Below are positions 1 to 64,000 of a stretch of DNA of 64,000 nucleotides, in pieces. The stretch is from NCBI GenBank assembly GCA_965248055.1, contig CBDFIJ010000004.1, positions 1,248,001 to 1,312,000 of the forward strand, in the 5' to 3' direction. Each line of letters opens with the position of its first letter. Within the stretch, counting starts at the first letter, position 1. The DNA is from Candidatus Multivoradales bacterium. GTDB lineage: Bacteria; Acidobacteriota; Thermoanaerobaculia; Multivoradales; JAHEKO01. Below the pieces are notes generated by a model, which searched no databases, had not been told where the DNA came from, and saw only the letters and a program-made list of their open reading frames with translations. Position numbers and translations under genes: made by a program.

Positions 1-173
1 ACGCGCCCTTGGGGATTACGCTCTTGGCCGCCCCAATCGTACAGATCTTGCTTTTCCATACCATGCTGGCTCCAGATCCGATGATGACCAGTTTGGCGGT
101 CGTGCTCACCGTTGGTGCCATTCTGATCGCGCGCGGTCATAAGGATCGGTTCGCCGGCGTTCTGGCCCGGTAG
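1..173 (+). CDS. DoxX-like membrane protein, 3' part (truncated by window edge)
   Basis: Frame from nt 3 reads APLGITLLAAPIVQILLFHTMLAPD...FAGVLAR*, resembling DoxX-family C-termini. Confidence 0.55.
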   Translation, partial: APLGITLLAAPIVQILLFHTMLAPDPMMTSLAVVLTVGAILIARGHKDRFAGVLAR

Positions 174-266
174 TTCGGTAAGGCCTGCTCTGTCCTGATT
201 TGCAGTACCCAGCATCCACGCTTGGTTGCTGGGTACTGCTATGCCCTGACTGCTAAACTGCGGTCA

Positions 267-605
267 ATGAGCGATACAGAGAGCTTCACCCCTGATCGAA
301 ATGCAACGGACGAAGACGAACTAAATTGGACCTCGGTTGCCGAAGTTGGCAAGGAAGCGGAAGCAGCCGTCGTCGCCGGATTTCTCAAGTCGCAAGGGAT
401 ACCAGCGGTGGTTGATTCAGAGAAATTTCATCAAGCTCCGGTCAATTTCGGCGACTTAGCTCAGATCTCGATCATGGTACCTGCCGGTCAAGAGCAGCGA
501 GCTCTGGAGATACTGGCGTCGCAAACGGTCTCCGAAGAGTCCGACGCTACGGACGCTATCGACGAAACGGACGCTGCCAAAACACCCAGCAACCATGATG
601 CCTGA
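267..605 (+). CDS. DUF2007-like (putative signal-transducing) protein
   Basis: EAAVVAGFLKSQGIPAVV motif; ATG 267 preceded by TAAACT-N7. Confidence 0.7.
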   Translation: MSDTESFTPDRNATDEDELNWTSVAEVGKEAEAAVVAGFLKSQGIPAVVDSEKFHQAPVNFGDLAQISIMVPAGQEQRALEILASQTVSEESDATDAIDETDAAKTPSNHDA

Positions 606-1776
606 TCAGCACAACGATCGGCCCACCGATAAACCCATAGCAAGTTCAGACATTCTGGGCCTTGGCGAACGTCAGAGACGGACCATCGCCACTGCCTTGA
701 CCACCCTGGCGGTGGTGGTGATCGTGATCGCACTGGGTGCCCTGCTGTGGCTCGCGGCCGCTTTTCTGCGCAACTTTTCTTCTGTGCTACTGCCGGTGGC
801 GGTGGGTGCGGTCGCTGCGATGGTGTTTCACCCCTACTTTGGCTGGCTACGCGGACTCCGGTTCCCTCGCGTCCTGGCACTTGCGGTGGTCATCCTGTCG
901 ATCGCCATCCCATTGGCGGCTTTTTTTTGGTTTTTTGGTTCCATGGTGGTGGACCAGATCGCGCAATTGGTAGACCAGTTCCCGAAAATGCGCGACCAGG
1001 CGATGCAGGACATCAACGAAAAGTGGCCCAAGGTGGTCGCCTTTTTTCAAACCAACCCGTGGGGAGTTCGCATTCGAACCGCGGTAGAAAGCCAACAGGC
1101 CGCGTTGCTCGACGGCCTGGGCCAGGTCGGTGGCGGTGCGCTAACCGTCGGTGGCCGCATCTGGAACTTCTTCACTTCTGCATTCGGCTGGGCCGTGGCG
1201 CCGATTTACTTTGGTTTCTTTCTGATGGCGCAGCCCGATCGGTTCCTCGAGATCGAAAAATTTCTTCCCTTCTTGAAGTCCGAAACCCGCAATGACGTCG
1301 GCTTTCTGACCCGTGAGTTTGTCGGCGCGATTGTCGCTTTTTTTCGCGGTCAGTTGATCGTCGCTTTTCTCCAAGGGCTGCTGTTCGCCATTGGTTTTTC
1401 CCTGGTTGGCCTACGCTACGGATTCGTACTCGGCTTGGCACTGGGATTTCTCAACATCATTCCCTACCTAGGGTCGATTGTCGGCCTGGGGGTGGCAATT
1501 CCGCTGGCCTTGGTCCAGCCAAACGGCGGTTGGACTTTGGTCGCTTGGGTTTTGGTGGTCTTTACCATCGTCCAAGCGATTGAGGGAAACTTGCTGACTC
1601 CTAAGATCATGGGTGATCGTACTGGGCTTCATCCGGTCGCAATCATCTTCGCGGTGTTTTTCTGGGGCACCGCCCTGGGCGGTATCTTGGGAATGATCCT
1701 GGCGATTCCTTTGACTGCTTTTCTGGTGGTTTTTTGGCGCTTGCTCCGGGAACGCTACATCGCCGAATTGGTCTGA
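595..1776 (+). CDS. AI-2E family transporter
   Basis: Multi-TM protein; IPYLG, QAIEGNLLTPKIMG, GLHP, LAIP motifs. Confidence 0.9.
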   Translation: MMPDQHNDRPTDKPIASSDILGLGERQRRTIATALTTLAVVVIVIALGALLWLAAAFLRNFSSVLLPVAVGAVAAMVFHPYFGWLRGLRFPRVLALAVVILSIAIPLAAFFWFFGSMVVDQIAQLVDQFPKMRDQAMQDINEKWPKVVAFFQTNPWGVRIRTAVESQQAALLDGLGQVGGGALTVGGRIWNFFTSAFGWAVAPIYFGFFLMAQPDRFLEIEKFLPFLKSETRNDVGFLTREFVGAIVAFFRGQLIVAFLQGLLFAIGFSLVGLRYGFVLGLALGFLNIIPYLGSIVGLGVAIPLALVQPNGGWTLVAWVLVVFTIVQAIEGNLLTPKIMGDRTGLHPVAIIFAVFFWGTALGGILGMILAIPLTAFLVVFWRLLRERYIAELV

Positions 1777-1805
1777 GAAGCCGCGACCACACGACAGGAG
1801 CGATC

Positions 1806-2213
1806 ATGGGCGAACGCGCAACAGGAACTTTCGAAGTCAATCTAAACCCCCTGGAGCTGGCTTTCGCCTCCGAGGACCCGCGATTCGGCAGGTTGTTGAT
1901 CACCAAACAGTTCTTTGGCGATCTGGAGGCAACAAGTTCGGGCGAAATGTTGAGCCTGCGCAGCGCAGTCGAGGGGTCGGCGGGTTACGTCGCGATCGAA
2001 TTCGTCACCGGTCGTCTCGGAGGCCACGAAGGGAGCTTCGTTCTGCAGCACTCCAGCACCATGGATCGAGGAACCCCCAAGCAAAAGATTCAGGTGATCC
2101 CTGACTCGGGAACTAAGCAACTGCAAGGCCTGACCGGCGAGTTGGCGATTGACATCGTCGACGGTCAGCACCACTACACGTTCGACTACGCATTGGCGGA
2201 TTCGGATCACTGA
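1806..2213 (+). CDS. DUF3224 family protein
   Basis: GSAGYVAIE..GSFVLQH..DSGT motifs; AGGAG RBS before ATG 1806. Confidence 0.85.
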   Translation: MGERATGTFEVNLNPLELAFASEDPRFGRLLITKQFFGDLEATSSGEMLSLRSAVEGSAGYVAIEFVTGRLGGHEGSFVLQHSSTMDRGTPKQKIQVIPDSGTKQLQGLTGELAIDIVDGQHHYTFDYALADSDH

Positions 2214-2248
2214 CCACCAACGACTAGTCCAACCAAGAGGGACCCACT

Positions 2249-2692
2249 ATGTCCGATCAAAAGACCGCACAATCCTTTACCAATCACGCCAGGTTCGTCA
2301 CCGGATATCACTTCGTACTGGCCGGAGTGTCCCTGATAACCCTAGGTGCAGCGATCTACTATTTGGTGACCCGCTGGGGGTCGGAGAATGCGTTGCTGTC
2401 CTGGATCTTGCTGGGGTTGACGTTAGCCCTAGCGATCAACGTCTACTACACCCGAACCTTCGCTCTCAAAGCACAAGACCGGGCAATTCGAGCCGAACAA
2501 CACCTGCGTCATTTCGCGCTCACCGGCCGCCTACCAGACGGCAAACTGACCACCCGCCAGGCGATTGGGCTGCGCTTCGCCGATGATCAGGAATTCGTCG
2601 AATTGGTCAACCGTGCGATCGAGGAAGGGCTGTCTGAGAAGGCGATCAAGAAGTCGATCAAGGTTTGGCGCTCGGACGTCTACCGCGTCTGA
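2249..2692 (+). CDS. DUF6526-like membrane protein
   Basis: QSFTNHARF, ALKAQDRAIRAE, LRFADD, IKKSIKVWRSDVYRV. Confidence 0.75.
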   Translation: MSDQKTAQSFTNHARFVTGYHFVLAGVSLITLGAAIYYLVTRWGSENALLSWILLGLTLALAINVYYTRTFALKAQDRAIRAEQHLRHFALTGRLPDGKLTTRQAIGLRFADDQEFVELVNRAIEEGLSEKAIKKSIKVWRSDVYRV

Positions 2693-3810
2693 TGAAGTCG
2701 GATTCCCGATCGAGCCTGGGGCAAAAGGCCCTGCCCAGTCGGTATTTCGTCGACCGACAAGTTTTCGCGCGGGAAATTAAGCTACTGAGAAAAAGCTGGA
2801 GTGCGATTGCTCTGGTTGACGATCTGCGTTCTGCCGTTTCAGTGCAGCCAATACAAGTCTTGGGATCCAGTCTGATTGCGGTGCATAGTGAAGACGGCGG
2901 GTTCTCAGTATTTCACAACCTGTGTCGACATCGGGGCACCGAACTCTGCGATCAATCGAGCACTGGCGCGACGCGATTGGTCTGTCCTTATCATGGTTGG
3001 TCCTACGGCTTGGACGGGACCCTGATTTCGGCGCCGCAGATGGTCGAAGGGGATGGTTTTTCGACCGCCGATCACGGTTTGATCGAAGTTGAATCGGCCG
3101 TTTGGCAAGGCATCCTGTTTGTCCGCCTAGACAACACCATTGCAGAAGCCACTTTGGAGGACAGCTTGGCAGACAGTTTGGCGGCGCTGGGCCCCCAGGT
3201 TGCGCCCTGGCGTCCTGACTCCTTGGAGGTCGTCAACCGGACCCAGTATCAGGTCGCGGCCAACTGGAAGATCCTGTTTCAAAACTATTCCGAGTGCTAC
3301 CACTGCCCGATCCTGCACCCAGCGCTCAACCGACTAACACCCTTTCGCGATACCGATAACGTCTTTGACGAGGGGCCAATCTTGGGCGGCCCGATGCGGC
3401 TCTCCAACCAGGAAGGCAGCATGACCACGACCGGAGACCGCTGTGGCCCGGTGCTTCCGGGTTTAAGCGCAGAGCACCAAGGGTTGGTGCATTACTTCAC
3501 CGTCTTTCCCAATCTGTTCTTGAGTCTGCACCCGGACTACGTCCTGGTTCACCTGTTGCGACCCACGGCGGTAGATCAAACCACGGTCGATTGCCATTGG
3601 CTGGCACCGCCGGGCGCCAACCCACAAGACTTTGCTCCAGCGGTTGAGTTTTGGGATACCACCAACCAACAGGACTGGTGGGTTTGCAGCCAGATGCAGA
3701 AGGGTGTGTCGTCCGCGGACTACCTCCCTGGCCCCTACTCCAACCTGGAGAGTTTGTTAGCGGCTTTCGATCGAGATTATCTGAAGCGCATGGAGGCTAG
3801 TGGAGACTGA
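2692..3810 (+). CDS. Rieske ring-hydroxylating oxygenase alpha subunit (GbcA/choline monooxygenase-like)
   Basis: CRH...CPYH Rieske motif, NWK..NYSECYHC..H mononuclear Fe site; TGATG coupling to upstream gene. Confidence 0.9.
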   Translation: MKSDSRSSLGQKALPSRYFVDRQVFAREIKLLRKSWSAIALVDDLRSAVSVQPIQVLGSSLIAVHSEDGGFSVFHNLCRHRGTELCDQSSTGATRLVCPYHGWSYGLDGTLISAPQMVEGDGFSTADHGLIEVESAVWQGILFVRLDNTIAEATLEDSLADSLAALGPQVAPWRPDSLEVVNRTQYQVAANWKILFQNYSECYHCPILHPALNRLTPFRDTDNVFDEGPILGGPMRLSNQEGSMTTTGDRCGPVLPGLSAEHQGLVHYFTVFPNLFLSLHPDYVLVHLLRPTAVDQTTVDCHWLAPPGANPQDFAPAVEFWDTTNQQDWWVCSQMQKGVSSADYLPGPYSNLESLLAAFDRDYLKRMEASGD

Positions 3811-3822
3811 CGCTGGCCTCGC
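3689..3822 (+). repeat. Direct repeat copy 1 (Rieske/DsbA 3'-end junction)
   Basis: 3725-3811 identical (87 bp) to 6443-6529; flanks similar with mismatches. Confidence 0.95.
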
Positions 3823-3983
3823 CTCTCCTCAAAGTGCCTCCCTCTTTTTTCCCCTCTCTTCAAAGATCTCTCCACCTCAAGAAGATGGTGTCACCCGCCT
3901 TAGTCAGCGTCGGCAGCGCCCAAATCGTGGTTAAGTCACAATTGGAAGCCTGCGAACAGTCGCGACGTGCCGTTCGGCACCTT

Positions 3984-5639
3984 CTAACCCTCGTCCCCGA
4001 GCAGTGCCAGTCTCGTAGATGTCACACCTGCGGTATCGTTCAAGGAGTCGTAGAAGGCACCGTTGATCAGGTATTCACCCGGTGGCAATTCGACCTGTGC
4101 TGTCGCTTGCAGTCGCGCCTCCGGCCCGACATCGACTCCCGCCTGTATGTGAAATTCGGATGAGTTTAGCTGCAGGAATTCGACCAGCTCGCCTTCCAGA
4201 TTGTGGACAGAGATGTATGGCTCCAGACGGGCTATTTGTTCCCCATCCTCCTCCACCATGCCGATCTGTCCGGCTGGCACCGCTATGGTTACAGTCACAC
4301 TAACTGTCTCTCCCATCTCTCCTGTCTCGGTCCTAAGATATACCGGAAAGGAGCCGTACGAACCGGGAAGCATCGAAAGGCGCTGGAGTTGATTCATCAG
4401 CAGCTGCTTCTTGGAGAGATCGAGATAAGTTAGCGGATAGCGCAGGATAGCTAGCGGGTAACCCTGTTTGATCTTGACCTTGATGTCATGTTCCTTGCCG
4501 TCTCGCCCGTGCGGGACTAGGACCGCGATTTCATAGACGGTGTCCTTGAATGCTCGGTGAAAGATCCAAGACGGGTCATTGAGGCCCACCTTTTGCCCGC
4601 CTGTGTGGTTGGCGAGGGACTTTGCCATGGTTCCCAGTGAAAACGTGGACTCGAATTGCCGCGGCGAAACGGAGTTCATGTTCGACTCAGTGACCTCATC
4701 ATTGCTGAACAACTCGAGTCCAGCGAGGCTAGATGCGTGAAAGATGACTCCCGCCGATGTCGCAATTGCGCCTAGGTCTGACAGCGACCGAACCGCCTTG
4801 AACACGTCGCCCTTGCTGCACCCTTCTTCTTGTTTGAAGTAGACGGAAGAATGCATCCAGACCACGCTCTTGCGACCCGGAATTGGGGCCAAGCTCTCAA
4901 CCAAACGCCCCAGTGAGTCAATCTGGCTCATGATCCACCCCAGCTTGCCGGAGCAGCCCTGCCGCTTCAGCATGCGTTGACGGAGATCCTCGTCGCCCCC
5001 CGACGCTTGCCCCCCCTTGGCGTCCTGAACCCAGGATGCGTTTGCCGGAGACTCGATAAATCGCCAGATTCTCCCCTGAATCTTCCGCCTCTGGAGATCT
5101 CTCAGCTTCGCCTTCAGTTCGACTGGATCACTAGTGGGACCTCCGAGGAATCCAACCGTTCGATCAACAAAACCGACCATCCAAGTTCGCTCACCGACCT
5201 CTTGAGGGTGATCACTAACCCACGCCAGCAGCTTACCCATCGCGGCGACAAACCGTGGACGGATTGTCTGAAAATCCGTCAGGATGACGACCAACTCCGG
5301 CTCAGATTGCACCGTTGCTGCAGGCTCGGACAACGCCAGCGCGATCTGTCCCGGTGTGACCCCTGAACGCTCGGCCAAAGGCACGAATGGGTCGCCGTCT
5401 TGTACCAGTCTGAAATCAACCATCTCGACCGAGGCACCGTCTTCTGTAACGACGAAGTCTTCTACGGTCAAACCATCGACTGGCAGTCCCAGGCCGTTAT
5501 CGACTCGCACGGACAGTTTCACTTCATGGACTTCTATCGATTCCTGGAACACAGGAACTTCGCTATCCTGCCCGAGTCCAGCTGGGGGACCGGCTAGTGC
5601 AACAACGGTTACACTCCAGATTCCTAGCCGCCTAAACAC
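3984..5639 (-). CDS. VWA-domain (VWFA-related) secreted protein; start uncertain
   Basis: Signal-like N-terminus, PVDGLTVEDFVVTEDG, PGRKSVVW, LANHTGG, DGKEHDIKVKI typical of acidobacterial VWFA-related proteins. Confidence 0.8.
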   Translation of the reverse strand: MFRRLGIWSVTVVALAGPPAGLGQDSEVPVFQESIEVHEVKLSVRVDNGLGLPVDGLTVEDFVVTEDGASVEMVDFRLVQDGDPFVPLAERSGVTPGQIALALSEPAATVQSEPELVVILTDFQTIRPRFVAAMGKLLAWVSDHPQEVGERTWMVGFVDRTVGFLGGPTSDPVELKAKLRDLQRRKIQGRIWRFIESPANASWVQDAKGGQASGGDEDLRQRMLKRQGCSGKLGWIMSQIDSLGRLVESLAPIPGRKSVVWMHSSVYFKQEEGCSKGDVFKAVRSLSDLGAIATSAGVIFHASSLAGLELFSNDEVTESNMNSVSPRQFESTFSLGTMAKSLANHTGGQKVGLNDPSWIFHRAFKDTVYEIAVLVPHGRDGKEHDIKVKIKQGYPLAILRYPLTYLDLSKKQLLMNQLQRLSMLPGSYGSFPVYLRTETGEMGETVSVTVTIAVPAGQIGMVEEDGEQIARLEPYISVHNLEGELVEFLQLNSSEFHIQAGVDVGPEARLQATAQVELPPGEYLINGAFYDSLNDTAGVTSTRLALLGDEG

Positions 5640-5680
5640 AAGGGCAGATCGTGTCTGACCTGTCTTGAGCTTGCGGACTG

Positions 5681-6013
5681 CTAGCCTTGGCAATAAACAC
5701 CACCCGATAATGCGACGCAGTTGCCCCACAGATCAGGATGCGTGCAGCTGACGAAAGTATTGTTGACTCTGCATGTCACGCCGAAGTTGCCAGACGAGCA
5801 TGTCTCACCATACTTGACACTCGTCGCGCCGCTTTGCGAACCGTCGATGATTCGCTGACCATTGCAACCGCGAAAGTACCAACCGATCTCATCCCCGCTG
5901 GCATCATAGTAGTGAATCTCCACTTCGTTCGGAGGAAGAGCTACTGCGGGTCGGGCGGCCCACAGCGCCACCACTGCAGCGACTGCAACTGCTAGCAACA
6001 TGATTTGCTTCAT
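5681..6013 (-). CDS. Small secreted Cys-rich protein (DUF6289-like)
   Basis: GGAG RBS, signal peptide MKQIMLLAVAVAAVVALWAARPAVA, YYD.SG.EIG...GCNG motif, six Cys. Confidence 0.7.
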   Translation of the reverse strand: MKQIMLLAVAVAAVVALWAARPAVALPPNEVEIHYYDASGDEIGWYFRGCNGQRIIDGSQSGATSVKYGETCSSGNFGVTCRVNNTFVSCTHPDLWGNCVALSGGVYCQG

Positions 6014-6406
6014 AGTATCTCTCCAATTCCCGATTTTTGACCGATTCGTGGCCTGTTCAAGGCCGCTGAATTCAAGCACCCAGTCCGTTCGGCGTTCACC
6101 TTCAAGCGACCCTCCAGAACCAATCCTCGGTTCGGATTGTCAATCAAAAGACCCCCAAGAATCTGAGACTCATGTTCCACCAACGAATGTTTCATACATG
6201 AAAAACCACAAGAAAACTGTGACGCCAGTCACAGACAGGCTCTCACTCTCTCTCTGCCGCATCGAAGAAGCTGCGGCTCGTTGACAACTCCCAACGATCT
6301 GTTTTTGATCTATCTTCAAGCTTGCGGCCATCGCAGGCGCAAAAATCTCGGCGCTAGCCAGCAATCGAGCGACATACTCGACCGGTGCTAGACCTCCGAG
6401 CGAAGT

Positions 6407-6540
6407 GCCAGATGCAAAAGGACGTGTCGTCAGCCGACTACGTCCCTGGCCCCTACTCCAACCTGGAGAGTTTGTTAGCGGCTTTCGATCGAGATTATCT
6501 GAAGCGCATGGAGGCTAGTGGAGACTGACCCTGGCTTCGC
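6407..6540 (+). repeat. Direct repeat copy 2 (Rieske/DsbA 3'-end junction)
   Basis: 6443-6529 identical to 3725-3811. Confidence 0.95.
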
Positions 6541-7198
6541 TATCGGCCGATGCAAGCCGATCATCGGCGGCCCGCCTCATGGCCGTCAACAGGTCTTCAG
6601 CTGGCTGGGCTCCGGAGACGGCGTACCGGTGGTCGAGCACGAAAAACGGCACTCCTCTGATGTCGAGCCGGGCAGCCAGAGCCTGGTCTTCGCGCACCTT
6701 CTTGGCGTGGGCGCCACTCTCTAGAACCGCTGCGGCGGCCTCGGGGTCGAGGCCCACATCCTTAGCGAGTCCGGTCAGAATATCGTGCTCCGAGATAGCA
6801 AGTCCCTGGTACAGGTAGGCTGCGAACAGTCGCTCTTTGAGGTCTGTCTGGTGCCCGAACTGCGCGGCCCAGGCCAGCAGGCGGTGAGCGGCGAACGTTT
6901 TGGTCGGGCGCACACGGTCAAACCGTAGCTCGAGCCCGAGAGAGCGGCCTACTGCAACCATCCGGTCGATCATCGCCTGGGCTTCGTCGGGAGTAATTCG
7001 ATACTTCGTGGCCAGTCGTTGGGCGTAGTCGACGCGGTCCGGTGCTTCTGTCAGAGCGTCCTGATCGAGTTCAAACGCCCGCCAGGTGAGAGTCACTTCA
7101 CCCTCGAAAGCATCGATAGCGGCCTCAAGGCGCCGCTTGCCAATCCAGCACCAAGGGCAGGCGATATCGGACCAGATGTCGATCTCGAGTGTCGTCAC
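6515..7198 (-). CDS. DsbA family oxidoreductase (FrnE-like)
   Basis: WSDIACPWCWIGKRR, GVPFF, SGAQP motifs. Confidence 0.92.
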   Translation of the reverse strand: MTTLEIDIWSDIACPWCWIGKRRLEAAIDAFEGEVTLTWRAFELDQDALTEAPDRVDYAQRLATKYRITPDEAQAMIDRMVAVGRSLGLELRFDRVRPTKTFAAHRLLAWAAQFGHQTDLKERLFAAYLYQGLAISEHDILTGLAKDVGLDPEAAAAVLESGAHAKKVREDQALAARLDIRGVPFFVLDHRYAVSGAQPAEDLLTAMRRAADDRLASADSEARVSLH

Positions 7199-7324
7199 GA
7201 GGCAAGCCTACCGTGACGAGTGTGAGAAGCAGAGTGCAGCCTCAGCCCCAACGGGTGGCCGGAACCTCAAGCCCTCGGCCAGAGCCCTCTGGCACATTTA
7301 TCTCACCTTTACCTGGGCTGACCC

Positions 7325-9100
7325 TCACAACGGCCAGACGAGCAGGATCATCGGGATCCCGACGAACAGCACCAGAATCTCGAGCGGCAGGCCCATCCTC
7401 CAATAATCGCCGAATCGGTAACCCCCAGGGCCGAGGATGATGGTGTTGTTCTTGTGCCCGATCGGGGTCAGGAAAGCGCAAGAGGCCGCGACCGCGACGG
7501 CCATCAAGAAGGTGTCGGGGTTGGCGTTGAGGCGTTGGGCGATCTCGACCCCGATTGGCGCTGCAATGAGGGCCGTGGCAACGTTGTTGAGAACGTCGGA
7601 GAGAGTCATGGTGATGACCATCAGTAGCGCCACAACCGCTACCGTCGGCAGGCCTTCGGTCCAAGCCACCAGGTGATTGGCGATCAGTCCGGTGCCACCG
7701 CTCTCCTCGAGGGCGACGCTCAGCGGGATCATCGAGCCCAGAAGAACGATCACCGACCATTCGACCGATTCGTAGATCTCGCTCAACGGCACGATATTGA
7801 GAACAACGTAGAGGGCGACGACCGCCGCCAGCGCAACCGGCAGGTAGACCCAGCCCAAGCTAGCCACCACGATGGCGGCGACGAACGCACCGACGGCGAC
7901 CCCGGCCTTCTGACGCTGCGACACTTCGAGACCCCGCTCAGCCAGGGGCAGACAGCCCAACCAGTGGGCAACGTCCGGCATATGCCCCTTGGGCCCCAGC
8001 AGCAACAGGATGTCACCAGATCGAATTGGGGCTTTGCGCACCCTTTCGCGAATACGACGGCCGCTTCGTGAGATCCCGAGCAGCGTCACACCCCGGCGAG
8101 CGAGCAGCCGCGCTTCCATTGCCGAGCGTCCGGCGATTCTTGCCCCGGCCGGTACAACAACCTCGACCATATCCAGTGAATCCGAGGCCACGCTGTCTTT
8201 CTTCCGCGATGCCGAGAGCTTGAGATCCGCAGAGCCCGCCAGCTCGTGAATTGCATCGGGAGCGCCGCCGAGAACAACAAAGTCACTCTTGCGCAGTTCT
8301 TCATCCAGTGCCAGGCCAGGCAGGCGTCTGCCGCGCCGCACGAGACCGAGAAGGTCGACCTCGTTCTCTTCGCTCAGCTCGAGCAAGTCTCGGAACCGCT
8401 TTCCGAGAAACGGTGACGACTCGTTGACTCCTACTTCTGCGACATACTCCTGGAGTTCCTCGAGCTCCCGTACCGCGTCGTGCCGGCTCCGATCCCTGGG
8501 GACCAACCGCCATCCAACCAGCGCCACGTAGATGACACCAACGACGGCCACCGCCGCTCCCACTGGGGCGAAGTCAAACATCCCGTACGGCTTCCCCAGG
8601 GCGTCCTCACGAAAGGTCGCGATCACGATATTCGGTGGCGTTCCGATCAGGGTCACCATGCCCCCCAGAATCGAGGCGAACGAGATCGGCATCAGCGATA
8701 GCGACGGACTGCGCTTCGCCTTGTGGGCCGCCTTGATATCGAGCGGCATCAGCAACGCGAGCGCCGCAACGTTGTTCATTGCAGTCGAGAGTATCGCCGC
8801 TAGGCTTGCCATGATGCCGATGTGTCCCGGAAGGCTTCGGGAAGAATCGAGCACCCTGAGAGCCAGTAAGTCGATCGCCCCCGAGCGCGAGAGCCCGCGG
8901 CTGACGATCAGGACAAGAGCGATGATGACTACCGCCGGATGCCCGAATCCGGAGAAGATCTGATTCTTGGGAACGAGCCCCAAAACGGCGGCGAGAATCA
9001 GGGCCCCGAAGGCCACGACGTCGTACCGAAACTTACCCCAAATCAGTAGGACGAAAACCGCGGAGACGATGGCAAATAGCACGATCTGGTCGAACGTCAC
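7325..9100 (-). CDS. SLC13 family permease with TrkA-C domains
   Basis: MNNVAALA, LIGTPPN, FLTPIGHKNN..GPGGYRFGDY motifs. Confidence 0.92.
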   Translation of the reverse strand: MTFDQIVLFAIVSAVFVLLIWGKFRYDVVAFGALILAAVLGLVPKNQIFSGFGHPAVVIIALVLIVSRGLSRSGAIDLLALRVLDSSRSLPGHIGIMASLAAILSTAMNNVAALALLMPLDIKAAHKAKRSPSLSLMPISFASILGGMVTLIGTPPNIVIATFREDALGKPYGMFDFAPVGAAVAVVGVIYVALVGWRLVPRDRSRHDAVRELEELQEYVAEVGVNESSPFLGKRFRDLLELSEENEVDLLGLVRRGRRLPGLALDEELRKSDFVVLGGAPDAIHELAGSADLKLSASRKKDSVASDSLDMVEVVVPAGARIAGRSAMEARLLARRGVTLLGISRSGRRIRERVRKAPIRSGDILLLLGPKGHMPDVAHWLGCLPLAERGLEVSQRQKAGVAVGAFVAAIVVASLGWVYLPVALAAVVALYVVLNIVPLSEIYESVEWSVIVLLGSMIPLSVALEESGGTGLIANHLVAWTEGLPTVAVVALLMVITMTLSDVLNNVATALIAAPIGVEIAQRLNANPDTFLMAVAVAASCAFLTPIGHKNNTIILGPGGYRFGDYWRMGLPLEILVLFVGIPMILLVWPL

Positions 9101-9249
9101 GTAGACACTTTACCCGGAGTGACAGAAACTCTTCGGCTTCAACTGCTCGAAGGTCTGTTACCCGAGCATTGCCGCCCTTTTCTGCAACAGCACCTCTAGT
9201 CGGCAGGCCATGCCTGAGTACCTCCCGATCTTCACTTCGTTTCGTGAAG

Positions 9250-9288
9250 AAAGAAAAAAGGCCCGGAGCGATCATTCGCCCCGAGCCC
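9250..9288 (-). terminator. Intrinsic terminator of the minus-strand small transcript
   Basis: 13-bp stem GGGCUCGGGGCGA/UCGCUCCGGGCCU (with G-U pairs) followed by U-rich tail. Confidence 0.75.
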
Positions 9289-9358
9289 GGATGGTTCGCG
9301 TTGGTAGCGTTGGGTCACTTCGACAGACCCGCAAGCAGCAAACGCTCTAAAAGGGTGT

Positions 9359-9403
9359 CTAGAAGCCAGCCACCTCCGTCGAACCGTGTTTACTACTAAC
9401 CAC
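9359..9403 (-). CDS. Putative 14-aa micropeptide MVSSKHGSTEVAGF
   Basis: GTG start directly after AAAAAGGAGGTGATCCA; TAG stop at 9359-9361. Confidence 0.5.
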   Translation of the reverse strand: MVSSKHGSTEVAGF

Positions 9404-9642
9404 TGGATCACCTCCTTTTTCGAGCGTACTTAAGGTGCGGCAGGACCCAAACCCGCCCGGGACGAACAGCCGCTCCCAAACCGCCCGACCCGCCGCCCGG
9501 TTGACCAGGACACCAACGATGACCTGCCGACCGCTACGGAACTCGCCGCGATATTGACGCAATTGCCGCTGCTACGTCAATTTCAAGGGTCAAGGCTAGC
9601 CGCGATACAATTTAAGGTTCATGGATTCGGAGGAGGATTCTC

Positions 9643-10503
9643 ATGGCGAACTACAGAACCCCAGTTTTTGGTCGAGGGCAGCAGGTGCAGAGGCAACGCC
9701 GCGGTGGTTTTAACAAGGCTCGGCTACTTTTGGCCTTGGGGATCGCAGCCTTTTCTTTGCTGTCCTACTGCCGAACTCGTACCGAGAATCCGGTCACTGG
9801 CGAAACCCAATACGTAGATTTGTCCCCGGATCAAGAAATCGCCTTGGGACTCCAGGCAGCCCCAGAGATGGCCCAACAGCATGGCGGATTACATCCCGAT
9901 CGCGCGGCTCAGGACCAAGTCGACCTGGTGGGCGGTGAGATTGTAAGCAAGTCGATGGCAAGTCAAACGCCCTACAACTTTGAATTTCATCTCCTCGCCG
10001 ACCCCAACACGGTCAACGCCTTTGCTCTCCCAGGGGGCCAAGTGTTTATTACTGCAGCGCTCTACAACCGATTGGAATCAATTGGCCAACTGGCAGGAGT
10101 TCTAGGACATGAGGTCGCTCACGTGGTTGGGCGCCATGGTGCCGAGCACATGGCCAAAGCCAAGCTAACCCAAGGCCTGGCTGGCGCTGCGGTGCTGGCA
10201 ACCTCTGATCCTTCGCAGAGATCCGCTGGTATCGCGCAGATGATCGGCCGCATGATCAACATGAAATATGGGCGGGCAGATGAACTGGAGTCCGACAAGT
10301 TTGGGATTTGGTTCATGTCTGACGCCGGTTATGACCCCAGATCGATGGAGCGGGTGATGGAGATTTTGGCAGAGGCCTCCCAGGGGCCGCGGCCCGCCGA
10401 GTTCTTCTCCACCCACCCCAACCCAGAGCAACGGGTAGAGCAAATCCGGGCCGAGATTCAGCGTCGATTCCCCAGCGGGGTACCGTCGACTCTCAAGCCT
10501 TAG
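9643..10503 (+). CDS. M48 family metallopeptidase
   Basis: VNAFALPGG, HEVAH, ELESD, FFSTHP; GGAGGA RBS. Confidence 0.92.
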   Translation: MANYRTPVFGRGQQVQRQRRGGFNKARLLLALGIAAFSLLSYCRTRTENPVTGETQYVDLSPDQEIALGLQAAPEMAQQHGGLHPDRAAQDQVDLVGGEIVSKSMASQTPYNFEFHLLADPNTVNAFALPGGQVFITAALYNRLESIGQLAGVLGHEVAHVVGRHGAEHMAKAKLTQGLAGAAVLATSDPSQRSAGIAQMIGRMINMKYGRADELESDKFGIWFMSDAGYDPRSMERVMEILAEASQGPRPAEFFSTHPNPEQRVEQIRAEIQRRFPSGVPSTLKP

Positions 10504-10550
10504 CGGTTGGTTAGATCGCTTTTCTCTGGGGTCTGGATGGACACTGGGGA

Positions 10551-11264
10551 TCAACCTATGAGTAGCTGCATCGCTCCCCACCAGATCGGCCAAAATACGG
10601 TGCCGATCAACTGCCACGCGACCACTAGGCCGACTAGTCTGAGCATCGGGTTGCGCATCCAGTCGCGGTAGGCGTCGGTCCACTTGTTGGGGAGAAACAG
10701 CGGTAGAACCGCGTGGCCATCCAAGGGTGGCACGGGAAACAGGTTAAACACCCCGAGCAGTAAGTTGAGAGAAAACAGGATCGACAGCAAGGCGGCGACC
10801 GCTTGCATCGCTCCACCACTGGTTGCCACCACCACCGCGTCGAAACCGGTGCCGGCTGGGCTCAGCCAACCGAGGGCAATCCCAATCCGGATGATCACAC
10901 CGGCGATCGCCGCCACAAGGAAATTGGCAGCAGGCCCGGCAGCTGCCATCCATGCAGAGCGTTTCGGGTAACGCGCCGCCCACTGCGGGTTGTAGGGTGC
11001 ACTGGCCCAACCCATCGCCCAGCCCATCAAGAGATATGACGCCACCGGCACCACCACGGTGCCAAAGGGTTCTCGTCGAATATGCGGAATTGGATTGAGG
11101 GTAACTTGGCCACCTAGGTAAGCGGTGGGATCGCCCAGTTTCCACGCTGACCAGGCATGGGCAGCTTCATGAACCGTAAGCGAGAGCAAGAAAGCTAGAT
11201 ACCAGATCAGTCCCAGGGCGAGGAATTGGCCGTTGAGGATTTCCATGCGCGGAAGGATACTCAA
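10551..11264 (-). CDS. Site-2 protease (M50) family protein
   Basis: HEAAH, AAGPAAN, FNLFPVPPLDG. Confidence 0.92.
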   Translation of the reverse strand: MSILPRMEILNGQFLALGLIWYLAFLLSLTVHEAAHAWSAWKLGDPTAYLGGQVTLNPIPHIRREPFGTVVVPVASYLLMGWAMGWASAPYNPQWAARYPKRSAWMAAAGPAANFLVAAIAGVIIRIGIALGWLSPAGTGFDAVVVATSGGAMQAVAALLSILFSLNLLLGVFNLFPVPPLDGHAVLPLFLPNKWTDAYRDWMRNPMLRLVGLVVAWQLIGTVFWPIWWGAMQLLIG

Positions 11265-11375
11265 TTGTTGACCAATCTGGACTGTCGCAGTGAATCTTCA
11301 AGTGGATTGTGGCGACACGTCGCCGGCCCGAATCATCCGTTTGGTCGATTGACTGGCCTTTGGACTGGGCTCTAG

Positions 11376-11514
11376 GAGCCTGCTGAAAAACGATTTTGAG
11401 GGTGCCGGAAAACCTGAGATGGCTCGTTCAGAAGACCAAAACAAAGGACTTACGCCGACGGTCGTGCAAGATTGATCCTCAAACCGCCAAATCTGCGACT
11501 TTTTCAGCAGGCTG
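11376..11514. mobile_element. MITE (139 bp, non-autonomous IS derivative)
   Basis: TIRs GAGCCTGCTGAAAAA / TTTTTCAGCAGGCTG (14/15), CTAG on both sides (11372-11375, 11515-11518). Confidence 0.75.
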
Positions 11515-11706
11515 CTAGAGGCTGAGGTTTTCGGTGTGAAGTCTTGGGTCTAGAGTTCTGGGTCTAGAGTTCTGGGTCTGGGCTCTCGGTCTCCTTCTTA
11601 GGTCTGGGCCTCTAGATGTGAGCCGCGAGTCGACCCTCTGCTCGACCGAGGCCTAAGAAGGCCGATCCATTCGGTTTTCGCAACACCATCCTTGACCTGA
11701 GTACTC

Positions 11707-11736
11707 TTGACATAAGTGATATCACTCCAATATCAT
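11707..11736 (+). promoter_or_regulatory. Sigma70-like promoter with palindromic operator
   Basis: TTGACA-N18-TATCAT; perfect palindrome AGTGATATCACT (11715-11726) in the spacer. Confidence 0.6.
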
Positions 11737-11775
11737 ATCGATATACAAACTTCCCCGAAGGGAAAGGAGAAATCC

Positions 11776-12645
11776 ATGATGCAAGAAAAGAAAAAGCAAG
11801 CAATGCCGGGGTTCTTTATGGTTGCCATCCTGATCGCGGCTGCTGCTGCCCTGGCGTGGCCGTTTGTCAGCGCCCCGTTCGCCCGCTCGCCGATGGCGAT
11901 TGCCACCGGAGTGCTGATCGGCTGCGTGATCCTGCTCTTCACCGCGGGGTTTTTCACCGTCCATCCCAACCGGCCTCAACTGCTGCAACTGTTTGGCTCC
12001 TATCGAGGTACCGCCCACGAGCCGGGATTGCGCTGGGCAAATCCGCTATTGACCAAACGAAAGGTGTCGGTCAGAACCCGCAACTTCGAGACCGGCAAGC
12101 TCAAGGTCAACGACCTCAACGGCAATCCGATCGAGACTGCAGCGGTGGTGGTTTGGCGCGTGGTGGACACTGCCGAAGCGATTTTCAACGTCGACGATTA
12201 CCGCGACTTCGTCCACGTCCAGAGTGAAGCCGCGTTGCGTAATATGGCGACTGGTTACCCCTACGACGCCCACGAAGGGGAAGAGATTTCGCTGACCGGC
12301 AATACCGCCGAAATCTCAGAGCAGCTACGCAGAGAGGTTCAAGAACGACTGACGAAAGCCGGCATCGACGTCCTCGAAGCGCGCATCAGCCACCTCGCTT
12401 ATGCTCCGGAAATCGCCGCGGCGATGTTGCAACGCCAACAGGCTTCCGCGGTGGTGGCGGCAAGACAGAAGATCGTCGAGGGCGCAGTGGGTATGGTCGA
12501 GAGCGCACTCGAGTTGCTTTCCGAAAAGAGTATCCTTGAACTCGACGAAGAACGAAAGGCGGCGATGGTTTCGAACTTGCTAGTCGTTTTGTGCAGCGAT
12601 CGGCATACTCAGCCGGTGGTGAATACCGGAACATTGCACAACTAG
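11776..12645 (+). CDS. SPFH domain (band 7) protein
   Basis: [31 protein letters not shown]; AAGGAG RBS. Confidence 0.92.
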
Positions 12646-12677
12646 AACCACGTACAAATAGTTGATCGTCAACCGTC

Positions 12678-12890
12678 ATGGCCGCTCGCAAAGCATTCCC
12701 TCTTCGCATCAACCCTCGTTTGTACGAGGCTCTGCGTCGATGGTCGGATGACGAGCTGCGCAGCGTCAACGGCCAAATTGAGTATTTGCTGTTGGAGGCG
12801 GCCAAGCGCGCCGGCCGCTGGAAACCCCCAACCGACCAGACCCTCGAACCGGGACAAAAGCCGAACGCGGGTGGAGATTCTGCCGACTGA
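12678..12890 (+). CDS. Arc-family ribbon-helix-helix DNA-binding protein
   Basis: [35 protein letters not shown]; usual partner of this SPFH subfamily. Confidence 0.85.
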
Positions 12891-12923
12891 TAGCAGCTAC
12901 TATCTATTCCAGAGGCAATTGTC

Positions 12924-13745
12924 ATGAGTGATCTTAGCCAGTGGTTTCTTGTTCAGCACCCGATCTTCCAGGCGTTCTTGGCGACGCTATTCACCTGGGG
13001 AGTAACCGCCCTGGGCGCCTCCTTGGTGTTCTTCTTCCGCACCGTCAACCGCAAGGTGCTCGACGGCATGCTGGGTTTTGCCGCTGGAGTGATGATCGCC
13101 GCCAGTTTTTGGTCTTTACTGGCGCCCGCCATTGAGATGTCCGAGAGCATGGGCCTCAGCTCCTGGCGCCCCGCCACCATCGGCTTCTTGCTGGGCGGGG
13201 TATTTTTGTGGTCGCTGGACAAGATACTCCCGCATCTCCATCTGGGCTTTCCTATTGAGGAAGCGGAAGGGATTCCCACTCGCTGGCGCCGTGCTGTGCT
13301 GTTGGTCTCCGCCATCACCCTGCACAACATTCCCGAGGGCCTGGCGGTCGGCGTGGCCTTCGGCGCCGTGGCCGCAGATCTCCCAGCCGCCACCATGGCT
13401 GGAGCCATCGCCCTGGCGATCGGCATCGGTATTCAAAATTTCCCCGAGGGGGCTGCAGTGTCAGTGCCTTTGCGTCGCGAGGGCATGTCGCGACGCAAGT
13501 CCTTTTGGTACGGGCAGCTTTCAGGGATGGTGGAACCAATTGCTGGGGTACTAGGCGCGGCGCTGGTTCTGGCGATGCGTCCGATCCTTCCCTACGCCTT
13601 GGCTTTCGCAGCGGGAGCGATGATCTATGTGGTGGTCGAAGAGCTGATCCCTGAATCGCAGTTGGAGAAGAACACAGACTTGGCGACGATCGGAGCAATG
13701 CTCGGATTCGCGGTCATGATGACTCTGGACGTGGCGTTGGGTTGA
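12924..13745 (+). CDS. ZIP family metal transporter (GufA/ZupT-like)
   Basis: [23 protein letters not shown]. Confidence 0.92.
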
Positions 13746-13747
13746 TC

Positions 13748-14494
13748 ATGGAATCGCTACGACAATTTCGAACCCTGTCCTTCGACTGCTACGGCACTCT
13801 GATCGACTGGGAGAGCGGGATCTGGTCCCAGTTGCAGCCGTGGTTAACAACAGTCGCACCGCGTCACCAGGCAGTCTCGCAATACGACCGAGAGTCCATC
13901 TTGGCGCAGTTCGGCGCCTTAGAATCCGCCGTCGAAGACAAATCCCCGGATGCCCTCTACCCACAGATCTTGACCGAAGTTCATCATCAGCTCGCCGACC
14001 GGCTGGAGATCGAACGAGACTCCGACGCCGCGCAGAAGTTTGCCGCCTCGGTGGGTGAGTGGCCGCCGTTTACCGATACCGCCAAGGCGCTCAAGCGGCT
14101 CTCCAGGCGGTATCGCTTGGTGATTCTTTCCAACATCGACCGCAATAGCTTCTCCCACTCTGCGCTCCAGATCGGCGTTGAATTCGATGCGGTTCACACC
14201 GCACAAGACATTGGCAGCTACAAGCCCGACCACAGGAACTTTGAATACTTGTTGCGTCGCGAAACTGAACTAGGGATTTTCCCTGAGCAGATCCTGCACG
14301 TGGCCCAGAGCCTCTACCATGACCACGTTCCCGCCCAAGCTTCCGGTTTGGCTACCTGCTGGATCGATCGTCGTGATGGTCAAATCGGCGGCGCGACGCC
14401 AACCCCCGAGCAACCGGTGCAGCCGCATTGGCGATTTTCCAGCATGAGCGATTTTGCCGCAGCAGTGGACAATGCATTCGACCTCCAGTCCTGA
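13748..14494 (+). CDS. HAD-superfamily hydrolase (haloacid dehalogenase type II-like)
   Basis: FDCYGTLIDWE, LSNID, YKPD, HVAQSLYHDH. Confidence 0.9.
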   Translation: MESLRQFRTLSFDCYGTLIDWESGIWSQLQPWLTTVAPRHQAVSQYDRESILAQFGALESAVEDKSPDALYPQILTEVHHQLADRLEIERDSDAAQKFAASVGEWPPFTDTAKALKRLSRRYRLVILSNIDRNSFSHSALQIGVEFDAVHTAQDIGSYKPDHRNFEYLLRRETELGIFPEQILHVAQSLYHDHVPAQASGLATCWIDRRDGQIGGATPTPEQPVQPHWRFSSMSDFAAAVDNAFDLQS

Positions 14495-15101
14495 GCTTCC
14501 CGAGCTCAAGGCCGGCATCTTGATCGGCGGCCAGAGCAACCGCATGGGGCAGCCCAAACAGTTGCTTGAACTAGATGGAAGACCGCTGCTGGACTACGCG
14601 GTTCAGTCTCTTTGCCTATTCAAGGAGATTGCCTTGATCGGTCCGGGGCCAGTCCCCGAACAGCACAGCGCACTACGACCCATCGCCGACGCCGAGGGTT
14701 TTCGAGGGCCTTTGGCGGGAATCGGCGGCGCGTTGCAATCGCAGCCACTGTGTTCATGGTTGATAGTCGCCTGCGATCAGCCTTGGCTGTCTGAAGGCGC
14801 GATCGAATGGCTATTGCGACAAAGACGGCCCGGCGCGATCGCGGTCATTCCTCACAGCGCCTCTAGACCGCAACCATTTCCAGGGATCTATGAAGCCTGT
14901 TTCCTAGAAGTACTGACTAATGAATCATCAGCTCGAACTAGGCTCGCGGATCAAGGGCTTGGAATTTCCAGTTTTTCTGAACTACCCACTGTTCACTCGC
15001 CGACACTGCCGGACTCAGTGGTTGGTGCCTGGGGCAGCGTCAATACGCCCGACGATTTGCGCGACGCCTCCGTCGCGAAGACCCAGTTCTCGTTCACCTA
15101 G
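14472..15101 (+). CDS. mobA: Molybdenum cofactor guanylyltransferase
   Basis: ILIGGQSNRMG..K, GPLAGI, ACDQP, SVNTPDD. Confidence 0.8.
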   Translation: MHSTSSPELPELKAGILIGGQSNRMGQPKQLLELDGRPLLDYAVQSLCLFKEIALIGPGPVPEQHSALRPIADAEGFRGPLAGIGGALQSQPLCSWLIVACDQPWLSEGAIEWLLRQRRPGAIAVIPHSASRPQPFPGIYEACFLEVLTNESSARTRLADQGLGISSFSELPTVHSPTLPDSVVGAWGSVNTPDDLRDASVAKTQFSFT

Positions 15102-16522
15102 TCCGCAACGATCACCTCAGGACCCAATTTTTCGCGCAACCGATCATTGATCCATTTGCCATCCCACCACTCGGTCGGATTGACTTGTTCTCCGCCCACC
15201 AAAACCGTGTAGTGCAGGTGGTCGCCGCCCGCTAGACCGGTGGCTCCAGTACGACCCACAACATCTCCTCGCTCGATCTCTTGGCCTTGTTCAACATCGA
15301 TCGACGAGAGATGCGCATAGAGAGTCATCAGGCCGAAACCATGGTCAACCACCACCGTGTTGCCGTAGATACCGAAATACTCGGCCATAGCCACCACTCC
15401 GCGGTTGGCTGAGGGAACCGGCGCGCGACGCACCGAGGCCAGGTCGTAGCCAAGATGAGTCTGCTGATCGACCGCTTGGCCGTCGTAAACGTAGGTTCGG
15501 CGGTCGGCGAAACTCGACATCACCTGCCCGTTGGGCAGAGGCAAGAAAGCGCCGCGCCACAGGAACTCAGCACGACTGAAATCCGCGAGATCGCGCAATG
15601 TCTGGGTGTTTTTCTGCCGCAGACCGCCGTTGATCGCCAGATAGTTTTCTAACAGCCCTCCGTGGTCTTCCAACTCCGGGGTCGCGGTCATAATCTCGGG
15701 CACCACCTTTTCCAAGAACGAGTCTGGCAGTTCAATGGTGTCGGTGGTCGGAGGGCTGGCCATCAAACGATCGACGAAGGTGCGGCGACTGGTCATGCCC
15801 GCGTCGTTCTCGGCCACCAACTGAACGTCATTGGGTTGGTCGACATCGTAGGGAACGGCAAACAAAGAAAACCACTCTCCATCTCGACCGGGAACCGGAT
15901 GGCCAGGGAAGAACACTTCACCCACCTCGACACCGCTGCGCTCAGCGTGTTCCCCCACCCGATAAACCACCGCTTCGGCTCCACCTTGTCGCGGATAGTG
16001 ATGGCTGGAAGCAACCGAGATTCTCGGTGCGGACCGGCGCACCGGAAAGGACACGGTAATCACTTGCGGAGCGGGTCGCCGAAGCCAGGTCGGCGCAGGC
16101 CAAGCCGACACTTCGACCGTGATTTCCTCTCCGCTCCAACCCTCCAACTGCTCGTGGGTAACCGGAAACGAGAGTTGGTCCTCTGCGGTTCCAGAACTCC
16201 AGAACTTCCACGACGGAGCCGGATCATACTGCTGGTCGCCGAGGTCCAATTGACGCTCCCCTTGGGTTAAACGGGTGGCGACACGATAGAGACCTCGCTT
16301 GGCGGAGGTGGCGGTGACTTGCACCTGGTTGTCGCCACCAAACGCCGGACGCTGGCTGTTGACCACAATCTCAGGTGCATCACCAGTTCGTAAACTAGCC
16401 CAAACCGTGAACACCAGGGCCACCAGCAAGACAAGCCACAGCCAAATGCGATGGTGTTTCGGTGAAGCTCCGTACTGCGGATGCGGATAGCCCGACCGTG
16501 GTTCTTTGTTTCTGTTAAACAT
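15098..16522 (-). CDS. M23 family metallopeptidase
   Basis: HLGYD, YGN.VVVDHG..LYAHL, HLHY; RBS before ATG 16522. Confidence 0.92.
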   Translation of the reverse strand: MFNRNKEPRSGYPHPQYGASPKHHRIWLWLVLLVALVFTVWASLRTGDAPEIVVNSQRPAFGGDNQVQVTATSAKRGLYRVATRLTQGERQLDLGDQQYDPAPSWKFWSSGTAEDQLSFPVTHEQLEGWSGEEITVEVSAWPAPTWLRRPAPQVITVSFPVRRSAPRISVASSHHYPRQGGAEAVVYRVGEHAERSGVEVGEVFFPGHPVPGRDGEWFSLFAVPYDVDQPNDVQLVAENDAGMTSRRTFVDRLMASPPTTDTIELPDSFLEKVVPEIMTATPELEDHGGLLENYLAINGGLRQKNTQTLRDLADFSRAEFLWRGAFLPLPNGQVMSSFADRRTYVYDGQAVDQQTHLGYDLASVRRAPVPSANRGVVAMAEYFGIYGNTVVVDHGFGLMTLYAHLSSIDVEQGQEIERGDVVGRTGATGLAGGDHLHYTVLVGGEQVNPTEWWDGKWINDRLREKLGPEVIVAD

Positions 16523-16594
16523 GTCCTTCCCTCTCAAAAAGCATATTGGCCTACGGTGCCCTGGTCGATTGCCGACCTGACCCTGTTCTCCATC

Positions 16595-16611
16595 TGCAAC
16601 TGCATTGCCAA
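16595..16611 (-). promoter_or_regulatory. Putative sigma54 (-24/-12) promoter for the M23 gene
   Basis: TTGGCAATGCAGTTGCA, GG-N10-GC spacing, ~70 nt upstream of ATG. Confidence 0.45.
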
Positions 16612-16906
16612 TGCGGCCACTCAAACTAACAGCCAAACTAGTAGCCAAATTGGCAGCTAACCCGCTCAGGCCCATCGAGCGCCCACGCGGAGCGCGGTTC
16701 TCACAGACCGACTACCCTAACCCAAGTCAGCAACAGTTCGTAGACGCAAGGGGCACAGGAAACGGGCAGACCCCATCCGGCCCCGCGCCAAGCCAAATGA
16801 AACGTGCCAAACTAGTCGAACCCGACATGGGGTCGGGCGACAACCGAAGGCGCTGAAACGTTGCAGAGGGGCTCCTCTGCTACAACCAAACCCTTCTCGG
16901 GGCAAC

Positions 16907-17959
16907 ATGGCACTGTTTCGCAAGCCGACGCTCACCAGCTTGGCAAAGACCTGCGGCTGAGCGGCTAAGTTGAGTCCGGTCGGACTCTCTGGCCTGCTCG
17001 AAACGCTTCCCGCGGTCTTGGACGAGAACCTGCTGGTGGGCGTTGAAACGCTGGACGACGCGGCGATCTATCGCTTGGATGACCAGACCGCGATCGTCGT
17101 CACCGCCGACGTGATTACTCCGCCGGTGGACGACCCTTTTGTGTTTGGACAAATCGGTGCGGCAAATGCTCTGTCCGATATCTACGCCATGGGAGCCCGC
17201 CCCTTGGTAGCACTGAATCTGATCGGTTTCCCCGACGACAAACTTCCCCCAGAGACATTGCACGCCATCGTCGCCGGAGCCAATGAACGGGTGATGGCGG
17301 CCGGGGCGGTGCTTGGTGGTGGCCACACAATGCGCGACGACGAACCCAAATTCGGCCTAGCGGTAACCGGTCAAGTACACCCGAATCAATACTGGGCGAA
17401 CGCCGGTGCGCAACCCGGCGACGCTTTGATCCTGACCAAACCGATCGGCAGCGGGGTGCTATTCAACGCCATTCGTGCCAACAAGCTTCACCCCGACGAC
17501 CTGGCGCCAGTGATCGATATCTTGATTGAACTCAACCGCCGAGCGGCAGAGGTTTTTCGCCGTTTCTCGGTGCATGCAGCGACCGACGTCACCGGCTTTG
17601 GCGTCGTCGGACACGCCACCGAGATGGCTGCCGCCTCAGCCGTCACCATGCATTTAGATTTCGACCAGATTCCAGTCTATCCAAGAGCTTTGGAGATGTA
17701 CCTTGGAGGTATCACAACCGCCTCCAATCTAGCCAACGATTCGATGACGCGCTCGTCAACCCGCATCGACGTGACCCTGAGACCGGAGCAAAAGGAACTT
17801 CTCTACGACCCACAGACCAGTGGCGGCTTGCTGGTCGCGGTACCCGCAGAGCAGTCTGCCGCAGTGCTGAGCGCACTAGCCGACAACGATGTCGATCTTG
17901 CGGCCGTGGTCGGCGAAGTTGGGCCGCACCAAGAGTCGATTTCCGTCGTCGTGCGGTAG
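16907..17959 (+). CDS. selD: Selenide, water dikinase with selenocysteine (UGA at 16958-16960)
   Basis: MALFRKPTLTSLAKTCG-U-AAKLSP; DDAA, NALSDIYAMG, TDVTGFG, DPQTSGGLL; SECIS-like hairpin. Confidence 0.93.
16972..16987 (+). promoter_or_regulatory. Bacterial SECIS element
   Basis: GAGTCC-GGTC-GGACTC hairpin starting 11 nt after the in-frame UGA, G at loop start. Confidence 0.75.
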
Positions 17960-18007
17960 CGAACCGTCCAAAAATTTTCAACACCGTCCCTCACCCGTTG
18001 CCTCCAG

Positions 18008-18808
18008 CTACAGCAAGCCGGGGAAAATCGCTCTGCGTTGACGCGGATAGTCTGCAAATTTTTCTTGATACCACCGGTGATGCGCGAGCGAGCGCGGCAC
18101 CAAGTTGGCGAAGGTCCAAACTGCAAACGCGGCCCCGGCCAGGGACCATCCGGTGATCGCCCAACCGATCCACTCGATTACCTCGCCCAGGTAGTTGGGG
18201 CAACTCACGAGGCGGTACAAAAACCCGCGCGGGATTTGGTACCCGCGGGCACCGGACTCTCTCCGGCGCTGCCCACTGAGGTGGCGCAAGATCGCGTCTG
18301 ATCGATGGTTGATCCAAGCTCCGCAAACCGCCACCGCAATCCCTATCCACAACCTCGGGTCTGTCCACCACGACTCTGGATAGCCACCCCATGGTGCAAC
18401 CAACCGACTGGCGATCAACCATCCGCTGACCAACTGAAAAGTAAACGCCATGGTCATGATGGTCACCGGGATTGGCTTGGCGTTGCTGCTCAGGCGAAAC
18501 GGATAGACCAAGATTCGGTAGCCGTAGTGCAGAAACCACATCGTCGCGATGGCGATGGCTGGCCCTTGTAAGCGGCCGGCGACGAGAAATCCCACCCACC
18601 ACAGCGCGGGCGACTCCATCATCACCCACGCCCAGCGTGCCGGTACTGCTGGACCCCAACCGGAGCGCAGGTGGCGGCCAAACGGTGCCGTGACCCAAAA
18701 GAGGGCGACAAAGGCCACCAGCGCAAGGCCAATCCAACTCCAGGCCACCGCTTGGTAGTTCGACTCCGACAACAATAGAGCGGTTCTGAACGTCGAGGCG
18801 CTAGTCAC
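18008..18808 (-). CDS. Steroid 5-alpha-reductase family (3-oxo-5-alpha-steroid 4-dehydrogenase)
   Basis: APFGRH, MESP, YQIPRG, SCPNYLGEVIEW, NLVPRSLAHHRWY. Confidence 0.9.
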   Translation of the reverse strand: MTSASTFRTALLLSESNYQAVAWSWIGLALVAFVALFWVTAPFGRHLRSGWGPAVPARWAWVMMESPALWWVGFLVAGRLQGPAIAIATMWFLHYGYRILVYPFRLSSNAKPIPVTIMTMAFTFQLVSGWLIASRLVAPWGGYPESWWTDPRLWIGIAVAVCGAWINHRSDAILRHLSGQRRRESGARGYQIPRGFLYRLVSCPNYLGEVIEWIGWAITGWSLAGAAFAVWTFANLVPRSLAHHRWYQEKFADYPRQRRAIFPGLL

Positions 18809-18816
18809 GAGGACCC

Positions 18817-20676
18817 CTAGTCTCGGGGGCCAAAGGTGCCAGAAGGCGCTGCGGGTGCGACGACCTCAACCGGCTCAGGCTCGGCAATCTTGGAAGGATC
18901 TTCCCCAGGATTCAGAAATCGATCTTCTTCGATCCGATGTTGCTTGGTGTAGAGCTCGCGATAACGACCATCGCGTTGCAGCAACTCGTGATGCTGTCCG
19001 CGTTCCACTACGCGACCACCTTCCACCACCAAAATTTGGTTGGCATCGCGAATCGTTGACAGACGGTGCGCGATGACAAACGTGGTACGCCCTGCGCGAA
19101 GTCGCCGCAGCCCTTCCTGAATCAACAGTTCACTTTCGCTGTCCAGGCTGGAGGTTGCCTCGTCCAAGATCAAGATTCTCGGATCGGCGAGCATCGCTCG
19201 CGCAATGGCGACGCGCTGTCGTTGTCCACCGGAAAGCTTGACCCCGCGTTCGCCGATCACCGTGTCGTAGCCCTCGGGAAAGCCCTCGACGAACTGCTGG
19301 CAGTGTGCGAGATGTCCGACCTCTTCCACCTCAGAGCGTGCAGCGTGGGGGCGACTGTAGGCGATGCTTTCTGCGATCGTGCCGTCGAACAAGAAATCGT
19401 CCTGCAAGACCGCAGCGAGATGTTCTCGATAGCCGCGCAAGTCGAGTTCGGTGACATCAACACCATCCACCAGAATGCGACCAGATTTGGCCGGGCGAAA
19501 GCCCATCACCAGGGAAATAACCGTGCTCTTACCAGCGCCCGATGACCCCACCAAGGCGGTGGTGGTCCCCGGCTCAGCAACGAAACTGATTCCTGACAAC
19601 ACCGTCTCACCTTCCACATACTCGAAGCTGACGTCATCAAATTCGATGCGCCCTTCGACTGTGGACAAAGTACGCAAGCCATCCACATCGGCACCTTCCG
19701 GCTCGGTCTCAAGGATCTCGCGCACCCGATCGAGACCGGCAAAAGCCTCCGTGATCTGGGTGCCGATCGAACTCATTTGAATCAAGGGCGTGACCATCAT
19801 CGCGGTGTAGAGCACGAACATAGTGAGATCGCCACCGTCCATGTTTCCGTTGAGGATCTCGCGAGCTCCCAACAGGCCCATGGCAACCCCGAACAATCCA
19901 AACACCAGACTGGAGACGCTGGTAATGCTCGCCACCCCGACCATCGATTTGACGATATTGCGCAGCAACTTGTGGGCTGCGTGAGCAAATACCCGGTCCT
20001 CGCGACGCTCGGCGGTGTAAGCCTTCACCTGACGGATGCCGTTAAAGGTCTCGGTCAGCCGGCCACTCATTTCCGCGTGTAACTTGCCACGCTCACGAAA
20101 CAGCGGCCTCAAACGACGAAAACCCAAGGTCATGGTCGCCGCGAATCCCAGCAACAGCACCAACGTGACCAGAGTCAAACGCCAGTTGAGCCACAACAAG
20201 ATCGCTAACGACAAAGTCGAGGTCAAGAGTCCGCCCAGCAACTGAACGAAACCGGTGCCGATCAGGTTGCGCACCCCTTCGGCGTCGTGAATCACGCGAG
20301 TGGTCAACTCCCCCGCCTTGTGATTCTCAAAGTACTCCACCGGCAACCGTGTCACGTGCTGTTGCACCTTCAAGCGCAAATCGTTGATCGCCCTCTGGGC
20401 GGAGACCCCAAGCAGCACCGTCAGGGCGAACCCAGATACCGCCTGCAATACGATCGCCGCTCCCGCGACCGCAGCAATCTTGGGCAGCAAGTCCACTTGA
20501 CCATCGCGGATAACGTCGTTGATCAGAAACCGTGAGGTCCCCGGAACCACCAGCCCCGCCAAGCGAGAGATCGTCAACAGCACCAGCCCCAACCCCAGTT
20601 TCTTGCGTTGCTGCCAGATCAAATCTTTGGCCGCACGCCAGGCGGTGGTTAGGGTCAGTTTCTTCTTGCCGCTCAC
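18817..20676 (-). CDS. ABC transporter, fused permease/ATP-binding
   Basis: GSSGAGKS, LSGGQRQR, ILDEATS, IAHRLST. Confidence 0.95.
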   Translation of the reverse strand: MSGKKKLTLTTAWRAAKDLIWQQRKKLGLGLVLLTISRLAGLVVPGTSRFLINDVIRDGQVDLLPKIAAVAGAAIVLQAVSGFALTVLLGVSAQRAINDLRLKVQQHVTRLPVEYFENHKAGELTTRVIHDAEGVRNLIGTGFVQLLGGLLTSTLSLAILLWLNWRLTLVTLVLLLGFAATMTLGFRRLRPLFRERGKLHAEMSGRLTETFNGIRQVKAYTAERREDRVFAHAAHKLLRNIVKSMVGVASITSVSSLVFGLFGVAMGLLGAREILNGNMDGGDLTMFVLYTAMMVTPLIQMSSIGTQITEAFAGLDRVREILETEPEGADVDGLRTLSTVEGRIEFDDVSFEYVEGETVLSGISFVAEPGTTTALVGSSGAGKSTVISLVMGFRPAKSGRILVDGVDVTELDLRGYREHLAAVLQDDFLFDGTIAESIAYSRPHAARSEVEEVGHLAHCQQFVEGFPEGYDTVIGERGVKLSGGQRQRVAIARAMLADPRILILDEATSSLDSESELLIQEGLRRLRAGRTTFVIAHRLSTIRDANQILVVEGGRVVERGQHHELLQRDGRYRELYTKQHRIEEDRFLNPGEDPSKIAEPEPVEVVAPAAPSGTFGPRD

Positions 20677-20823
20677 CGCAGCATCCTACTCTGAGTGAGA
20701 AAGGCGGTGTGCGTTCACCCTAATTCGCTCAGGCTCTGTCTGCTATATTCTGTGCAATCGCAATCGGTTGTCGTGTCTGACAATGCGAATTGTTTCCTAA
20801 TTAATCCTCTGAGGAGAAGAACT

Positions 20824-21024
20824 ATGTCCGTAGCAAAAGTTTCCGAAATCACTTCCACTTCGTCAAAGAGTTTTGAAGATGCCATCAAAGTGGGCATCTC
20901 TCGCGCAGACAAAACCCTCGACAACATCACCGGCGCCTGGGTCAACGAAATGAAGGTTGTTGTCAAGGACGGCGAGGTCAGCGAGTACCGCGTCAATTTG
21001 AAGGTCACCTTTGTACTCAAGTAG
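20824..21024 (+). CDS. Dodecin family protein
   Basis: SSKSFEDAI, YRVNLKVTFVL; GAGGAG RBS. Confidence 0.9.
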   Translation: MSVAKVSEITSTSSKSFEDAIKVGISRADKTLDNITGAWVNEMKVVVKDGEVSEYRVNLKVTFVLK

Positions 21025-21044
21025 GCGATAGACGATCACCAGCG

Positions 21045-21073
21045 GGGGCGCGCAAGCGCCCCGGTTTCGTTTT
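21045..21073 (+). terminator. Intrinsic terminator
   Basis: GGGGCGC-GCAA-GCGCCCC plus T-rich tail. Confidence 0.65.
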
Positions 21074-21121
21074 CTCAAGGGTGCCGAGTCGGCCAACCCA
21101 CCCCACCAAGATTGTTGAATT

Positions 21122-21868
21122 GTGTCCACGCCCTCCCCACTGTGGACGCCGCCTCTCAACATCGCCCACCGTGGAGCCTCGAAGCAGGCTCCTGAAAATA
21201 CCTTCGCCGCGTTCGAGGCCGCCATCGAGGCAGGTGCCAGTGCAGTAGAAATGGACCTGCGCTTCACGGCCGATCGACGGCTGGTGGTGCTCCACGACTC
21301 CACCGTGGACCGCACCAGCGATGGTTCTGGGGCCATCGCCCGCCTAACCTACGATCAAGCTCGCGACCTCGACGTCGGGTCCTGGTTTTCTCCCGCGTTT
21401 GCCGGGCAACGAATTCCCTTGCTCAGCGAAGTGGTCGACCGAGTCTTGCCGCGGATTCCCTGCGTGTTTCACATCAAAGCGGCCTCCGGTCTGGCCACCG
21501 AGGTGGTCGGCGCGATCGATCCCGAACAACGACAGAGGGCGACAATTTCATGCTCGCGGCTGGGATCCCTGGCAGTGCTTGCCGATCGCGGGGTGCATCT
21601 AACCTGGATCACCTATTGGCGACACTGGCCGGGTTGGACGGCTTGGATCACTCGATTAGCTCGTCGCAAAGGGACCGATCGAGTGGCGCCCAAAGGGTCA
21701 ACCGTGACCCCCGCCATGGTGCAGCAGGTACACCGTGCGCAGTTGCTGGTACGCGCTTGGGGGGTCGGGGCTGACCTTGAGATGGCGCGACGGCTACTGT
21801 CTTGTGGTGTCGACGGCATGACCTTCAACGACCCGGTTGGACTCGGCAAGCTGCTGCAAAGAGTCTAG
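21122..21868 (+). CDS. Glycerophosphodiester phosphodiesterase family
   Basis: IAHRGAS..APENT, EMDLRFT.D..LVVLHD. Confidence 0.9.
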   Translation: MSTPSPLWTPPLNIAHRGASKQAPENTFAAFEAAIEAGASAVEMDLRFTADRRLVVLHDSTVDRTSDGSGAIARLTYDQARDLDVGSWFSPAFAGQRIPLLSEVVDRVLPRIPCVFHIKAASGLATEVVGAIDPEQRQRATISCSRLGSLAVLADRGVHLTWITYWRHWPGWTAWITRLARRKGTDRVAPKGSTVTPAMVQQVHRAQLLVRAWGVGADLEMARRLLSCGVDGMTFNDPVGLGKLLQRV

Positions 21869-21879
21869 ACTCCGGCACC

Positions 21880-23013
21880 ATGGCTACCGGCGCCCCATCG
21901 ATCGTCGCCTCGATGCACGATCCAGCCCGTTTTCGAGCGTTTGACACCATGCTCGAACAAACCTCTTTTTTTGAGCTTCTGGACAACGCCCGGGCTGAGG
22001 CTGGTAAGAGTCGTGCGGAATTCTTGATCGCGATCAAGCCCAACTTCATGATGGCGGTGCGCGTTGAAGAGCCGCCGCTGGTCTATACCGACCCCCAACT
22101 GGTGGAGCACTGGATCTCCCGTCTACGCGATCAGGGGTATACCAATCTACGGGTGGTCGAAGCGCAGAACGTCTACGCCCTGTGGTACCACAATCGCTCT
22201 GTGATCAGTGTCGCTCGCGCTCTCGGCTTTAGCGGCGAGGGATACGAAATTCGCGACCTCACCAACGAGCAATTCCGCTACGACTATGGAGGCACCCTGG
22301 GCGATCATTTCGTCGGTGCTTCCTGGCGCGACGCAGACTTTCGCATCTCATTTGCCAAGAACAAGACCCACGATGTTTCTCGCTGCACGCTAGTGATCAA
22401 AAACACCTACGGCTGCCTTCCAGCCAAAGACAAGTTCTCCGAATACCACCGCAAGCGCGAGGTCGACGTGGTCACCATTGAGGCGTTGCGCCATTTTCCA
22501 GTGCATTTTTGTGCGATCGATGCAAGTTGGAGTTTGGACGGCCCGCTGGGCTACAAGGAAGGTTTTGATGTCGTTCAGGACCAAGACGGCAACATCATTC
22601 GCGAGGGTAACATCCACAAAACTGACACCATCATTGGCGGACAGGATCTGGTTGCCGTGGAACAGGTCGGAATGCTCAAAATGGGCCTCGATCCGAAAAA
22701 AGACAAACGCTTCTACAAGCTCGCCACCCAAGCCTTCGGCGAACCCGAATTTGAATGGGTCGGTGACAAGTCGATCTATGAAGGATGGCTCAACGTCGGA
22801 GCCAGCACCGCCGACGCTCTAGATATCGGCGAAGAGATTCCGGTGATCTCCCACTTTCTCGGCCAATCGATGTCCCACGTCGACCACCGATTGTTTCCAC
22901 CCAGAACCCGCGGCTGGCTGCGACGACTCGGACACTATTTCGGTCGCAAGGCGTTTATCAGCAAGGTGCGAAGTCGCAAAGGTGTTTGGGCGTCCAAAGA
23001 TCGATTGTCGTAG
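21880..23013 (+). CDS. DUF362 domain protein
   Basis: IKPN, TDPQLVE, KNKTH..T..IKN.YG. Confidence 0.8.
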   Translation: MATGAPSIVASMHDPARFRAFDTMLEQTSFFELLDNARAEAGKSRAEFLIAIKPNFMMAVRVEEPPLVYTDPQLVEHWISRLRDQGYTNLRVVEAQNVYALWYHNRSVISVARALGFSGEGYEIRDLTNEQFRYDYGGTLGDHFVGASWRDADFRISFAKNKTHDVSRCTLVIKNTYGCLPAKDKFSEYHRKREVDVVTIEALRHFPVHFCAIDASWSLDGPLGYKEGFDVVQDQDGNIIREGNIHKTDTIIGGQDLVAVEQVGMLKMGLDPKKDKRFYKLATQAFGEPEFEWVGDKSIYEGWLNVGASTADALDIGEEIPVISHFLGQSMSHVDHRLFPPRTRGWLRRLGHYFGRKAFISKVRSRKGVWASKDRLS

Positions 23014-23042
23014 GCCCAAACAATTTTGCTCAGAAAAGAGGA

Positions 23043-23072
23043 AAAGGCCCGCCGCGAACGCGACGGGCCTTT
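23043..23072. terminator. Bidirectional terminator between convergent genes
   Basis: AAAGGCCCG...CGGGCCTTT inverted repeat. Confidence 0.65.
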
Positions 23073-23095
23073 GGACTTACCAATGAAACAGCGGA

Positions 23096-24949
23096 CTAGT
23101 CGTCGCCGAGGCGCCGGTTGAGAAACCGGCTCGCCTTGTCTCGCCCACCCAGCCCGAAAGCCAGGGCAAGAGCCAAAGCAACACCGCCCAGCACCGCAGA
23201 TACCGCGACCTGGACGACTTCCTCTCCGACGCCCATCTGGGTTAGACCCATGCTGAACGCCAAGAAGACGATGAAGTAATTGGCGATCAACGAGACCAAC
23301 TTGCCCTGCGGATGGTTGGACAAAAGATCGCCTACCAAGCGGCCAACGTAGGCGCCGACCGACAAGCCAGCAACGATAATTGCCAGACCAATCAGCAGAT
23401 TCGGCAAATACGTCAGCAGGCTACCGACCATGCCGGAGAGCTCCTCCAGATGCAGGGTCGAGAGTGCTTGTTCCGCAGTCAGCAGAAGGATAACTCCCAT
23501 AACCACCGCCCCCACAATCACTGAAAGTGAGGCGCGACCCTCTTTGGGATTGAGAAAACCGAGGCCGAGCTTCTCGGGCAGCGCGTCGAAGCCGACGCCT
23601 TCCAGGAAGCTCTGCACCACGCCACGGATCGCCTTGGCAATGTAGTAGCCGATGCCGATCACAATAATCGCGACAAACACCAAAGGCACCGCTGAAAGTA
23701 ATTGTTCCAGCGTCGCCTTAACCGGCCCAGAGATCGCGTCGATCCCCAGATTGTCAACCGCGGCAATCAAAAACGGCACCAAGACGAAGAAGTAAACCAC
23801 CGCGCCGACGATGTCGGACAGACGCTTACTACCCGCGCCGAAGCCCCACTGCTCCGCGAAGCGATCCAGGCCCGCTACAGCAAGCAGATTGGAGACCACT
23901 TCGCGCACAAAGGTCGCCGCCCATTTGGCAAAGAACACCAAGATAAGGGCGCCGATCACGTTCGGAACAAACGCGAATACCTTGCTGAACATTTCATTAA
24001 TTGGCTGGACCAGAGACTCCTGGCCCAAGGCTTCGAGGAATAACGGAAGAGCCAATACCAGAATTAGATAAAAAAGCAGTCGCCCAACCTGAACGCTGGC
24101 ACCAACTCGCTCACCCTCGACCACGCGCTCGGGAATGTAGCGACCAGCCCAAGAGTCGAATCCAACAGCACCCAGTCCGCGCGAACTCAAGAACCGAACC
24201 GCGCTAGCAATCAACCATGCAATCAACAAAACGATCAACGCTTGGAGCAGCGACAGAACTGCGGAGCCAATCTGCGTCAGTACATTTTCAATCGGTCCGG
24301 CAACCATCCCCAAGTCGAAATAGTTGAAGACAGCGACAAAACCACCGAGCAAGACAACCCATTTGACAATAGCTCCAGCAGTCCCTTCAATGTCCCCTTC
24401 AGAGACCTTCTCAATCCCGGTGTTGGCGGCAAGTCGATTGTCCCAATCCGTTGCCCGCAGAGCTTTGGTCACCAGTCCGCCGAGAAACGACGCCACGATC
24501 CAAAACACCAATAAAATCGCAAAGGCAATCAAGATCGGCCACAGCATCGGACCAATCCGCTTGACCGTTCTCACCACGCCTTCGGTCCACAAGGTCTTGC
24601 CTCCCTCAACTACACTGGCGCCACCTTCGGCGACCGCGTCACGGGTCACCTCGACTGCACGGCGACTCTCGTCAACGGTGTGATCGACGATTCCCTCGCT
24701 GGCGTCAGCAACTGCTTCTCCGGTCGCAACCGCGGCCTCATCGGCGCCCTCAGCGGCTTCGCCGACCGTCTCCGCGGCGACTTCTGCTCCATCTGCGGTC
24801 GCATCGACGGCATCATCGGTCGTGTCAACGACCGCGTGAGCGACCTCTTCGACGACTGATTCTTCGCTCACAGCTTCCTGAGCCACAAGCACTGTCGTGC
24901 CCAATGCCAAAAGCAGCGCTACCGTTCCAACTATGAAAGTTTTTTTCAT
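23096..24949 (-). CDS. Conserved TM-helix repeat protein (mechanosensitive channel/CmpX-like) with acidic N-terminal repeats
   Basis: Repeated F/YxPN..GALI TM units, C-terminal LALAFGLGGRD; signal peptide. Confidence 0.8.
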   Translation of the reverse strand: MKKTFIVGTVALLLALGTTVLVAQEAVSEESVVEEVAHAVVDTTDDAVDATADGAEVAAETVGEAAEGADEAAVATGEAVADASEGIVDHTVDESRRAVEVTRDAVAEGGASVVEGGKTLWTEGVVRTVKRIGPMLWPILIAFAILLVFWIVASFLGGLVTKALRATDWDNRLAANTGIEKVSEGDIEGTAGAIVKWVVLLGGFVAVFNYFDLGMVAGPIENVLTQIGSAVLSLLQALIVLLIAWLIASAVRFLSSRGLGAVGFDSWAGRYIPERVVEGERVGASVQVGRLLFYLILVLALPLFLEALGQESLVQPINEMFSKVFAFVPNVIGALILVFFAKWAATFVREVVSNLLAVAGLDRFAEQWGFGAGSKRLSDIVGAVVYFFVLVPFLIAAVDNLGIDAISGPVKATLEQLLSAVPLVFVAIIVIGIGYYIAKAIRGVVQSFLEGVGFDALPEKLGLGFLNPKEGRASLSVIVGAVVMGVILLLTAEQALSTLHLEELSGMVGSLLTYLPNLLIGLAIIVAGLSVGAYVGRLVGDLLSNHPQGKLVSLIANYFIVFLAFSMGLTQMGVGEEVVQVAVSAVLGGVALALALAFGLGGRDKASRFLNRRLGDD

Positions 24950-25180
24950 ACCCGATTTTCCTCCTTGAGTTGTCAGCCGGGAACGCGATTCCGGCCACCT
25001 CATACACGATCTATCCGAACCGCCGCGCACGCGACTCAGTATTGCTAGGCCATTCTACCCTGTAGACGTGACGCTTACAGGTTTTACTACTTTCGAGTAT
25101 AAGTAAAATGTGTAATAATCAGGGGCACGGACACACCGTCAGGGAGTCCCCTTAATATCTTCCCCGGAGGGAAATGTTCT

Positions 25181-25780
25181 ATGTCCTCGATTCTCGATTC
25201 ACTTACTTCTCAAATCGGCGGTACCGAGCTGGGTCAACTGGCCAATATCCTGGGCGTCAATCAACACCAAACCCAATCTGCAGTCCCCGCGGCGGTCGGC
25301 GCTCTATTGGGAGCTTTGGGTGGCAACGCAGCACGCCGCGACGGCGCAGACTCCTTGCATCGAGCGTTGGGCAAAGACCACGACGGGAGTCTGCTGGATA
25401 ATCTCGGCGGGTTTCTGGGCGGCGGGCAGACCGGGATCGGTGAAGCCATCCTCGGTCATGTGCTGGGGGGTCGCCAAGCCACGGTGGAGAATGAACTGAG
25501 CAAGTCAACTGGCTTGGACAGCCGTTCGATCGCCAAACTGCTGACCATGCTCGCACCGATGGTGCTGGCCTACCTGGGAAAACAGCAGCGTCAAAAGGGC
25601 CTGGACTCCGGTGGGCTCGCCGAGCTTCTCGGTCGTGAACGGCAGCAGTTGCGTCAACAGCCACCAGCAAACCTGGGGATTTTGGGCGCCCTACTCGACC
25701 AAGACGGTGACGGTGACGTCAAAGATGATTTAGCAAAAGCTGGCGTCGGTATTCTGGGCAAGTTGTTCAGCCGACGTTAA
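25181..25780 (+). CDS. DUF937 domain protein
   Basis: DHDGSLLD, ILGHVLG, LDQDGDG. Confidence 0.85.
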   Translation: MSSILDSLTSQIGGTELGQLANILGVNQHQTQSAVPAAVGALLGALGGNAARRDGADSLHRALGKDHDGSLLDNLGGFLGGGQTGIGEAILGHVLGGRQATVENELSKSTGLDSRSIAKLLTMLAPMVLAYLGKQQRQKGLDSGGLAELLGRERQQLRQQPPANLGILGALLDQDGDGDVKDDLAKAGVGILGKLFSRR

Positions 25781-25821
25781 TACCTAACCCCTATCCCTAA
25801 CTAAACAGGAGGAGATCCATC

Positions 25822-26277
25822 ATGGGATTAATTGATTTTGTAAAGAGTGCCGGTCAGAAGTTATTTGGCCTTGGCCCATCCGAAGAAGAGCAGGAAGCGT
25901 CGGTCGCCTCGAAACTCACCCAAGCAGTCGCTGACATGGGGTTTGCCGCCGAGAACCTCAACATCACATTTGACGACGGCCTCGCCACCGTGACTGGAAC
26001 GGTTGAGTCTCAGGCAGTCCGCGAGAAAATCGTCTTGGTCGTGGGTAACACCGAAGGTGTCGCTCAAGTCGACGATCAGCTCGAAGTGGTCACCCCTGAG
26101 CCAGAAGCCACCTACTACACCGTGGTTTCCGGTGACTCCTTGTGGAAGATCGCCAGCGAGCACTACGGCAACGGTGCCAAGTACCACGCCATCTTTGAAG
26201 CCAACAAGCCGATGCTGAGTGACCCGGACAAGATTTATCCTGGCCAGGTGCTGCGTATTCCGCCCCTCGAAGGCTAA
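25822..26277 (+). CDS. lysM: BON-LysM protein (YgaU/Kbp-like)
   Basis: MGLIDFVKSAGQKLFG, IFEANKPMLSDPDKIYPGQVLRIP. Confidence 0.93.
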   Translation: MGLIDFVKSAGQKLFGLGPSEEEQEASVASKLTQAVADMGFAAENLNITFDDGLATVTGTVESQAVREKIVLVVGNTEGVAQVDDQLEVVTPEPEATYYTVVSGDSLWKIASEHYGNGAKYHAIFEANKPMLSDPDKIYPGQVLRIPPLEG

Positions 26278-26304
26278 TCGCACCAGCAAACTTTGTTTCG
26301 ATGG

Positions 26305-26342
26305 CAGGCCGACTCGGAAACGAGTCGGCCTGTTTTGTTTTT
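26305..26342 (+). terminator. Intrinsic terminator
   Basis: CAGGCCGACTCG-GAAA-CGAGTCGGCCTG plus T tract. Confidence 0.85.
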
Positions 26343-26383
26343 CCCTTTTGCCTGCACACCCTCAAAGTAGGCATAATCCCGCC

Positions 26384-28159
26384 ATGACCACCGTCGGCGA
26401 GCTCTTTCAACAAACCGCAACCCAGAGCGCCGAACGACCGGCGCTGATGGTTGATTCAGAATCTGGATGGCACGGGGATACTTGGTCTCAGTACTACCAG
26501 AAGGCAAGCACTGCAGCAATCGCGATGATCGAGATGGGCATCGCCACCGGAGACCGGGTAGCGATCTTGGGCAGCAATCGAGCTGAGTGGTTCATTGCCT
26601 GGCAAGGCGCGGTTCTCGCCGGAGCTGTCCCGGTGGGTCTGTACAGCTCAGCCAGTGCTGAACAATGCTCCTATATTGCCGACCACGCCGGCGTCAGCTT
26701 GGTGATCGTCGAAAACAGCCAAATGCTTGAGCCCCATCGCTCGTGGGTTAGAGACCAAGGGCTCCGGTTGATTGTCATGGAAGGTACCGACGAAGACGCT
26801 GAGCCCTGGAGCAGCTTGCAACACCCTGAGCCAGATCAGGAACAAATCCAAGCCCGGATCAGCGCGGTGTCCGAGGAGGACCTCTACTCTCTGATTTATA
26901 CCTCCGGCACCACCGGACGTCCCAAAGCGGTGATGTTGACCCATCACAACGTCGTTTGGACCGCAGCCAAGACCGCAACCGAATACGACTTTACCGATCA
27001 ACACCGGGTCTTGAGCTACCTCCCGCTATGCCATATCGCTGAGCAAATCATTTCCCTCAATGCTCCGATGGCGGTGGGAGCGTCCTCGTGGTTGGTGCCC
27101 AATATCACCGACCTTCCACAAGCTCTCAAGGCGGTTCGCCCGCATTTCTTTCTCGGAGTTCCGCGGGTCTGGGAAAAAATGCAGAGCGCGATCACGGATC
27201 AACTGGAAGCTGCCCCGGCGATACGCAGAAAGATCTTTCGCTGGGCGACCAGTGTCGGCCTAGAAGCCGGTTGCCGTTTACAACATCACGAAAAACCGCC
27301 GTTCGCCCTGCCCCTGGCGCGCAAACTCGTCTTGGCACCGCTCCGGCGAAAGCTCGGTTTTGACCACGCCAAAGTGTGCGCAACCTCGGCGGCGCCGATT
27401 GGTCGCTCTACCTTGGATTTCTTCTTGAGCCTTGGCATTCCGTTGTTGGAGATCTACGGCATGAGTGAGTGCAGTGGTCCAGCAACATTTTCCATGCCCG
27501 ATAACTTTCGTATTGGAAAAGCGGGGCGTTGCTTACCCGGAGGCGACCTGAGGGTTGCCGATGATGGCGAAGTACAGATGCACGGCCCTCATGTATTTGC
27601 CGGGTACTACCGAGACCAAGACGCAACTCGCGAGGCCTTTACAGAGGACGGCTGGCTGCGCTCCGGTGATCTGGGTCATTTGGACGACGAGGGATTTCTA
27701 AAGATCACCGGCCGACGCAAGGAAATCATTATCACCGCAGGGGGTAAAAACGTATCTCCGACGGCGGTCGAAGAGCAAATACTGACCATCCCCGAGATCG
27801 CCCAAGCAGTGGTGGTCGGGGATCGCAGGAAATTCTTGGTTGGCTTGCTGACTCTCGACCCTCGACGAGCCTCGGCAAAGGCGCAGGAACTGGGCAGCAC
27901 CGCCGCAGATACGACGCTGGTAGCTAAGTCCCCTGAGTTTCGGGCCTATCTGGAGCAGCGTATCGCCGAGGTCAACCAGCGACTTTCGCGCGTCGAATCG
28001 CTTAAGAATTTCGCGATATTGGATCGTGAGTTATCAATCGCCGGTGGCGAATTGACGCCCACCATGAAGCTCAAGCGCTCGGTGATCGAACAGAAGTACG
28101 CCGAGATCATCGACGGCCTCTACCGCGCCCCCAACACATCACCCGCTCAGGTCAGCTAA
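26384..28159 (+). CDS. Long-chain fatty acid-CoA ligase
   Basis: YTSGTTGRPK, YGMSE, SGDLG, ELTPTMKLKR. Confidence 0.92.
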   Translation: MTTVGELFQQTATQSAERPALMVDSESGWHGDTWSQYYQKASTAAIAMIEMGIATGDRVAILGSNRAEWFIAWQGAVLAGAVPVGLYSSASAEQCSYIADHAGVSLVIVENSQMLEPHRSWVRDQGLRLIVMEGTDEDAEPWSSLQHPEPDQEQIQARISAVSEEDLYSLIYTSGTTGRPKAVMLTHHNVVWTAAKTATEYDFTDQHRVLSYLPLCHIAEQIISLNAPMAVGASSWLVPNITDLPQALKAVRPHFFLGVPRVWEKMQSAITDQLEAAPAIRRKIFRWATSVGLEAGCRLQHHEKPPFALPLARKLVLAPLRRKLGFDHAKVCATSAAPIGRSTLDFFLSLGIPLLEIYGMSECSGPATFSMPDNFRIGKAGRCLPGGDLRVADDGEVQMHGPHVFAGYYRDQDATREAFTEDGWLRSGDLGHLDDEGFLKITGRRKEIIITAGGKNVSPTAVEEQILTIPEIAQAVVVGDRRKFLVGLLTLDPRRASAKAQELGSTAADTTLVAKSPEFRAYLEQRIAEVNQRLSRVESLKNFAILDRELSIAGGELTPTMKLKRSVIEQKYAEIIDGLYRAPNTSPAQVS

Positions 28160-28644
28160 AGGTCGCCAACCCCGCGGTAACCGCGGTTCCAATAGATCAA
28201 GGGTTGTTCGCCCTCACGAGGCACCGAACTGGCCTCTACGTGGCCAACATAGATGGTGTGGGTGCCAACGCAATGACGCGCATAGATCGAGCAATCCAGC
28301 CAAGCCAGGGCGTCTTGGAGAATCGGTGCTCCAGTAGCCGCCGACCCCCAGTCCCCTTCAGCAAATCGATCGCCATCCTTCAAAAACGCAAAACGGTCAG
28401 ACAAGGCTTGTTGATCGGCGGCAAGAATATTGACCGCGAAAACCGCATCGGATTTCTCCAAGAGTTGATGGGCTGAGTGTCCGCGATCAATCGCCACCGC
28501 GACCAACGGTGGATCCGGTGAGATCGAAACAAAAGCCGACACTGTCAGGCCGTGGACTTCACCGGCCGCACGCAGGGTCACCAGAGTGACCCCCGCGGGG
28601 AAATGACGCAGGGCGTCTCGATAGCTATCGGTGTCGATCGGCAA
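28156..28644 (-). CDS. Flavin reductase family protein
   Basis: FPAGVTLVT, SISPDPPLV, GTHTIYVG, PLIYWNRGY. Confidence 0.9.
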   Translation of the reverse strand: MPIDTDSYRDALRHFPAGVTLVTLRAAGEVHGLTVSAFVSISPDPPLVAVAIDRGHSAHQLLEKSDAVFAVNILAADQQALSDRFAFLKDGDRFAEGDWGSAATGAPILQDALAWLDCSIYARHCVGTHTIYVGHVEASSVPREGEQPLIYWNRGYRGVGDL

Positions 28645-28673
28645 AGTTCGATAGGTAGGCTAGCCGTCTGGGT

Positions 28674-29816
28674 TCATCCGGCAGTTCTTGCAAACTCATT
28701 GGCCAAGGAATACCAGTCATCGCGCATCGCCCGGAATCGAGTTCGCAGTGCTTGCAAATCCTCGCTGCCTTTGTTGACCACGTCCCCAGTGGAGCTTCGA
28801 ACGCGTTGCATCGCCATCCGGATTTCTAAGTGAGTCTTTTCTAGATGCTCTTCAATCTGACTCAGCTTTTGCCACAACGAAGCAGCTCGGGAACGCACGT
28901 CGCGCGACAACAACAGGCGCCGCACCTCCTGCAATCGAGCTAGTTCAATGGTTTCTTCGGGGGTGCGCCTTAGACGCCAGGCCCAACCAAACTTAGACAG
29001 CGTCCAAATGATCCACTTCCCAGGATCAAAGTGCCAGCCGCGGTATCCGTTGCGGTAGTCGGTCTGGAAGGTATGGTGAAAATTGTGGTACCCCTCGCCA
29101 AAGGTCAAGAATGCAACCAATCCGCTATCGCGCGAACTATCGCCAGAATTAAACGGCTGCCGCCCTAGGTAGTGGCAAAGCGAGTTGATGAAAAAGGTGC
29201 ACTGGTGGATCACCGCGATGCGCAAAAAGCCACCGACAAAGATGCCACTCATCAGCCCTGCTAGCAAGGGACGACCGGTAGCCAAGGCATAGCCCAAACC
29301 GATCAGCGTCGGTAGACCCAGCCCGATGGAAAACATCACCGCTGGGATATTGCGGTCCTGCCATTTGAGAAACGGATCTCTTTCGAGGTCCGCAACATTG
29401 GCTCTCGACAACTCGGGATCCCGGTAATGCAGCAACCAACCCATGTGGGCGTGGAAAAAACCCTTGGTGGCGTTGTAGGGATCATAGGGATCCCCCTCCT
29501 GATCGGTGTATTTGTGGTGATATCGATGCTCCGAAGCCCAGCCAATAACCGAGCCTTCAAAGGTCGCGGCACCCAACAACGCTGTGACCACCTTGACCGG
29601 AGAAACCGCGTCAAACGAACGATGGGCGAATAGCCGGTGGTAGCCGACGGTAATGGCAAGGCCAGTGGCATAACAGGCGACAACGAAAAATATGGTGTCG
29701 AAGGTTGTCCAGCCGAACAGGCTTACGTAGACCCAAGTGCCCACAATACCCAGGACGATACAGCTCAGCAAGAAAATCGTGGTTATCCAGTTAATCGCTC
29801 CGGGTCGTTGCTCCAT
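28674..29816 (-). CDS. Acyl-CoA/fatty acid delta-9 desaturase
   Basis: His boxes HRLFAH, HRYHH, GEGYHNFHH. Confidence 0.93.
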   Translation of the reverse strand: MEQRPGAINWITTIFLLSCIVLGIVGTWVYVSLFGWTTFDTIFFVVACYATGLAITVGYHRLFAHRSFDAVSPVKVVTALLGAATFEGSVIGWASEHRYHHKYTDQEGDPYDPYNATKGFFHAHMGWLLHYRDPELSRANVADLERDPFLKWQDRNIPAVMFSIGLGLPTLIGLGYALATGRPLLAGLMSGIFVGGFLRIAVIHQCTFFINSLCHYLGRQPFNSGDSSRDSGLVAFLTFGEGYHNFHHTFQTDYRNGYRGWHFDPGKWIIWTLSKFGWAWRLRRTPEETIELARLQEVRRLLLSRDVRSRAASLWQKLSQIEEHLEKTHLEIRMAMQRVRSSTGDVVNKGSEDLQALRTRFRAMRDDWYSLANEFARTAG

Positions 29817-29946
29817 GCTGTCGCTCCTTGGTTTGCTTAACCGGAATGGTCATCGCTGCAGTGATGTGACGCTACCATACCGGCGTTTGGTCAAGAAGCG
29901 GTTAAACTCTGACATTCTGGGCTAGGTTCAGGAAGGGGGGTTTCTT

Positions 29947-32265
29947 GTGTCTTTGGTCGGTCGCAAACTCGATAAGTTCGAAATCATTGAAGTCATAGGC
30001 CGTGGTGGCTTTGGCGAGGTCTATCGAGCCCACGATCAGCAACTGCGCCGCGAAGTCGCGATCAAAGTTCTTCCCTCGCAATTTTCTTCTGACCAAGCTG
30101 CTCGCGAGCGCTTTTTGCGCGAGGCCAGAGCTGCATCGCGCCTGAATCACCCGAACATCTGTACCGTCTATCAAGTCGGCGAGGAGGGCAACACGACCTT
30201 CATCGTCATGGAGTTGATCGACGGCAAGAATCTTTACGACCACATCGATGGCGCCCCGCTGCTGCTCGACGACTTTTTCCACATCGCGATTCAGATCGCC
30301 AAAGGGCTCGCCGACGCGCACCGCCGGGGCCTCGCACACCGCGATATCAAGAGCACCAACATCATGGTGCAACAGAATGAAGTGGTGAAAATACTGGACT
30401 TCGGTCTTGCACGAATGGCTCATACCGAAACCAGCGACGGTACAACCCATATCACCCAGGAAGGTTCCGTCCTTGGCACCATCGGCTATATGGCACCTGA
30501 GATCCTGTTGGGTAAGGAATCCGACTCCCGCGTCGACATCTTCAGTTTTGGAGTTCTATGCTACGAGTTGTTAACCGGAGACCTCCCGTTCAAGGGCAAA
30601 TCGGTCTACGAGACCGCCAATCAGATCTTGACCCAGGCCGATCGCGCGATTTCCAAGTTGCGCGAAGCGGCACCGAACGATCTCGCCAACTTGATCGCTG
30701 GCATGCTCGAACGAGACCCCGGCGATCGGGTACAAGAGATGGAGACCGCGCTAACGGTCCTGAAGCGGCTCGATGAAGAGAGACGATTGGTCGAGACTGC
30801 CGCTTATTCCGATCTCCGCGTTTTCGCCGAACAAATCGTCGCCAGTGGGCCGACCATGGCGGTACTGCCGTTTGGCAATCTGAGCCCTGACCCAGAAAAT
30901 GAGTTCTTTGCCGATGGGCTCACCGAAGAACTCACCACCGTACTGGCCAAGATCGAAGGGTTGTCGGTGGCCTCTCGAACTTCTGCCTTTGCGTTCAAAA
31001 ATCACGCTGGGGATGTACGCGAACTTGGCGAAACTCTGCACGTCGGTCACGTTTTGGAAGGAAGCGTGCGCCGGTTTGGCAACCGGGTGCGTATCTCTGC
31101 CCAATTGGTCAATACCGACAACGGCTATCAGAGTTGGTCTGGGGTGTTTGATCGCAAGATTGAAGACATCTTTGCTCTGCAGGATGAAATCGCCCGCACC
31201 ATCGCCCGGCAACTCAAGATCGAACTGGTTGGCCGCGATGAAAAACTGGTTGAGGCCAAGACCGACGACATTGAGGCCTACAACTCGTATCTCAAGGGTC
31301 GCTATTTCTGGAATCGGCGCTATGAGGCAGGGATCAAGCGGGGCATCGAGTTTTTCAAGCACGCCCTGGAATTAGACCGCGACTACCCTCTCCCCTACGC
31401 TGGTTTGGCTGATTCGTACAACATGTTGGCTTTCTACAGCTATGTTGACCCACAGCAAGGATTTCCGGCTGCCGAGCAAGCAGCTCGCAAGGCGCTTGAC
31501 CTAGATCCTTCGTTGGCTGAAGCCGAAGCTGCTCTCGGTTGGACAGCCTCTTTCTACCATCGGGACTGGCGGCAAGGCGCCAAGCACTTTCAGCGAGCAA
31601 TCGAGCTCAACCCTGAGTATGGCAACGCCTACTTTTGGTACTCATTCCTACTGGTGATCCAGGGCCGGATGCGCGAAAGCTTGGAGCAAGTTAAGAAGGC
31701 CCGAGCTCTAGATCCACTCTCGGCGATCGTCATGACCGGGACCGGATACTTGCTTTATTTCCACCACCAATTTGACGTGGCGATTGAAGAGGTCAACGCA
31801 GGGCTAGAGCTAGACCCCTCGTTTCCAGTGGCCGATCTCTTCTACTGCTGGAACCACTTTGGCAAGAAAGACTACGAGCGTGCCATGGCCCACGGTCTCA
31901 AATCAGTGGAAACAGTCCCGCTATCGACGACGCGCTCCATGCTTGGTTGTTCGATGGTTGGTGCTGGCCAGGTCCAGGAAGCGGAAGAGTTACTACACCA
32001 AATGGAGAATGACGAGGAAGGCTACATCTCTCCCTATTTCCTCGCTGCCCTCAACTTCCATCTCGGCAACGCGGACCGAGGCAAAGAGCTGATCAATTTG
32101 GCCTTCGAAAACCGCGACAACCACCTCTGTTTCGTCGCTGTAGATCCGCTGTTTGACAACTACCACGGAGAAGACTGGTACCACGACATCACCAGCCGAC
32201 TGAATCTTTCAGAAACCGACACCCGGATCGCGGTCGAATCCGGACTCAACTTGATCGACCCTTAG
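29947..32265 (+). CDS. Ser/Thr protein kinase with TolB-like and TPR domains
   Basis: GRGGFG, HRDIK, DFG, APE; AVLPFGNLS..FADGLTEE; TPRs. Confidence 0.93.
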   Translation: MSLVGRKLDKFEIIEVIGRGGFGEVYRAHDQQLRREVAIKVLPSQFSSDQAARERFLREARAASRLNHPNICTVYQVGEEGNTTFIVMELIDGKNLYDHIDGAPLLLDDFFHIAIQIAKGLADAHRRGLAHRDIKSTNIMVQQNEVVKILDFGLARMAHTETSDGTTHITQEGSVLGTIGYMAPEILLGKESDSRVDIFSFGVLCYELLTGDLPFKGKSVYETANQILTQADRAISKLREAAPNDLANLIAGMLERDPGDRVQEMETALTVLKRLDEERRLVETAAYSDLRVFAEQIVASGPTMAVLPFGNLSPDPENEFFADGLTEELTTVLAKIEGLSVASRTSAFAFKNHAGDVRELGETLHVGHVLEGSVRRFGNRVRISAQLVNTDNGYQSWSGVFDRKIEDIFALQDEIARTIARQLKIELVGRDEKLVEAKTDDIEAYNSYLKGRYFWNRRYEAGIKRGIEFFKHALELDRDYPLPYAGLADSYNMLAFYSYVDPQQGFPAAEQAARKALDLDPSLAEAEAALGWTASFYHRDWRQGAKHFQRAIELNPEYGNAYFWYSFLLVIQGRMRESLEQVKKARALDPLSAIVMTGTGYLLYFHHQFDVAIEEVNAGLELDPSFPVADLFYCWNHFGKKDYERAMAHGLKSVETVPLSTTRSMLGCSMVGAGQVQEAEELLHQMENDEEGYISPYFLAALNFHLGNADRGKELINLAFENRDNHLCFVAVDPLFDNYHGEDWYHDITSRLNLSETDTRIAVESGLNLIDP

Positions 32266-33503
32266 AGACCAACGGTCGATGATCCCTGGTCAATCGATCG
32301 TTGCAGCACCACCCGAAAGCTCTCCAGGGTTCCAGTGCGGTCCATCTGGTGGGCGCATCCCCATAAATAGAGTTGGAACAATCGAAAAACCCGTTCGCCA
32401 AATTTGGCCACTAGTTCTTCTTCCGCAGCTTCTAGATTCTTCGCCCAGGCGACCAGAGTCAGGTAATAACTGCGGCGGTCATTATGCACCGCCACCGGCT
32501 CAAATTTGGTTTGATTGGCAGCTTCCAGAAGATCCGGAAGGACCACTGGAGTGTGGTTTCCTGGGAACACGTAACGATAGGTGAAGGATCGAACCGAGTA
32601 CTTCTTACGGTTAGCGGCGAAATCCATATAGACAAAGCCACCCGGTCGCACCAGACGCTCGAAGCACTTCAACAGGCGCTGGTAGTCGGGCAGGTGTTCC
32701 ATCACTCCCAGTAACACCACCGCGTCAAATGGCCGGTCGGCTTGATATTCAAAAATGTCAGCATACTCCACCCGCAACTCACAGGGCATGTCGTGGCTGC
32801 TGGCGAAGTTTTGCAGGTGCTTATACTGCTCTTTGGAGAGGGTCAGCATGGTGGAATTGATGCCTTTACGACCCAAATACTTCTCCGCGGCACCCCATCC
32901 ACCACCCACGTCCAAAACCCTTGACCCCGCGGACAGGCGACAACGATTGGTGATGTATTCCAGTTTGTTCACCACTGCCTGTTCGAGACTTTCGTCCTCG
33001 TGGCGATACAGAGCCTGCGAATAGAGCCCCACTTCCTTGTCAAGAAAAGTGAAGTAGAACTCATTGCCATAGTCGTAGTGTTGGGGAATCCAGTCCTTGT
33101 CGGCACTAACTTGACCCTTGAGCCAAGGAGTCAGGAATCTCCAGAAAGACCAGATCGGTTGGCGGTCGGTAAATATCGAGCGCAGCGCGAGCGCTTCCAT
33201 CAGGTCACCCTCGATGTCGATCCGCCCGTCCAGGTAGGCCATCCCGATACTGCTCTCGTCCATCGAAGCGAAAGCAGCCAGTGCCTTGGCGTCACGAATG
33301 TGGACAGTGAAGCGCGGAGATTCTGCCTCAGAACCACCCACCGTCGCTCCCTGCCCATCCGGCCCGACAACCGCGAAACGTGGCACCGTTCGACCTGCTA
33401 ACTTTCGATGCAGCGTGCGTTCAAGACGCACCGAGTCATTCGATTTAGATCGCTTAGAAGCGACGCCGCCTTTGCCCATCAAGAACCTCCCTCCGGGCGT
33501 CAC
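32262..33503 (-). CDS. Cyclopropane-fatty-acyl-phospholipid synthase family methyltransferase
   Basis: HYDYGNEFY, LDVGGGWG, MEH, YVFPG. Confidence 0.85.
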   Translation of the reverse strand: MTPGGRFLMGKGGVASKRSKSNDSVRLERTLHRKLAGRTVPRFAVVGPDGQGATVGGSEAESPRFTVHIRDAKALAAFASMDESSIGMAYLDGRIDIEGDLMEALALRSIFTDRQPIWSFWRFLTPWLKGQVSADKDWIPQHYDYGNEFYFTFLDKEVGLYSQALYRHEDESLEQAVVNKLEYITNRCRLSAGSRVLDVGGGWGAAEKYLGRKGINSTMLTLSKEQYKHLQNFASSHDMPCELRVEYADIFEYQADRPFDAVVLLGVMEHLPDYQRLLKCFERLVRPGGFVYMDFAANRKKYSVRSFTYRYVFPGNHTPVVLPDLLEAANQTKFEPVAVHNDRRSYYLTLVAWAKNLEAAEEELVAKFGERVFRLFQLYLWGCAHQMDRTGTLESFRVVLQRSIDQGSSTVGL

Positions 33504-33522
33504 TGCCTATCAACAACGGCGA

Positions 33523-35322
33523 CTACCCTTCCAAGTTGGCTTGGTCGGAGTCTCCCATAGTTTGGCCCTGAGGGAAATACTCGCCCCAGCGTCGGTCGAC
33601 CAACTGTTTGGTGTCGGGGTCAACGAACAGTTCCGCGGGGAAATTAGCTGGGGTTCTGGCGTCCAGAACGATAGGGCCGCTATAAGCGAGGTGATTGTCC
33701 TTCACCGTGGTCTTGGCCGCCGACAAGTCTTGGGCTGGATCTAGGCGGGTAAAAGTGGTCCAAAGAAAATTGACTCCTGCGACGGCGGCCCGGCGCGCAT
33801 CGTCAGTGACCACCACCAGCGGCCAGTCTTCAAACGCCAGGTTGCGGGCGATCTCAGCGGCAGCAGATGGGTACTCAGCTTTGGATCCGGTTTCGACCAC
33901 CAGACAACCGCGACAGAAGACCCGCACGTCGGTCACCTGGGAGGGAGGCAGTGCCGAAAACTTGTGGGGCAGATCTCGGATTGGGGCACCTAGGCCCATC
34001 CATACGCATTTCGAACCATGGTTGATCTTGGGCCCCGCGTAGTCGAGGGTATCCATCGAGGTGTTGGCCAACACGTAGAGGTCGGTTTCGGGGCGGGTTC
34101 GCTCTAGCACGGTTTCCAGAACCTCGGCAAAATTGCGCAGGTCGACCACAGCGTCGGTCACCAGCAAAAATTTGGTCAACGATAGTTGGCCCTCTCCCAA
34201 GATTCGGAACGCGCTGGCCAGGGCCTCCCGACGGTAGCGATCTCGCACCACCGCCGCTGCCAGCGAGTGATATCCGGTCTCACCATAGGACCAGAGAGAG
34301 CGCACCGCGGGCATCACTAGGGGGAACAACGGTGACAGGATCTCCTGCAGCAGATCGCCCAAATAGAAGTCCTCCTGGCGCGGCTTGCCGACCACGGTGG
34401 CCGGCAAGATTGCGTCGCGCCGGTGATACATACGATCCACCCGGAACACCGGAAAAGGATGCTCCAGAGAGTAGTAACCGTAGTGATCGCCAAACGGACC
34501 CTCGATGCGACTCTCAGCCGGGTCCACCGTACCCACCAGACAAAGGTCCGCCGAAGCGGGTAGCGAGTGCCCGCCGGGTGGCGTCCAGACCGGCAGCTTG
34601 CGACCCAAGATCAAAGAAGCGAGCATCATTTCTGGAACGTTTTCCGGCAATGGCGCAACCGCAGCCAAGATCATCGCTGGGGGACCGCCGAGAAACACCG
34701 TTACCGGCAACTTGACCCCTTGATCGGCGGCTTGAGCTAAATGAAATCCGCCGCCCTTGCCGATCTGCCAGTGCATTCCCGTGCTGGCGTCATCGTAAAT
34801 CTGCATGCGATAGACGCCCAGGTTGGCGGCCCCACCATTGGGCGGTTTGGTCAACACATTGGGCCAAGTCAGAAATGGTCCGCCATCTTCGGCCCAGGTG
34901 GTCAGAGCCGGAAGACCGCCCAGCGTCGGAACGGCTGACACTTCTGATACCGGAGCGCGGCGCGCTGGCTTGTTGCCCAAACGTGTCAACTGGCGGAGCA
35001 ACCCTCGTTTCGCCCAAAGTTCACCCACAGCGGGTGGCACCGGACCTTGCGCAAGCTCGACCACTTGTTCGATCCAGTGATGGGGGTTCTTGCCGAACGC
35101 CAATTCCATGCGCTTGACCGAGCCAAAAAGGTTGGTGACCACCGGGAACACCGACCCCTTAGGATTGCGGAAAAGAAGCGCCGGACCGTTGGCGGCAATC
35201 ACCCGCCGGTGAATTTCAGCGAGTTCGAGTTTCGGGTCCACCGAAACTTCGACTTCAACCAATTCACCCTCTTTGCTTAAGACTTCCAAATACTGGTGCA
35301 GATCACCCGGTGGAGACATCAT
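33523..35322 (-). CDS. UbiD family decarboxylase (long, menaquinone-pathway type)
   Basis: NLGVYRMQ, EGPFGDHYGYY, GKPRQED, DTLDY. Confidence 0.9.
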   Translation of the reverse strand: MMSPPGDLHQYLEVLSKEGELVEVEVSVDPKLELAEIHRRVIAANGPALLFRNPKGSVFPVVTNLFGSVKRMELAFGKNPHHWIEQVVELAQGPVPPAVGELWAKRGLLRQLTRLGNKPARRAPVSEVSAVPTLGGLPALTTWAEDGGPFLTWPNVLTKPPNGGAANLGVYRMQIYDDASTGMHWQIGKGGGFHLAQAADQGVKLPVTVFLGGPPAMILAAVAPLPENVPEMMLASLILGRKLPVWTPPGGHSLPASADLCLVGTVDPAESRIEGPFGDHYGYYSLEHPFPVFRVDRMYHRRDAILPATVVGKPRQEDFYLGDLLQEILSPLFPLVMPAVRSLWSYGETGYHSLAAAVVRDRYRREALASAFRILGEGQLSLTKFLLVTDAVVDLRNFAEVLETVLERTRPETDLYVLANTSMDTLDYAGPKINHGSKCVWMGLGAPIRDLPHKFSALPPSQVTDVRVFCRGCLVVETGSKAEYPSAAAEIARNLAFEDWPLVVVTDDARRAAVAGVNFLWTTFTRLDPAQDLSAAKTTVKDNHLAYSGPIVLDARTPANFPAELFVDPDTKQLVDRRWGEYFPQGQTMGDSDQANLEG

Positions 35323-35350
35323 CGGTGAAGGATACAGCTAGACTTGCTCG

Positions 35351-36118
35351 GTGATCGATCGCCGCCACCCACGGACCAAAAACACTGTGCTAACAGCCGT
35401 TGCGCTCGCCATGTGCTGGCTGTCGATAACTTCCATATCTTTGGGATGTGGACGGCGCGATCCCAACGTGCTGCGCATCGCGGCGGCTACCAGTCTGCGC
35501 CAGGTGATGGTCGAGCTGGAGCAGAATCTGGAGCCCGAGATCGAGGTCGAAGTGGCGATCGCCGCTTCCGGAACGTTAGTGCGCCAGATCGAAGCCGGGG
35601 TCGATTTCGACCTGTTGATCGCTGCGGCGCGGTGGCCAATCGAGGAACTGGCATCCCAGCAGCTGACCACCGGACCCGCTCACACCTTGGCGACCAATCA
35701 GTTGGTGGTCGTCAGCTTGGACCCCGATCTTCGACTCAAAACCTGGGTCACTGGTTCCGGTCGTCTCGCCATCGGAGACCCACGCTACGTACCGGCTGGT
35801 CGCTACGCGCAAGAATGGCTAGAACAGCAACAACTCCTGGGCGCCTTGCGCACTCGACAAGTGTTCACTGCAGATGTCGCCGGAGTCGCCGCCCACATTG
35901 CCGCTGGCAGCGTAGATGCGGGCATCCTCTATCGGACCGAGGCCGTATTGTTTCCCCGGTTACACCCAGTTGAGGAACTGAACCTGGATCAGGCACCGGA
36001 AGTGGTTGCGGTGGCCCTGCAAAACGCTCGCACCGATCTCGCCGACCAAGCACTGCAATTTCTGCTTTCTAGCTCGGGAAGGGAAATCTTTGTCCGCCAC
36101 GGGTTTGACCTCCCATGA
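35351..36118 (+). CDS. modA: Molybdate ABC transporter substrate-binding protein
   Basis: AAATSL, ASGTLVRQIEAG, VPAGRYA, DAGILY; lipoprotein signal. Confidence 0.88.
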   Translation: MIDRRHPRTKNTVLTAVALAMCWLSITSISLGCGRRDPNVLRIAAATSLRQVMVELEQNLEPEIEVEVAIAASGTLVRQIEAGVDFDLLIAAARWPIEELASQQLTTGPAHTLATNQLVVVSLDPDLRLKTWVTGSGRLAIGDPRYVPAGRYAQEWLEQQQLLGALRTRQVFTADVAGVAAHIAAGSVDAGILYRTEAVLFPRLHPVEELNLDQAPEVVAVALQNARTDLADQALQFLLSSSGREIFVRHGFDLP

Positions 36119-36807
36119 TCGACCTATTTCCCATCCGTCTCTCACTGGAAGTCGGTCTCGCCGCACTACTGGTGATCTTGCTACCCGGATGCTTGCTAGC
36201 TTGGCTGCAAGCGCACAAGAAATTGGTCTTTCCCCGCGTTATCGACGCACTCCTCCTGGTTCCTTTGGTGCTGCCACCCTCGGTAGTCGGATATCTACTG
36301 GTCCAACTGCTGAGCACCAGAGGACCTTTGTCCGGCCTATTCAGCGCGCTGGGCGTCGAGATCTTGCTAACTCCCGCCGCCGCGATCTGTGCCTCCAGCA
36401 TCGCCGCCTTCCCGCTGCTGACCAAGACCTTGCAACCATCGTTCGCCTCGGTACCCGTTGAACTGGAGGAAGTCGGCGCCAGTTTGGGGCTGTCCCCGCT
36501 ACGCGTGTTTCTCAAAGTCACGGTTCCCACCGCCTGGCGCGGATTGTTCGCCGGTTGTGCCTTGGCTTTCGCTCGGGCGGTTGGCGAATTTGGCGCCACC
36601 TTGATGGTCGCCGGCTACATACCAGGAAAAACCAACACCATCCCGCTGGAAATCTACGCCTCTTACCAAGCCGGAGATCATCGACGCGCGGCCTTCTATG
36701 TGACGATCATGCTGGTCTTCGCGCTGGTGGTTTCCTGGGTGACCTCGGCCTGGGGAGAACAGACCCTACGCACCGCAAGCCGCCGCTCTTCCCGGCAAGA
36801 AACCTAG
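36115..36807 (+). CDS. modB: Molybdate ABC transporter permease
   Basis: PLVLPPSVVGY, FARAVGEFGATLMVAG.IPGKT. Confidence 0.92.
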   Translation: MIDLFPIRLSLEVGLAALLVILLPGCLLAWLQAHKKLVFPRVIDALLLVPLVLPPSVVGYLLVQLLSTRGPLSGLFSALGVEILLTPAAAICASSIAAFPLLTKTLQPSFASVPVELEEVGASLGLSPLRVFLKVTVPTAWRGLFAGCALAFARAVGEFGATLMVAGYIPGKTNTIPLEIYASYQAGDHRRAAFYVTIMLVFALVVSWVTSAWGEQTLRTASRRSSRQET

Positions 36808-36822
36808 TCGCGTGCTGCTGCG

Positions 36823-37533
36823 ATGTTGAGAGCCGACTTCACTGCCACAACCCCCGACCGCGACCATCAAGTTGAGGTTCGCTTCCGGCTTGCTCAGGGA
36901 GTTCTGCTATTTCATGGGTCGTCCGGGGTTGGAAAGACGCTAGCTCTGCGCACTTTGGCAGGGCTCATTCGTCCGCACTCCGGAAGCGTATCCGTCGATC
37001 GAGAGGTCTGGGACGACGTTTCGGCTGGCCTGCATATCCCGATGCATCGAAGACGTTTGGGGTTGGTACCTCAGCACCCCAGTTTGTTCCCCTTTACTTC
37101 GGTGTTGGGCAATGTCGGCTTCGGAGTGCCCGGCTATCGGCAATCCGATCAAGTCCAGGCGCTGATGCGTCAGTTCGAGATCGAGCAACTGGCTCAAGCT
37201 GATCCCAATACGCTCTCCGGCGGCGAGCGCCAACGGGTTGCGATCGCTCGAGCTCTTGCTCCCAGCCCTCGTTTGTTATTGATGGATGAGCCGTTTTCCT
37301 CGCTGGACCGAGACTCACGCATTCGCTTGCTGCCGATTCTTCGAAACACTCTGGAGTCGTTGGGCGCCAGTGCCATCGTCGTCAGCCACAATCTTGAGGA
37401 CGCCAAACACCTCGGTGCAAGGGTCCTGAGCTTCGAGTTGTCAAAACCCGGTGTCGGCCAAGGAATAGGCGATGAAGCAGAGGGCGAATTGCGAATGGAC
37501 CGCTCCAGTCCTGAACCGACTCCTACGGTCTAA
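36823..37533 (+). CDS. modC: Molybdate ABC transporter ATP-binding protein
   Basis: GSSGVGKT, LSGGERQR, DEPFSSLD; follows modAB. Confidence 0.85.
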   Translation: MLRADFTATTPDRDHQVEVRFRLAQGVLLFHGSSGVGKTLALRTLAGLIRPHSGSVSVDREVWDDVSAGLHIPMHRRRLGLVPQHPSLFPFTSVLGNVGFGVPGYRQSDQVQALMRQFEIEQLAQADPNTLSGGERQRVAIARALAPSPRLLLMDEPFSSLDRDSRIRLLPILRNTLESLGASAIVVSHNLEDAKHLGARVLSFELSKPGVGQGIGDEAEGELRMDRSSPEPTPTV

Positions 37534-38330
37534 GCTGCTGCGACTTTGGTTCCGCGAATCGAATCGCCGGCCATGGCGGCGCTGAGTTCTCCGGAACGCA
37601 GCCCGTTGATTAGCCAGGATTCAACCCCGCGCTGCGCCAAGGACTGCACCGTCTGCCAGCGCAAAGCCATTCCGCCGGTGACGTCGGGGCCTTTCACCTC
37701 ACCAATGAACAGCTCGTCGGTGTGCTGCAGCGCCGATACCGTCTGTCCGTCGGCATCGAGAATGCCGTCGGTCTCTCCGACCCAGATCACCCTGCCAATC
37801 GGCAGCTTCTGGGCCAAACAGCAAAACACTTCTTCGGTCGAGGCGATGCGGGCCCCGCCGTGTTGATCCCAGACCACGTCCCCCATCACTACCGGCACTG
37901 CACCGCTGGCCAGGGCACCCGTCATACCCGCCAAATCAGAAGCCCGCAGGGCATCCTTCTCCCAGGTGCACCAAGCGGCGGGAGGAAATGACGCCGGCGC
38001 AACCCCGGCCCGCTGCAAGCTAGCGACCACAATGCCGTGGAGGCGCCGCGCAGCACTCTGAATCTCAGTCGCTGCCGTGGCCTCAGAGCGGGTGAAACGA
38101 CCGGAGGCGGCCCCGGCATCCACCGCCGCACGATGACCAAAAGATCCGCTGCCGTGCCCCAAGAGGATCGACGTGGTTCCTCCAGATGCCAGATCCCTAG
38201 ACAGTGCCAATTCTCGAGACCGCGCCAGTTCTTGAGACAGTCGATCGATCACTGGTTGGCGAGCTTCTTCGCGCCCCGCCTTGTTGGTCAGGACGCTGCC
38301 GCCGAACTTAATGAAGGTGAGTTTGCTCAT
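37530..38330 (-). CDS. ipk: Isopentenyl phosphate kinase
   Basis: KFGGSVLTNK, HGSGSFGH, DVTGGM (amino-acid-kinase fold, IPK-type His); in MVA operon. Confidence 0.88.
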   Translation of the reverse strand: MSKLTFIKFGGSVLTNKAGREEARQPVIDRLSQELARSRELALSRDLASGGTTSILLGHGSGSFGHRAAVDAGAASGRFTRSEATAATEIQSAARRLHGIVVASLQRAGVAPASFPPAAWCTWEKDALRASDLAGMTGALASGAVPVVMGDVVWDQHGGARIASTEEVFCCLAQKLPIGRVIWVGETDGILDADGQTVSALQHTDELFIGEVKGPDVTGGMALRWQTVQSLAQRGVESWLINGLRSGELSAAMAGDSIRGTKVAAA

Positions 38331-38388
38331 TGGCTAGCAGTTTGTAGTTCTTGAATTGATACTCAGATCGAGCTAGCGCAGCTCGACG

Positions 38389-39396
38389 CTACTCCGACTC
38401 GTCAAGAAATCGAGCACCGTGGCCGGTGCGATCTCGAATCACGTTCTGTACCAACCTCAAATCATCCACCGCAGCGGCCACCTGTGCTTCATACTCCGGC
38501 TCACACAGCACATGAACGTTGGGGCCGGCGTCGATGGTGAAACAACAGGGCACTCCGGCTTGGTTCAGTTCTCTCACCCGCGCCATGACTTCCAAAGTGC
38601 CTGGCTGCCAGTAGATCGTTCGCGGCCTGGTTGACATCGCGATCAAGTGCAACTCCATCGCTTCTTCCTCCACCACCTTGGCTAGGCGGGAAAAATCCCG
38701 CTGACGCACTGCACGCCGAACGATTTCGGTGCGGGCCGGCAGCAGCTCCAAACGCCGGGCAAAGTGCGGGCTGCTGGGTGCCAAACGATGCCCTTCAAGC
38801 GAAGAGACCTCTTTGGGATCGGCACTGACAATGGCGATGACGTCGCTCAAGATCCAGTGGTCTCGTGGCGCCACTACCTCGATCTTGTCGCGCAGATTGC
38901 GCGACGGCCACTGCACGTATCCGCCGGCCACCGACCGCGCCGCCGATCCTGAGCCACCCAACAGCACCATTCCCGGAGCCCCTCCGCCACTCACTTGGTG
39001 ATCCAGAGCACCACACGTGGCGATCGCCAGGGCGGCAAATCCGGAAGCGGAAGACGCCAATCCGACGCTGGCGGGAAAAGTATTCTCGGTCCAAACGCGA
39101 AACCCACCGCGGGTGTTGCCCAATTTTTCTTGAATTTTTTCCAGGTGGGTGGAAACTCGCGCGGCGAAGCCGGTCGGCGCCAACTGCGGTCCGGACTCCT
39201 GAGAAAGCCAGACCTCAACCCCAGTCGCCGACGGGTCATACTCCACCGTGGTTCGAGTCCGAGCCTTCGACAGGGTCATTGAAATCGATGGGTTGTAGGG
39301 AACCAACAAGGACTCGTTACGCAGTCCCCAATACTTGATTAAGGCAATGTTGGAAGGGGCGATGGCTGTTGAGGTTCGCGTCACAGTGTTCATCAA
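38389..39396 (-). CDS. mvaD: Mevalonate-(di)phosphate decarboxylase, probably phosphomevalonate decarboxylase
   Basis: NIALIKYWG, GLASSASG, GSGSAARS, DAGPNVH; SSLEGH in place of SSRxGM. Confidence 0.88.
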   Translation of the reverse strand: MMNTVTRTSTAIAPSNIALIKYWGLRNESLLVPYNPSISMTLSKARTRTTVEYDPSATGVEVWLSQESGPQLAPTGFAARVSTHLEKIQEKLGNTRGGFRVWTENTFPASVGLASSASGFAALAIATCGALDHQVSGGGAPGMVLLGGSGSAARSVAGGYVQWPSRNLRDKIEVVAPRDHWILSDVIAIVSADPKEVSSLEGHRLAPSSPHFARRLELLPARTEIVRRAVRQRDFSRLAKVVEEEAMELHLIAMSTRPRTIYWQPGTLEVMARVRELNQAGVPCCFTIDAGPNVHVLCEPEYEAQVAAAVDDLRLVQNVIRDRTGHGARFLDESE

Positions 39397-39544
39397 TTCA
39401 AGTTCATTAAATCGAGTTCTTCAACTTAAGTTCTACCATTCATAGTCCTACAGATTACGGTTCCAACTGTCGTAATTCTCAACGTCGCGACCCACTTGAC
39501 CATCGGTCTCTTTGAACATGGCCTTTTGCAACCGTGGCCCGAAG

Positions 39545-40600
39545 CTAAACGCTCTCCACCTGCAAACCCGGAACCGAAATCGTAGCATCATGGCGACGCC
39601 AGGACGCGGGAACCACCGGATCGGCACCAGCAGAATACGCGAGAAGGCAGCCAGCTCGCTCCCCGCGCGCCGTGCCCGCTCCACTCAACTTGGCCGCGCC
39701 TGCTTGATCTTCCCAAGAGCTTACCCAGTCGGCAACCGGGTCGGGGACAACGCCGATCTGTTCCATCTCGCGATGATAGAGGCGAACCAGCGGGCCAACG
39801 TCGCCGCCGCTCTCCAGCAGCCGGCGAAACTCGGTGGTTGCCACAGCCATTCGGTCCCAGCCAGCATAGCTTGCTCCCCCGGTATTCTCGCGCACCGTCT
39901 CAACCACAGTACCAGTGCTCTGCTCAGGAACACCCGTGTCCAGAATTGTCGGCTGGATCTGCGAACCCTTGGTCAAAGACTCGACCTCGACGCGACCGTA
40001 CTCGGCGCTCGGTTGAGCCCATAGGATTCCCCCTCGAAGCACCGCTTCATGGTCAATACCGGATGGAAATCCGTGCTGGCGCCGTTCCACCTCCAAGACC
40101 ACAGACGAAATCCGTTCCAGATCCATCGGTTCGCCGACAAAACCCAGCCAAGCGCCGACGATCGCACTCGCTACCGACGCCGAGCTCCCCATTCCCGCGC
40201 CCAACGGCAGTTCAGAAGAGAGCGTCATTCGCAAACCGTTCGGCGCTGAACCGGTAGCCCTAACCGCTTCGCCCAGAGCCAACTGAACGAACCGCTCCGC
40301 TCCGCCGCCCGCCATCAAACGGTGTAAGCGCTGGGCGCTGGGTGCTGCGGCATAGGCATTCCACCGTCGCCGCGCCTGCTCGGCATGATCGATGATTTCC
40401 TGGCTACTCCAGTGAAAGACTTGGTTCAGGTCGACCAAGTCGGCGACCACTCCTTTGCCAGCGTCGCTCTCGAAAACTACCTCGGTCGTCAATCCAACCG
40501 TCGCGACCACCGCCGGGCGTCCATAGACCGCGGCGTGCTCACCCATCAAGATGATTTTGCCGGGACAGACGGCTCTAACCGGGGACACAGAGCGACTCAA
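39545..40600 (-). CDS. mvk: Mevalonate kinase
   Basis: PGKIILMGEHAAVYG, PLGAGMGSSAS, HGFPSGID, KLSGAG. Confidence 0.92.
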   Translation of the reverse strand: MSRSVSPVRAVCPGKIILMGEHAAVYGRPAVVATVGLTTEVVFESDAGKGVVADLVDLNQVFHWSSQEIIDHAEQARRRWNAYAAAPSAQRLHRLMAGGGAERFVQLALGEAVRATGSAPNGLRMTLSSELPLGAGMGSSASVASAIVGAWLGFVGEPMDLERISSVVLEVERRQHGFPSGIDHEAVLRGGILWAQPSAEYGRVEVESLTKGSQIQPTILDTGVPEQSTGTVVETVRENTGGASYAGWDRMAVATTEFRRLLESGGDVGPLVRLYHREMEQIGVVPDPVADWVSSWEDQAGAAKLSGAGTARGERAGCLLAYSAGADPVVPASWRRHDATISVPGLQVESV

Positions 40601-41874
40601 TCAACGATGGAGGAACGTCGGGCCAACCGTTCATGGGCTCCCGCCAGATCGGAAGAGGTTAGGGCGGCCAAGAGAGACAGCTCTCCACACAAGACCACCG
40701 CGCCGAGAATCTCGGCCAAACGCATCGCGGCAGTACCAGGACGCTCCGAATCCAGCGTCACACCCAGAATCTGCAAACACTCTTGCTGGGTCGCCAGAGC
40801 GGTCCCCCCGCCAATCGCCCCCAGGGGCACGTCTGGAAGATTGACCGCGATATGAATCCCGCCCTCGGCGCGATCGATGGTGGTAACTCCCATAGCCGCT
40901 TCGACCACCTGCGCCGGGTCTTGCCCGGTGGCGAGAAAAAATGCCGCTACGACGTTGGCAAAATGCGCGTTATAGGCAAAGGTCCCCGAAGCGATCGAGC
41001 CGACAAAGTTCTTGCGCCACTGCACTTCCAGCATCGCGTCCGCGTCGGTCTTGAGGCAGTGTGCTAAATCCTGATCCGAAATGATCGCTTCGGCGTGAAT
41101 CCGCTTGCCACGACCTTCCAAGAAATTGAGCATCGAAGGTTTCTTGTCGACACAGTAATTCCCCGAAAGGGCCACGCACTCGATACCAGTTTCCGGACCG
41201 ATCAGCTCACGGATCACGCGATCGCAAGCAATGGTCGCCATATTCATACCCATGGCATCGTCGGTCAGGAAGCGAAAACGCAGAAACACCGAAGTCCCCA
41301 CCACGTGGGGGCGAACCTCTCTCAACGTCAGATGCCCACTGGTGGCTTCGGTAACTTCTTTGAGACGTTGGTGATTCTCGGTCACCCAATCGATGAACTG
41401 GTTCGCTTGCTTGCGGTTCTTGACGCGAAAAACAGGAGCCCGCGTGATCCCCACATCTTCGACAAAGACCTCTGCGCCGCCGGCCTCGGTGATCGCCCGA
41501 CATCCCCGATTGACGCTGGCGACCAAAGCCCCCTCAGTGGTGGCAAGCGGAACCCAAAGCTCCTCCTGCAGCGCGACATGCTCACTGACAACTTTCAACG
41601 GGCCGACTACTCCCAACGGAATCTGCATCGCGCCGATCAGGTTTTCGCAATGCTGTGATCCGGCGCGCTCTGCGTCCAACGAATAACGACCCAAGTGGTC
41701 AAGATCGCTCTCGGTCCGGCTCGCTACCACCAGCCGACGGATCTCTGCCTTGTCCTGTTGGTTCAACGACTCCGGTAAGTCATGCACTCGCGCCTCTCCG
41801 GCGAGCACGCGACCAACCCATTCGCGAATCAGATCGCCGCCTTCGTGCGCAGGCATCAATGGCTCTGGCTTCAT
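40597..41874 (-). CDS. hmgA: HMG-CoA reductase, class I (NADPH)
   Basis: CENLIG, ATTEGALVAS, DAMGMNM, GNYCVDKK, C-terminal HERL. Confidence 0.93.
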   Translation of the reverse strand: MKPEPLMPAHEGGDLIREWVGRVLAGEARVHDLPESLNQQDKAEIRRLVVASRTESDLDHLGRYSLDAERAGSQHCENLIGAMQIPLGVVGPLKVVSEHVALQEELWVPLATTEGALVASVNRGCRAITEAGGAEVFVEDVGITRAPVFRVKNRKQANQFIDWVTENHQRLKEVTEATSGHLTLREVRPHVVGTSVFLRFRFLTDDAMGMNMATIACDRVIRELIGPETGIECVALSGNYCVDKKPSMLNFLEGRGKRIHAEAIISDQDLAHCLKTDADAMLEVQWRKNFVGSIASGTFAYNAHFANVVAAFFLATGQDPAQVVEAAMGVTTIDRAEGGIHIAVNLPDVPLGAIGGGTALATQQECLQILGVTLDSERPGTAAMRLAEILGAVVLCGELSLLAALTSSDLAGAHERLARRSSIVD

Positions 41875-42986
41875 ACCCCTTCAATCTCCAGTTGTGCCAA
41901 TTGCTCCAAGCTTGCGGCGCCGCAACAAAACATCGCGATCCGCAGCTCCCGAATCCACCGACTGGCTTGCTCGGCAACCTTCTCTGGACTCTCCAGCGCA
42001 GGGCCAAGAAACGGCTGCGCCATCGCCACCCAACTGGCCCCGAGACTGATCGCTTTGGCTCCGTCCAAGCCATTGCGAATACCACCGCTGCCGATTACCT
42101 CGATCCCGGAAATTCCCTCCAGATTGCGAATCGCGATCGGCGAAGGGATCCCCCAATCGGCGAACACCTCACCCAGCGAGCGATCCCCGGCCCTAGATGC
42201 CTCGATACGGCCCCAGTCCGTCCCGCCGCTCCCCGCAGCATCGATCAGGGTCACTCCGACATCGCGCAAAGCCAAGGCACTTTGACGGTCAATCCCGTGG
42301 CCAATCTCCTTGACCATCACCGGAACCTCCAGGCTCCGGACGATCGGTTCGAGCTGGCGTAGAAGATCGGAGAAATTGCTTTGCCCCTCGGGCTGGATCG
42401 CCTCCTGAAGCGCGTTCAGATGAAACGCCAACCCATCGGCCTGCACCATTTCGACCGCTCGTTGGCATTGGTCAATTCCGTAGCCATAGTTGAGCTGCAC
42501 CATCCCCAAATTGGCGATCACCGGGATCTCCGGTGCCACCTCGCGTACCGAATAGGTCGAAACCAAGGTCGGGTCTTCGATCGCCGCTCGCTGTGAGCCC
42601 AGACCGAACGCCAAGCCAATTTCCTGAGCCGCAGCAGCGAGGTTGCGATTGATCACCTCGGCCTGCGCGGTACCCCCGGTCATCGCGCCAATGATCAAAG
42701 GTGCGGAAATCGGCTTGCCGAGAAATTCGCCGCTGGTCGATATTGCCTCCAACGAGATCTCCGGCAAAGCCCGATGCGGCAACCGCAGCTGATCAAAGCT
42801 TCGATTCTGTCTGTGCATCCCAGGTCCCGCCATCCCGCTTCTCTGTATGCCAAGTCCCTGCATCTGGGGGTCTAGAGCAAGCTCAATGTGTTCACTCTTG
42901 CGGCTCTCAAAATCCTCGTCAGGGTCGCTCGGAATCGATGGAAGCGCGGGCGTGGACATGGGAATGATTGGGGCCGAATTTGCCAC
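41871..42986 (-). CDS. fni: Type 2 isopentenyl-diphosphate delta-isomerase
   Basis: RKSEHI, AMTGG, GSQRAA, HLNALQE, KEIGHG, SGGIRNGLD. Confidence 0.95.
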   Translation of the reverse strand: MANSAPIIPMSTPALPSIPSDPDEDFESRKSEHIELALDPQMQGLGIQRSGMAGPGMHRQNRSFDQLRLPHRALPEISLEAISTSGEFLGKPISAPLIIGAMTGGTAQAEVINRNLAAAAQEIGLAFGLGSQRAAIEDPTLVSTYSVREVAPEIPVIANLGMVQLNYGYGIDQCQRAVEMVQADGLAFHLNALQEAIQPEGQSNFSDLLRQLEPIVRSLEVPVMVKEIGHGIDRQSALALRDVGVTLIDAAGSGGTDWGRIEASRAGDRSLGEVFADWGIPSPIAIRNLEGISGIEVIGSGGIRNGLDGAKAISLGASWVAMAQPFLGPALESPEKVAEQASRWIRELRIAMFCCGAASLEQLAQLEIEGV

Positions 42987-43068
42987 TCAGGTTGGTCAGC
43001 GATGATAGCACCGCCTCGACGTTGCCCAGGAGGCGACGCGCCCACTCCGAGGCCGAAGAACCCGATCT

Positions 43069-43680
43069 CTAGCCGTCGAGGTCCTCCTGCTGTGGCTGCT
43101 CTTGTCCTGGACGGGCAAAAGGAACCACCTTACCTGCCGGGGGCTCTACTTTCCCTGGGTCCGAACCCTGACTTGGCGCATCGATCTTTTCCACTTTTGC
43201 CTCAAAGCGTGAAGCTGGCTCTGAGGTTGATGGCGCTGCCGCAGGCGATCCGCCATTCTCCTCAGATCCTTCTTCCTGATCGTTATCCGTCGACGAGGAA
43301 TCGGTCTCTGCTCCCTGTAACTGCAAACTGCCTTCATCAGTGGTCTCAAACCCGAACTGGGCCGTGGGGTCGGCAAATCCACACACTGCCAACCAAGGCA
43401 CCAAAAGACGCTCGCGGACACCGCCGAACGCCAAGACCACGGAAAAATCGCTCTCAGCCAATTCCAGATCCCAAAATTGATGCTCCAACACGATCGTCAT
43501 CTTCTGTGGATACCGCTCTTTGAGCGCGTCGCTGATTTCGACTTCTGGATGATCGGTCTTGAAACTGACATAGAGCGCGTGACCCTTGGGGATTCCCTGC
43601 TCCGAGACCACTTCGAGTACCTTAGGAATCACCGAAAGCATCCCTTCGACCAACCACTTTTGGTAGTCCAGGCCGCTCAC
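43069..43680 (-). CDS. sspB: ClpXP specificity-enhancing factor SspB (alphaproteobacterial type)
   Basis: H..YVSFKT.HP.V, YPQKMTIVLEHQFWDL, FADP, KVVPF tail. Confidence 0.82.
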   Translation of the reverse strand: MSGLDYQKWLVEGMLSVIPKVLEVVSEQGIPKGHALYVSFKTDHPEVEISDALKERYPQKMTIVLEHQFWDLELAESDFSVVLAFGGVRERLLVPWLAVCGFADPTAQFGFETTDEGSLQLQGAETDSSSTDNDQEEGSEENGGSPAAAPSTSEPASRFEAKVEKIDAPSQGSDPGKVEPPAGKVVPFARPGQEQPQQEDLDG

Positions 43681-45386
43681 GATGATCCACCTTCGCTGGC
43701 TTTGTCGTTTGCTTTCTGATCGGCCTCGACCTTCTCCTCGAAACCCATATGTTGCAAATGGGCCCACACCTGACGCTTTGCCAGCGGCTGCACAAACACC
43801 GGCAATTCTTCCTCGTAGGCGGCCTTGACCAAGCGAGACATCTTGCGTTCGCCGTTATCCCATGCCTCCTGAATCCGACTCTCCCGCCATTGCCGATGCT
43901 TCAACGCGCGCGTGAAATGCTGCCTTCCGTCGAGCAAGGCCGGGCCGTGGGCCGGCAATGCCAGAAAGTGGCTCATCTCCGCAAGACGCGCCAAGGATCG
44001 AAAGTAATCTCCCATGTTGCCATCTGGAGAATCGATAACAATCGTGCTCACACCGGAAATCATGTCACCCGCGATGAGCCAGCGGTCATGGTCACAAGAA
44101 AAACACAAATGGCCAGAAGCATGCCCGGGCGTATGCATAGCCGTGACTTGCAAATCTGGGCCCAAATCTGGATCTCCGATGAGCGTCATCTGCTGGCCGT
44201 CAGCAAGCGTGCGCTCGACTGCAATCTGTCCTTCAAGTCGTTGCGCGGTCTTGGCGTGAGCAGCAATCGGCACTCTCAAGGCACCGGCTAACGCTGCCAC
44301 GCCGCCAACGTGGTCGGGATGGTGGTGGGTCAGCCAGATCTCCTTCACCGCAGCCAGCCCCCCGGGCAACGCAGACAGTGCTGCCAAGAATCGTTGCTGC
44401 TGCTCGGGAAACGGCGACCCCGGATCGACAACTACGCGTTCCCCATTGCCCAAGACAAAACAATTGGTGGTCGCTGCTGGAGGAAGAGTCGGCGTCACTA
44501 ACGGAAACAACAACACCCCGGGCTGAAACTCAATGCGGCGAAACGCGCCGATATTCGCCTCGCTGGGAGTCACTAGGCGTTGCAAGGTCGAATCGTTGGC
44601 GGTCGGATCGCCTTCTGCCGTCTCCCCAGAACCAGCCCCAGAACCAACTCCTGAACCAATCCCAACCTCAGCCCCAATCTCAGCCCCAATCTCAGCCAAG
44701 GCTCGCAAGATGTACAACACCGGCGGCGCCGCCATCACCGCACCGTTTTGCCAACGCTCTATCCCCTCAATCGGTCGAATCCACTCAGCGGTTTCCACCT
44801 CGTGCTGCCACCGCTGCGGCTCAAGCCGGTCAGCATCCAGAAGAAAAAACCGGTTGTCAAAACGCATCGGGCCCAGCGGAGGGGTTAACCACCGTCCGGC
44901 ATAGGTCAGTTTGCTGGCGTCAAAAGGTCCGTATTTATCCACCAGATCCACAATCGTGGCTTCTTGGCTTCGTAAACCATCGAGATCGTCATCCGCCACC
45001 TCAACCAACTTCTCCCCCACCCACCAACCCATCTCCTCCACCAACTCCCTGAGAGCCGTAGCCACCAGCCCCGGGATCATCAAATTCGCTAACTCAATCC
45101 CATCCGTCATCGCTGGAGGCAAAGCACCCCTCGGGTCTGTTCCCGGCGGAATCCGCACCTCCCCAACCACCTCCAACCCAGCATCTGCCGACGCCAGCCC
45201 GCCTCCGGGGAACGCGTACCACCCACCCATGAACCGCTGGCCCCGCGCTCGCCGCATCCACAACACCTCGGCGCGTCCCCCGCGCATCCGATAAGGGATC
45301 ACCGCCGCCGAGGCACGAGGAGGCCGCGGTGCAACAACTGCTAGCCCCTGAGCGGCTTGGAGAACTTTTTCGTAAAGACCGGACAT
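43677..45386 (-). CDS. NUDIX hydrolase - metallo-beta-lactamase fold fusion (LACTB2-like)
   Basis: FPGG..RELVEE, RFDNRFF; TPTLPPA, THHHPDH, HTPGH, GDM. Confidence 0.85.
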   Translation of the reverse strand: MSGLYEKVLQAAQGLAVVAPRPPRASAAVIPYRMRGGRAEVLWMRRARGQRFMGGWYAFPGGGLASADAGLEVVGEVRIPPGTDPRGALPPAMTDGIELANLMIPGLVATALRELVEEMGWWVGEKLVEVADDDLDGLRSQEATIVDLVDKYGPFDASKLTYAGRWLTPPLGPMRFDNRFFLLDADRLEPQRWQHEVETAEWIRPIEGIERWQNGAVMAAPPVLYILRALAEIGAEIGAEVGIGSGVGSGAGSGETAEGDPTANDSTLQRLVTPSEANIGAFRRIEFQPGVLLFPLVTPTLPPAATTNCFVLGNGERVVVDPGSPFPEQQQRFLAALSALPGGLAAVKEIWLTHHHPDHVGGVAALAGALRVPIAAHAKTAQRLEGQIAVERTLADGQQMTLIGDPDLGPDLQVTAMHTPGHASGHLCFSCDHDRWLIAGDMISGVSTIVIDSPDGNMGDYFRSLARLAEMSHFLALPAHGPALLDGRQHFTRALKHRQWRESRIQEAWDNGERKMSRLVKAAYEEELPVFVQPLAKRQVWAHLQHMGFEEKVEADQKANDKASEGGSS

Positions 45387-45410
45387 AGGGCCCAGTTTAC
45401 CGATCCTTCC

Positions 45411-45430
45411 TAAGTGCCACCCGAATATTT
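45411..45430 (+). repeat. REP-like transposase end motif, inverted copy
   Basis: TAAGTGCCACCCGAATA matches the reverse complement of the 53456 copy at 16/17. Confidence 0.6.
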
Positions 45431-45533
45431 GTATTTGAAGAACAGGAAGCATGAGCCCACGCCCATGGGTTGCCAAGAAGCTAGGCAGCCTGGGTTCACT
45501 AGGTAAATCTTTTGATGTGTTAACATCTGATGC

Positions 45534-45776
45534 GTACGCACCACCCTTAACCTCGCCGAAGATATCCTCCTAGCGATCAAAGAACGCGCCCGCCGCCAGG
45601 GTCGTAGCGCCGGGGAGGTACTCTCTGAATTGGCCCGCGAAGCCTTGACTCGCGATCGGGTCGCCGGCGAAGTCGCTGAAGATGGCGTTTTCTACGGTTT
45701 CGAGCCACTCCCCCGCCGCGGCCCTGCGATCTCCAACGAACTGATCGATCAACTGCTGGAGGACGAGCCAGATTGA
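45534..45776 (+). pseudogene. vapB: VapB/CopG-like antitoxin lacking an in-frame start
   Basis: Paralog of 55348-55590; ATG position reads GTA, in-frame TGA two codons upstream; ATG at 45530 is out of frame (MRTHHP*). Confidence 0.75.
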
Positions 45777-46201
45777 TGCGTGCGCTCCTCGACGTCAATG
45801 TGCTTCTCGCCCTGCTCGACGCCGACCATGTCGACCATCGGCTTGCTCGCGCATGGCTCAATCGCGACATCGGACACGGCTGGGCGTCCTGCGCGATCAC
45901 CCAGAATGGTTTTGTCCGCGTCGTGACTCAGGAGCGCTACCCAAGCCCGGTGTCAACGAAGGAAGCGACTCAGAGGCTGCGGCGAGCGACTTCCACCGAG
46001 CATCACCAGTTCCTGCCCTGCGATGCCAGCATCCTCGATGAAGTTATCCTCGCCGACCGCATTCATGGATCGAGACAAGTGACTGATGTGTATCTGCTGG
46101 CTCTCGCCATCGCGCACGGCTGCCGCTTCGTAACCTTCGACCGCTCGGTCCCGCTGTCCGCCGTAGTGGGTGCGGACCCGGAACACCTGCTCACTTTGTA
46201 G
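45776..46201 (+). CDS. vapC: VapC PIN-domain toxin
   Basis: ALLDVNVLLAL, QVTDVYLLALA, VTFD. Confidence 0.92.
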   Translation: MRALLDVNVLLALLDADHVDHRLARAWLNRDIGHGWASCAITQNGFVRVVTQERYPSPVSTKEATQRLRRATSTEHHQFLPCDASILDEVILADRIHGSRQVTDVYLLALAIAHGCRFVTFDRSVPLSAVVGADPEHLLTL

Positions 46202-46253
46202 GGTTCCGGCCCGTAGGTACAGAACCGGGTGCAGAACCGGCCGCCCGCCCTCG

Positions 46254-46340
46254 CATTATTCGGGTGGAACCTATTTGGGGCGGGGCGTCGGGCACGGAGA
46301 TGAGTAAGTGGTAGTGGTTGGACATGAAGGCGAAGGCGTG
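46254..46340 (-). mobile_element. REP-like end motif plus 56-bp transposase fragment (HUH region)
   Basis: CATTATTCGGGTGGAACCTATTT at 46254-46276; 46285-46340 matches 53207-53262 at 53/56. Confidence 0.85.
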
Positions 46341-46487
46341 GCAGTGCTCATATGTCATGGACGCATACAGGTTCCCCGAGGAAGCTCTCTACGCTTGCAG
46401 TTTGCGCCGGCTACCCGCTTACGGGAGTTTGTTTAGCCCGGCCGCCCGGTTTCAGTCTGGTAATGTCATTCTCAGGCGGACTCCAGT

Positions 46488-47273
46488 ATGGCTATTAGAT
46501 TCACCGAGGCGTTGGCCGCAGAGTATTCGGGGCGCTACGACTCCTGCGAAATCCGGACGGAGAGGTTTGCCGAGGTGGACCGCGTCGCAGACGCCGTCGT
46601 GGCGAGCAAGAGTCGCTACGAAGCGGCGGCCGGAGGCTTAGGCATCCCATGGTTTTTTGTCGGCGGTATCCACAATCTGGAGAGCAGTCTCCGCGTCGAC
46701 CGCCATCTCCACAATGGTGATCCACTCACCGGTCGTACGGTCCACGTGCCTCCCGGCCGTCCCCCGACCGGCAATCCGCCCTTCACCTGGGAAGAGAGCG
46801 CCGCTGACGCGCTCACCTTCGAACGGCTGGATCGAGTCGATGACTGGTCACTTCCCCGTCTCCTCTACGAAGCCGAAAAATACAACGGTTGGGGCTATCG
46901 TCGCCACCACCCGGAAGTGCTGTCACCCTACCTGTGGAGCTTCACCAACCACTACGAAAAGGGCAAGTACGTGGCCGACGGTCGCTGGTCGGAAACCGCG
47001 GTGTCCAGACAATGCGGTTTCGCGGCCGTGATCAGAAGACTGGAGGAGCGCACCGAGATCCCGCCGCTCGCGGCTCATCCACCCTCCAGGACATTCTTCA
47101 GGTTTTCGCGAATCAGCGCGGAAAAAAGCCGTGTCGTAGACCTGCAGCGGTTCCTGAACACGTTCGACGGGATTCGCCTGCGAGTCGACGGCGCGCCGGG
47201 CCCCAAGACATCCGCCGCTGTAGAGAGGATCTTCGGTGCCTACTTGGAAGGCGACCCGCGCAATGAGGAGTAA
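46488..47273 (+). CDS. Lysozyme-family protein (COG5526-like) with putative C-terminal peptidoglycan-binding region
   Basis: IHNLES, HLHNGDPL..RTVHVP.GRP, YNGWGY, SPYLWS.TNHY, DLQRFLN..VDG.PGPKT. Confidence 0.8.
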   Translation: MAIRFTEALAAEYSGRYDSCEIRTERFAEVDRVADAVVASKSRYEAAAGGLGIPWFFVGGIHNLESSLRVDRHLHNGDPLTGRTVHVPPGRPPTGNPPFTWEESAADALTFERLDRVDDWSLPRLLYEAEKYNGWGYRRHHPEVLSPYLWSFTNHYEKGKYVADGRWSETAVSRQCGFAAVIRRLEERTEIPPLAAHPPSRTFFRFSRISAEKSRVVDLQRFLNTFDGIRLRVDGAPGPKTSAAVERIFGAYLEGDPRNEE

Positions 47274-47802
47274 GCCGGCGTTGGGAGTCAAGCGTTCGAC
47301 ACCCTTACTCTTGCTCGCCCTGGTCATTGGCGCCTGCAGTGGCCCGCCGTCGAATCAGGCCGTCAAGACTGAGGAAATGCCGCCGGATCAGGCGGCGTCG
47401 GTGACCACGGTCGTCGACGGCGACGGGGACGGCCTATGGGCCACGACCACCGACGGGCGTCAATTGCTTGCAGACGACGGCAAGTACTACGAAGCACGGG
47501 TGTCACCGGACGGACGCTTCATTGCCGCTGACATCGCCGTGTTCAGCAATCTGCAGGTAACGCGGCTTTACCGGCGCCCCTCGGGCTCAGAGCCCTGGCA
47601 GCCGGCAGCCAACGTTTCCGAGACCGCTTGGAAGGCTGCAGCGCAGGCCCAAGAGTTCACAATCGAAGACGTGATCAACCCCCGGACCCGGTTTGTAGCG
47701 TGGTCGGAAGACGGAACCGCCCTCGAACTGGAAGTTTCCGGAACGCTGCCCGACGGCTCCGAGCTGCGCCACACCCATTCTGTGCAGCTCGAAGCCGATT
47801 GA
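47263..47802 (+). CDS. Hypothetical lipoprotein
   Basis: Lipobox LVIGAC; overlaps the stop of the lysozyme-family gene. Confidence 0.7.
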   Translation: MRSKPALGVKRSTPLLLLALVIGACSGPPSNQAVKTEEMPPDQAASVTTVVDGDGDGLWATTTDGRQLLADDGKYYEARVSPDGRFIAADIAVFSNLQVTRLYRRPSGSEPWQPAANVSETAWKAAAQAQEFTIEDVINPRTRFVAWSEDGTALELEVSGTLPDGSELRHTHSVQLEAD

Positions 47803-47898
47803 GGCCCTGCCGGAGTCCCGATCCCCTGCTACGACAATGAGGCGGCGCGAGCTCGTCACCTGACTGGCGCTTCTGTCTGGCGACCTAGCGCCGCTCCA

Positions 47899-48030
47899 TT
47901 CAATGATCCCGGCGGTGACCGTATCCTTTTGCCCCCACGCTTCAGCGGGATCATCTCCACCTTTGACCGCGACAAAATGTCTTGTCGCTATCTTCCGAGC
48001 CTGAGTCGCAGTGAGTTCTCCGTGACTGCC
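47899..48030 (-). pseudogene. Tyrosine integrase arm-binding domain remnant
   Basis: GSHGELTATQARKIA...VKGGDDPA resembles N-terminal arm DNA-binding domains of phage integrases. Confidence 0.55.
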
Positions 48031-48332
48031 TAGAACTTCTCCCGCCAACCGTGCATACGCCCAAGCTCTCGGGCGATATTGCTGTTGAGGTAGCCAACAA
48101 ACTGCGCCATTCGCTGAGCGTCAGGCACAGAGATCAGCATGTGGTAGTGGTTGGACATGAAGGCGAAGGCGTGTATCTCCACCGGGTAGAGCCGCTGCGC
48201 CCTGCCCATGACACCAAGGATCGCGTCGTTGGCTGCTGGTGAGGGCTTTAAGAGATACCGCCCCTGGAAAGTCCGTGTCGTGACTTCAACCAGAGTGTTT
48301 TCGGTCGGAATGAAGCGAAGTCGTCGTCCCAT
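48030..48332 (-). pseudogene. Truncated REP-associated-type tyrosine transposase (first ~100 codons)
   Basis: Near-identical protein to the N-terminus of 52510-53421; ends ...WREKF*. Confidence 0.9.
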
Positions 48333-48366
48333 GAAACCAGAGGCGTAAACCGACTCATTCACCTCG

Positions 48367-48529
48367 CATTATTCGGGTGGAACCTATTTGGAACCCATTT
48401 GGGTAGAGTATTTTCGGTCGGAATGAAGCGAAGTCGTCGTCCTATGAAAGGAGAGACGTAAACCGACTCGATCACCTCCCATTATTCGGGTGGAACCTAT
48501 TTAGGCTCAGTGGACCCTCTCTTGCGTGA
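48367..48529 (-). repeat. Two more end-motif copies with intervening and following transposase fragments
   Basis: Motif at 48367-48389 and 48480-48502; 48411-48479 repeats the transposase 5' end; 48510-48529 matches 52864-52883 at 19/20. Confidence 0.85.
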
Positions 48530-48584
48530 TTGTCAAAATCGAGAATAATTGCACTCGTGTTGGATGGTATCTGCTTGATTTGGC

Positions 48585-49397
48585 TTAGTGTTCCACACGG
48601 GGGGCGATGATCGCGTTGCAAGCCCTGATTAGATTTTTTTTGGAGTAATGGAAACCCGTAATCAACGTCATCATGTCCTCCCGTCCCAGGAGACGCCTCG
48701 TGATCTCAGGTACTCCAATTCCTTGATCGCGAAGCCTCCCCACTTCTTCGCGTAAGTTTTCCAGAAATTCGAGCTTTCTCTGGATCGCACTGCGACCCGA
48801 ATTGAGTACGCCCCGATGAGAACAGAAGACTGTTTCAAATTGCAGCTGGAGGATGTCGCGTAAGCTTTGGAGGTGAAGGCGAAGATCCTCGTCTTGTCGA
48901 AGGTATATGGTCTTGGACGATACGTAGAGGTCGCCGGAGAAAAGCCAACCCCGCTCGGGCTCCAAGTAACAAGTCATATCGCTGGAATGCCCGGGAGCTG
49001 ATATAGGAACTAGACGGAACCCACCCGCGAGCTCCAACGCCTCAGGGAGTACTGAAGTCTTGGCGGACCGTGGGCGCCCCCAGACGATGTGCTGGTATGG
49101 GCGGAGAACAAATCCATGGGCGAGCCTACGCCGTGATGCTACAGGCGCGTAAGCTCTAGCTCCGGTAGCGTCTCCGATGGAGGCTAAATTGCCACTGTGA
49201 TCCTCGTGGTGATGAGTGACAATCACTTTCGCAATGTCTCGCTCTTCTATAAAGCCCCTAACCACGGACCACTGGTTAGCCGGTCCGGTATCAATAATGG
49301 CGTCACCTAGACGGTAAAGGACGCAGGTGGTGTTTAGCCTGCCGGCAAATCGCCCGACGCGCAAACCCTCGACATCAGCGTGTTGAAATCGTGACAT
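48585..49397 (-). CDS. MBL-fold metallo-hydrolase
   Basis: IDTG, THHHEDHSG, PGHSSD, FSGD, CSH. Confidence 0.88.
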   Translation of the reverse strand: MSRFQHADVEGLRVGRFAGRLNTTCVLYRLGDAIIDTGPANQWSVVRGFIEERDIAKVIVTHHHEDHSGNLASIGDATGARAYAPVASRRRLAHGFVLRPYQHIVWGRPRSAKTSVLPEALELAGGFRLVPISAPGHSSDMTCYLEPERGWLFSGDLYVSSKTIYLRQDEDLRLHLQSLRDILQLQFETVFCSHRGVLNSGRSAIQRKLEFLENLREEVGRLRDQGIGVPEITRRLLGREDMMTLITGFHYSKKNLIRACNAIIAPRVEH

Positions 49398-49439
49398 CCG
49401 TTTCGATTCTCTCGTACGCCGGAAACTTCTTTGGATCCG

Positions 49440-51183
49440 TTACCGGCCTTTGGCATCCATCGGACGTTGTTCGACCGGACCTAGTTGTCTTGCCTCAGCC
49501 CATGAACGTTCTCGTGTGTTAGCTGGAAAACCCGCTCCTGCCAGAGGATCCCTTGGGAAAGGTGGGACGGGTTCAACTCCTTCGGGATACCGCAGAGGAT
49601 CGAAGACTTTCTCGATACGACGAGCGAAGTCGACATAGAACTCGCGATCAGCGAATAGATCCAGCAGAAGGTCTTCATCCAACACCCAATTACCGATCCC
49701 GTCTTCCACATACACTCCTTGAGGAACAAGCATCTCGTCCTCGATCTCTTGAAGGGCAAAGTAATACGGCTTCATGCCCTTCCAGACCTTGCGGTAGATT
49801 CTCCCGACAATCAGTTTCTGGGCTTCTCTCTTGCCACCAAAGCAAAAATCCTCGGCTGTCTCGAAGAGCGCCTTTTGAAGGACGCTGGGAAGCATTCGCT
49901 GTGGAAACGTCACTACGGAGTGGCCGTTCAGGAATCGCGCGGGATATCCTGGTATTCGACGATGGAGGAGTCGCTTCCAGTCTCGCGTTCTTGGTGTGAT
50001 GCCCTGGCAGTAGAGCTGAATGGTGAAGCAGCCGACCTGCTCAGCGAACGTCGCGATCTCGCGAACCGACCGCTCAGTGTCATTGGCGTAACCGGCAATG
50101 AACGACGCAGAAAACCTAAAGTCAAAGCGGCGCAGTCGCTCCGCTGTATCGATGTAGACGGGCATGTCCGAGTCTTTACGCATATCCTCAAGCGTAGCGT
50201 TCTCAACCGACTCAAGACCCATGGAGATGTTCCAAATGCCCGCTTTGCGCATTAGCCGCAGGAACGAATCCGAAAAGCCCTCATTACCATGAGAAAACTG
50301 ATCTGCCCGGCACAAAACGGTGAAAGTTGGCTTACGACTGCGATCCTCAAAATGACGAACGAGTGCTTCAAGAAGCTCCGTTGTTGCGTCGAGGTCAGCT
50401 CCGAAGAGGTTGTCCACAACCATGAAGCGGTCTACCCCGGTGTGCTCGAGTGCGTGACTTACGTCGTGAACAAAGTCCTCGACCGGACGCACGAAATAAC
50501 CGGCTTTGCCAAACAAACTTGTCCACGAGCAGAAGGAGCAAAAGTATGTGCAGCCCCGGGAGGCTTGTACGGGCAACTGAGTGAGGGAGAGCCGCGATTT
50601 TACGTCTCGACTGCCGACAAATGTGGAAAAATCGTAACGGTAGTTAATCTCCGCACGGCTCTGGCGTCCGCTAGAAACTTGCCAATCCCCCATTTCGTCA
50701 CGGTACCAGAGCCCGGGAATAGTGCTAAGCGCCCGATCTCGGGCAGAAGAATCTGCCAGCTCTAGAGCGTTGAGTAGAGGGATGACAGTGTTATCTCCCT
50801 CGTACAGAACAATGACATCAGCGTATCGTTGAGCTTCTTGCGGAAACATGGTGGCGTGCTCACCACCGATAACCAGATCGAACGGACACCGCGCACAAAG
50901 TCGCATCTGATTGACCAGGATTTCGTTTTCGGACCAGGATTTCGTTTTCGGCTGCGGTTGTCGTAAGTCCATTAAGCAACAAGAAACGGGGGTCGGCTTT
51001 GGCAAGCCGATCAGGGCTGATTGCCCCACAATATGGCTCAAAGAGCAAGAAACAGTCATAGTCGGTACGTTCACTAAGGATCGCCGCCATCGTCATCAAG
51101 CCCGAACGCGGCATGGTGATCGAGCTTCCCAGGTTGGGAATTGTTGGCATCATTTCGACCAGAAAAACTTTGTTACTACTCAC
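49440..51183 (-). pseudogene. B12-binding radical SAM protein frameshifted by a 19-bp tandem duplication
   Basis: GAGGAG RBS plus GTG 51183; GGEHAT; SRGCTYFCSFC; GLES; duplication 50913-50950. Confidence 0.88.
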
Positions 51184-51271
51184 AGCTATTCTCCTCAACC
51201 AATACCGCAAAAGTCCGCGAAACGGAACCGCGTCAGACAGCTACTCTCGACGAACTGTCGTGCTTCTACGA

Positions 51272-52095
51272 TCACTTCTCCACCACACCGAACAACAGTG
51301 CATGATCCGAGTGCTTGTCGATCCACGCACGCTTTTGAGTCTTCGTATTCTTCTCTGGCCATCCACTCACTTCGACTTCGGCTCCTCCGGCTAAGCTCCG
51401 AATCTTCATCGCTTTGTCGGCAAACACATGGTCAAGCGTGCTTCCCGGAAAATAGTTGTCGCCCCCGTTCCACCAGGTCAAGTCCTGGCTTCGCTGCAGT
51501 GGGCGCATGTTGACTCGATTGAACCTCTTGATAAGTGAATCGATCTCTTCGTTACATGAAAGATCGCTCGTGTTGTTGAACGCCGCATTCAACCCCATAG
51601 TGTTGAGATCCCCTAAGCACAGGAAAAGAGACGTTTCGTTTGGCCCAGCAATCTTGTCGAGTACGCGCTTCAACTTCGCTACATGAGCGAACATGTCGTC
51701 TCGGAGTCCCCACGATCTTGGGTCCGGAAGTGACTTCTCCTTGGAGAAAGAGGATGGGGTAGTCCTTGCTGTCGATCCGCAATGTCGCAAGTGCCCCAGG
51801 TCGCAACGTTGGCACCTTGCTCTTGAACTCTTCGCGCTGGGTGACAAACGACTGGATACTTCTCCGGACACCAACCAGAATCTCCATTCCGCTCTTGGGG
51901 TTTTCGGTGATGGTGAACGCGTGCGAACTCATCTTGGTCATGAGCGTGATTGAACACGCTCTTACCCAAAACCTCGTAGAGCGCAAAGACGTCCGGATTC
52001 TTTGCCTCCAGCACATCAACGATGCATTGCACCCGAGTCGGATCGCAATGGAAGTGCTAAACATTCCAGGACGCAAATGAAAAAAGTTTGACCAT
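51272..52095 (-). pseudogene. Endonuclease/exonuclease/phosphatase family pseudogene
   Basis: SWNV*HF (TAG 52057-52059), PDVFALYEV, GDLN, LDH, SDHA spread over three frames. Confidence 0.8.
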
Positions 52096-52509
52096 TCCGT
52101 TCACCTTGACAAACACAAATGCGGCCCGTCTACAAGACCACCCCGCTGCTGGACCTCGGAGCACCCCGACCTCAAGGTCCGTGTTCGGCTGACTGCCCCT
52201 TATATCAAGGAATATGGCGTTTGTCAGCGTCGACGATCACATCGCAGTTCATTCTCTAGCCAATCCACCGGTGGGTGCCGGTGGGTGCCATGCGGGTATT
52301 GAGAACTCTTTGGAGAACAGATCGAAGCATCAATATCCGGATAGATTGGCCAGAAGCTAGCCATCCTTCGTTCCGTTTTAGTATTTCGTAGGCTCGACCT
52401 GCCCGCACACCAAGAAATTCCAACCCAAGCTTCCCCAGTACACACTCCAGCCATTGCGTCCGCCAAAGGAAGCCGATTTGTGGTCTCGTGATAAATGCTG
52501 TCGAGCCGC

Positions 52510-53421
52510 CTACGCGATAAACAGGCTAACAAACGGCCTGGGTGGTGGAAAAGATCCCGAGGGAAAAGCCGCGGTGAGGTTGCCATATCTCAGTTGTTCT
52601 GAAGCGTCGCGATATGCACTCAGGAAGTAATCGTAGGCTCGGTAAAGAGCGCGCCGCATCTTGCGGGTGGCGCAGTGAAACATCGGTGCTGGAGACCTCT
52701 TGAGGCGAGGCGGGCAGTAGGTTGCTGACAAGTCAGGCAATTCGCCCTCCAAGGACTCTGCCTTTGAACTCGAGCCTTCTGCGACCACTAGGTCGATGAG
52801 TTCGCGAACCCGTTGTACTTGCTCTTTGGGCGACCGGTGAGCCCAACAAGGAAGAGAACTGAGGTGGACCCTCTCCTGCGTGAACACCGCTGGGCTGTGG
52901 CCGCGTCGCACTCTCTCCCAGTATTCGTGGGTACGTTTGCGCCATCGTCCTGTGAGCGTACGTCTGCCCTCAGCCAGGGCATTTGCCGAGTGAACACCCG
53001 ACCACTCTCTTGGGTCAGTAACCAGCCCTTCTTTAACTCCCTGCGACAGCAGATACTTCATTCGCCCCTCTTGCGCTGCCTCTTCCTCGCTGACCACAAT
53101 CGCCTGATAGCGCCGACCCCAGAACTTCTCCCGCCAACCGTGCATACGCCCAAGTTCTCGGGCGATATTGCTGTTGAGGTAACCAACAAACTGCGCCATT
53201 CGCTGAGCGTCGGGCACGGAAATGAGCATGTGGTAGTGGTTGGACATGAAGGCGAAGGCGTGAATCTCCACCGGGTAGAGCCGCTGTGCCCTGCCCATGA
53301 CACCAAGAATCGCGTCGTTGGCTGCTGGTGAGGGCTTTAGAAGATATCGCCCCTGGAAAGTCCGTGTCGTGACTTCAACCAGAGTGTTTTCGGCGGGAAT
53401 GAAGCGAAGTCGTCGTCCCAT
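52510..53421 (-). mobile_element. REP-associated-type HUH (Y1) tyrosine transposase, apparently intact
   Basis: VTTRT, FMSNHYH (HUH), FWGRRY, catalytic-Tyr candidate in KYLLSQGVKEGLV, C-terminal FPSGSFPP. Confidence 0.88.
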
Positions 53422-53455
53422 GAAACCAGAGACGTAAACCGACTCAATCACCTTG

Positions 53456-53478
53456 CATTATTCGGGTGGAACTTATTT
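53456..53478 (-). repeat. REP-like end motif upstream of the intact transposase
   Basis: CATTATTCGGGTGGAACTTATTT, 22/23 identical to the other copies. Confidence 0.85.
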
Positions 53479-53618
53479 GGGCCCTCGGATCTAGGACAAA
53501 AGCTTGACCTAATTCAAGGCTAGCTCTAGTATCCAGGCAAAGCTTTAGCATTCCGAGCGTGAAATCGACGGCTATGTGGCTGTGGGTAGCACTTTTGGAG
53601 AAAAAGGAGTGCTCGAAA

Positions 53619-55097
53619 ATGGAAAATAGATACGTTCCAAGGTTACTAATCTGCTCCATCCTGGCTGCAGTATCGCCAGCAACAACGCAGACCGCAAAGT
53701 GGTTCGAGGATCCAAAGCTCCTTCGAGAATTAGAAGCTGCCGCCGAGAACTGTGGTTCGGACCCAGCAGCGTCCAAAGATCTAAAGACCGCAGCGGAATT
53801 TCTCGAAGATGTTGCCAAAGACTACCGGGAGCAAAGGCTGTTCCAGGGCTCGGCTCAGGTCGCCTTGAGTTCCACTCGGCCGTCAGTCCGAGAATCTACA
53901 GATGACATTCGTAAGGATACTGACGGTGACGGTACCTCCGAAACAACGATTAATACACGGAGAGAAGGTCGGGAAACTATCAATACCAAGATAGAAATTG
54001 CGCGCGGACTCTATCCTGACCGGTTTGAGGCCTCATCAGCCATTGATGTTCGAGTGTCCGACGGAGACATCGTCGAAGACGTGAGCGATCTATCGGTCAG
54101 GTACGGTTTCCACACGAACCCGTGGCTTGAAGTTTTTGCTTCATTGAAGAGGACCAGCAACAACTTGATCAACATAGATCAGCGATACGAAGTTGGCGGT
54201 GGTATCACCCTAGTTTGGCATTCAAGACGTTTTACTTTGGACAAGGACGAACAAAGATGGAGATTGGAAAACCCCAAACCTCGGAAAAAATCTAAGAATC
54301 GGAGTTCAGACCCTAGAAGCCAGGAAGGACCTGAGAGCCGGAGTTATGTCGAGCACAAAGCGCTGTTTTTGAATCCAGATGTGAAGACAAAAAAAGGGGA
54401 AGAAGGTGGCTGGCGGGCGTTGCAACACATTGACCCCACCACATCACTAGAGACGTTCTTACCTCTCTTGCAGAAGTGTGCAATGAAAGCAGCAAATGAG
54501 AAAAGGAGCGGGCTCGAGCTGAGCCAAATCCGGCAGGAAGCGCACAAAGACTGGCAGAAACTTCAAGCAACAAAACGCCTACGGCACTCTAAACTCGGAC
54601 TGGGATTCATTCTTGCGTACAATTACGAGGCTGAGCAGGCAACGCTTAAGAGGACGACGACTCGAAAACTAGGAGAAAACACCTCAAGAACCCTATCAGA
54701 ATCTTATCCTGTTGACTTGTCTCACCCAAGCCTTGTAGTTGGTTGGTTCATCAAATGGAAGCCTTCTCCTCTTTGGGAATTCAATACGGAATGGCAACGC
54801 AAATATGGGCTTTTATTGGGCGGCGAGACATTTTTTCGAGAGACAGTAATTGTGGCTCGCAATGACAATTTTGAGCCGATCTTCGAAGAGGTTGCAAGCT
54901 ACCGAGATAATATTGAATTGCTCGGAACCCTGAAACTTGCGGACTCGGTAGTTGGTCATGTTGGCAGTGTGAAGTTAGGGCTCACTGTCAAGTTTGATCT
55001 CGACAACGCACCGCCGACTTGGAGGCTTGGCCAAGACGGTATCAGTGCGCCGGATGCGCATTACAACGTAGATCTTAATTTGATCGTCGAATGGTAG
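53619..55097 (+). CDS. Hypothetical exported protein, probable outer-membrane beta-barrel
   Basis: AAGGAG RBS, signal peptide, alternating beta-strand pattern, terminal YNVDLNLIVEW. Confidence 0.6.
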   Translation: MENRYVPRLLICSILAAVSPATTQTAKWFEDPKLLRELEAAAENCGSDPAASKDLKTAAEFLEDVAKDYREQRLFQGSAQVALSSTRPSVRESTDDIRKDTDGDGTSETTINTRREGRETINTKIEIARGLYPDRFEASSAIDVRVSDGDIVEDVSDLSVRYGFHTNPWLEVFASLKRTSNNLINIDQRYEVGGGITLVWHSRRFTLDKDEQRWRLENPKPRKKSKNRSSDPRSQEGPESRSYVEHKALFLNPDVKTKKGEEGGWRALQHIDPTTSLETFLPLLQKCAMKAANEKRSGLELSQIRQEAHKDWQKLQATKRLRHSKLGLGFILAYNYEAEQATLKRTTTRKLGENTSRTLSESYPVDLSHPSLVVGWFIKWKPSPLWEFNTEWQRKYGLLLGGETFFRETVIVARNDNFEPIFEEVASYRDNIELLGTLKLADSVVGHVGSVKLGLTVKFDLDNAPPTWRLGQDGISAPDAHYNVDLNLIVEW

Positions 55098-55327
55098 GCC
55101 TGACTCTCGCAGAGGTGAACTCGGGTTTCGAACAGGTCGCAAAACACTGAGTCCAAACGGACAATCAGGTGGCCGAACTGTCGAACATGAACCCATCAAC
55201 TAGCGCTCGTTCGGTCCCCGAGAAGTGCTCCATGCATGAGGTTTCTGCTGACTACCTGTGAGACTCGACTAAACAGGTCCCAGCCCCGGAGTGGAAAGCA
55301 ACTAGCTTGCTATCAATTCAACCCATC

Positions 55328-55341
55328 GATGTGATAGCATC
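55328..55341 (+). promoter_or_regulatory. vapBC promoter/operator
   Basis: GATG-N6-CATC inverted repeat over TAGCAT -10; equivalent GATGTGTTAACATC precedes copy 1. Confidence 0.5.
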
Positions 55342-55347
55342 TGATGT

Positions 55348-55590
55348 ATGCGCACCACTCTCAACCTCGCCGAAGACATCCTCCTAGCAGTCAAAGAGCG
55401 CGCCCGACGCCAGGGCCAAAGTGCAGGGAAGGTTCTCTCTGATCTTGCTCGGGAGGCGCTAACCCGTGATCAGGTCGCCGACGAAGTCGCTGAAGATGGT
55501 GCTTTTTACGGCTTCGAGCCGCTACCGCGCCGTGGACTGGCCATCTCCAACGACTTAATCGACCAGCTACGCGAAAATGACCCTGACTGA
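55348..55590 (+). CDS. vapB: VapB/CopG-like antitoxin
   Basis: MRTTLNLAEDILLAVKERAR..SAGKVLSDLAREAL; TGATG coupling to toxin. Confidence 0.88.
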   Translation: MRTTLNLAEDILLAVKERARRQGQSAGKVLSDLAREALTRDQVADEVAEDGAFYGFEPLPRRGLAISNDLIDQLRENDPD

Positions 55591-56015
55591 TGCGCGCACT
55601 GCTCGACGTCAATGTACTTCTCGCCCTGCTGGATGCCGACCACGTCGACCATCGGGGCGCTCGCTCGTGGCTCAAGCGCGACATCGCTCTCGGTTGGGCG
55701 TCGTGCGCGATCACCCAAAACGGCTTCGTTCGTGTCGTGACTCAAGAGCGCTACCCCAGCCCAGTTTCGACCAAGGAAGCTACTCACAGGCTGCGGCGGG
55801 CGACTGACACAGAACATCACCAGTTCTTGCCCTCGGATATCAGTATTCTCGATGAGGTTGTTCGCGCCAATCGAATCCACGGATCAAGACAGGTCACCGA
55901 TGTCTACTTGCTAGCTCTGGCAGTCGAGCATGGTTGCCGTTTTGTGACCTTTGATCGATCGGTCCCACTCTCCGCCGTCGTGGGCGCCAAAGCGAAACAC
56001 CTGGTGACTCTCTAA
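55590..56015 (+). CDS. vapC: VapC PIN-domain toxin
   Basis: 123/141 aa identical to the copy at 45776 (hand count). Confidence 0.92.
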   Translation: MRALLDVNVLLALLDADHVDHRGARSWLKRDIALGWASCAITQNGFVRVVTQERYPSPVSTKEATHRLRRATDTEHHQFLPSDISILDEVVRANRIHGSRQVTDVYLLALAVEHGCRFVTFDRSVPLSAVVGAKAKHLVTL

Positions 56016-56114
56016 AGCTCAGCCCGGTATAGCCGCGTTCTCCGAATAGACCGACACCAGATATGCCAGCCTCGGGGTCTCGCGACATTCAGCCGGTTCG
56101 ATTACGATTCCCCC

Positions 56115-57302
56115 ATGCCCCACTCCCCCAAGTTCGCCGCTGCTCTCGATGACGTAACAGGTTCGGTCTACACCACCCTCGCAAAAAAACTCGCCAGCCA
56201 CCAAGGTGAGGTGTATTCGTTCCACGTTGGGGACACTTGGATGGAGCCGGCAGAGGGGTGTCGGATGGAGGATTTGCGGGTCGCGGAGAACCCTGGGATG
56301 CATCGATATACCGCGCCGCAGGGGCATCCGGAGTTGTTGTCGACGGTGCGGGCGGAGTTGGGACGGCGGCATGGTTGGGACTTGGCGCCGGATCAGCTGC
56401 TGATCGCGGCGGGAGCGACGGGGGCGCTGGGGGCGGTGGCCGGGGCGATTCTGGATCCGGGGGATGAGGTGTTGTTGGCTGCACCGTACTGGCCACTGAT
56501 TGCTGGCATTGTGCGTTCGTTTCGCGGCGTGCCAGTCGATGTGCCGGTGTTTGTGCCGCAGCTTCACGGGGACGAGATCATCGCTGCCCTGGAGGCAGCC
56601 ACCACAGACAGGACGGTTGCGGTGTACTGGAACACCCCTAACAACCCGTCAGGCTGCGCACTGACGGCGGACGAGGTGGCGGCGATCAGTGCCTGGGCGC
56701 GCGAGCGCAATTTGTGGATCTTGGCTGACGAGGTGTACGAGGCCTACCAGTTTGGGGCTGCATTGTCTGGAACGCCAGTCAGACCAGCTTATGGTTTCGC
56801 GCCGGAGCGCACCTTCTCGACGCACTCATTTTCCAAGACCTTCGGCATGGCGGGCAATCGCTGTGGCTATGTGGTGGGTCCGGGTGAGGCGATCGAGGCC
56901 GCGCGCAAGATCAGCACCCATACTTTCTACTCGACGCCAACCGCCTCCCAGCTCGCTGCAATTCGCACCCTGACTCTGCCAGCGGCCACCGAGTGGGTAG
57001 CTTCGGCGCGAGCAAAGTATCAAGAGGTCGGAACGCGCTGTGCCCAGCTGTTGGGTGTACCAGCACCGCAGGGGTCGACCTTCTTGTTTCTGGATGTCGC
57101 AGACTGCTTGGACGCTGGAAATGGCAATAGCCTCGAGAGGCTCCTGGAAGACTTGGCCGACTTCGGCCTGTTTCTGGCTCCGGGCCCGAGTTTCGGTCCC
57201 TACCCCAATCATGTGCGGATGTGCTTCACCGCCACGCCTCCCGAAGTTACATTGCGTGGCGCAGAGATCTTGGCTCGGGAGCTGGCTGGACGTCGCAATT
57301 AG
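56115..57302 (+). CDS. PLP-dependent aminotransferase class I/II
   Basis: NTPNNPSG, DEVYE, SFSKTFGMAGNRCGY. Confidence 0.92.
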   Translation: MPHSPKFAAALDDVTGSVYTTLAKKLASHQGEVYSFHVGDTWMEPAEGCRMEDLRVAENPGMHRYTAPQGHPELLSTVRAELGRRHGWDLAPDQLLIAAGATGALGAVAGAILDPGDEVLLAAPYWPLIAGIVRSFRGVPVDVPVFVPQLHGDEIIAALEAATTDRTVAVYWNTPNNPSGCALTADEVAAISAWARERNLWILADEVYEAYQFGAALSGTPVRPAYGFAPERTFSTHSFSKTFGMAGNRCGYVVGPGEAIEAARKISTHTFYSTPTASQLAAIRTLTLPAATEWVASARAKYQEVGTRCAQLLGVPAPQGSTFLFLDVADCLDAGNGNSLERLLEDLADFGLFLAPGPSFGPYPNHVRMCFTATPPEVTLRGAEILARELAGRRN

Positions 57303-57311
57303 GCGCCGTCG

Positions 57312-58154
57312 CTAGGATTTGATGGTTCGTCGGTGGGAAGCAACCGGCATCGCTCGCCGCACTTCCGCAACTTTCTCAAGATCGATCTCTGCGACCGCCC
57401 AACCGACTCCTTCGGGTATCTCGGCAACCACGGTTCCCCAAGGGTCCAAAATCATCGAGTGGCCATGGCTCTCACGTAGTCCGTCGTCGTCATGGTGACC
57501 GGTTTGCGCCGCTGCTAGCAACCAGCATTGGGTCTCGATGGCTCGGGCTCGCAGCAGCGTTCTCCAATGGGCTTGCCCGGTGGGGGCGGTAAAGGCTGAA
57601 GGCACTACAATGATCTCAGCTCCCTGATCCACCAGCGTGCGATACAGCTCTCCGAACCGCAAGTCGTAGCAGATCGAGAGTCCCACCACTCCGGTGTTGG
57701 TCTCGCAGATCACCGCCCGATTCCCCGGCGCTACGGTGTCTGACTCGACAAACCGTACTCGGGTATTCGCAGTGGCATTCGCAGTGGCATTCAGGTCGAC
57801 ATCGAACAGATGGATCTTGCGATAGCTGGCTTGTATTTCTCCGTCCGGGCCGAACAGGACCGAGGTGTTGTAGCAGTGCTCGGAGTCGGGTCCAACTTCA
57901 TTGAACGAACCCAAGATCAAGGACACGCCCAGCTCGGCGGCCAATCCAGCGAACCGCTGGCAAGTGGGCCCGTCGAGCGGCTCGGCGGTGCGCACTTTCT
58001 CTGGATGGGGGCCCAAGAAGTTGGTGTTCTCTGGGGTAACGATGAATTGCGCACCCTCGCCAGCAGCTCCGCGGATGCATTTCTCAGCCGCTCGCCAGTT
58101 CTCCTCGACGTTGGAGGTCGAGTTCAACTGCACAATCCCTGCGGTAAATCGCAA
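57312..58154 (-). CDS. Carbon-nitrogen hydrolase (Nit1-like amidase)
   Basis: TPE, YRKIHLFD, ICYDLRF, ARAIETQ, GHSMILDPWG; AAGGAG RBS before TTG. Confidence 0.92.
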   Translation of the reverse strand: MRFTAGIVQLNSTSNVEENWRAAEKCIRGAAGEGAQFIVTPENTNFLGPHPEKVRTAEPLDGPTCQRFAGLAAELGVSLILGSFNEVGPDSEHCYNTSVLFGPDGEIQASYRKIHLFDVDLNATANATANTRVRFVESDTVAPGNRAVICETNTGVVGLSICYDLRFGELYRTLVDQGAEIIVVPSAFTAPTGQAHWRTLLRARAIETQCWLLAAAQTGHHDDDGLRESHGHSMILDPWGTVVAEIPEGVGWAVAEIDLEKVAEVRRAMPVASHRRTIKS

Positions 58155-58216
58155 TGTTTCTCTCCTTGTCGCCGACGACGACGCCCATTCTTCCAACCGA
58201 GGATACACTGACCGCC

Positions 58217-59326
58217 GTGCTCGCCGACGCCTTACCTTCGACTGCCGAACGGCTGAAAATCGACCTGCAGTTGGGCCTCCACAGTGGAGGTCAATTGTCG
58301 ATCCGAAGTCCTAATCTCAACCGCGATTGCGCCTTCGGTGAAGCTCGTCCGAACGAGGAAATGAAGCTCGATCACCGTCTCTTGTGGCTGTCCGGGTCCA
58401 AGCCGTTGACCGCGGTGGCGATCGCTCAGTTGTGGGAGCAAGGGTTGCTCGATTTCAAGGATCTGGTGACCAGGCACATTCCCGAGTTTGGCGTCGGCGG
58501 CAAGGAGGCGATCACGATTCGCCACCTGTTGACCCATACGTCGGGGATTCGCATGATCGCCACCGGTTGGCCGGAGCTAAGTTGGGATGAAGTAATCGCC
58601 AAGATTTGCGCGCGACGCATCGAACCCCGCTGGATTCCGGGCGAGAAGGCTGGGTATCACCTGACTTCGAGTTGGTTCATTCTGGGCGAGATCATCCAAC
58701 GCTGCAGCGGCCTCAGCTTTTCTCACTACCTGCGCGACAAGGTACTGCAACCTGCCGGCATGGATGGCACCCTGTTGGGTATGGATCGGGAAATCTATCG
58801 GCGCGAGCAAGCCAGCTTTGCTCCGGTGTTGGACACCGAGCACGACGGCGACCCCCATCCATGGACCCAAAAGGCGTTCTTGGTGCAACCTTCGCCTGGT
58901 GCCAACGCGATCGGACCCGCCGCAGATCTGGCGCGGTTCTACTTGACCCTACTCAACGGCGGCCAAGGGTCGAACGGACAGATCTTGCAGCCACAGACCG
59001 TTCAACTGATCACCAGCCGCCATCGGCATAGTCTCTACGACCACACCTTCAAGGCAACGCTGGACTGGGGATTGGGATTCATCTTGAATCCATCCATCGA
59101 CCGGTCCACCGACCATCCAACATCGAACATTCCCTATGCCTATGGACCGGGTGCTTCAGCAGCGACTTTTGGCCACAGCGGATATCGCTCGGTGGTTGCG
59201 TTTGCCGACCCACAGGCGTCGCTAGCGGTTGCCTTGATTTGGAACGGCACTGCGGATGAAGCCGCTCACCGCAGGCGGGTGTATCAGACGCTGAAAGCGC
59301 TGTACAGTGATCTCAACAAGCAGTGA
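58217..59326 (+). CDS. Serine hydrolase (beta-lactamase family)
   Basis: SGSK, LLTHTSG, YH, FGHSG. Confidence 0.88.
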   Translation: MLADALPSTAERLKIDLQLGLHSGGQLSIRSPNLNRDCAFGEARPNEEMKLDHRLLWLSGSKPLTAVAIAQLWEQGLLDFKDLVTRHIPEFGVGGKEAITIRHLLTHTSGIRMIATGWPELSWDEVIAKICARRIEPRWIPGEKAGYHLTSSWFILGEIIQRCSGLSFSHYLRDKVLQPAGMDGTLLGMDREIYRREQASFAPVLDTEHDGDPHPWTQKAFLVQPSPGANAIGPAADLARFYLTLLNGGQGSNGQILQPQTVQLITSRHRHSLYDHTFKATLDWGLGFILNPSIDRSTDHPTSNIPYAYGPGASAATFGHSGYRSVVAFADPQASLAVALIWNGTADEAAHRRRVYQTLKALYSDLNKQ

Positions 59327-59387
59327 CCTCAATGAGCAGGGATCTTGACAAACAGTGACCTTGAATAGCCAGTGATCTCAGATCACT
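59305..59387 (+). repeat. Degenerate 16-bp tandem repeat (about 5 units)
   Basis: CAGTGATCTCAACAAG, CAGTGACCTCAATGAG, CAGGGATCTTGACAAA, CAGTGACCTTGAATAGC, CAGTGATCTCAG. Confidence 0.75.
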
Positions 59388-59461
59388 CGTTGTCTTGAAT
59401 AACTGAAGGGTGGTGGTCAGCGCTCGCTGGACGGTGGAGGTCGTTGTTCCAAGAGACCTAG

Positions 59462-59968
59462 CTAACGGTGGATCAGGATGTGGGTGAACCAATAGCTTCC
59501 ACCCTCTTTGGCAATTCCCACTCCCACCAACTCAAAGTCTGTTCCCAGGATCACATCTCGATGCGAGGGACTGGTCATCAACTGGCTATGGGCCGAGCCG
59601 ACCGGGTCTCCGGCTCCAGTAATGCGAGCGATGGTTTCGCCGGCGAAACGGAACGAAACTCCAGCGTCTCGCAGACGATCACCCAGGTCGCGTCCTTGAG
59701 GATCGATGTGGTCGAAAAACCCTTGGTCGCGCATCGCCTCGCTGTAGGCCCTGGCCACCGCCTGAATAGGATCTTCGTGGCCAACTTGGCTGACGCTAGC
59801 TCGGGAACGCTCCTCATTGACCAAAGATTCAGACCCGGCTTCGAGCACCGAGAGATTTATGATTCCTGGGGCGGTTGGGCTACTGCTCCCGCCGCAGTTG
59901 GCCGAGATCATGGCAACTGCAAGCGAAAGCAACAAAACGAGAGACCGGTGAGTTCCGTGTTTATTCAT
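59462..59968 (-). CDS. CAP/SCP domain lipoprotein
   Basis: Lipobox SANC, FFDH, SPSHR, VGVGIA. Confidence 0.85.
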   Translation of the reverse strand: MNKHGTHRSLVLLLSLAVAMISANCGGSSSPTAPGIINLSVLEAGSESLVNEERSRASVSQVGHEDPIQAVARAYSEAMRDQGFFDHIDPQGRDLGDRLRDAGVSFRFAGETIARITGAGDPVGSAHSQLMTSPSHRDVILGTDFELVGVGIAKEGGSYWFTHILIHR

Positions 59969-60218
59969 CGACGCAATCTAGCCCGCCGGATAGCTCCAAG
60001 AGAACGTCTGCTGTCACATGACCGGCGTCACACGTTGCTCGATATCTAGCAGCTTTCGATATCCGGTTGAGGGATGGGTCGAGATTCTTCCTGCCGGGTC
60101 CGGCCTAATGGCCAACTCGATCGGCCGTTTGATGGGTCAACTTGAAGAGCCATGCTGGTTGCTCAGCCGGGCGCTGGCTATCCAGCGAGGCATCGGGCCT
60201 CCCTCCCAAGCCGTCCCA

Positions 60219-61586
60219 CTAATCGAGCGTGAGGTCGCTACGAACCAGCACCGCGTCCAGCGCTTGATCCGCTCTGCCCCGGATCTCATCTAGGTCGAGA
60301 TGGAGCAGCTGGCGATCTTCCACCAGCACCCGCCCATCAACGATGACGTGGCGCACGTCGGCACGCGAAACGGAGTAGGCGATCAAGTCGTGCGGATTGG
60401 CGTGCCGACTCCAGGTTTCTGGACGCGAGCGGTCGAGCACCAATACGTCGGCTGCGCGACCCACCGACAAAGTGCCGGTAGTGTCTGCCATCCCCAGCGC
60501 GCGGGCCCCCTCATTGGTGGCTAGGCGCAGCGCGTCAAGCCCGGAAAAACTCGCGGGGCCGTGCTTGAGGTGTTGCAGCATCGCGGCCAGTCGGATCTCG
60601 GTAAAAGCATCTAAATCATTACTACAGGCGGCACCATCGGCACCCACACCGACTGGCACCCCAGCAGCACGGATGCCCACCAAATCGGCGATGCCCGAGC
60701 CCAGCTTGAGGTTGGAACTTGGGCAATGGACAACGCTGAAGCGGGAAGCGTTCACCCGCTTGAGGTGTCCTTGCTGAAGCTGCACACCGTGCGCGATACA
60801 CAGCCTTTGACCCAGGATTCCGGTTTCGTCGAAATACTCGACCTCGTCGCGCCCTCCCTTGAGCTGGCGCACAACCTCGGTCTCTTCGCGCTGCTCCAGG
60901 GCGTGGGTATGGATCGGCCAGCCACGCTGTTGGGAGAGGTCGCGCAAACCGGACCACAGCCCGTCGGAGCAACTGAGGATAAAGCGAGGATTGAGAACGT
61001 ATTGCAAACGGCCCTGGTCTAGGCCGTGGAAGCGGTCCCCTAGCTCCGCAGTGTGGGCGAGCGTAGCGTCGGTGTCTTCGCGCAGAGCATCGGGCAACCC
61101 TTCTCCCGCGTCCATCAGGCACTTGCCGGCAACCGCGCGCAGGCCGGAGTCCTCCAGCGCGCGCAGCAGACCCGCCGCGCCAGGACCGAGTCCAATGTCC
61201 TGCACTGTGGTGGTGCCAGAGAGCAGGCACTCCGCGGCGCCCAGCAGAGAACACCAATAGGCACTCTCGTCGTCATGCCCCGCTTCCAGCGGCCAAATGC
61301 GCTCCCGGAGCCAGGGCAGGAGTCGACGCCTCTCGGCTAAGCCACGAAAAAGCGTCTGCCCTAAATGAACGTGACCTTGGATCAGTCCCGGCAAGATCCA
61401 GCAATCGCTGACGTCCAGTACTCGAGTGTCGGGCGGCGGTTCCATTGCGCTACCGATCTCTTGAATCTTGCCCTGGCTGAGCAAGACATCCGCTGATCGC
61501 GCACTCGCCTCAGGGTCGAGAGTGAGGACGGTGCCCCCCTTGAGCAGCAGGTCAGAACGCGGGTGTAACGCCAAGCGATCAGACAT
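60219..61586 (-). CDS. Amidohydrolase (nucleoside deaminase, MtaD/DadD-like)
   Basis: PGLIQGHVH, HTHALE, HCPSSNLKLGSG, GADG. Confidence 0.88.
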   Translation of the reverse strand: MSDRLALHPRSDLLLKGGTVLTLDPEASARSADVLLSQGKIQEIGSAMEPPPDTRVLDVSDCWILPGLIQGHVHLGQTLFRGLAERRRLLPWLRERIWPLEAGHDDESAYWCSLLGAAECLLSGTTTVQDIGLGPGAAGLLRALEDSGLRAVAGKCLMDAGEGLPDALREDTDATLAHTAELGDRFHGLDQGRLQYVLNPRFILSCSDGLWSGLRDLSQQRGWPIHTHALEQREETEVVRQLKGGRDEVEYFDETGILGQRLCIAHGVQLQQGHLKRVNASRFSVVHCPSSNLKLGSGIADLVGIRAAGVPVGVGADGAACSNDLDAFTEIRLAAMLQHLKHGPASFSGLDALRLATNEGARALGMADTTGTLSVGRAADVLVLDRSRPETWSRHANPHDLIAYSVSRADVRHVIVDGRVLVEDRQLLHLDLDEIRGRADQALDAVLVRSDLTLD

Positions 61587-61632
61587 AGTGCTCCGATTGT
61601 AGCGGTGAACGCGGGCTTGTAGACTGACGACA

Positions 61633-62940
61633 ATGTTTGAAAGGTGGTTTCAACTGAGCGCACGGGGTACTTCCGTGGCAGTGGAAGTGCGGGCGGGATT
61701 GGTGACTTTCCTCACCATGTCCTACATCCTGTTCGTCAATCCGGGAATTCTTGCCCAGGCGGGAATGCCCGCCGAAGACGTGGCGGTGGCCACCGCTTTG
61801 GCCGCCGCGATCGCAACTCTGGCGATGGGCTTGCTGGCCAATTACCCAATCGCTCTAGCACCCGGTATGGGGCTCAATGCTTATTTCACCTACGGCGTAG
61901 TGCTCGGCATGGGGGTCGAGTGGCAGGTAGCGCTGGCCGCAGTCTTCGTAGAAGGCGTTCTGTTCCTGCTGTTGGCGCTCGGTGGCGTCCGATCAGCCCT
62001 AGTGCGAGCGATTCCCCAGCCGCTCAAGCTGGCGACCATGGGTGGAATCGGCCTATTTCTGGCGATCATTGGTTTTGAGAACGCCGGTTGGGTGATCGAT
62101 CATCCGGTAACCCTGGTGACTGCGGGGGATCTCTCTCAACCTCCCGCCTTGTTGGCTTTCGGCGGCCTGTTGTTGATCGCTGCGTTGATGGCGCGACGGG
62201 TAAGCGGTGCGATCTTGATCGGCATCGTCGCAGTCACAGTTGCGGCTTGGTTGCTCGGTGTTGCCAGCCCGCCCGAGAGTTTCTTGAGCATGCCTCGGCT
62301 GCCGCGCGAAACGCTGTTTGCCCTCGACTTTCGTGGACTGCTCGCGGGTAAGGCGGTGATGGTGATCGCGGCGTTTCTATTCGTCGACCTATTCGATACC
62401 GCGGGTACTTTGATTGGGGTGGGGAGACTGGCCGGGCTGGTCGACCAGGACGGTGAGCTACCGCGCGCCGACCGAGCCTTCGCCGCCGACGCCTTGGGTA
62501 CCTCAGCGGGCGCCTTGCTCGGCACCAGTACCGTAACCAGTTACGTGGAATCGGCAACCGGGGTCGAGGAAGGGGGACGCACGGGGCTCACCGCGGTGGT
62601 GGTGAGTGGTCTGTTTCTTCTGTCTTTGTTCTTTACTCCCCTCCTGGTGGCGGTCCCGGCTGCGGCGACTGCACCGGCGCTGATTGCGGTCGGCGCCTTG
62701 ATGTTCCGAGGCTCGAGTGAAATCGACTGGAAATCTCCCGATCAAGCGGTGCCGGCTTTTCTCACCATGGTCGGCATGCCGCTGACCTACTCGATCGCCA
62801 ATGGAATCAGCCTGGGAATCGTTTCCTGGGTGGCGATCAAATTACTCAGTGGTCGACGCCGCGAACTGCATCCGATCTTGATTGCTGTGGCAGTGGCCCT
62901 GGTCGCTTTCTACGTGATCCGCTCAACCACCAGCACCTAA
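61633..62940 (+). CDS. NCS2 (AzgA-type) purine permease
   Basis: TFLTMSYILFVNP, APGMGLNAYF, DLFDTAGT, YVESATG..GGRTGLT. Confidence 0.93.
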   Translation: MFERWFQLSARGTSVAVEVRAGLVTFLTMSYILFVNPGILAQAGMPAEDVAVATALAAAIATLAMGLLANYPIALAPGMGLNAYFTYGVVLGMGVEWQVALAAVFVEGVLFLLLALGGVRSALVRAIPQPLKLATMGGIGLFLAIIGFENAGWVIDHPVTLVTAGDLSQPPALLAFGGLLLIAALMARRVSGAILIGIVAVTVAAWLLGVASPPESFLSMPRLPRETLFALDFRGLLAGKAVMVIAAFLFVDLFDTAGTLIGVGRLAGLVDQDGELPRADRAFAADALGTSAGALLGTSTVTSYVESATGVEEGGRTGLTAVVVSGLFLLSLFFTPLLVAVPAAATAPALIAVGALMFRGSSEIDWKSPDQAVPAFLTMVGMPLTYSIANGISLGIVSWVAIKLLSGRRRELHPILIAVAVALVAFYVIRSTTST

Positions 62941-62948
62941 GAGGAAAG

Positions 62949-64000
62949 ATGCGATCAATAGAGACAGTCCAAGGTCAACGGGTAGTCACGCCTGAGGGGG
63001 TGCGGCCAGCAACCGTGCGCATCGAAGCAGGGCGCATCGCCGCTGTCGAGAATTACCAAAGCCAACTCACGGGTCTCGGGGTGATCGACGCTGAGGATCG
63101 AGTGGTTTCACCGGGGTTGGTCGACAGCCATGTGCATATCAATCAACCTGGACGCACCGAATGGGAAGGATTTGAAACTGCGACCCGGGCAGCCGCGGCG
63201 GGTGGCGTCACCACACTGGTCGACATGCCGCTCAACGCAATCCCAGCGACCACCACGGTCGAAGCACTGCGCATCAAGCGCGATGCCGCGCAATCCAATT
63301 GCTGGGTCGATGTAGGTTTCTGGGCCGGGGTGGTCCCAGGAAACCTGGGCGAAATCAGCGCGCTGGCCGAAACGGGCGTCTGTGGCTTCAAAGCCTTCTT
63401 GGTGGATTCCGGGGTACCCGAGTTCGAAGCCATCGATCTGCAGGAGCTGCGGGTGGCTGCGGCCACCATCGCTAGCATCGGGCTGCCGCTGCTGGTACAC
63501 AGCGAACATCTCGACGAGATCTTGGCCCCGGCAGACGATCTAGCCTTGGAAGATCGACGGCGCTATCTGCGCTACATGCAGAGTCGCCCAGCCATAGCCG
63601 AAGTTCAGGCGATCGAAGCGCTGATCGCGATCGCTGAAGCAACCGGAGTCCGCCTGCACATCGTTCACCTAGCAACCGGTAAAGCTTTGCCTACCATCAA
63701 CGCAGCGCGTCAACGGGGCGTGGCAATCACTGTGGAGAGCTGCCCCCATTACTTGACCTTTGCCGCCGAGGAGATCGGCGACGGCCAGACGCTGTTCAAG
63801 TGCGCTCCGCCGATTCGCGAGGCTGGCGAACGGGAGCAACTGTGGCAAGGGCTGCTGAACCAGGAGATTGACCTGATCGCCACCGACCACTCCCCCAGTC
63901 CGCCAGAGCTCAAGGACATGGACGGTGGCGACTTTTTCAACGCTTGGGGTGGCATCTCGTCGCTGCAACTGTTGTTGCCCGCGGTTTGGACCGAAGCAAA
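62949..64000 (+). CDS. allB: Allantoinase (truncated by window edge)
   Basis: PGLVDSHVHINQPGRTEWEGF, DMPLNAIP, FKCAPPIR, TDHSP, AWGGISSLQ. Confidence 0.92.
   Translation, partial: MRSIETVQGQRVVTPEGVRPATVRIEAGRIAAVENYQSQLTGLGVIDAEDRVVSPGLVDSHVHINQPGRTEWEGFETATRAAAAGGVTTLVDMPLNAIPATTTVEALRIKRDAAQSNCWVDVGFWAGVVPGNLGEISALAETGVCGFKAFLVDSGVPEFEAIDLQELRVAAATIASIGLPLLVHSEHLDEILAPADDLALEDRRRYLRYMQSRPAIAEVQAIEALIAIAEATGVRLHIVHLATGKALPTINAARQRGVAITVESCPHYLTFAAEEIGDGQTLFKCAPPIREAGEREQLWQGLLNQEIDLIATDHSPSPPELKDMDGGDFFNAWGGISSLQLLLPAVWTEA

What the first reader, a model, noticed from the sequence alone, without database searches (positions are those of the whole stretch)
9250..9581. Structured ~300-nt RNA with a 16-nt perfect complement to the 16S rRNA 3' end and a 14-codon ORF
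Seen on the minus strand, in order: (1) candidate promoter TTGACG-N18-CAATAT within an ATTGACG/CGTCAAT inverted repeat; (2) a ~125-nt G-U-rich 5' domain closed by nested helices CGAG/CUCG, CGUA/UACG, GGU/ACC and CGGCAGG/CCUGCCG; (3) immediately after it, AAAGGAGGUGAUCCAG (9418-9403); (4) GTG-started MVSSKHGSTEVAGF* with a second internal GGAGGUG; (5) a GCGUU/AACGC + GGGUC/GACCC hairpin; (6) a terminator. Known: the conserved bacterial 16S 3' end is CUGGAUCACCUCCUUU, and ordinary SD pairing is much shorter. Inference: a self-contained RNA that may trap 30S subunits via the anti-SD (ribosome storage, or a shift toward leaderless mRNAs), or a dual-function sRNA/micropeptide. I do not recognise it as a named family.
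Basis: partly seen in the sequence, partly recalled or inferred. Interest (0 to 1): 0.8.

Follow-up and report, generated by a model that had tools for sequence, protein, structure and literature searches.

The report
Ribosome-docking small RNA with tiny ORF
This is a conserved, single-copy gene for a folded RNA of about 290 bases that carries a perfect 16-base match to the end of the cell's own 16S ribosomal RNA in front of a 14-codon reading frame, a little-known kind of ribosome-binding mini-messenger so far described only in alpha-proteobacteria, whose purpose is still unknown.

Summary
AAAGGAGGTGATCCAG (9418-9403, minus strand) is a perfect complement of this genome's 16S 3' end. Its last G opens a GTG-started 14-codon ORF, and a terminator follows.

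The element is a stand-alone gene found once per genome. The SD+GTG module occurs in 70 of 121 genomes of the order, and its neighbours are not conserved.

It is not in Rfam at gathering score; the best match is CC2171 at 27.5 bits against a cut-off of 75. It does fit a published class: the rre small mRNAs (rreB and rreR, Hahn et al. 2016), which have a 16-17 nt SD, a GTG start and a 14-18 codon ORF. For rreB the paper shows tight 30S binding and weak translation; function is unknown.

Three things are new here:
- It occurs outside alpha-proteobacteria.
- It has a covariation-supported fold: a 5' domain (P2, P3) whose hairpin loop pairs just upstream of the SD (pseudoknot PK1, well supported). 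A second loop contact with the 3' domain (PK2) is only weakly supported.
- It has a second invariant SD-like GGAGGUGGC. This is half buried in a long-range helix, lies 6-8 nt before the stop in most copies (10 nt in 11 TGA-ending ones), and is read in three different frames in sister families.

The ORF is always open (0 of 124 copies with an in-frame stop, against 84 and 82 in the other frames), but the peptide is barely conserved. Selection seems to act on translation, not on the product.

Verdict: a new variant of a known kind. The physiological role is unresolved.

The parts
9551..9580 (-). Candidate promoter: -35 TTGACG (9580-9575), 18-nt spacer, -10-like CAATAT (9556-9551). A transcript start near 9545 is inferred.
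   Evidence: The sequence is present but is not called by the consensus scan. TTGAC is kept at the equivalent position in 12 of 12 relatives and in 77 of 109 unique family loci, against 8 of 109 in the control.
9419..9500 (-). Conserved 5' domain: P2 (9492-9487 with 9463-9458), the inner hairpin P2a with loop GGGAGCG (9477-9471), and P3 (9457-9452 with 9444-9439) with loop UUUGGGU (9451-9445).
   Evidence: Covariance model R1 hits G000:C4:1257419-1257500, which is window 9419-9500. Pair counts: P2 98.9% and 94.1% of cells paired in its two segments, with 5 of its 6 pairs changed on both sides; P3 96.1% paired, with 5 of 6 pairs changed on both sides.
9422..9426 (-). 3' strand of pseudoknot PK1 (CGCUC). 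It pairs with GAGCG (9475-9471) in the P2a loop and ends 3 nt before the 16-mer.
   Evidence: 96.8% of cells are paired and 3 of 5 pairs change on both sides. Variants include GGGCG/CGCCC, GAGCG/CGCTC, AGGCG/CGCCT and GGACG/CGTCC, plus an inversion GCCC/GGGC in L200 and L207.
9403..9418 (-). SD1: AAAGGAGGUGAUCCAG, a 16-nt perfect complement of the genome's own 16S 3' end. Its last base is the G of the start codon.
   Evidence: Natural variants in relatives (GGUCC, GGUCUAG) are wobble-preserving against an unchanged 16S end. The A-to-U variant is not compensated in G011.
9359..9403 (-). Mini-ORF: GTG (9403-9401), 14 codons MVSSKHGSTEVAGF, stop TAG (9361-9359).
   Evidence: No in-frame stop in 0 of 124 unique homologs, against 84 and 82 of 124 in the other frames. 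Length changes come in whole codons.
9369..9377 (-). SD2: a second SD-like motif GGAGGUGGC inside the ORF, 7 nt before the stop codon.
   Evidence: It was present in all 12 homologs found by similarity alone. It is read as E-V-A here but as G-G-G or R-R-W in sister families.
9303..9310 (-). 3' strand of long-range helix P5 (ACGCUACC), which pairs with GGUGGCUG (9374-9367). Six of 8 positions pair in this copy.
   Evidence: 97.2% of cells are paired over 89 sequences; variation is almost only by wobble-compatible transitions. RNAalifold recovers it, and it forms in 65 of 72 single-sequence folds.
9311..9315 (-). ACCCA, the proposed 3' strand of pseudoknot PK2 with the P3 loop (UGGGU, 9449-9445). 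In this copy it can also pair locally with GGGUC (9330-9326).
   Evidence: Support is weak: 85.6% of cells paired and few double changes. CCCC in the 3' strand always goes with GGGG in the loop, in 7 of 7 cases read by eye.
9250..9288 (-). Intrinsic terminator: stem 9288-9259, then UUUUUCUUUC.
   Evidence: Called by the scan. All 10 of its pairs show changes on both sides across homologs.

Best explanation
The locus is an independent, single-copy gene for a structured RNA of about 290 nt, running roughly 9545 to 9250 on the minus strand. It works like the rre small mRNAs of alpha-proteobacteria.

Proposed mechanism:
1. A 16-nt complement to the 16S 3' end, reaching into the GUG start codon, docks a 30S subunit through an unusually long SD:anti-SD helix.
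2. The 14-codon ORF behind it is translated, probably slowly. What is selected is passage of a ribosome, not the peptide.
3. In this family, which is probably acidobacterial, the module sits in a conserved fold. A 5' domain (P2, P2a, P3) clamps the segment just 5' of the SD by pseudoknot PK1, and possibly touches the 3' domain by PK2. SD1 itself stays unpaired.
4. A second invariant SD-like GGAGGUGGC near the ORF end is half buried in helix P5 with ACGCCACC. A translating ribosome must open P5.
5. When the stop codon reaches the A site, SD2 lies at about the distance from the P site that an SD has at initiation. The anti-SD could then pass from SD1 to SD2.

Ribosome binding and one short round of translation would therefore set the RNA's conformation and probably its lifetime.

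Shown here: conservation, copy number, the open frame, the fold, and complementarity to the genome's own 16S. Inferred: 30S binding, slow translation, the hand-over, and any effect on stability. The physiological output is not known.
For: 1. The class features match rreB and rreR as described in PMC5711450 (abstract, first part of Results, sections 18-19 read): at least 16 nt of complementarity running into a GTG start, a 14-18 codon ORF and a small separate transcript. The window has 16 nt ending on the G of GTG, then 14 codons.

These are mostly alpha-proteobacteria, with Acidobacteriota and Phycisphaerales also present.

3. It is a stand-alone, single-copy gene:
- The module is in 70 of 121 genomes of the order. 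Of these, 69 have one copy and 1 has two. The reversed-pattern control gave 6 hits.
- The 5'-domain model R1 hits 39 of 61 relatives, exactly once each, and directly abutting the module in every genome where both sets of coordinates were compared.
- No neighbour is conserved across 124 loci; the largest cluster holds 7.

4. The frame is kept open. In-frame stops occur in 0 of 124 unique sequences, against 84 and 82 of 124 in the other frames. Spacer classes differ by multiples of 3 within each family.

5. The peptide is not conserved. Mean column entropy at codon positions 1, 2 and 3 is 1.18, 1.35 and 1.25.

6. The fold is supported on 89 sequences. 94.3% of cells are paired, against 87.3% in shuffles (0 of 500 reach the observed value). 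There are 282 double-change cells against 67.5 (0 of 500). Slid controls give 38-50% paired.

7. SD1 variants in relatives are pair-preserving against an identical 16S end: A to G opposite U, and C to U opposite G.

8. SD2 lies 7 nt (family A), 6 nt (C) or 8 nt (D) before the stop, although it is read in three different frames. I derived this from the lengths.
Against: - No expression, 30S-binding or translation data exist for this RNA or for any member of its family. No RNA run was listed for it.
- The analogy rests on one experimental paper about a sequence-unrelated RNA. There, the SD region is predicted to be largely double-stranded and the 5' leader is short.
- There is no sequence similarity to rreB, rreR or CC2171 beyond the module and the terminator. 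The CC2171 score is 27.5 bits against a cut-off of 75. Common descent is therefore not shown, and convergence is possible.
- SD2 invariance in the two large sets is partly built in, because the search patterns required it. Only the 12 similarity-found homologs are free of that bias.
- P5 shows almost no two-sided covariation, because one strand never varies.
- PK2 is weak at 85.6% paired.
- The A-to-U variant at position 15 of SD1 is a mismatch against an unchanged 16S in G011. The full 16 nt is therefore not required everywhere.
- Gly at codon 7 and Leu/Ser at codon 8 are fairly conserved, so a role for the peptide is not excluded.
- The single-sequence fold energy is ordinary (z = -1.40).
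Confidence: 0.7

Rival explanations
1. It is an ordinary gene for a functional 14-residue micropeptide with a very strong ribosome-binding site. The RNA structure only tunes expression.
For: The frame is open in 124 of 124 unique homologs. Gly at codon 7 occurs in 73 of 87, and Leu/Ser at codon 8 in 76 of 87, of the 23-nt spacer class. The C-terminal part xEVA(S/A)x recurs.
Against: - Codons 2-6 are nearly free, and there is no third-position excess.
- E-V-A is encoded by GGAGGUGGC. Sister families with a homologous 3' domain read this motif as GGG or RRW.
- No partner gene is conserved nearby.
Confidence: 0.12
2. It is a ribosome sponge or storage RNA. It titrates 30S subunits, or mature 16S 3' ends, to lower or re-route bulk translation, for example toward leaderless mRNAs.
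For: A 16-nt SD:anti-SD duplex should be very stable. SD1 lies in no supported helix. rreB co-sediments with 30S (PMC5711450, Results).
Against: - With a single gene copy, the RNA would have to be extremely abundant to matter.
- For rreB the authors report many more ribosomes than rreB RNA, and no growth effect of overproduction (PMC5711450, Discussion).
- A pure sponge needs no open frame, yet the frame is strictly kept.
Confidence: 0.07
3. It is a riboswitch-like or leader element. The 5' pseudoknotted domain senses a ligand or protein and controls translation or termination, regulating the downstream transporter gene.
For: A conserved pseudoknot ends 3 nt from the SD. A terminator follows, and a CitMHS/TrkA-C transporter gene lies downstream on the same strand.
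Against: - Downstream genes differ among 124 loci.
- The 5' domain is found only once per genome and only next to this module, never in front of other genes.
- Sister family C keeps the SD, ORF and 3' domain without the 5' domain.
- The pseudoknot does not cover the SD.
Confidence: 0.05
4. It is a trans-acting base-pairing sRNA with a dual function. Its CCUCC and CGCCACC segments, which mimic the anti-SD, bind the ribosome-binding sites of target mRNAs. Translation of the mini-ORF exposes them.
For: Most family members carry (C)CUCC 6-12 nt after the stop. In single-sequence folds it pairs internally with a downstream GGAG-type segment in 44 of 72 cases. Translation could release such pairing.
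Against: The window's own copy lacks a CCUCC; the sequence there is ACACCCUUUU. It is absent in 11 of 72 sequences. No targets were sought or found.
Confidence: 0.05

Closest known systems
rre small mRNAs (rreB of Bradyrhizobiaceae, rreR of Rhodobacterales; Hahn et al. 2016, RNA Biol 14:1353, PMC5711450)
   Same: - 16-17 nt of perfect complementarity to the 16S 3' end, spanning both sides of the core SD and ending in the first base of a GTG start.
- An ORF of 14-18 codons.
- A small separate transcript with its own promoter and terminator.
- One conserved peptide family per clade, with no similarity between clades.
- Genomic context not conserved between clades.
   Different: - Reported only for alpha-proteobacteria; the words Acidobacteria, Planctomycetes, Rfam and CC2171 do not occur in the main text.
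- rreB is 165 nt with a short leader, and its SD region is predicted to be mostly in a hairpin.
- The RNA here is about 290 nt. It has a 5' domain of roughly 120 nt with a pseudoknot (PK1) and a possible second one (PK2), an unpaired SD, a second invariant SD-like motif in a long-range helix, and a peptide that is hardly conserved.
- There is no sequence similarity beyond the module.
Rfam RF01867, CC2171 (Caulobacter sRNA)
   Same: The family consensus begins ...GAAAGGAGGUGAUCCAGUG and ends in a terminator. The model matches the window end to end (positions 1-159, window 9260-9421, minus strand). It covers the MSHC... peptide subfamily in Methylobacterium, Brevundimonas and Bosea at 88-97 bits. 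CC2171 is expressed in Caulobacter and M. extorquens, and its function is unknown (bioRxiv 10.1101/2022.01.24.477521, passages read).
   Different: The score is 27.5 bits against a gathering score of 75. The alignment is carried by the 19-nt module and the terminator, while the middle is unaligned (posterior probabilities are low). The model has no 5' domain and no SD2.
tmRNA (recalled from general knowledge, not tested beyond the Rfam scan)
   Same: A short mRNA-like frame is embedded in a structured RNA, with a pseudoknot immediately upstream of the frame and the stop region in a hairpin.
   Different: tmRNA has a tRNA-like domain and no SD or start codon. Nothing of that kind is seen here, and there is no Rfam tmRNA match in the window.
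mRNA leaders that hold 30S subunits on the platform (rpsO pseudoknot with S15) and STAB-SD stabilisers of Bacillus mRNAs (both recalled, not tested)
   Same: A structured element or strong SD close to the 5' side of the start site engages the 30S subunit without efficient elongation. Ribosome binding affects mRNA fate.
   Different: Those are parts of ordinary long mRNAs with a protein product or regulator. Here the whole gene is the element.

Membership tests
rre-type small mRNA (Hahn et al. 2016) | At least 16 nt of perfect complementarity to the organism's own 16S 3' end, extending 5' and 3' of the core SD | tested here: met
   The 16-mer at 9418-9403 against the own 16S end ...GGCTGGATCACCTCCTTT.
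rre-type small mRNA (Hahn et al. 2016) | The complementarity ends in the first base of a GTG start codon of a short ORF (14-18 codons in rreB and rreR) | tested here: met
   G9403 is both the last base of the 16-mer and the first base of GTG. The ORF has 14 codons.
rre-type small mRNA (Hahn et al. 2016) | A small separate transcript with its own promoter and terminator | tested here: inconclusive
   A terminator is called. The -35 box is conserved in homologs, but the promoter is not called in the window. No RNA data exist.
rre-type small mRNA (Hahn et al. 2016) | Strong association with 30S subunits, weak translation, and start-codon-dependent turnover | not testable with these tools
   These are experimental properties shown only for rreB (PMC5711450).
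rre-type small mRNA (Hahn et al. 2016) | Sequence homology of the RNA or peptide to rreB or rreR | tested here: not met
   Peptide families differ. Nothing is alignable beyond the module. Rfam-based comparison gives only a sub-threshold CC2171 hit. The claim is therefore 'works like', not shared descent.
Rfam RF01867 CC2171 | Covariance-model score at or above the gathering score (75 bits) | tested here: not met
   27.5 bits in the window and 26.9-33.6 bits in three relatives. No hit at gathering. True members score 88-97 bits.
Riboswitch / cis-regulatory leader | The structured domain recurs upstream of functionally related genes and controls them | tested here: not met
   R1 hits once per genome, only beside the mini-ORF. 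Neighbours are not conserved.
Any Rfam 15 family | A match at gathering score anywhere in the window | tested here: not met
   0 matches in 64,000 bases on both strands.

The most novel reading that the evidence does not exclude
SD-maximal mini-ORF RNAs may form a widespread class, spanning several phyla, of dedicated ribosome-docking RNAs. In the version here, a pseudoknotted scaffold presents a bait that only a mature, free 16S 3' end can pair with over 16-17 nt. A first short translation run then passes the anti-SD from SD1 to a second SD placed at initiation-like distance from the stop, remodelling the RNA. Such a device could act as a test drive or quality check for newly made 30S subunits. 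It could also act as a sensor that reports the pool of free, translation-competent ribosomes through its own conformation and decay.
Probability: 0.1. Interest if true: 0.9.

Novelty: new variant of a known kind. Interest (0 to 1): 0.6.

Why it matters
The rre genes are an almost unstudied curiosity. The held library has one experimental paper, the function is unknown, and no other paper in it mentions rreB in bacteria.

This work shows that the same exact module (maximal SD, fixed spacer, GUG, tiny ORF) is kept once per genome in more than half of an order that is probably acidobacterial. It also appears in other unrelated-looking RNA scaffolds in Acidobacteriota, Phycisphaerales and Burkholderiales. 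That argues for a general, ribosome-centred function rather than a clade-specific peptide.

The family here adds features that can be tested: a pseudoknot abutting the SD, a second SD kept at the RNA level in three reading frames at a fixed distance from the stop, and an ORF selected for openness only. These give concrete mutational handles on how a ribosome is captured, moved and released on a non-coding-like RNA.

It also links Rfam CC2171 to the rre class. Neither source makes that link: CC2171 occurs 0 times in the paper's main text.

Tried and rejected
- **Expression.** The look-up of sequencing runs listed no RNA holder for 9200-9650, only 5 runs of unrecorded kind (marked '?'), all kept as contigs: four full holders from one study and one small-share run from another.
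- **Literature search by motif letters** was swamped by the 16S reverse primer and gave nothing. A search for the original Caulobacter sRNA paper did not find it in the library. I did not read Landt et al.; what I say of CC2171 comes from Rfam output and from passages of bioRxiv 10.1101/2022.01.24.477521 and PMC11701678.
- **Supplements** of PMC5711450 (extended alignments, E. coli fractionation) were not seen. They may list more taxa than the main text.
- **Single-sequence folding** gave an ordinary energy (z = -1.40).
- **Promoter scan.** No promoter was called in the window.
- **Alternative switch helices** were considered and found weak:
  - P4, SD2 GGAGG with CCUCC after the stop: 85.1% paired, no two-sided changes.
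  - P6, GUGGCG with CGCCAC: 85.8% paired, one double change per pair.
  - By eye in A2, the GUGGCG segment looks like part of a local hairpin (GCG/CGC, GUG/CAC, GCC/GGC). I did not count this formally.
- **RNAalifold on 72 3' domains** recovered only P5, because the interior aligns poorly. I gave it 72 of the 82 references I had. Seven rows with long insertions or poor alignment (L145, L147, L151, L206, L233, L253, L262) were dropped from the 89 first. Ten more (L165, L191, L204, L207, L210, L215, L229, L231, L234, L241) were left out to shorten the call.
- **Alignment A3 and model R1** used 84 of 89 rows. L007, L151, L165, L253 and L262 were dropped for insertions or poor alignment.
- **Remnant 16S fragment on the + strand.** This idea was rejected. 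Similarity to the rRNA stops at the 16 nt.
- **A second rre-like site in this genome.** Rejected. The only other AGGAGGTGATC lies inside an aspartyl-tRNA-synthetase-like reading frame, as I read the translation by eye.
- **16S ends of T-variant genomes.** Only 1 of 5 genomes searched had an assembled 16S end.
- **Neighbour analysis** used stop-to-stop segments of at least 90 aa, so it includes spurious frames. It can miss short genes.
Full report
**What is there**

On the minus strand between a divergent M48-peptidase gene (9643-10503, +) and a CitMHS/TrkA-C transporter gene (7325-9100, -) lies a non-coding-looking stretch of about 390 nt.
- TTGACG-N18-CAATAT (9580-9551).
- AAAGGAGGTGATCCAG (9418-9403).
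- A GTG (9403-9401) whose G is the last base of that 16-mer.
- A 14-codon frame, MVSSKHGSTEVAGF, ending at TAG 9361-9359.
- A second GGAGGTGGC (9377-9369).
- A terminator (stem 9288-9259, then a T run).

The genome's single detected 16S gene ends ...CTGTGGCTGGATCACCTCCTTT. The match is therefore exact over 16 nt, with a possible G.U at position 17.

The 16-mer is unique in the window even at 2 mismatches; shuffles give 0.06. The 11-mer AGGAGGTGATC occurs only three times in the 3.4 Mb genome: here, antisense to the 16S end, and once inside a coding frame.

**It is conserved and stands alone**

- A similarity search found homologs in 12 of 61 related genomes.
- The bare module AGGAGGTGRTCCWGTG is in 70 of 121 genomes of the order that are at least 90% complete. 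Of these, 69 have one copy and one has two. The reversed control pattern gave 6 hits.
- A covariance model of the 5' domain alone (R1) hits 39 of 61 relatives, always exactly once, and abutting the module wherever I compared coordinates. The hits include family f8, which has a variant SD. One of the 61 genomes, G002, is flagged unpublished and enters only these counts.
- Flanking genes are not conserved. Among 124 loci the largest neighbour cluster holds 7.
- A TTGAC box lies 130-155 nt upstream of the SD in 77 of 109 unique loci, against 8 of 109 in a control. The window's own promoter is not called by the consensus scan.
- Named records carrying the same family are mostly titled Acidobacteriota or Acidobacteria, with single MAGs labelled Krumholzibacteriia and Fibrobacteraceae. 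From this I infer the phylum.

**The reading frame**

All 21 first homologs keep a GTG-to-stop frame of 13-15 codons.

Over 124 unique sequences none has an in-frame stop between the GTG and the end of the second SD-like motif. In the other two frames 84 and 82 do.

Within each peptide family the spacer length changes only by whole codons:
- Family A: 20, 23, 26 or 29 nt.
- Family C: 24, 27, 30 or 33 nt.
- Family D: 25 or 28 nt.

Stops vary among TAG, TAA and TGA; the TGA ones sit one codon later.

Yet the peptide is hardly conserved. Codons 2-6 are nearly free and there is no third-position excess: mean entropy is 1.18, 1.35 and 1.25 for positions 1, 2 and 3. The invariant E-V-A is simply GGAGGUGGC read in one frame. 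Families C and D read the same motif as G-G-G and R-R-W, and family C at least shares the 3' segment AAUCCCAAC...CCACCGGAG with family A.

From the lengths I derive that the stop begins 7, 6 or 8 nt after the motif in families A, C and D. It begins 10 nt after in the 11 TGA-ending A members. A caveat applies: the two large scans required GGAGGTGGC, so its invariance is unbiased only in the 12 homologs found by similarity. All 12 have it.

**The fold**

On 89 non-redundant family-A sequences (A1) I tested a structure that I had derived from the same alignment. Because of that, the slid controls are somewhat flattering.

Whole-structure measures:
- 94.3% of cells paired, against 87.3% in column shuffles (0 of 500 reach the observed value).
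- 282 cells with changes on both sides, against 67.5 (0 of 500).
- 38-50% paired when partners are slid by 1 to 3 columns.

Well supported:
- P2: 5 of its 6 pairs have two-sided changes.
- P3: 5 of 6 pairs.
- The terminator: 10 of 10 pairs.
- Pseudoknot PK1, between the P2a loop and the five bases that end 3 nt before the 16-mer: 96.8% paired, 3 of 5 pairs with two-sided changes. Variants include GAGCG/CGCTC (as in the window), AGGCG/CGCCT and GGACG/CGTCC, plus an inversion GCCC/GGGC.

Helix P5 pairs GGUGGCGU of the second SD-like motif with ACGCCACC. It is 97.2% paired, but one strand never varies, so its support is wobble-compatible one-sided change only. RNAalifold recovers it, and it forms in 65 of 72 single-sequence folds.

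PK2, between the P3 loop UGGG and ACCCA next to P5, is weak at 85.6% paired.

Alternative pairings of SD2 with a CCUCC after the stop, and of CGCCAC with a second GUGGCG, are weak. In folds the CCUCC mostly pairs with a downstream GGAG-type segment (44 of 72). The window's own copy has no CCUCC.

SD1 lies in no supported helix.

**Pairing with 16S is what is kept**

Relatives carry GGUCCAG, GGUCUAG or GAUCCUG in place of GAUCCAG. The 16S end is identical (GGCTGGATCACCTCCTT) in every one of the nine genomes where I could read it. These include two GGUCUAG carriers, five GGUCCAG carriers and one GGUCCUG carrier.

- A to G faces U, and C to U faces G. Both keep a pair.
- The A-to-U change at position 15 does not; G011 has an unchanged 16S.

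So about 13 nt are under pairing constraint across the order, and the window has the full 16.

**What it is closest to**

Rfam has no match at gathering score. The best sub-threshold match is CC2171 (27.5 bits against 75, full model span). Its consensus begins GAAAGGAGGUGAUCCAGUG. The score comes from that module and the terminator.

In 111 of them the GTG opens a frame of 6-27 codons. These fall into peptide families by clade:
- Rhodobacterales: MSRxVLERGVGT..., 18 aa.
- Bradyrhizobium-like: MSxxKRCHLAGIAR, 14 aa.
- Rhizobiales and Caulobacterales: MSHC..., 21-27 aa.
- Two acidobacterial types.
- A Phycisphaerales type.
- A Burkholderiales type.

The first two are rreR and rreB of Hahn et al. 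2016 (PMC5711450; I read the abstract, the first part of Results, and sections 18 and 19). The paper reports the following:
- A 165-nt mRNA with 17 nt of complementarity that includes the first base of GTG.
- Co-sedimentation with 30S.
- Weak translation, impeded by the extended SD and by GTG.
- Stabilisation when the start codon is replaced by a stop.
- Unstructured peptides.
- No growth effect of overproduction.
- Function unknown.
- Occurrence in four alpha-proteobacterial orders.

The paper's main text does not mention CC2171, Rfam, Acidobacteria or Planctomycetes. At gathering score, Rfam CC2171 matches the MSHC... subfamily but not the rreB-like, rreR-like or other types I tested. I found no other bacterial paper with rreB, and none joining Acidobacteria with an extended SD, in the held library.

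**How it most likely works**

By analogy with rreB, SD1 docks a 30S subunit. The GUG and the long helix make the start slow. The strict openness of a sequence-free frame says that a ribosome does run through.

In this family the ribosome must open P5 to finish. At the stop codon, SD2 is 7-9 nt from the P-site codon, about the spacing of an SD at initiation. The anti-SD could therefore be re-captured there.

The 5' domain, tied by PK1 to the bases just upstream of SD1, would sit where structured leaders are known to lie on the 30S platform. That last point is recalled knowledge and was not tested.

I hold the class assignment, 'works like rre', at about 0.7. The hand-over and platform ideas are inference only. 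Descent from the alpha-proteobacterial genes is not shown.

**Verdict**

Its specific helices and the 'unnamed' claim need correcting. This is a new, more elaborate variant of a known but obscure kind.

Noticed in passing
L028, L042, L060, L109, L112, L122, L130, L134 (named Acidobacteriota MAG records; module position as listed): A second acidobacterial type of the same module, in a much smaller RNA of about 130 nt. It has a short leader with a GUCGAC-type hairpin, the module, and a 6-codon ORF MRY(G/W/C/K)L(R/S). After that comes a terminator whose 5' arm is SD-like (GGAGGCGCUU, followed by GUG) and whose 3' arm is anti-SD-like (AGCGCCUCUCUCC).
   Followed up: partly
L043, L061, L068, L070, L077, L128, L132 (Phycisphaerales MAGs); L064, L075 (Burkholderiales): Further clade-specific families share the exact AAGGAGGTGATCCAGTG module. 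Phycisphaerales has ORFs of 11-12 codons (M..DCT.GLR.) behind its own conserved 5' domain. Burkholderiales has ORFs of 24-26 codons (MRD.QG...). The class therefore reaches beyond alpha-proteobacteria into several phyla.
   Followed up: partly
L148, L154, L160, L194, L201, L240 (family C); L144, L177, L178, L218 (family D), metagenome contigs: Sister families read GGAGGUGGC in other frames (..CGGGCS*, ..DRRWLSA*). Family C has a TTGACA box only about 35 nt upstream of the SD, so it has no 5' domain, yet it shares AAUCCCAAC-AGYCCACCGGAG with family A. What its CCCAAC pairs with is unexplained.
   Followed up: partly
L066, L067, L093 against L096, L098: At gathering score, Rfam CC2171 covers only the MSHC... 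peptide subfamily of the rre-type genes (88-97 bits). The rreB-like locus (L096, next to a tRNA, as the paper describes for rreB) and the rreR-like locus (L098) have no Rfam family.
   Followed up: yes
L264 (G043) and L265 (G053): Family f8 of the order, which had 0 of 18 hits with the exact module pattern, does carry the element. Its SD1 is AAAGGAGGTGGTCTAGTG and its ORF is MEYCSSGLMEVAAL. Pattern-based counts of presence are therefore underestimates.
   Followed up: yes
window 9553-9581, minus strand: The candidate -35 box lies in a 7-nt inverted repeat, ATTGACG ... CGTCAAT, that spans the promoter spacer. This could be an operator. It is not obviously kept in the 11 relatives aligned.
   Followed up: no
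window 9157-9226, minus strand: Between the terminator and the transporter gene there is a GGGAGG followed after 9 nt by ATG (9210) and a 17-codon frame ending in TAA. The transporter's longest frame starts at GTG 9100. It may be a small upstream ORF of the transporter or it may be chance.
   Followed up: no
G000:C4:797375-797385 (L263): The only other AGGAGGTGATC in the genome lies inside a reading frame that looks like aspartyl-tRNA synthetase (..FLWVVDFPMFEY..HHPFTMP..). It is an internal SD-like site of unknown consequence.
   Followed up: partly

Follow-up and report, generated by a model that had tools for sequence, protein, structure and literature searches.

Terminal inverted repeats of a TIRtron/TIRYT-type element and a local stack of its relics in a Candidatus Multivoradales genome

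The repeated motif and the intact element

In the genome of Candidatus Multivoradales bacterium, a 23-nt motif located upstream of an intact HUH transposase gene recurs three times in the neighboring DNA, each time close to a piece of the same gene. What this motif is and how it came to stand beside fragments of its own gene was analyzed in a 64,000-nt stretch (CBDFIJ010000004.1:1248001-1312000, referred to below as the window), in the whole assembly and in related genomes. The exact motif, CATTATTCGGGTGGAACCTATTT, was found at positions 46254, 48367 and 48480, and with one mismatch at 53456, on the + strand in all four cases. None of 100 shuffled sequences contained a match. With up to three changes allowed, the four window sites were the sole matches to the 23-mer in the 3.4-Mb assembly, and a whole-assembly search revealed a fifth one, with four changes, at C4:3286924. 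The motif at four positions and three adjoining self-derived fragments, as reported in the initial annotation, were confirmed in the sequence and lie far above chance.

The motif had also been described as a GGT-GGA-ACC mini-palindrome and compared with REP hairpins. Neither reading was retained, as the fold z-scores of the four window copies (+1.1, -0.3, -0.1 and -0.8) were near those of shuffled DNA, no stable hairpin of GGT-GGA-ACC appeared in their folds, and the motif is one arm of a terminal inverted repeat (TIR). Some solo TIR variants are true palindromes (fold z -2.7).

The motif is the left TIR of an IS-like element of about 1.2 kb and of the TIRtron/TIRYT type, the intact element in the window being located at 52263-53480. 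Its features are as follows:

52263..52305, + strand: diverged right-end TIR, GGTGCCATGCGGGTATTGAGAA, of the intact element, its outer half GGTGGGTGCC being doubled (regular expression and alignment with other right ends)
52510..53421, - strand: intact gene encoding a 303-aa Y1/HUH tyrosine transposase (conserved ATG at 53421; mechanical ORF start GTG 53451)
53451..53480, - strand: motif copy 4, left-end TIR of the intact element (motif search, repeat alignment and nhmmer)

The right-end TIR lies 205 nt past the stop codon and gave a weak signal in nhmmer alone (E 9.9). The start of the transposase at ATG 53421 was fixed by alignments of upstream regions and homologs. The protein matched Pfam PF01797 (E 5.9e-10) and NCBIfam REP_Tyr_transpos (52.8 bits, under the cut-off of 80), and its best fold match was TnpA-REP 4ER8 (E 4.8e-6), with ISDra2, IS200 and IS608 also detected. 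The HUH motif and the tyrosine align to those of ISDra2 TnpA and are invariant (NHYH and KYLLSQ, respectively) among 18 homologs. The C-terminal half, a tail of 150 aa, is conserved, and no HTH was identified in it by Pfam.

The genome holds nine full-length paralogs and nine fragments of the transposase gene. All 13 upstream regions compared (paralogs and 5' fragments) had in common TAGGTnCCAsCCGAATAnnTGCAAG...TTGCGTCTCT...ATG, with the TIR ~55 nt before the ATG and the similarity ending at the outer edge of the motif. Most gene copies also have an inverted TIR 200-280 nt past the stop codon. A regular expression detected such a copy in 8 of 13 downstream regions, and a diverged inverted copy was found at the end of the unit shared by p1481 and p1486. 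These two paralogs are recent duplicates, 96% identical over 1165-1176 nt, as are p1142 and p2107 (99.9% over 3266 nt), and in both pairs the duplicated unit is bounded by the repeats. No flanking direct repeats indicating target duplication were present in the two pairs. The element is composed of a TIR, a leader of ~55 nt, the Y1/HUH gene, ~200-280 nt and an inverted TIR, with the transposase as its sole gene. Gene orientation tracked the replichore at six of seven loci, the window being the exception, a number too small for significance.

A search with an nhmmer TIR profile (E≤1) revealed 59 TIR-like matches clustered around gene copies in about five regions of the genome, and the core GGTnCCAsscGA (also given as GGTnCCAsCCGA) was common to 46 aligned TIR copies. 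In all paralogs, the motif precedes the ATG by a fixed ~55 nt, which is also where a promoter or operator would be placed, and a motif variant stands directly before the reading frames of RHS cassettes. That the motif serves the gene family purely as a promoter or operator and is not a transposon end is nevertheless barely conceivable: inverted copies follow the genes at a fixed distance, the repeats form the edges of duplicated units that are 96-99.9% identical, and copies are also found apart from genes, singly and in tandem arrays. The two roles are mutually compatible.

The same layout was encountered around homologs in other Acidobacteriota. TIR matches flanked 8 of 10 loci in genome G026, on both sides at six of them. 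Among 80 loci from GTDB Acidobacteriota, an upstream match 52-120 nt away was found at 36 (modes near -55 and -100) and an inverted downstream match at 41, mostly at +230 to +285. The profile used for these foreign loci was built from the present genome and about half of the 80 loci had no match; these may lack the layout or may have TIR ends that have diverged. In the JGI annotation of relatives, the protein is named 'REP element-mobilizing transposase RayT'.

Partial copies of the element in the window

Outside the intact element, the window contains the following pieces:

45411..45431, + strand (opposite to the four motif copies): solo TIR-like copy CCTAAGTGCCACCCGAATATTTG, ~25 nt upstream of the NUDIX-MBL gene start (nhmmer TIR profile, E 0.0055; inverted-repeat pair I2)
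46249..46278, - strand: motif copy 1, solo left-end TIR of 30 nt, 30/30 bases equal to copy 2 (nhmmer E 0.0006)
46280..46340, - strand: fragment A, a 61-nt gene piece carrying the HUH motif (about codons 64-84 in the ORF of 313 codons), abutting the outer tip of copy 1
48029..48362, - strand: copy 2 body, leader and codons 1-110 (ORF 48030-48362), 95% nucleotide identity to 53118-53417
48362..48391, - strand: motif copy 2, left-end TIR of truncated copy 2 (motif search, repeat alignment and nhmmer)
48390..48403, - strand: a 'stutter' that adjoins copy 2 on its outer side and repeats the outer TIR half, CCCAAATGGGTTCC when written on the gene strand (read from the sequence)
48405..48474, - strand: copy 3 body, leader and codons 1-24, ending 1 nt before the half-site and copy 2
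48475..48504, - strand: motif copy 3, left-end TIR of truncated copy 3 (nhmmer E 0.00017)
48510..48529, - strand: fragment C, 20 nt from mid-gene (about codons 190-196), separated by 5 nt from the tip of copy 3 on its outer side

The three fragments noticed beside the motif copies were recovered, all in gene orientation and separated from the 23-mer by 3-8, 15 and 7 nt. Fragment A had 92% identity with 53202-53262 and 89% with 48113-48173, with 53 of 56 bases equal between 46285-46340 and 53207-53262, and tblastn aligned it to aa 64-82 at 95%. The region 48405-48506 (TIR, leader and codons 1-24) was 89% identical over 102 nt to 53381-53482 and likewise 89% identical to copy 2. For fragment C, 19 of 20 bases were equal to 52864-52883. 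In a search of both strands of the chromosome, all 20-mers with at most one change from the gene fell inside loci of the gene family and none in unrelated DNA, which indicates that this short match is real homology. The 334-nt copy at 48029-48362, comprising the first 110 codons, is a fourth piece that had been little stressed. Tblastn aligned it to aa 1-110 at 97% and Pfam Y1_Tnp matched it with E 3.3e-7; its HUH motif is kept, the catalytic tyrosine is missing and unrelated DNA begins at the cut at 48029. On its inner side, motif copy 1 has neither leader nor gene, and the flank there matched no element unit.

The four window copies were 89-95% alike, compared with 75-87% identity to the ortholog in a sister genome and 76-82% to paralog p2198. 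As no other paralog is as close to them as they are to one another, they are local derivatives. Motif copies 1-3 are relics of the same local lineage. Copy 1 is a solo end, and copies 2 and 3 retain 110 and 24 codons, respectively; the three are stacked head to tail, with an older, 3'-truncated gene piece abutting each outer tip. Judged from their sequence, copies 2 and 3 are truncated head-to-tail copies and not captured inserts.

The sister genome (G001) lacks the 7.1 kb present here, its Y1 gene lying right next to the NUDIX-MBL gene. The extra motif copies are located at block joints of this 7-kb accessory mosaic, which is absent from the sister genome, carries VapBC, two unknown genes and an MBL/radical-SAM/EEP block, and varies in GC content by block (60-63% versus 51-56%). 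A second VapBC paralog occurs in the region. Short-read contigs of four runs, which come from one sample and are probably the assembly's own source, tiled the junctions with no differences and even depth, giving no sign of a collapsed assembly.

The initial annotation had considered a repeat and insert arrangement serving sequence capture. A CRISPR-like repeat-spacer array was rejected, as the spacings are irregular (2113, 113 and 4976 nt) and the inserts, of 20-334 nt, are all self-derived and in native register, with no non-self sequence among them. A self-limiting role had been proposed as well. In such a functional array, antisense RNAs read from the + strand, or the 110-codon frame 48030-48362 acting without its tyrosine as an inhibitor, would limit transposition. 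Every piece would indeed be antisense to the gene if the + strand were read, and the 110-codon frame is uninterrupted, with a TIR and a leader of its own. Set against this are the irregular spacing and insert length, the absence of such a relic array at the other eight full-length paralogs, the pseudogene-like divergence of the copies and a search, itself a weak test, in which no sigma-70-like promoter was found on the + strand near the copies, and we regard this role as highly improbable. The motif with its gene pieces is probably a scar and not a capture or antisense system; nothing found supports such a function.

Relation to known HUH systems

TIRtrons, or TIRYTs, are RAYT- and IS200-related Y1 HUH genes flanked by TIRs (Di Nocera, De Gregorio and Rocco 2013, PMC3733652), also discussed by Quentin et al. 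2018 (PMC6006769). The window element resembles them in having a Y1 HUH gene with TIRs in place of REP hairpins, a moderately abundant TIR family occurring as single, dimeric and clustered copies (59 matches here), and several differently decorated genes per genome (PMC3733652). Acidobacteria are named among the TIRtron hosts, with a sharply defined protein group of their own (PMC3733652). The sequence GGGGWSAS, ascribed to 'some TIRs' (PMC3733652), was absent from the 46 aligned TIRs, and the protein differs from the described ones in its length (303 aa versus a median of 238) and in the lack of a Pfam HTH in the tail. TnpAY1 subclass 2.1, equated with most TIRYTs, is defined by NHVH/NH[YF]H, W[EQ]/FQ and YIELNP/Y[IV]HLNP motifs and an HTH tail (PMC6006769). 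When compared by these published motifs, the NHYH of the window protein fits the HUH motif (PMC6006769, Table 1), whereas its tyrosine motif, Y[LV]L[SA][QH]G (YLLSQG in the window), and its W motif, FWGRR, do not. In the available parts of PMC3733652 and PMC6006769, no mention was found of end-anchored partial duplications or of gene relics at element tips. As likened by published descriptions and motifs, the element is of the TIRYT/TIRtron type and not a REP hairpin system.

Elements of the IS200/IS605 family lack inverted repeats and have imperfect subterminal hairpins at either end, and their TnpA, of ~130-150 aa, consists of the catalytic core only. They cause no target-site duplication and their insertion depends on the lagging-strand template; the cuts made by IS608 lie 19 nt and 10 nt from its hairpins. 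The window element shares with them (IS608 and ISDra2 TnpA; 2XM3, 2VJV) the catalytic core with HUH and a single tyrosine in Y-x-x-S/N-Q and a recognition core ~10 nt inside the element tip, and it may also resemble them in target duplication, none being visible in the two pairs of recent duplicates. In contrast to them, its ends are inverted repeats that form no hairpins (z +1.1 to -0.8), its 303-aa protein is twice as long, with a conserved tail of 150 aa, and it carries no tnpB. Neither the hairpin ends nor the core-only TnpA of this family was found.

RAYTs are typically single-copy, vertically inherited genes accompanied by hundreds of REPINs (Bertels et al. 2017, PMC5581495). The combination of a HUH Y1 enzyme with short repeats, also solo and clustered, is similar (Bertels and Rainey 2011; PMC5581495), whereas nine full-length and nine partial genes, recent duplicates and only about 59 repeats are not (PMC5581495). 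In relatives, up to 25 matches per genome were counted. Assignment to RAYT/REPIN was rejected on these grounds, the gene being multicopy and the repeats not being abundant hairpins around a single-copy gene.

Junctions at the element tips and their possible origin

At all seven junctions between a TIR and a gene fragment in this genome, BLAST homology stopped 2-13 nt before the nhmmer TIR match, and after counting the ~10-nt leader or half-site, the fragments ended 0-6 nt from the outer tip of the TIR. At three of the junctions (C4:1385736, 1394949 and 1395791), the TIR is a variant that is either solitary or placed at the head of an RHS orphan cassette; because these junctions are located inside a segmental-duplication region, they are not fully independent and may differ in origin. 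A mirror image was found at C4:2373885, where a full copy with its right TIR is followed by a second piece running from codon 59 to the end and the right TIR. Long duplications anchored at an end are uncommon, having been found in 2 of 53 TIR pairs that lie on the same strand and less than 700 nt apart.

An independent case, L058, was identified in a Thermoanaerobaculia MAG, where a 222-nt unit of TIR, leader and codons 1-48 stands directly before a TIR with the full gene. The two units are 99.5% identical, the junction is seamless and four solo TIRs lie in tandem upstream. The downstream remainder of a split gene was absent, with nothing past the right end of the full copy within 2.2 kb. The junction and its flank share a TGC microhomology, and L058 may accordingly have arisen by slipped-strand or illegitimate recombination. 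Taken together, the seven tip-abutting junctions and L058 point to end-anchored events rather than random decay.

The initial annotation had named decay of tandem copies as the alternative. Full copies would then have suffered random internal losses, and the proximity to the motif would be an effect of the search. Decay has plainly occurred, as have unrelated insertions: the region is a jumble of truncated copies, unrelated blocks of mixed GC and a second VapBC paralog, its copies are 89-95% alike, and fragments lacking a TIR on one side exist, such as copy 2 cut at 48029. The junctions themselves are not random. One endpoint fell at a TIR tip in 7/7 cases although 120-nt flanks were searched; the rough chance of lying within 13 nt is ~0.14 per junction and ~1e-6 for seven, with independence only partly given. 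The recent junction of L058 formed without decay, and plain decay is considered quite unlikely.

Nested transposition would require at least three insertions of whole elements into resident copies of their own gene, followed by deletion of the other halves. A gene piece followed by a left TIR and its mirror, a right TIR followed by a gene piece, are the expected products of such insertions, and younger TIRs (copies 1 and 2, 30/30) abut older gene pieces (89-92%). Against this, the complementary half of the split gene is missing across all seven junctions and L058, and no common target sequence was visible at the junctions. In L058, the 99.5% identity of the units and the empty 2.2 kb beyond the right end fit a tandem partial duplication. 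This explanation seems unlikely, if somewhat less so than plain decay.

The account that we consider probable is that the motif is the TIR of a TIRtron/TIRYT-type element, that the relics arose by events anchored at the element tip rather than by random deletion, and that they form a scar with no demonstrated function. Of the motif-directed strand transfer suggested earlier, what stands is that the motif is the end of the HUH enzyme's own element and that the junctions are tied to its tip (7/7 and L058). The 'captured' inserts do not, as two of the pieces are contiguous TIR, leader and 5' coding sequence in native register.

In the mechanism favored here, the transposase would nick one strand ~10 nt outside the conserved GGTNCC core, the 3'-OH of the flank would prime strand-displacing synthesis into the element over a variable distance, and the displaced 5' end, held by the tyrosine, would be resealed onto the new 3' end. 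The product would be a tandem partial duplication, [tip...x][tip...rest], and since the ends are inverted repeats, a mirror-image product would form at the right end. The stack would afterwards have been broken up by insertions and deletions. Fragments A and C require additional deletions whatever the model.

In IS91, Helitrons and HUH Rep initiators, strand-displacing synthesis starts from a nick at one end, and one-ended or tandem products result when termination is imprecise. The proposed end-anchored duplications would follow a similar logic; the enzymes of these rolling-circle elements are of the Y2 or Rep type and act on distinct ori and ter ends, unlike the Y1 enzyme of the window, for which a role in replication is purely conjectural. 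To our knowledge, such a replication-primed 'end stutter' is undescribed for Y1 transposases.

A single reaction, in which a nick at the tip is followed by inward copying of 10 to several hundred bases by the host polymerase and by resealing, could conceivably account for the head-to-tail relics as well as for the arrays of solo ends and the stuttered half-sites, a tentative idea that we rate as doubtful. If true, the cleavage site and polarity of the TIRYT class would be readable straight from genome scars. The half-site stutter, with the outer half of the TIR repeated, was detected at 52 of 191 TIR cores, compared with 23 of 191 for the inner-side control.

Motif copies and transposase gene pieces in the window

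The 23-mer motif, the left terminal inverted repeat (TIR) of a Y1/HUH transposase element, occurred exactly at 46254, 48367 and 48480 and with one mismatch at 53456 (copies 1 to 4), on the + strand in all four cases. A match was obtained in 0/100 shuffles, and across all 3,405,899 bases (4 contigs) of the assembly these four sites were the only ones with three or fewer changes. The following gene pieces were located beside copies 1 to 3.

Pieces of the Y1 transposase gene in the window
46280-46340, fragment A, 92% identical to 53202-53262
48029-48362, body of copy 2, a 95% identical copy of codons 1-110
48405-48506, copy 3 including its TIR, 89% identical to 53381-53482
48510-48529, fragment C, 19/20 bases identical to 52864-52883

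In a genome-wide scan, 20-mers with at most one change from the Y1 gene were confined to loci of the Y1 gene family; therefore, the 20-nt fragment C is not a chance match. The initial annotation had reported the motif positions and the adjoining pieces derived from the transposase itself, and this observation is real, being borne out by the motif scan with shuffles, the sequence comparison and the 20-mer scan. Short-read (Logan) contigs of a single sample (four runs) tiled all junctions with 0 differences and even depth, which argues against a collapsed assembly, the sample being probably the assembly's own source and thus not independent of it.

The body of copy 2 (48030-48362, -) forms an uninterrupted frame of 110 codons and has a TIR and a leader of its own; the HUH motif is kept and the catalytic tyrosine is missing. 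If expressed, it could act as an inactive DNA-binding fragment.

The transposase and the ends of its element

The gene at 52510-53451 (-) encodes a Y1/HUH transposase (Pfam PF01797, E 5.9e-10) and scored 52.8 bits against NCBIfam REP_Tyr_transpos, under the cut-off of 80 for that model. From alignments of the upstream regions and of 18 homologs, the ATG at 53421 is the true start, and the protein is 303 aa long. The HUH (NHYH) and tyrosine (KYLLSQ) motifs align with those of ISDra2 TnpA and are invariant among the 18 homologs, as are the residues LPCW, FHC and FPxGxFPP of the 150-aa tail. The AlphaFold2 model (pLDDT 79.5) best resembled TnpA-REP 4ER8 (E 4.8e-6) and also resembled the ISDra2, IS200 and IS608 transposases; the Foldseek search of the PDB with the whole model gave matches confined to the first, catalytic half and none over the tail. 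A tblastn search of plasmids with the protein gave no match. The genome carries nine full-length and nine partial copies of the Y1 gene, the other eight full-length ones showing 59-74% protein identity to the window copy and one of them, the paralog p2198, containing an internal stop.

All 13 of the aligned upstream regions in this genome carried TAGGTnCCAsCCGAATAnnTGCAAG, about 16 nt, TTGCGTCTCT, about 6 nt and the ATG, with the similarity going no further than the motif's outer edge. An inverted TIR copy was present about 210-270 nt 3' of the stop codon in 8/13 downstream regions, and the intact window element has a diverged right-end TIR, GGTGCCATGCGGGTATTGAGAA, at 52284-52305. The limits of the element are fixed by two pairs of recent duplicates. 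Paralogs p1481 and p1486 share 96% identity across 1165-1176 nt, from CC[CT]AA[TA]AGGTACC... to ...CACCTGGCACGCTCTCTG, and p1142 and p2107 are 99.9% identical over 3266 nt (C4:1142300-1145565 and C4:2104270-2107535, the latter being L004 7301-10566), from the left TIR GAAAGTGCC to a TIR-like sequence. No flanking direct repeats were found at either pair. The occurrence of inverted TIR copies downstream of the genes and the boundaries of duplicated units falling at TIRs contradict the reading of the motif as purely a promoter. Besides its Y1 gene, each of the p1142 and p2107 units contains an IS110-family transposase gene (DEDD_Tnp_IS110 and Transposase_20); the Y1 element and the nested IS110 appear to have moved as one.

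A TIR profile built from left ends, reverse-complemented right ends and solo copies detected 59 sites in this genome at E<=1, grouped around the Y1 gene copies. The four window copies gave no hairpin on folding (z +1.1 to -0.8), by which the reading of the motif as a REP hairpin was ruled out; certain solo TIR variants elsewhere are true palindromes. In a relative, G016, a stretch of about 400 nt (L034 1479-1876, contig C75) consists of a left TIR, Y1 codons 11-111 and an inward-facing TIR about 20 nt past the truncation of the gene, and looks like an internally deleted derivative.

The Y1 family was present in 28/31 genomes searched (this genome and 30 relatives, the unpublished G002 counted in), some with up to 25 matches, and at 513 loci among GTDB species representatives, the best 80 of which were all from Acidobacteriota (Thermoanaerobaculia, Holophagales and 'Multivoradales'). 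When the profile built from the studied genome was applied to the others, TIR matches flanked 8/10 loci in the relative G026 (on both sides in 6) and 2/10 in the relative G011. Among the 80 of 513 GTDB loci taken into the flank analysis, a TIR match lay 52-120 nt 5' of the ATG in 36, and an inverted match lay downstream in 41, mostly at +230 to +285. The scored windows covered <5% of the sequence searched, and we therefore estimate that <1 match would fall in them by chance.

TIRYT/TIRtron elements, scarcely treated in the literature searched, were named in 2013, in a paper that sets the proteins of acidobacterial hosts apart as a group of their own (Di Nocera et al. 2013, PMC3733652). The window element agrees, by description, with the operational definition given there, but lacks both the GGGGWSAS motif reported for some TIRs and the Y motif of subclass 2.1 in Quentin et al. 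2018 (PMC6006769, Table 1). Judged from its sequence, it is of this known kind, here as a new family member.

Junctions at the element tips

At 7/59 TIR sites, a truncated gene piece lay within 120 nt beyond the outer edge, the flanks of full copies and tandem right-end arrays being left out of the count. Three of these junctions are in the window and the others at C4:1385736, 1394949, 1395791 and 2373885; as a caveat, 3/7 belong to an RHS/IS256 region that has undergone segmental duplication. BLAST homology stopped 6, 13, 5, 6, 2, 3 and 9 nt short of the profile match, distances which become 0-6 nt when one includes the leader of the end (about 10 nt) or, for copy 2, the half-site duplicated there. 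A test for a fixed junction position had been proposed earlier as a check; the pieces stop 0-6 nt from the tip at all seven junctions. The junctions also have polarity: left ends adjoin 3'-truncated pieces and right-oriented ends adjoin 5'-truncated pieces. Such precision makes random decay of former copies unlikely. Nested insertion of one element into another, followed by loss of the other half, would be a rival explanation, but the complementary half of the split gene was absent at all seven junctions. The flanks of the junctions yielded no target sequence.

In L058, a locus of a Thermoanaerobaculia MAG, four solo TIRs in tandem are followed by a unit of TIR, leader and codons 1-48, which directly precedes TIR, leader and the full gene and is 99.5% identical to it over 219 nt. 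The junction is located at the tip, no further piece follows the full copy in the 2.2 kb covered, and the locus is an independent and recent example of a tip junction. The TGC which this junction has in common with the flank is in favor of a further rival, microhomology-mediated slippage. Ten truncated copies were fetched from other genomes, four of which, cut by contig ends, were left out, and the remaining six, among them the G016 stretch L034 with its two inward-facing TIRs, included no clear case of a tip junction. The outer 9 nt of the TIR were repeated just outside 52/191 TIR cores, compared with 23/191 in the inner-side control, such half-sites being found at copy 2 and at the right end of the intact window element. 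Long duplications were rare (2/53 same-strand TIR pairs within 700 nt).

The data suggest end-anchored events in which the transposase acts on the tip of its element. In the favoured scheme, a nick at the tip would be followed by strand-displacing synthesis inward and by resealing. The left end would become [tip...x][tip...rest], and the inverted orientation of the ends would give the mirror product [...x...tip][x...tip] at the right end. One process could then explain stutters of the half-site (x about 10), arrays of solo ends (x about 30) and the units of 113 and 222 nt. The scars would predict that either strand is cut about 10 nt beyond the GGTNCC core, and suggest that the enzyme is able to seed local partial duplications. 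The enzyme family is hairpin-dependent and acts on single strands, and the scars offer a modest but testable mechanistic clue to its action on inverted-repeat ends. Neither gene relics nor end-anchored duplications are mentioned in the accessible parts of the TIRYT/TIRtron literature (PMC3733652, PMC6006769).

The capture or antisense system put forward in the initial annotation is unsupported, and a functional antisense or inhibitor role likewise found no support. A scan of 8.4 kb for sigma-70-like promoters, a weak test for Acidobacteria, gave one site, fewer than in shuffles, and none at a motif copy. Clusters of motif and gene fragment of this type should be annotated as transposon debris and not as regulatory arrays.

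Four RHS C-terminal orphan cassettes at L001 5364-15976 (C4:1384363-1394975) are headed by the TIR variant GGAAAGGTGCCACCCGAATGTTGGAGGT, which has the ATG within the repeat; two of the four adjoin 5'-truncated Y1 genes, and the stretches separating the cassettes contain IS256-family (Mutator) transposases and a PKD/RHS gene.

The window region compared with the sister genome

The Y1 ortholog of the sister genome G001 (72% nt identity) has the NUDIX-MBL gene as its immediate neighbour; in the window, 7.1 kb lie between the two genes.

Features from the intact element to the NUDIX-MBL gene, in gene-strand order
53480-52263, intact element
low-GC block (51-56% GC) with EEP, radical-SAM and MBL genes
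fragment C
TIR3 with 24 codons
half-site and TIR2 with 110 codons
block of 62-63% GC with two unknown genes
fragment A
solo TIR1
VapCB
45411, solo TIR in opposite orientation
NUDIX-MBL gene

The four window copies are 89-95% identical to one another, as against 75-87% to the G001 gene and 76-82% to paralog p2198, and therefore form one local lineage, within which copy 3 and fragment A are older than copy 2. Since the relics sit at the joints of a strain-specific accessory island, the ends may aid accessory gene shuffling in Thermoanaerobaculia-type Acidobacteria.

Inward-facing TIR copies (45411, +; 46249, -) flank the VapBC (PIN) toxin-antitoxin pair at 45514-46201, and a paralog at 55328-56009, 79% identical, is without TIRs. 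VapBC was rejected as mobile cargo: the flanks of homologs in 7 relatives gave a single weak profile match (E 1), and homology to the second window pair ended at the coding region. The flanking TIRs were treated as a by-product of rearrangement. The solo TIR at 45411 was also rejected as the orthologous right end of the G001 element, as the positions of the TIR-like sequences differ (25 nt upstream of the ATG in the window, within the coding region in G001). The G001 sequence, the 24-mer AAGGTGCCACCCGAATAATGAG (+, L007 about 1241-1263, G001:C2:308053-308075), is located 235 nt downstream of the Y1 gene, in frame in the N-terminal coding region of NUDIX-MBL, to which it adds about 6 codons relative to the studied genome.

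A perfect 19-nt tandem duplication, GACCAGGATTTCGTTTTCG x2, is present at 50913-50950 in the span of the radical-SAM frame (49440-51074, -). Just outside the left end of the intact element, a block of 47-50% GC (53500-55000) is more mosaic accessory DNA; its 512-aa ORF (53559-55097) had no Pfam match. The remaining contigs C1-C3 (14.8, 16.7 and 28.4 kb) have 39-43% GC, compared with 57% for the chromosome, and may be plasmids, phage or binning contaminants. Along the chromosome, cumulative GC skew is lowest at 1.94 Mb and highest at 0.11 Mb; the + strand carries the Y1 copies at 0.6-1.49 Mb and the - strand those at 2.1-2.37 Mb, the window copies (1.29-1.30 Mb, -) being the sole exception among 7 loci.
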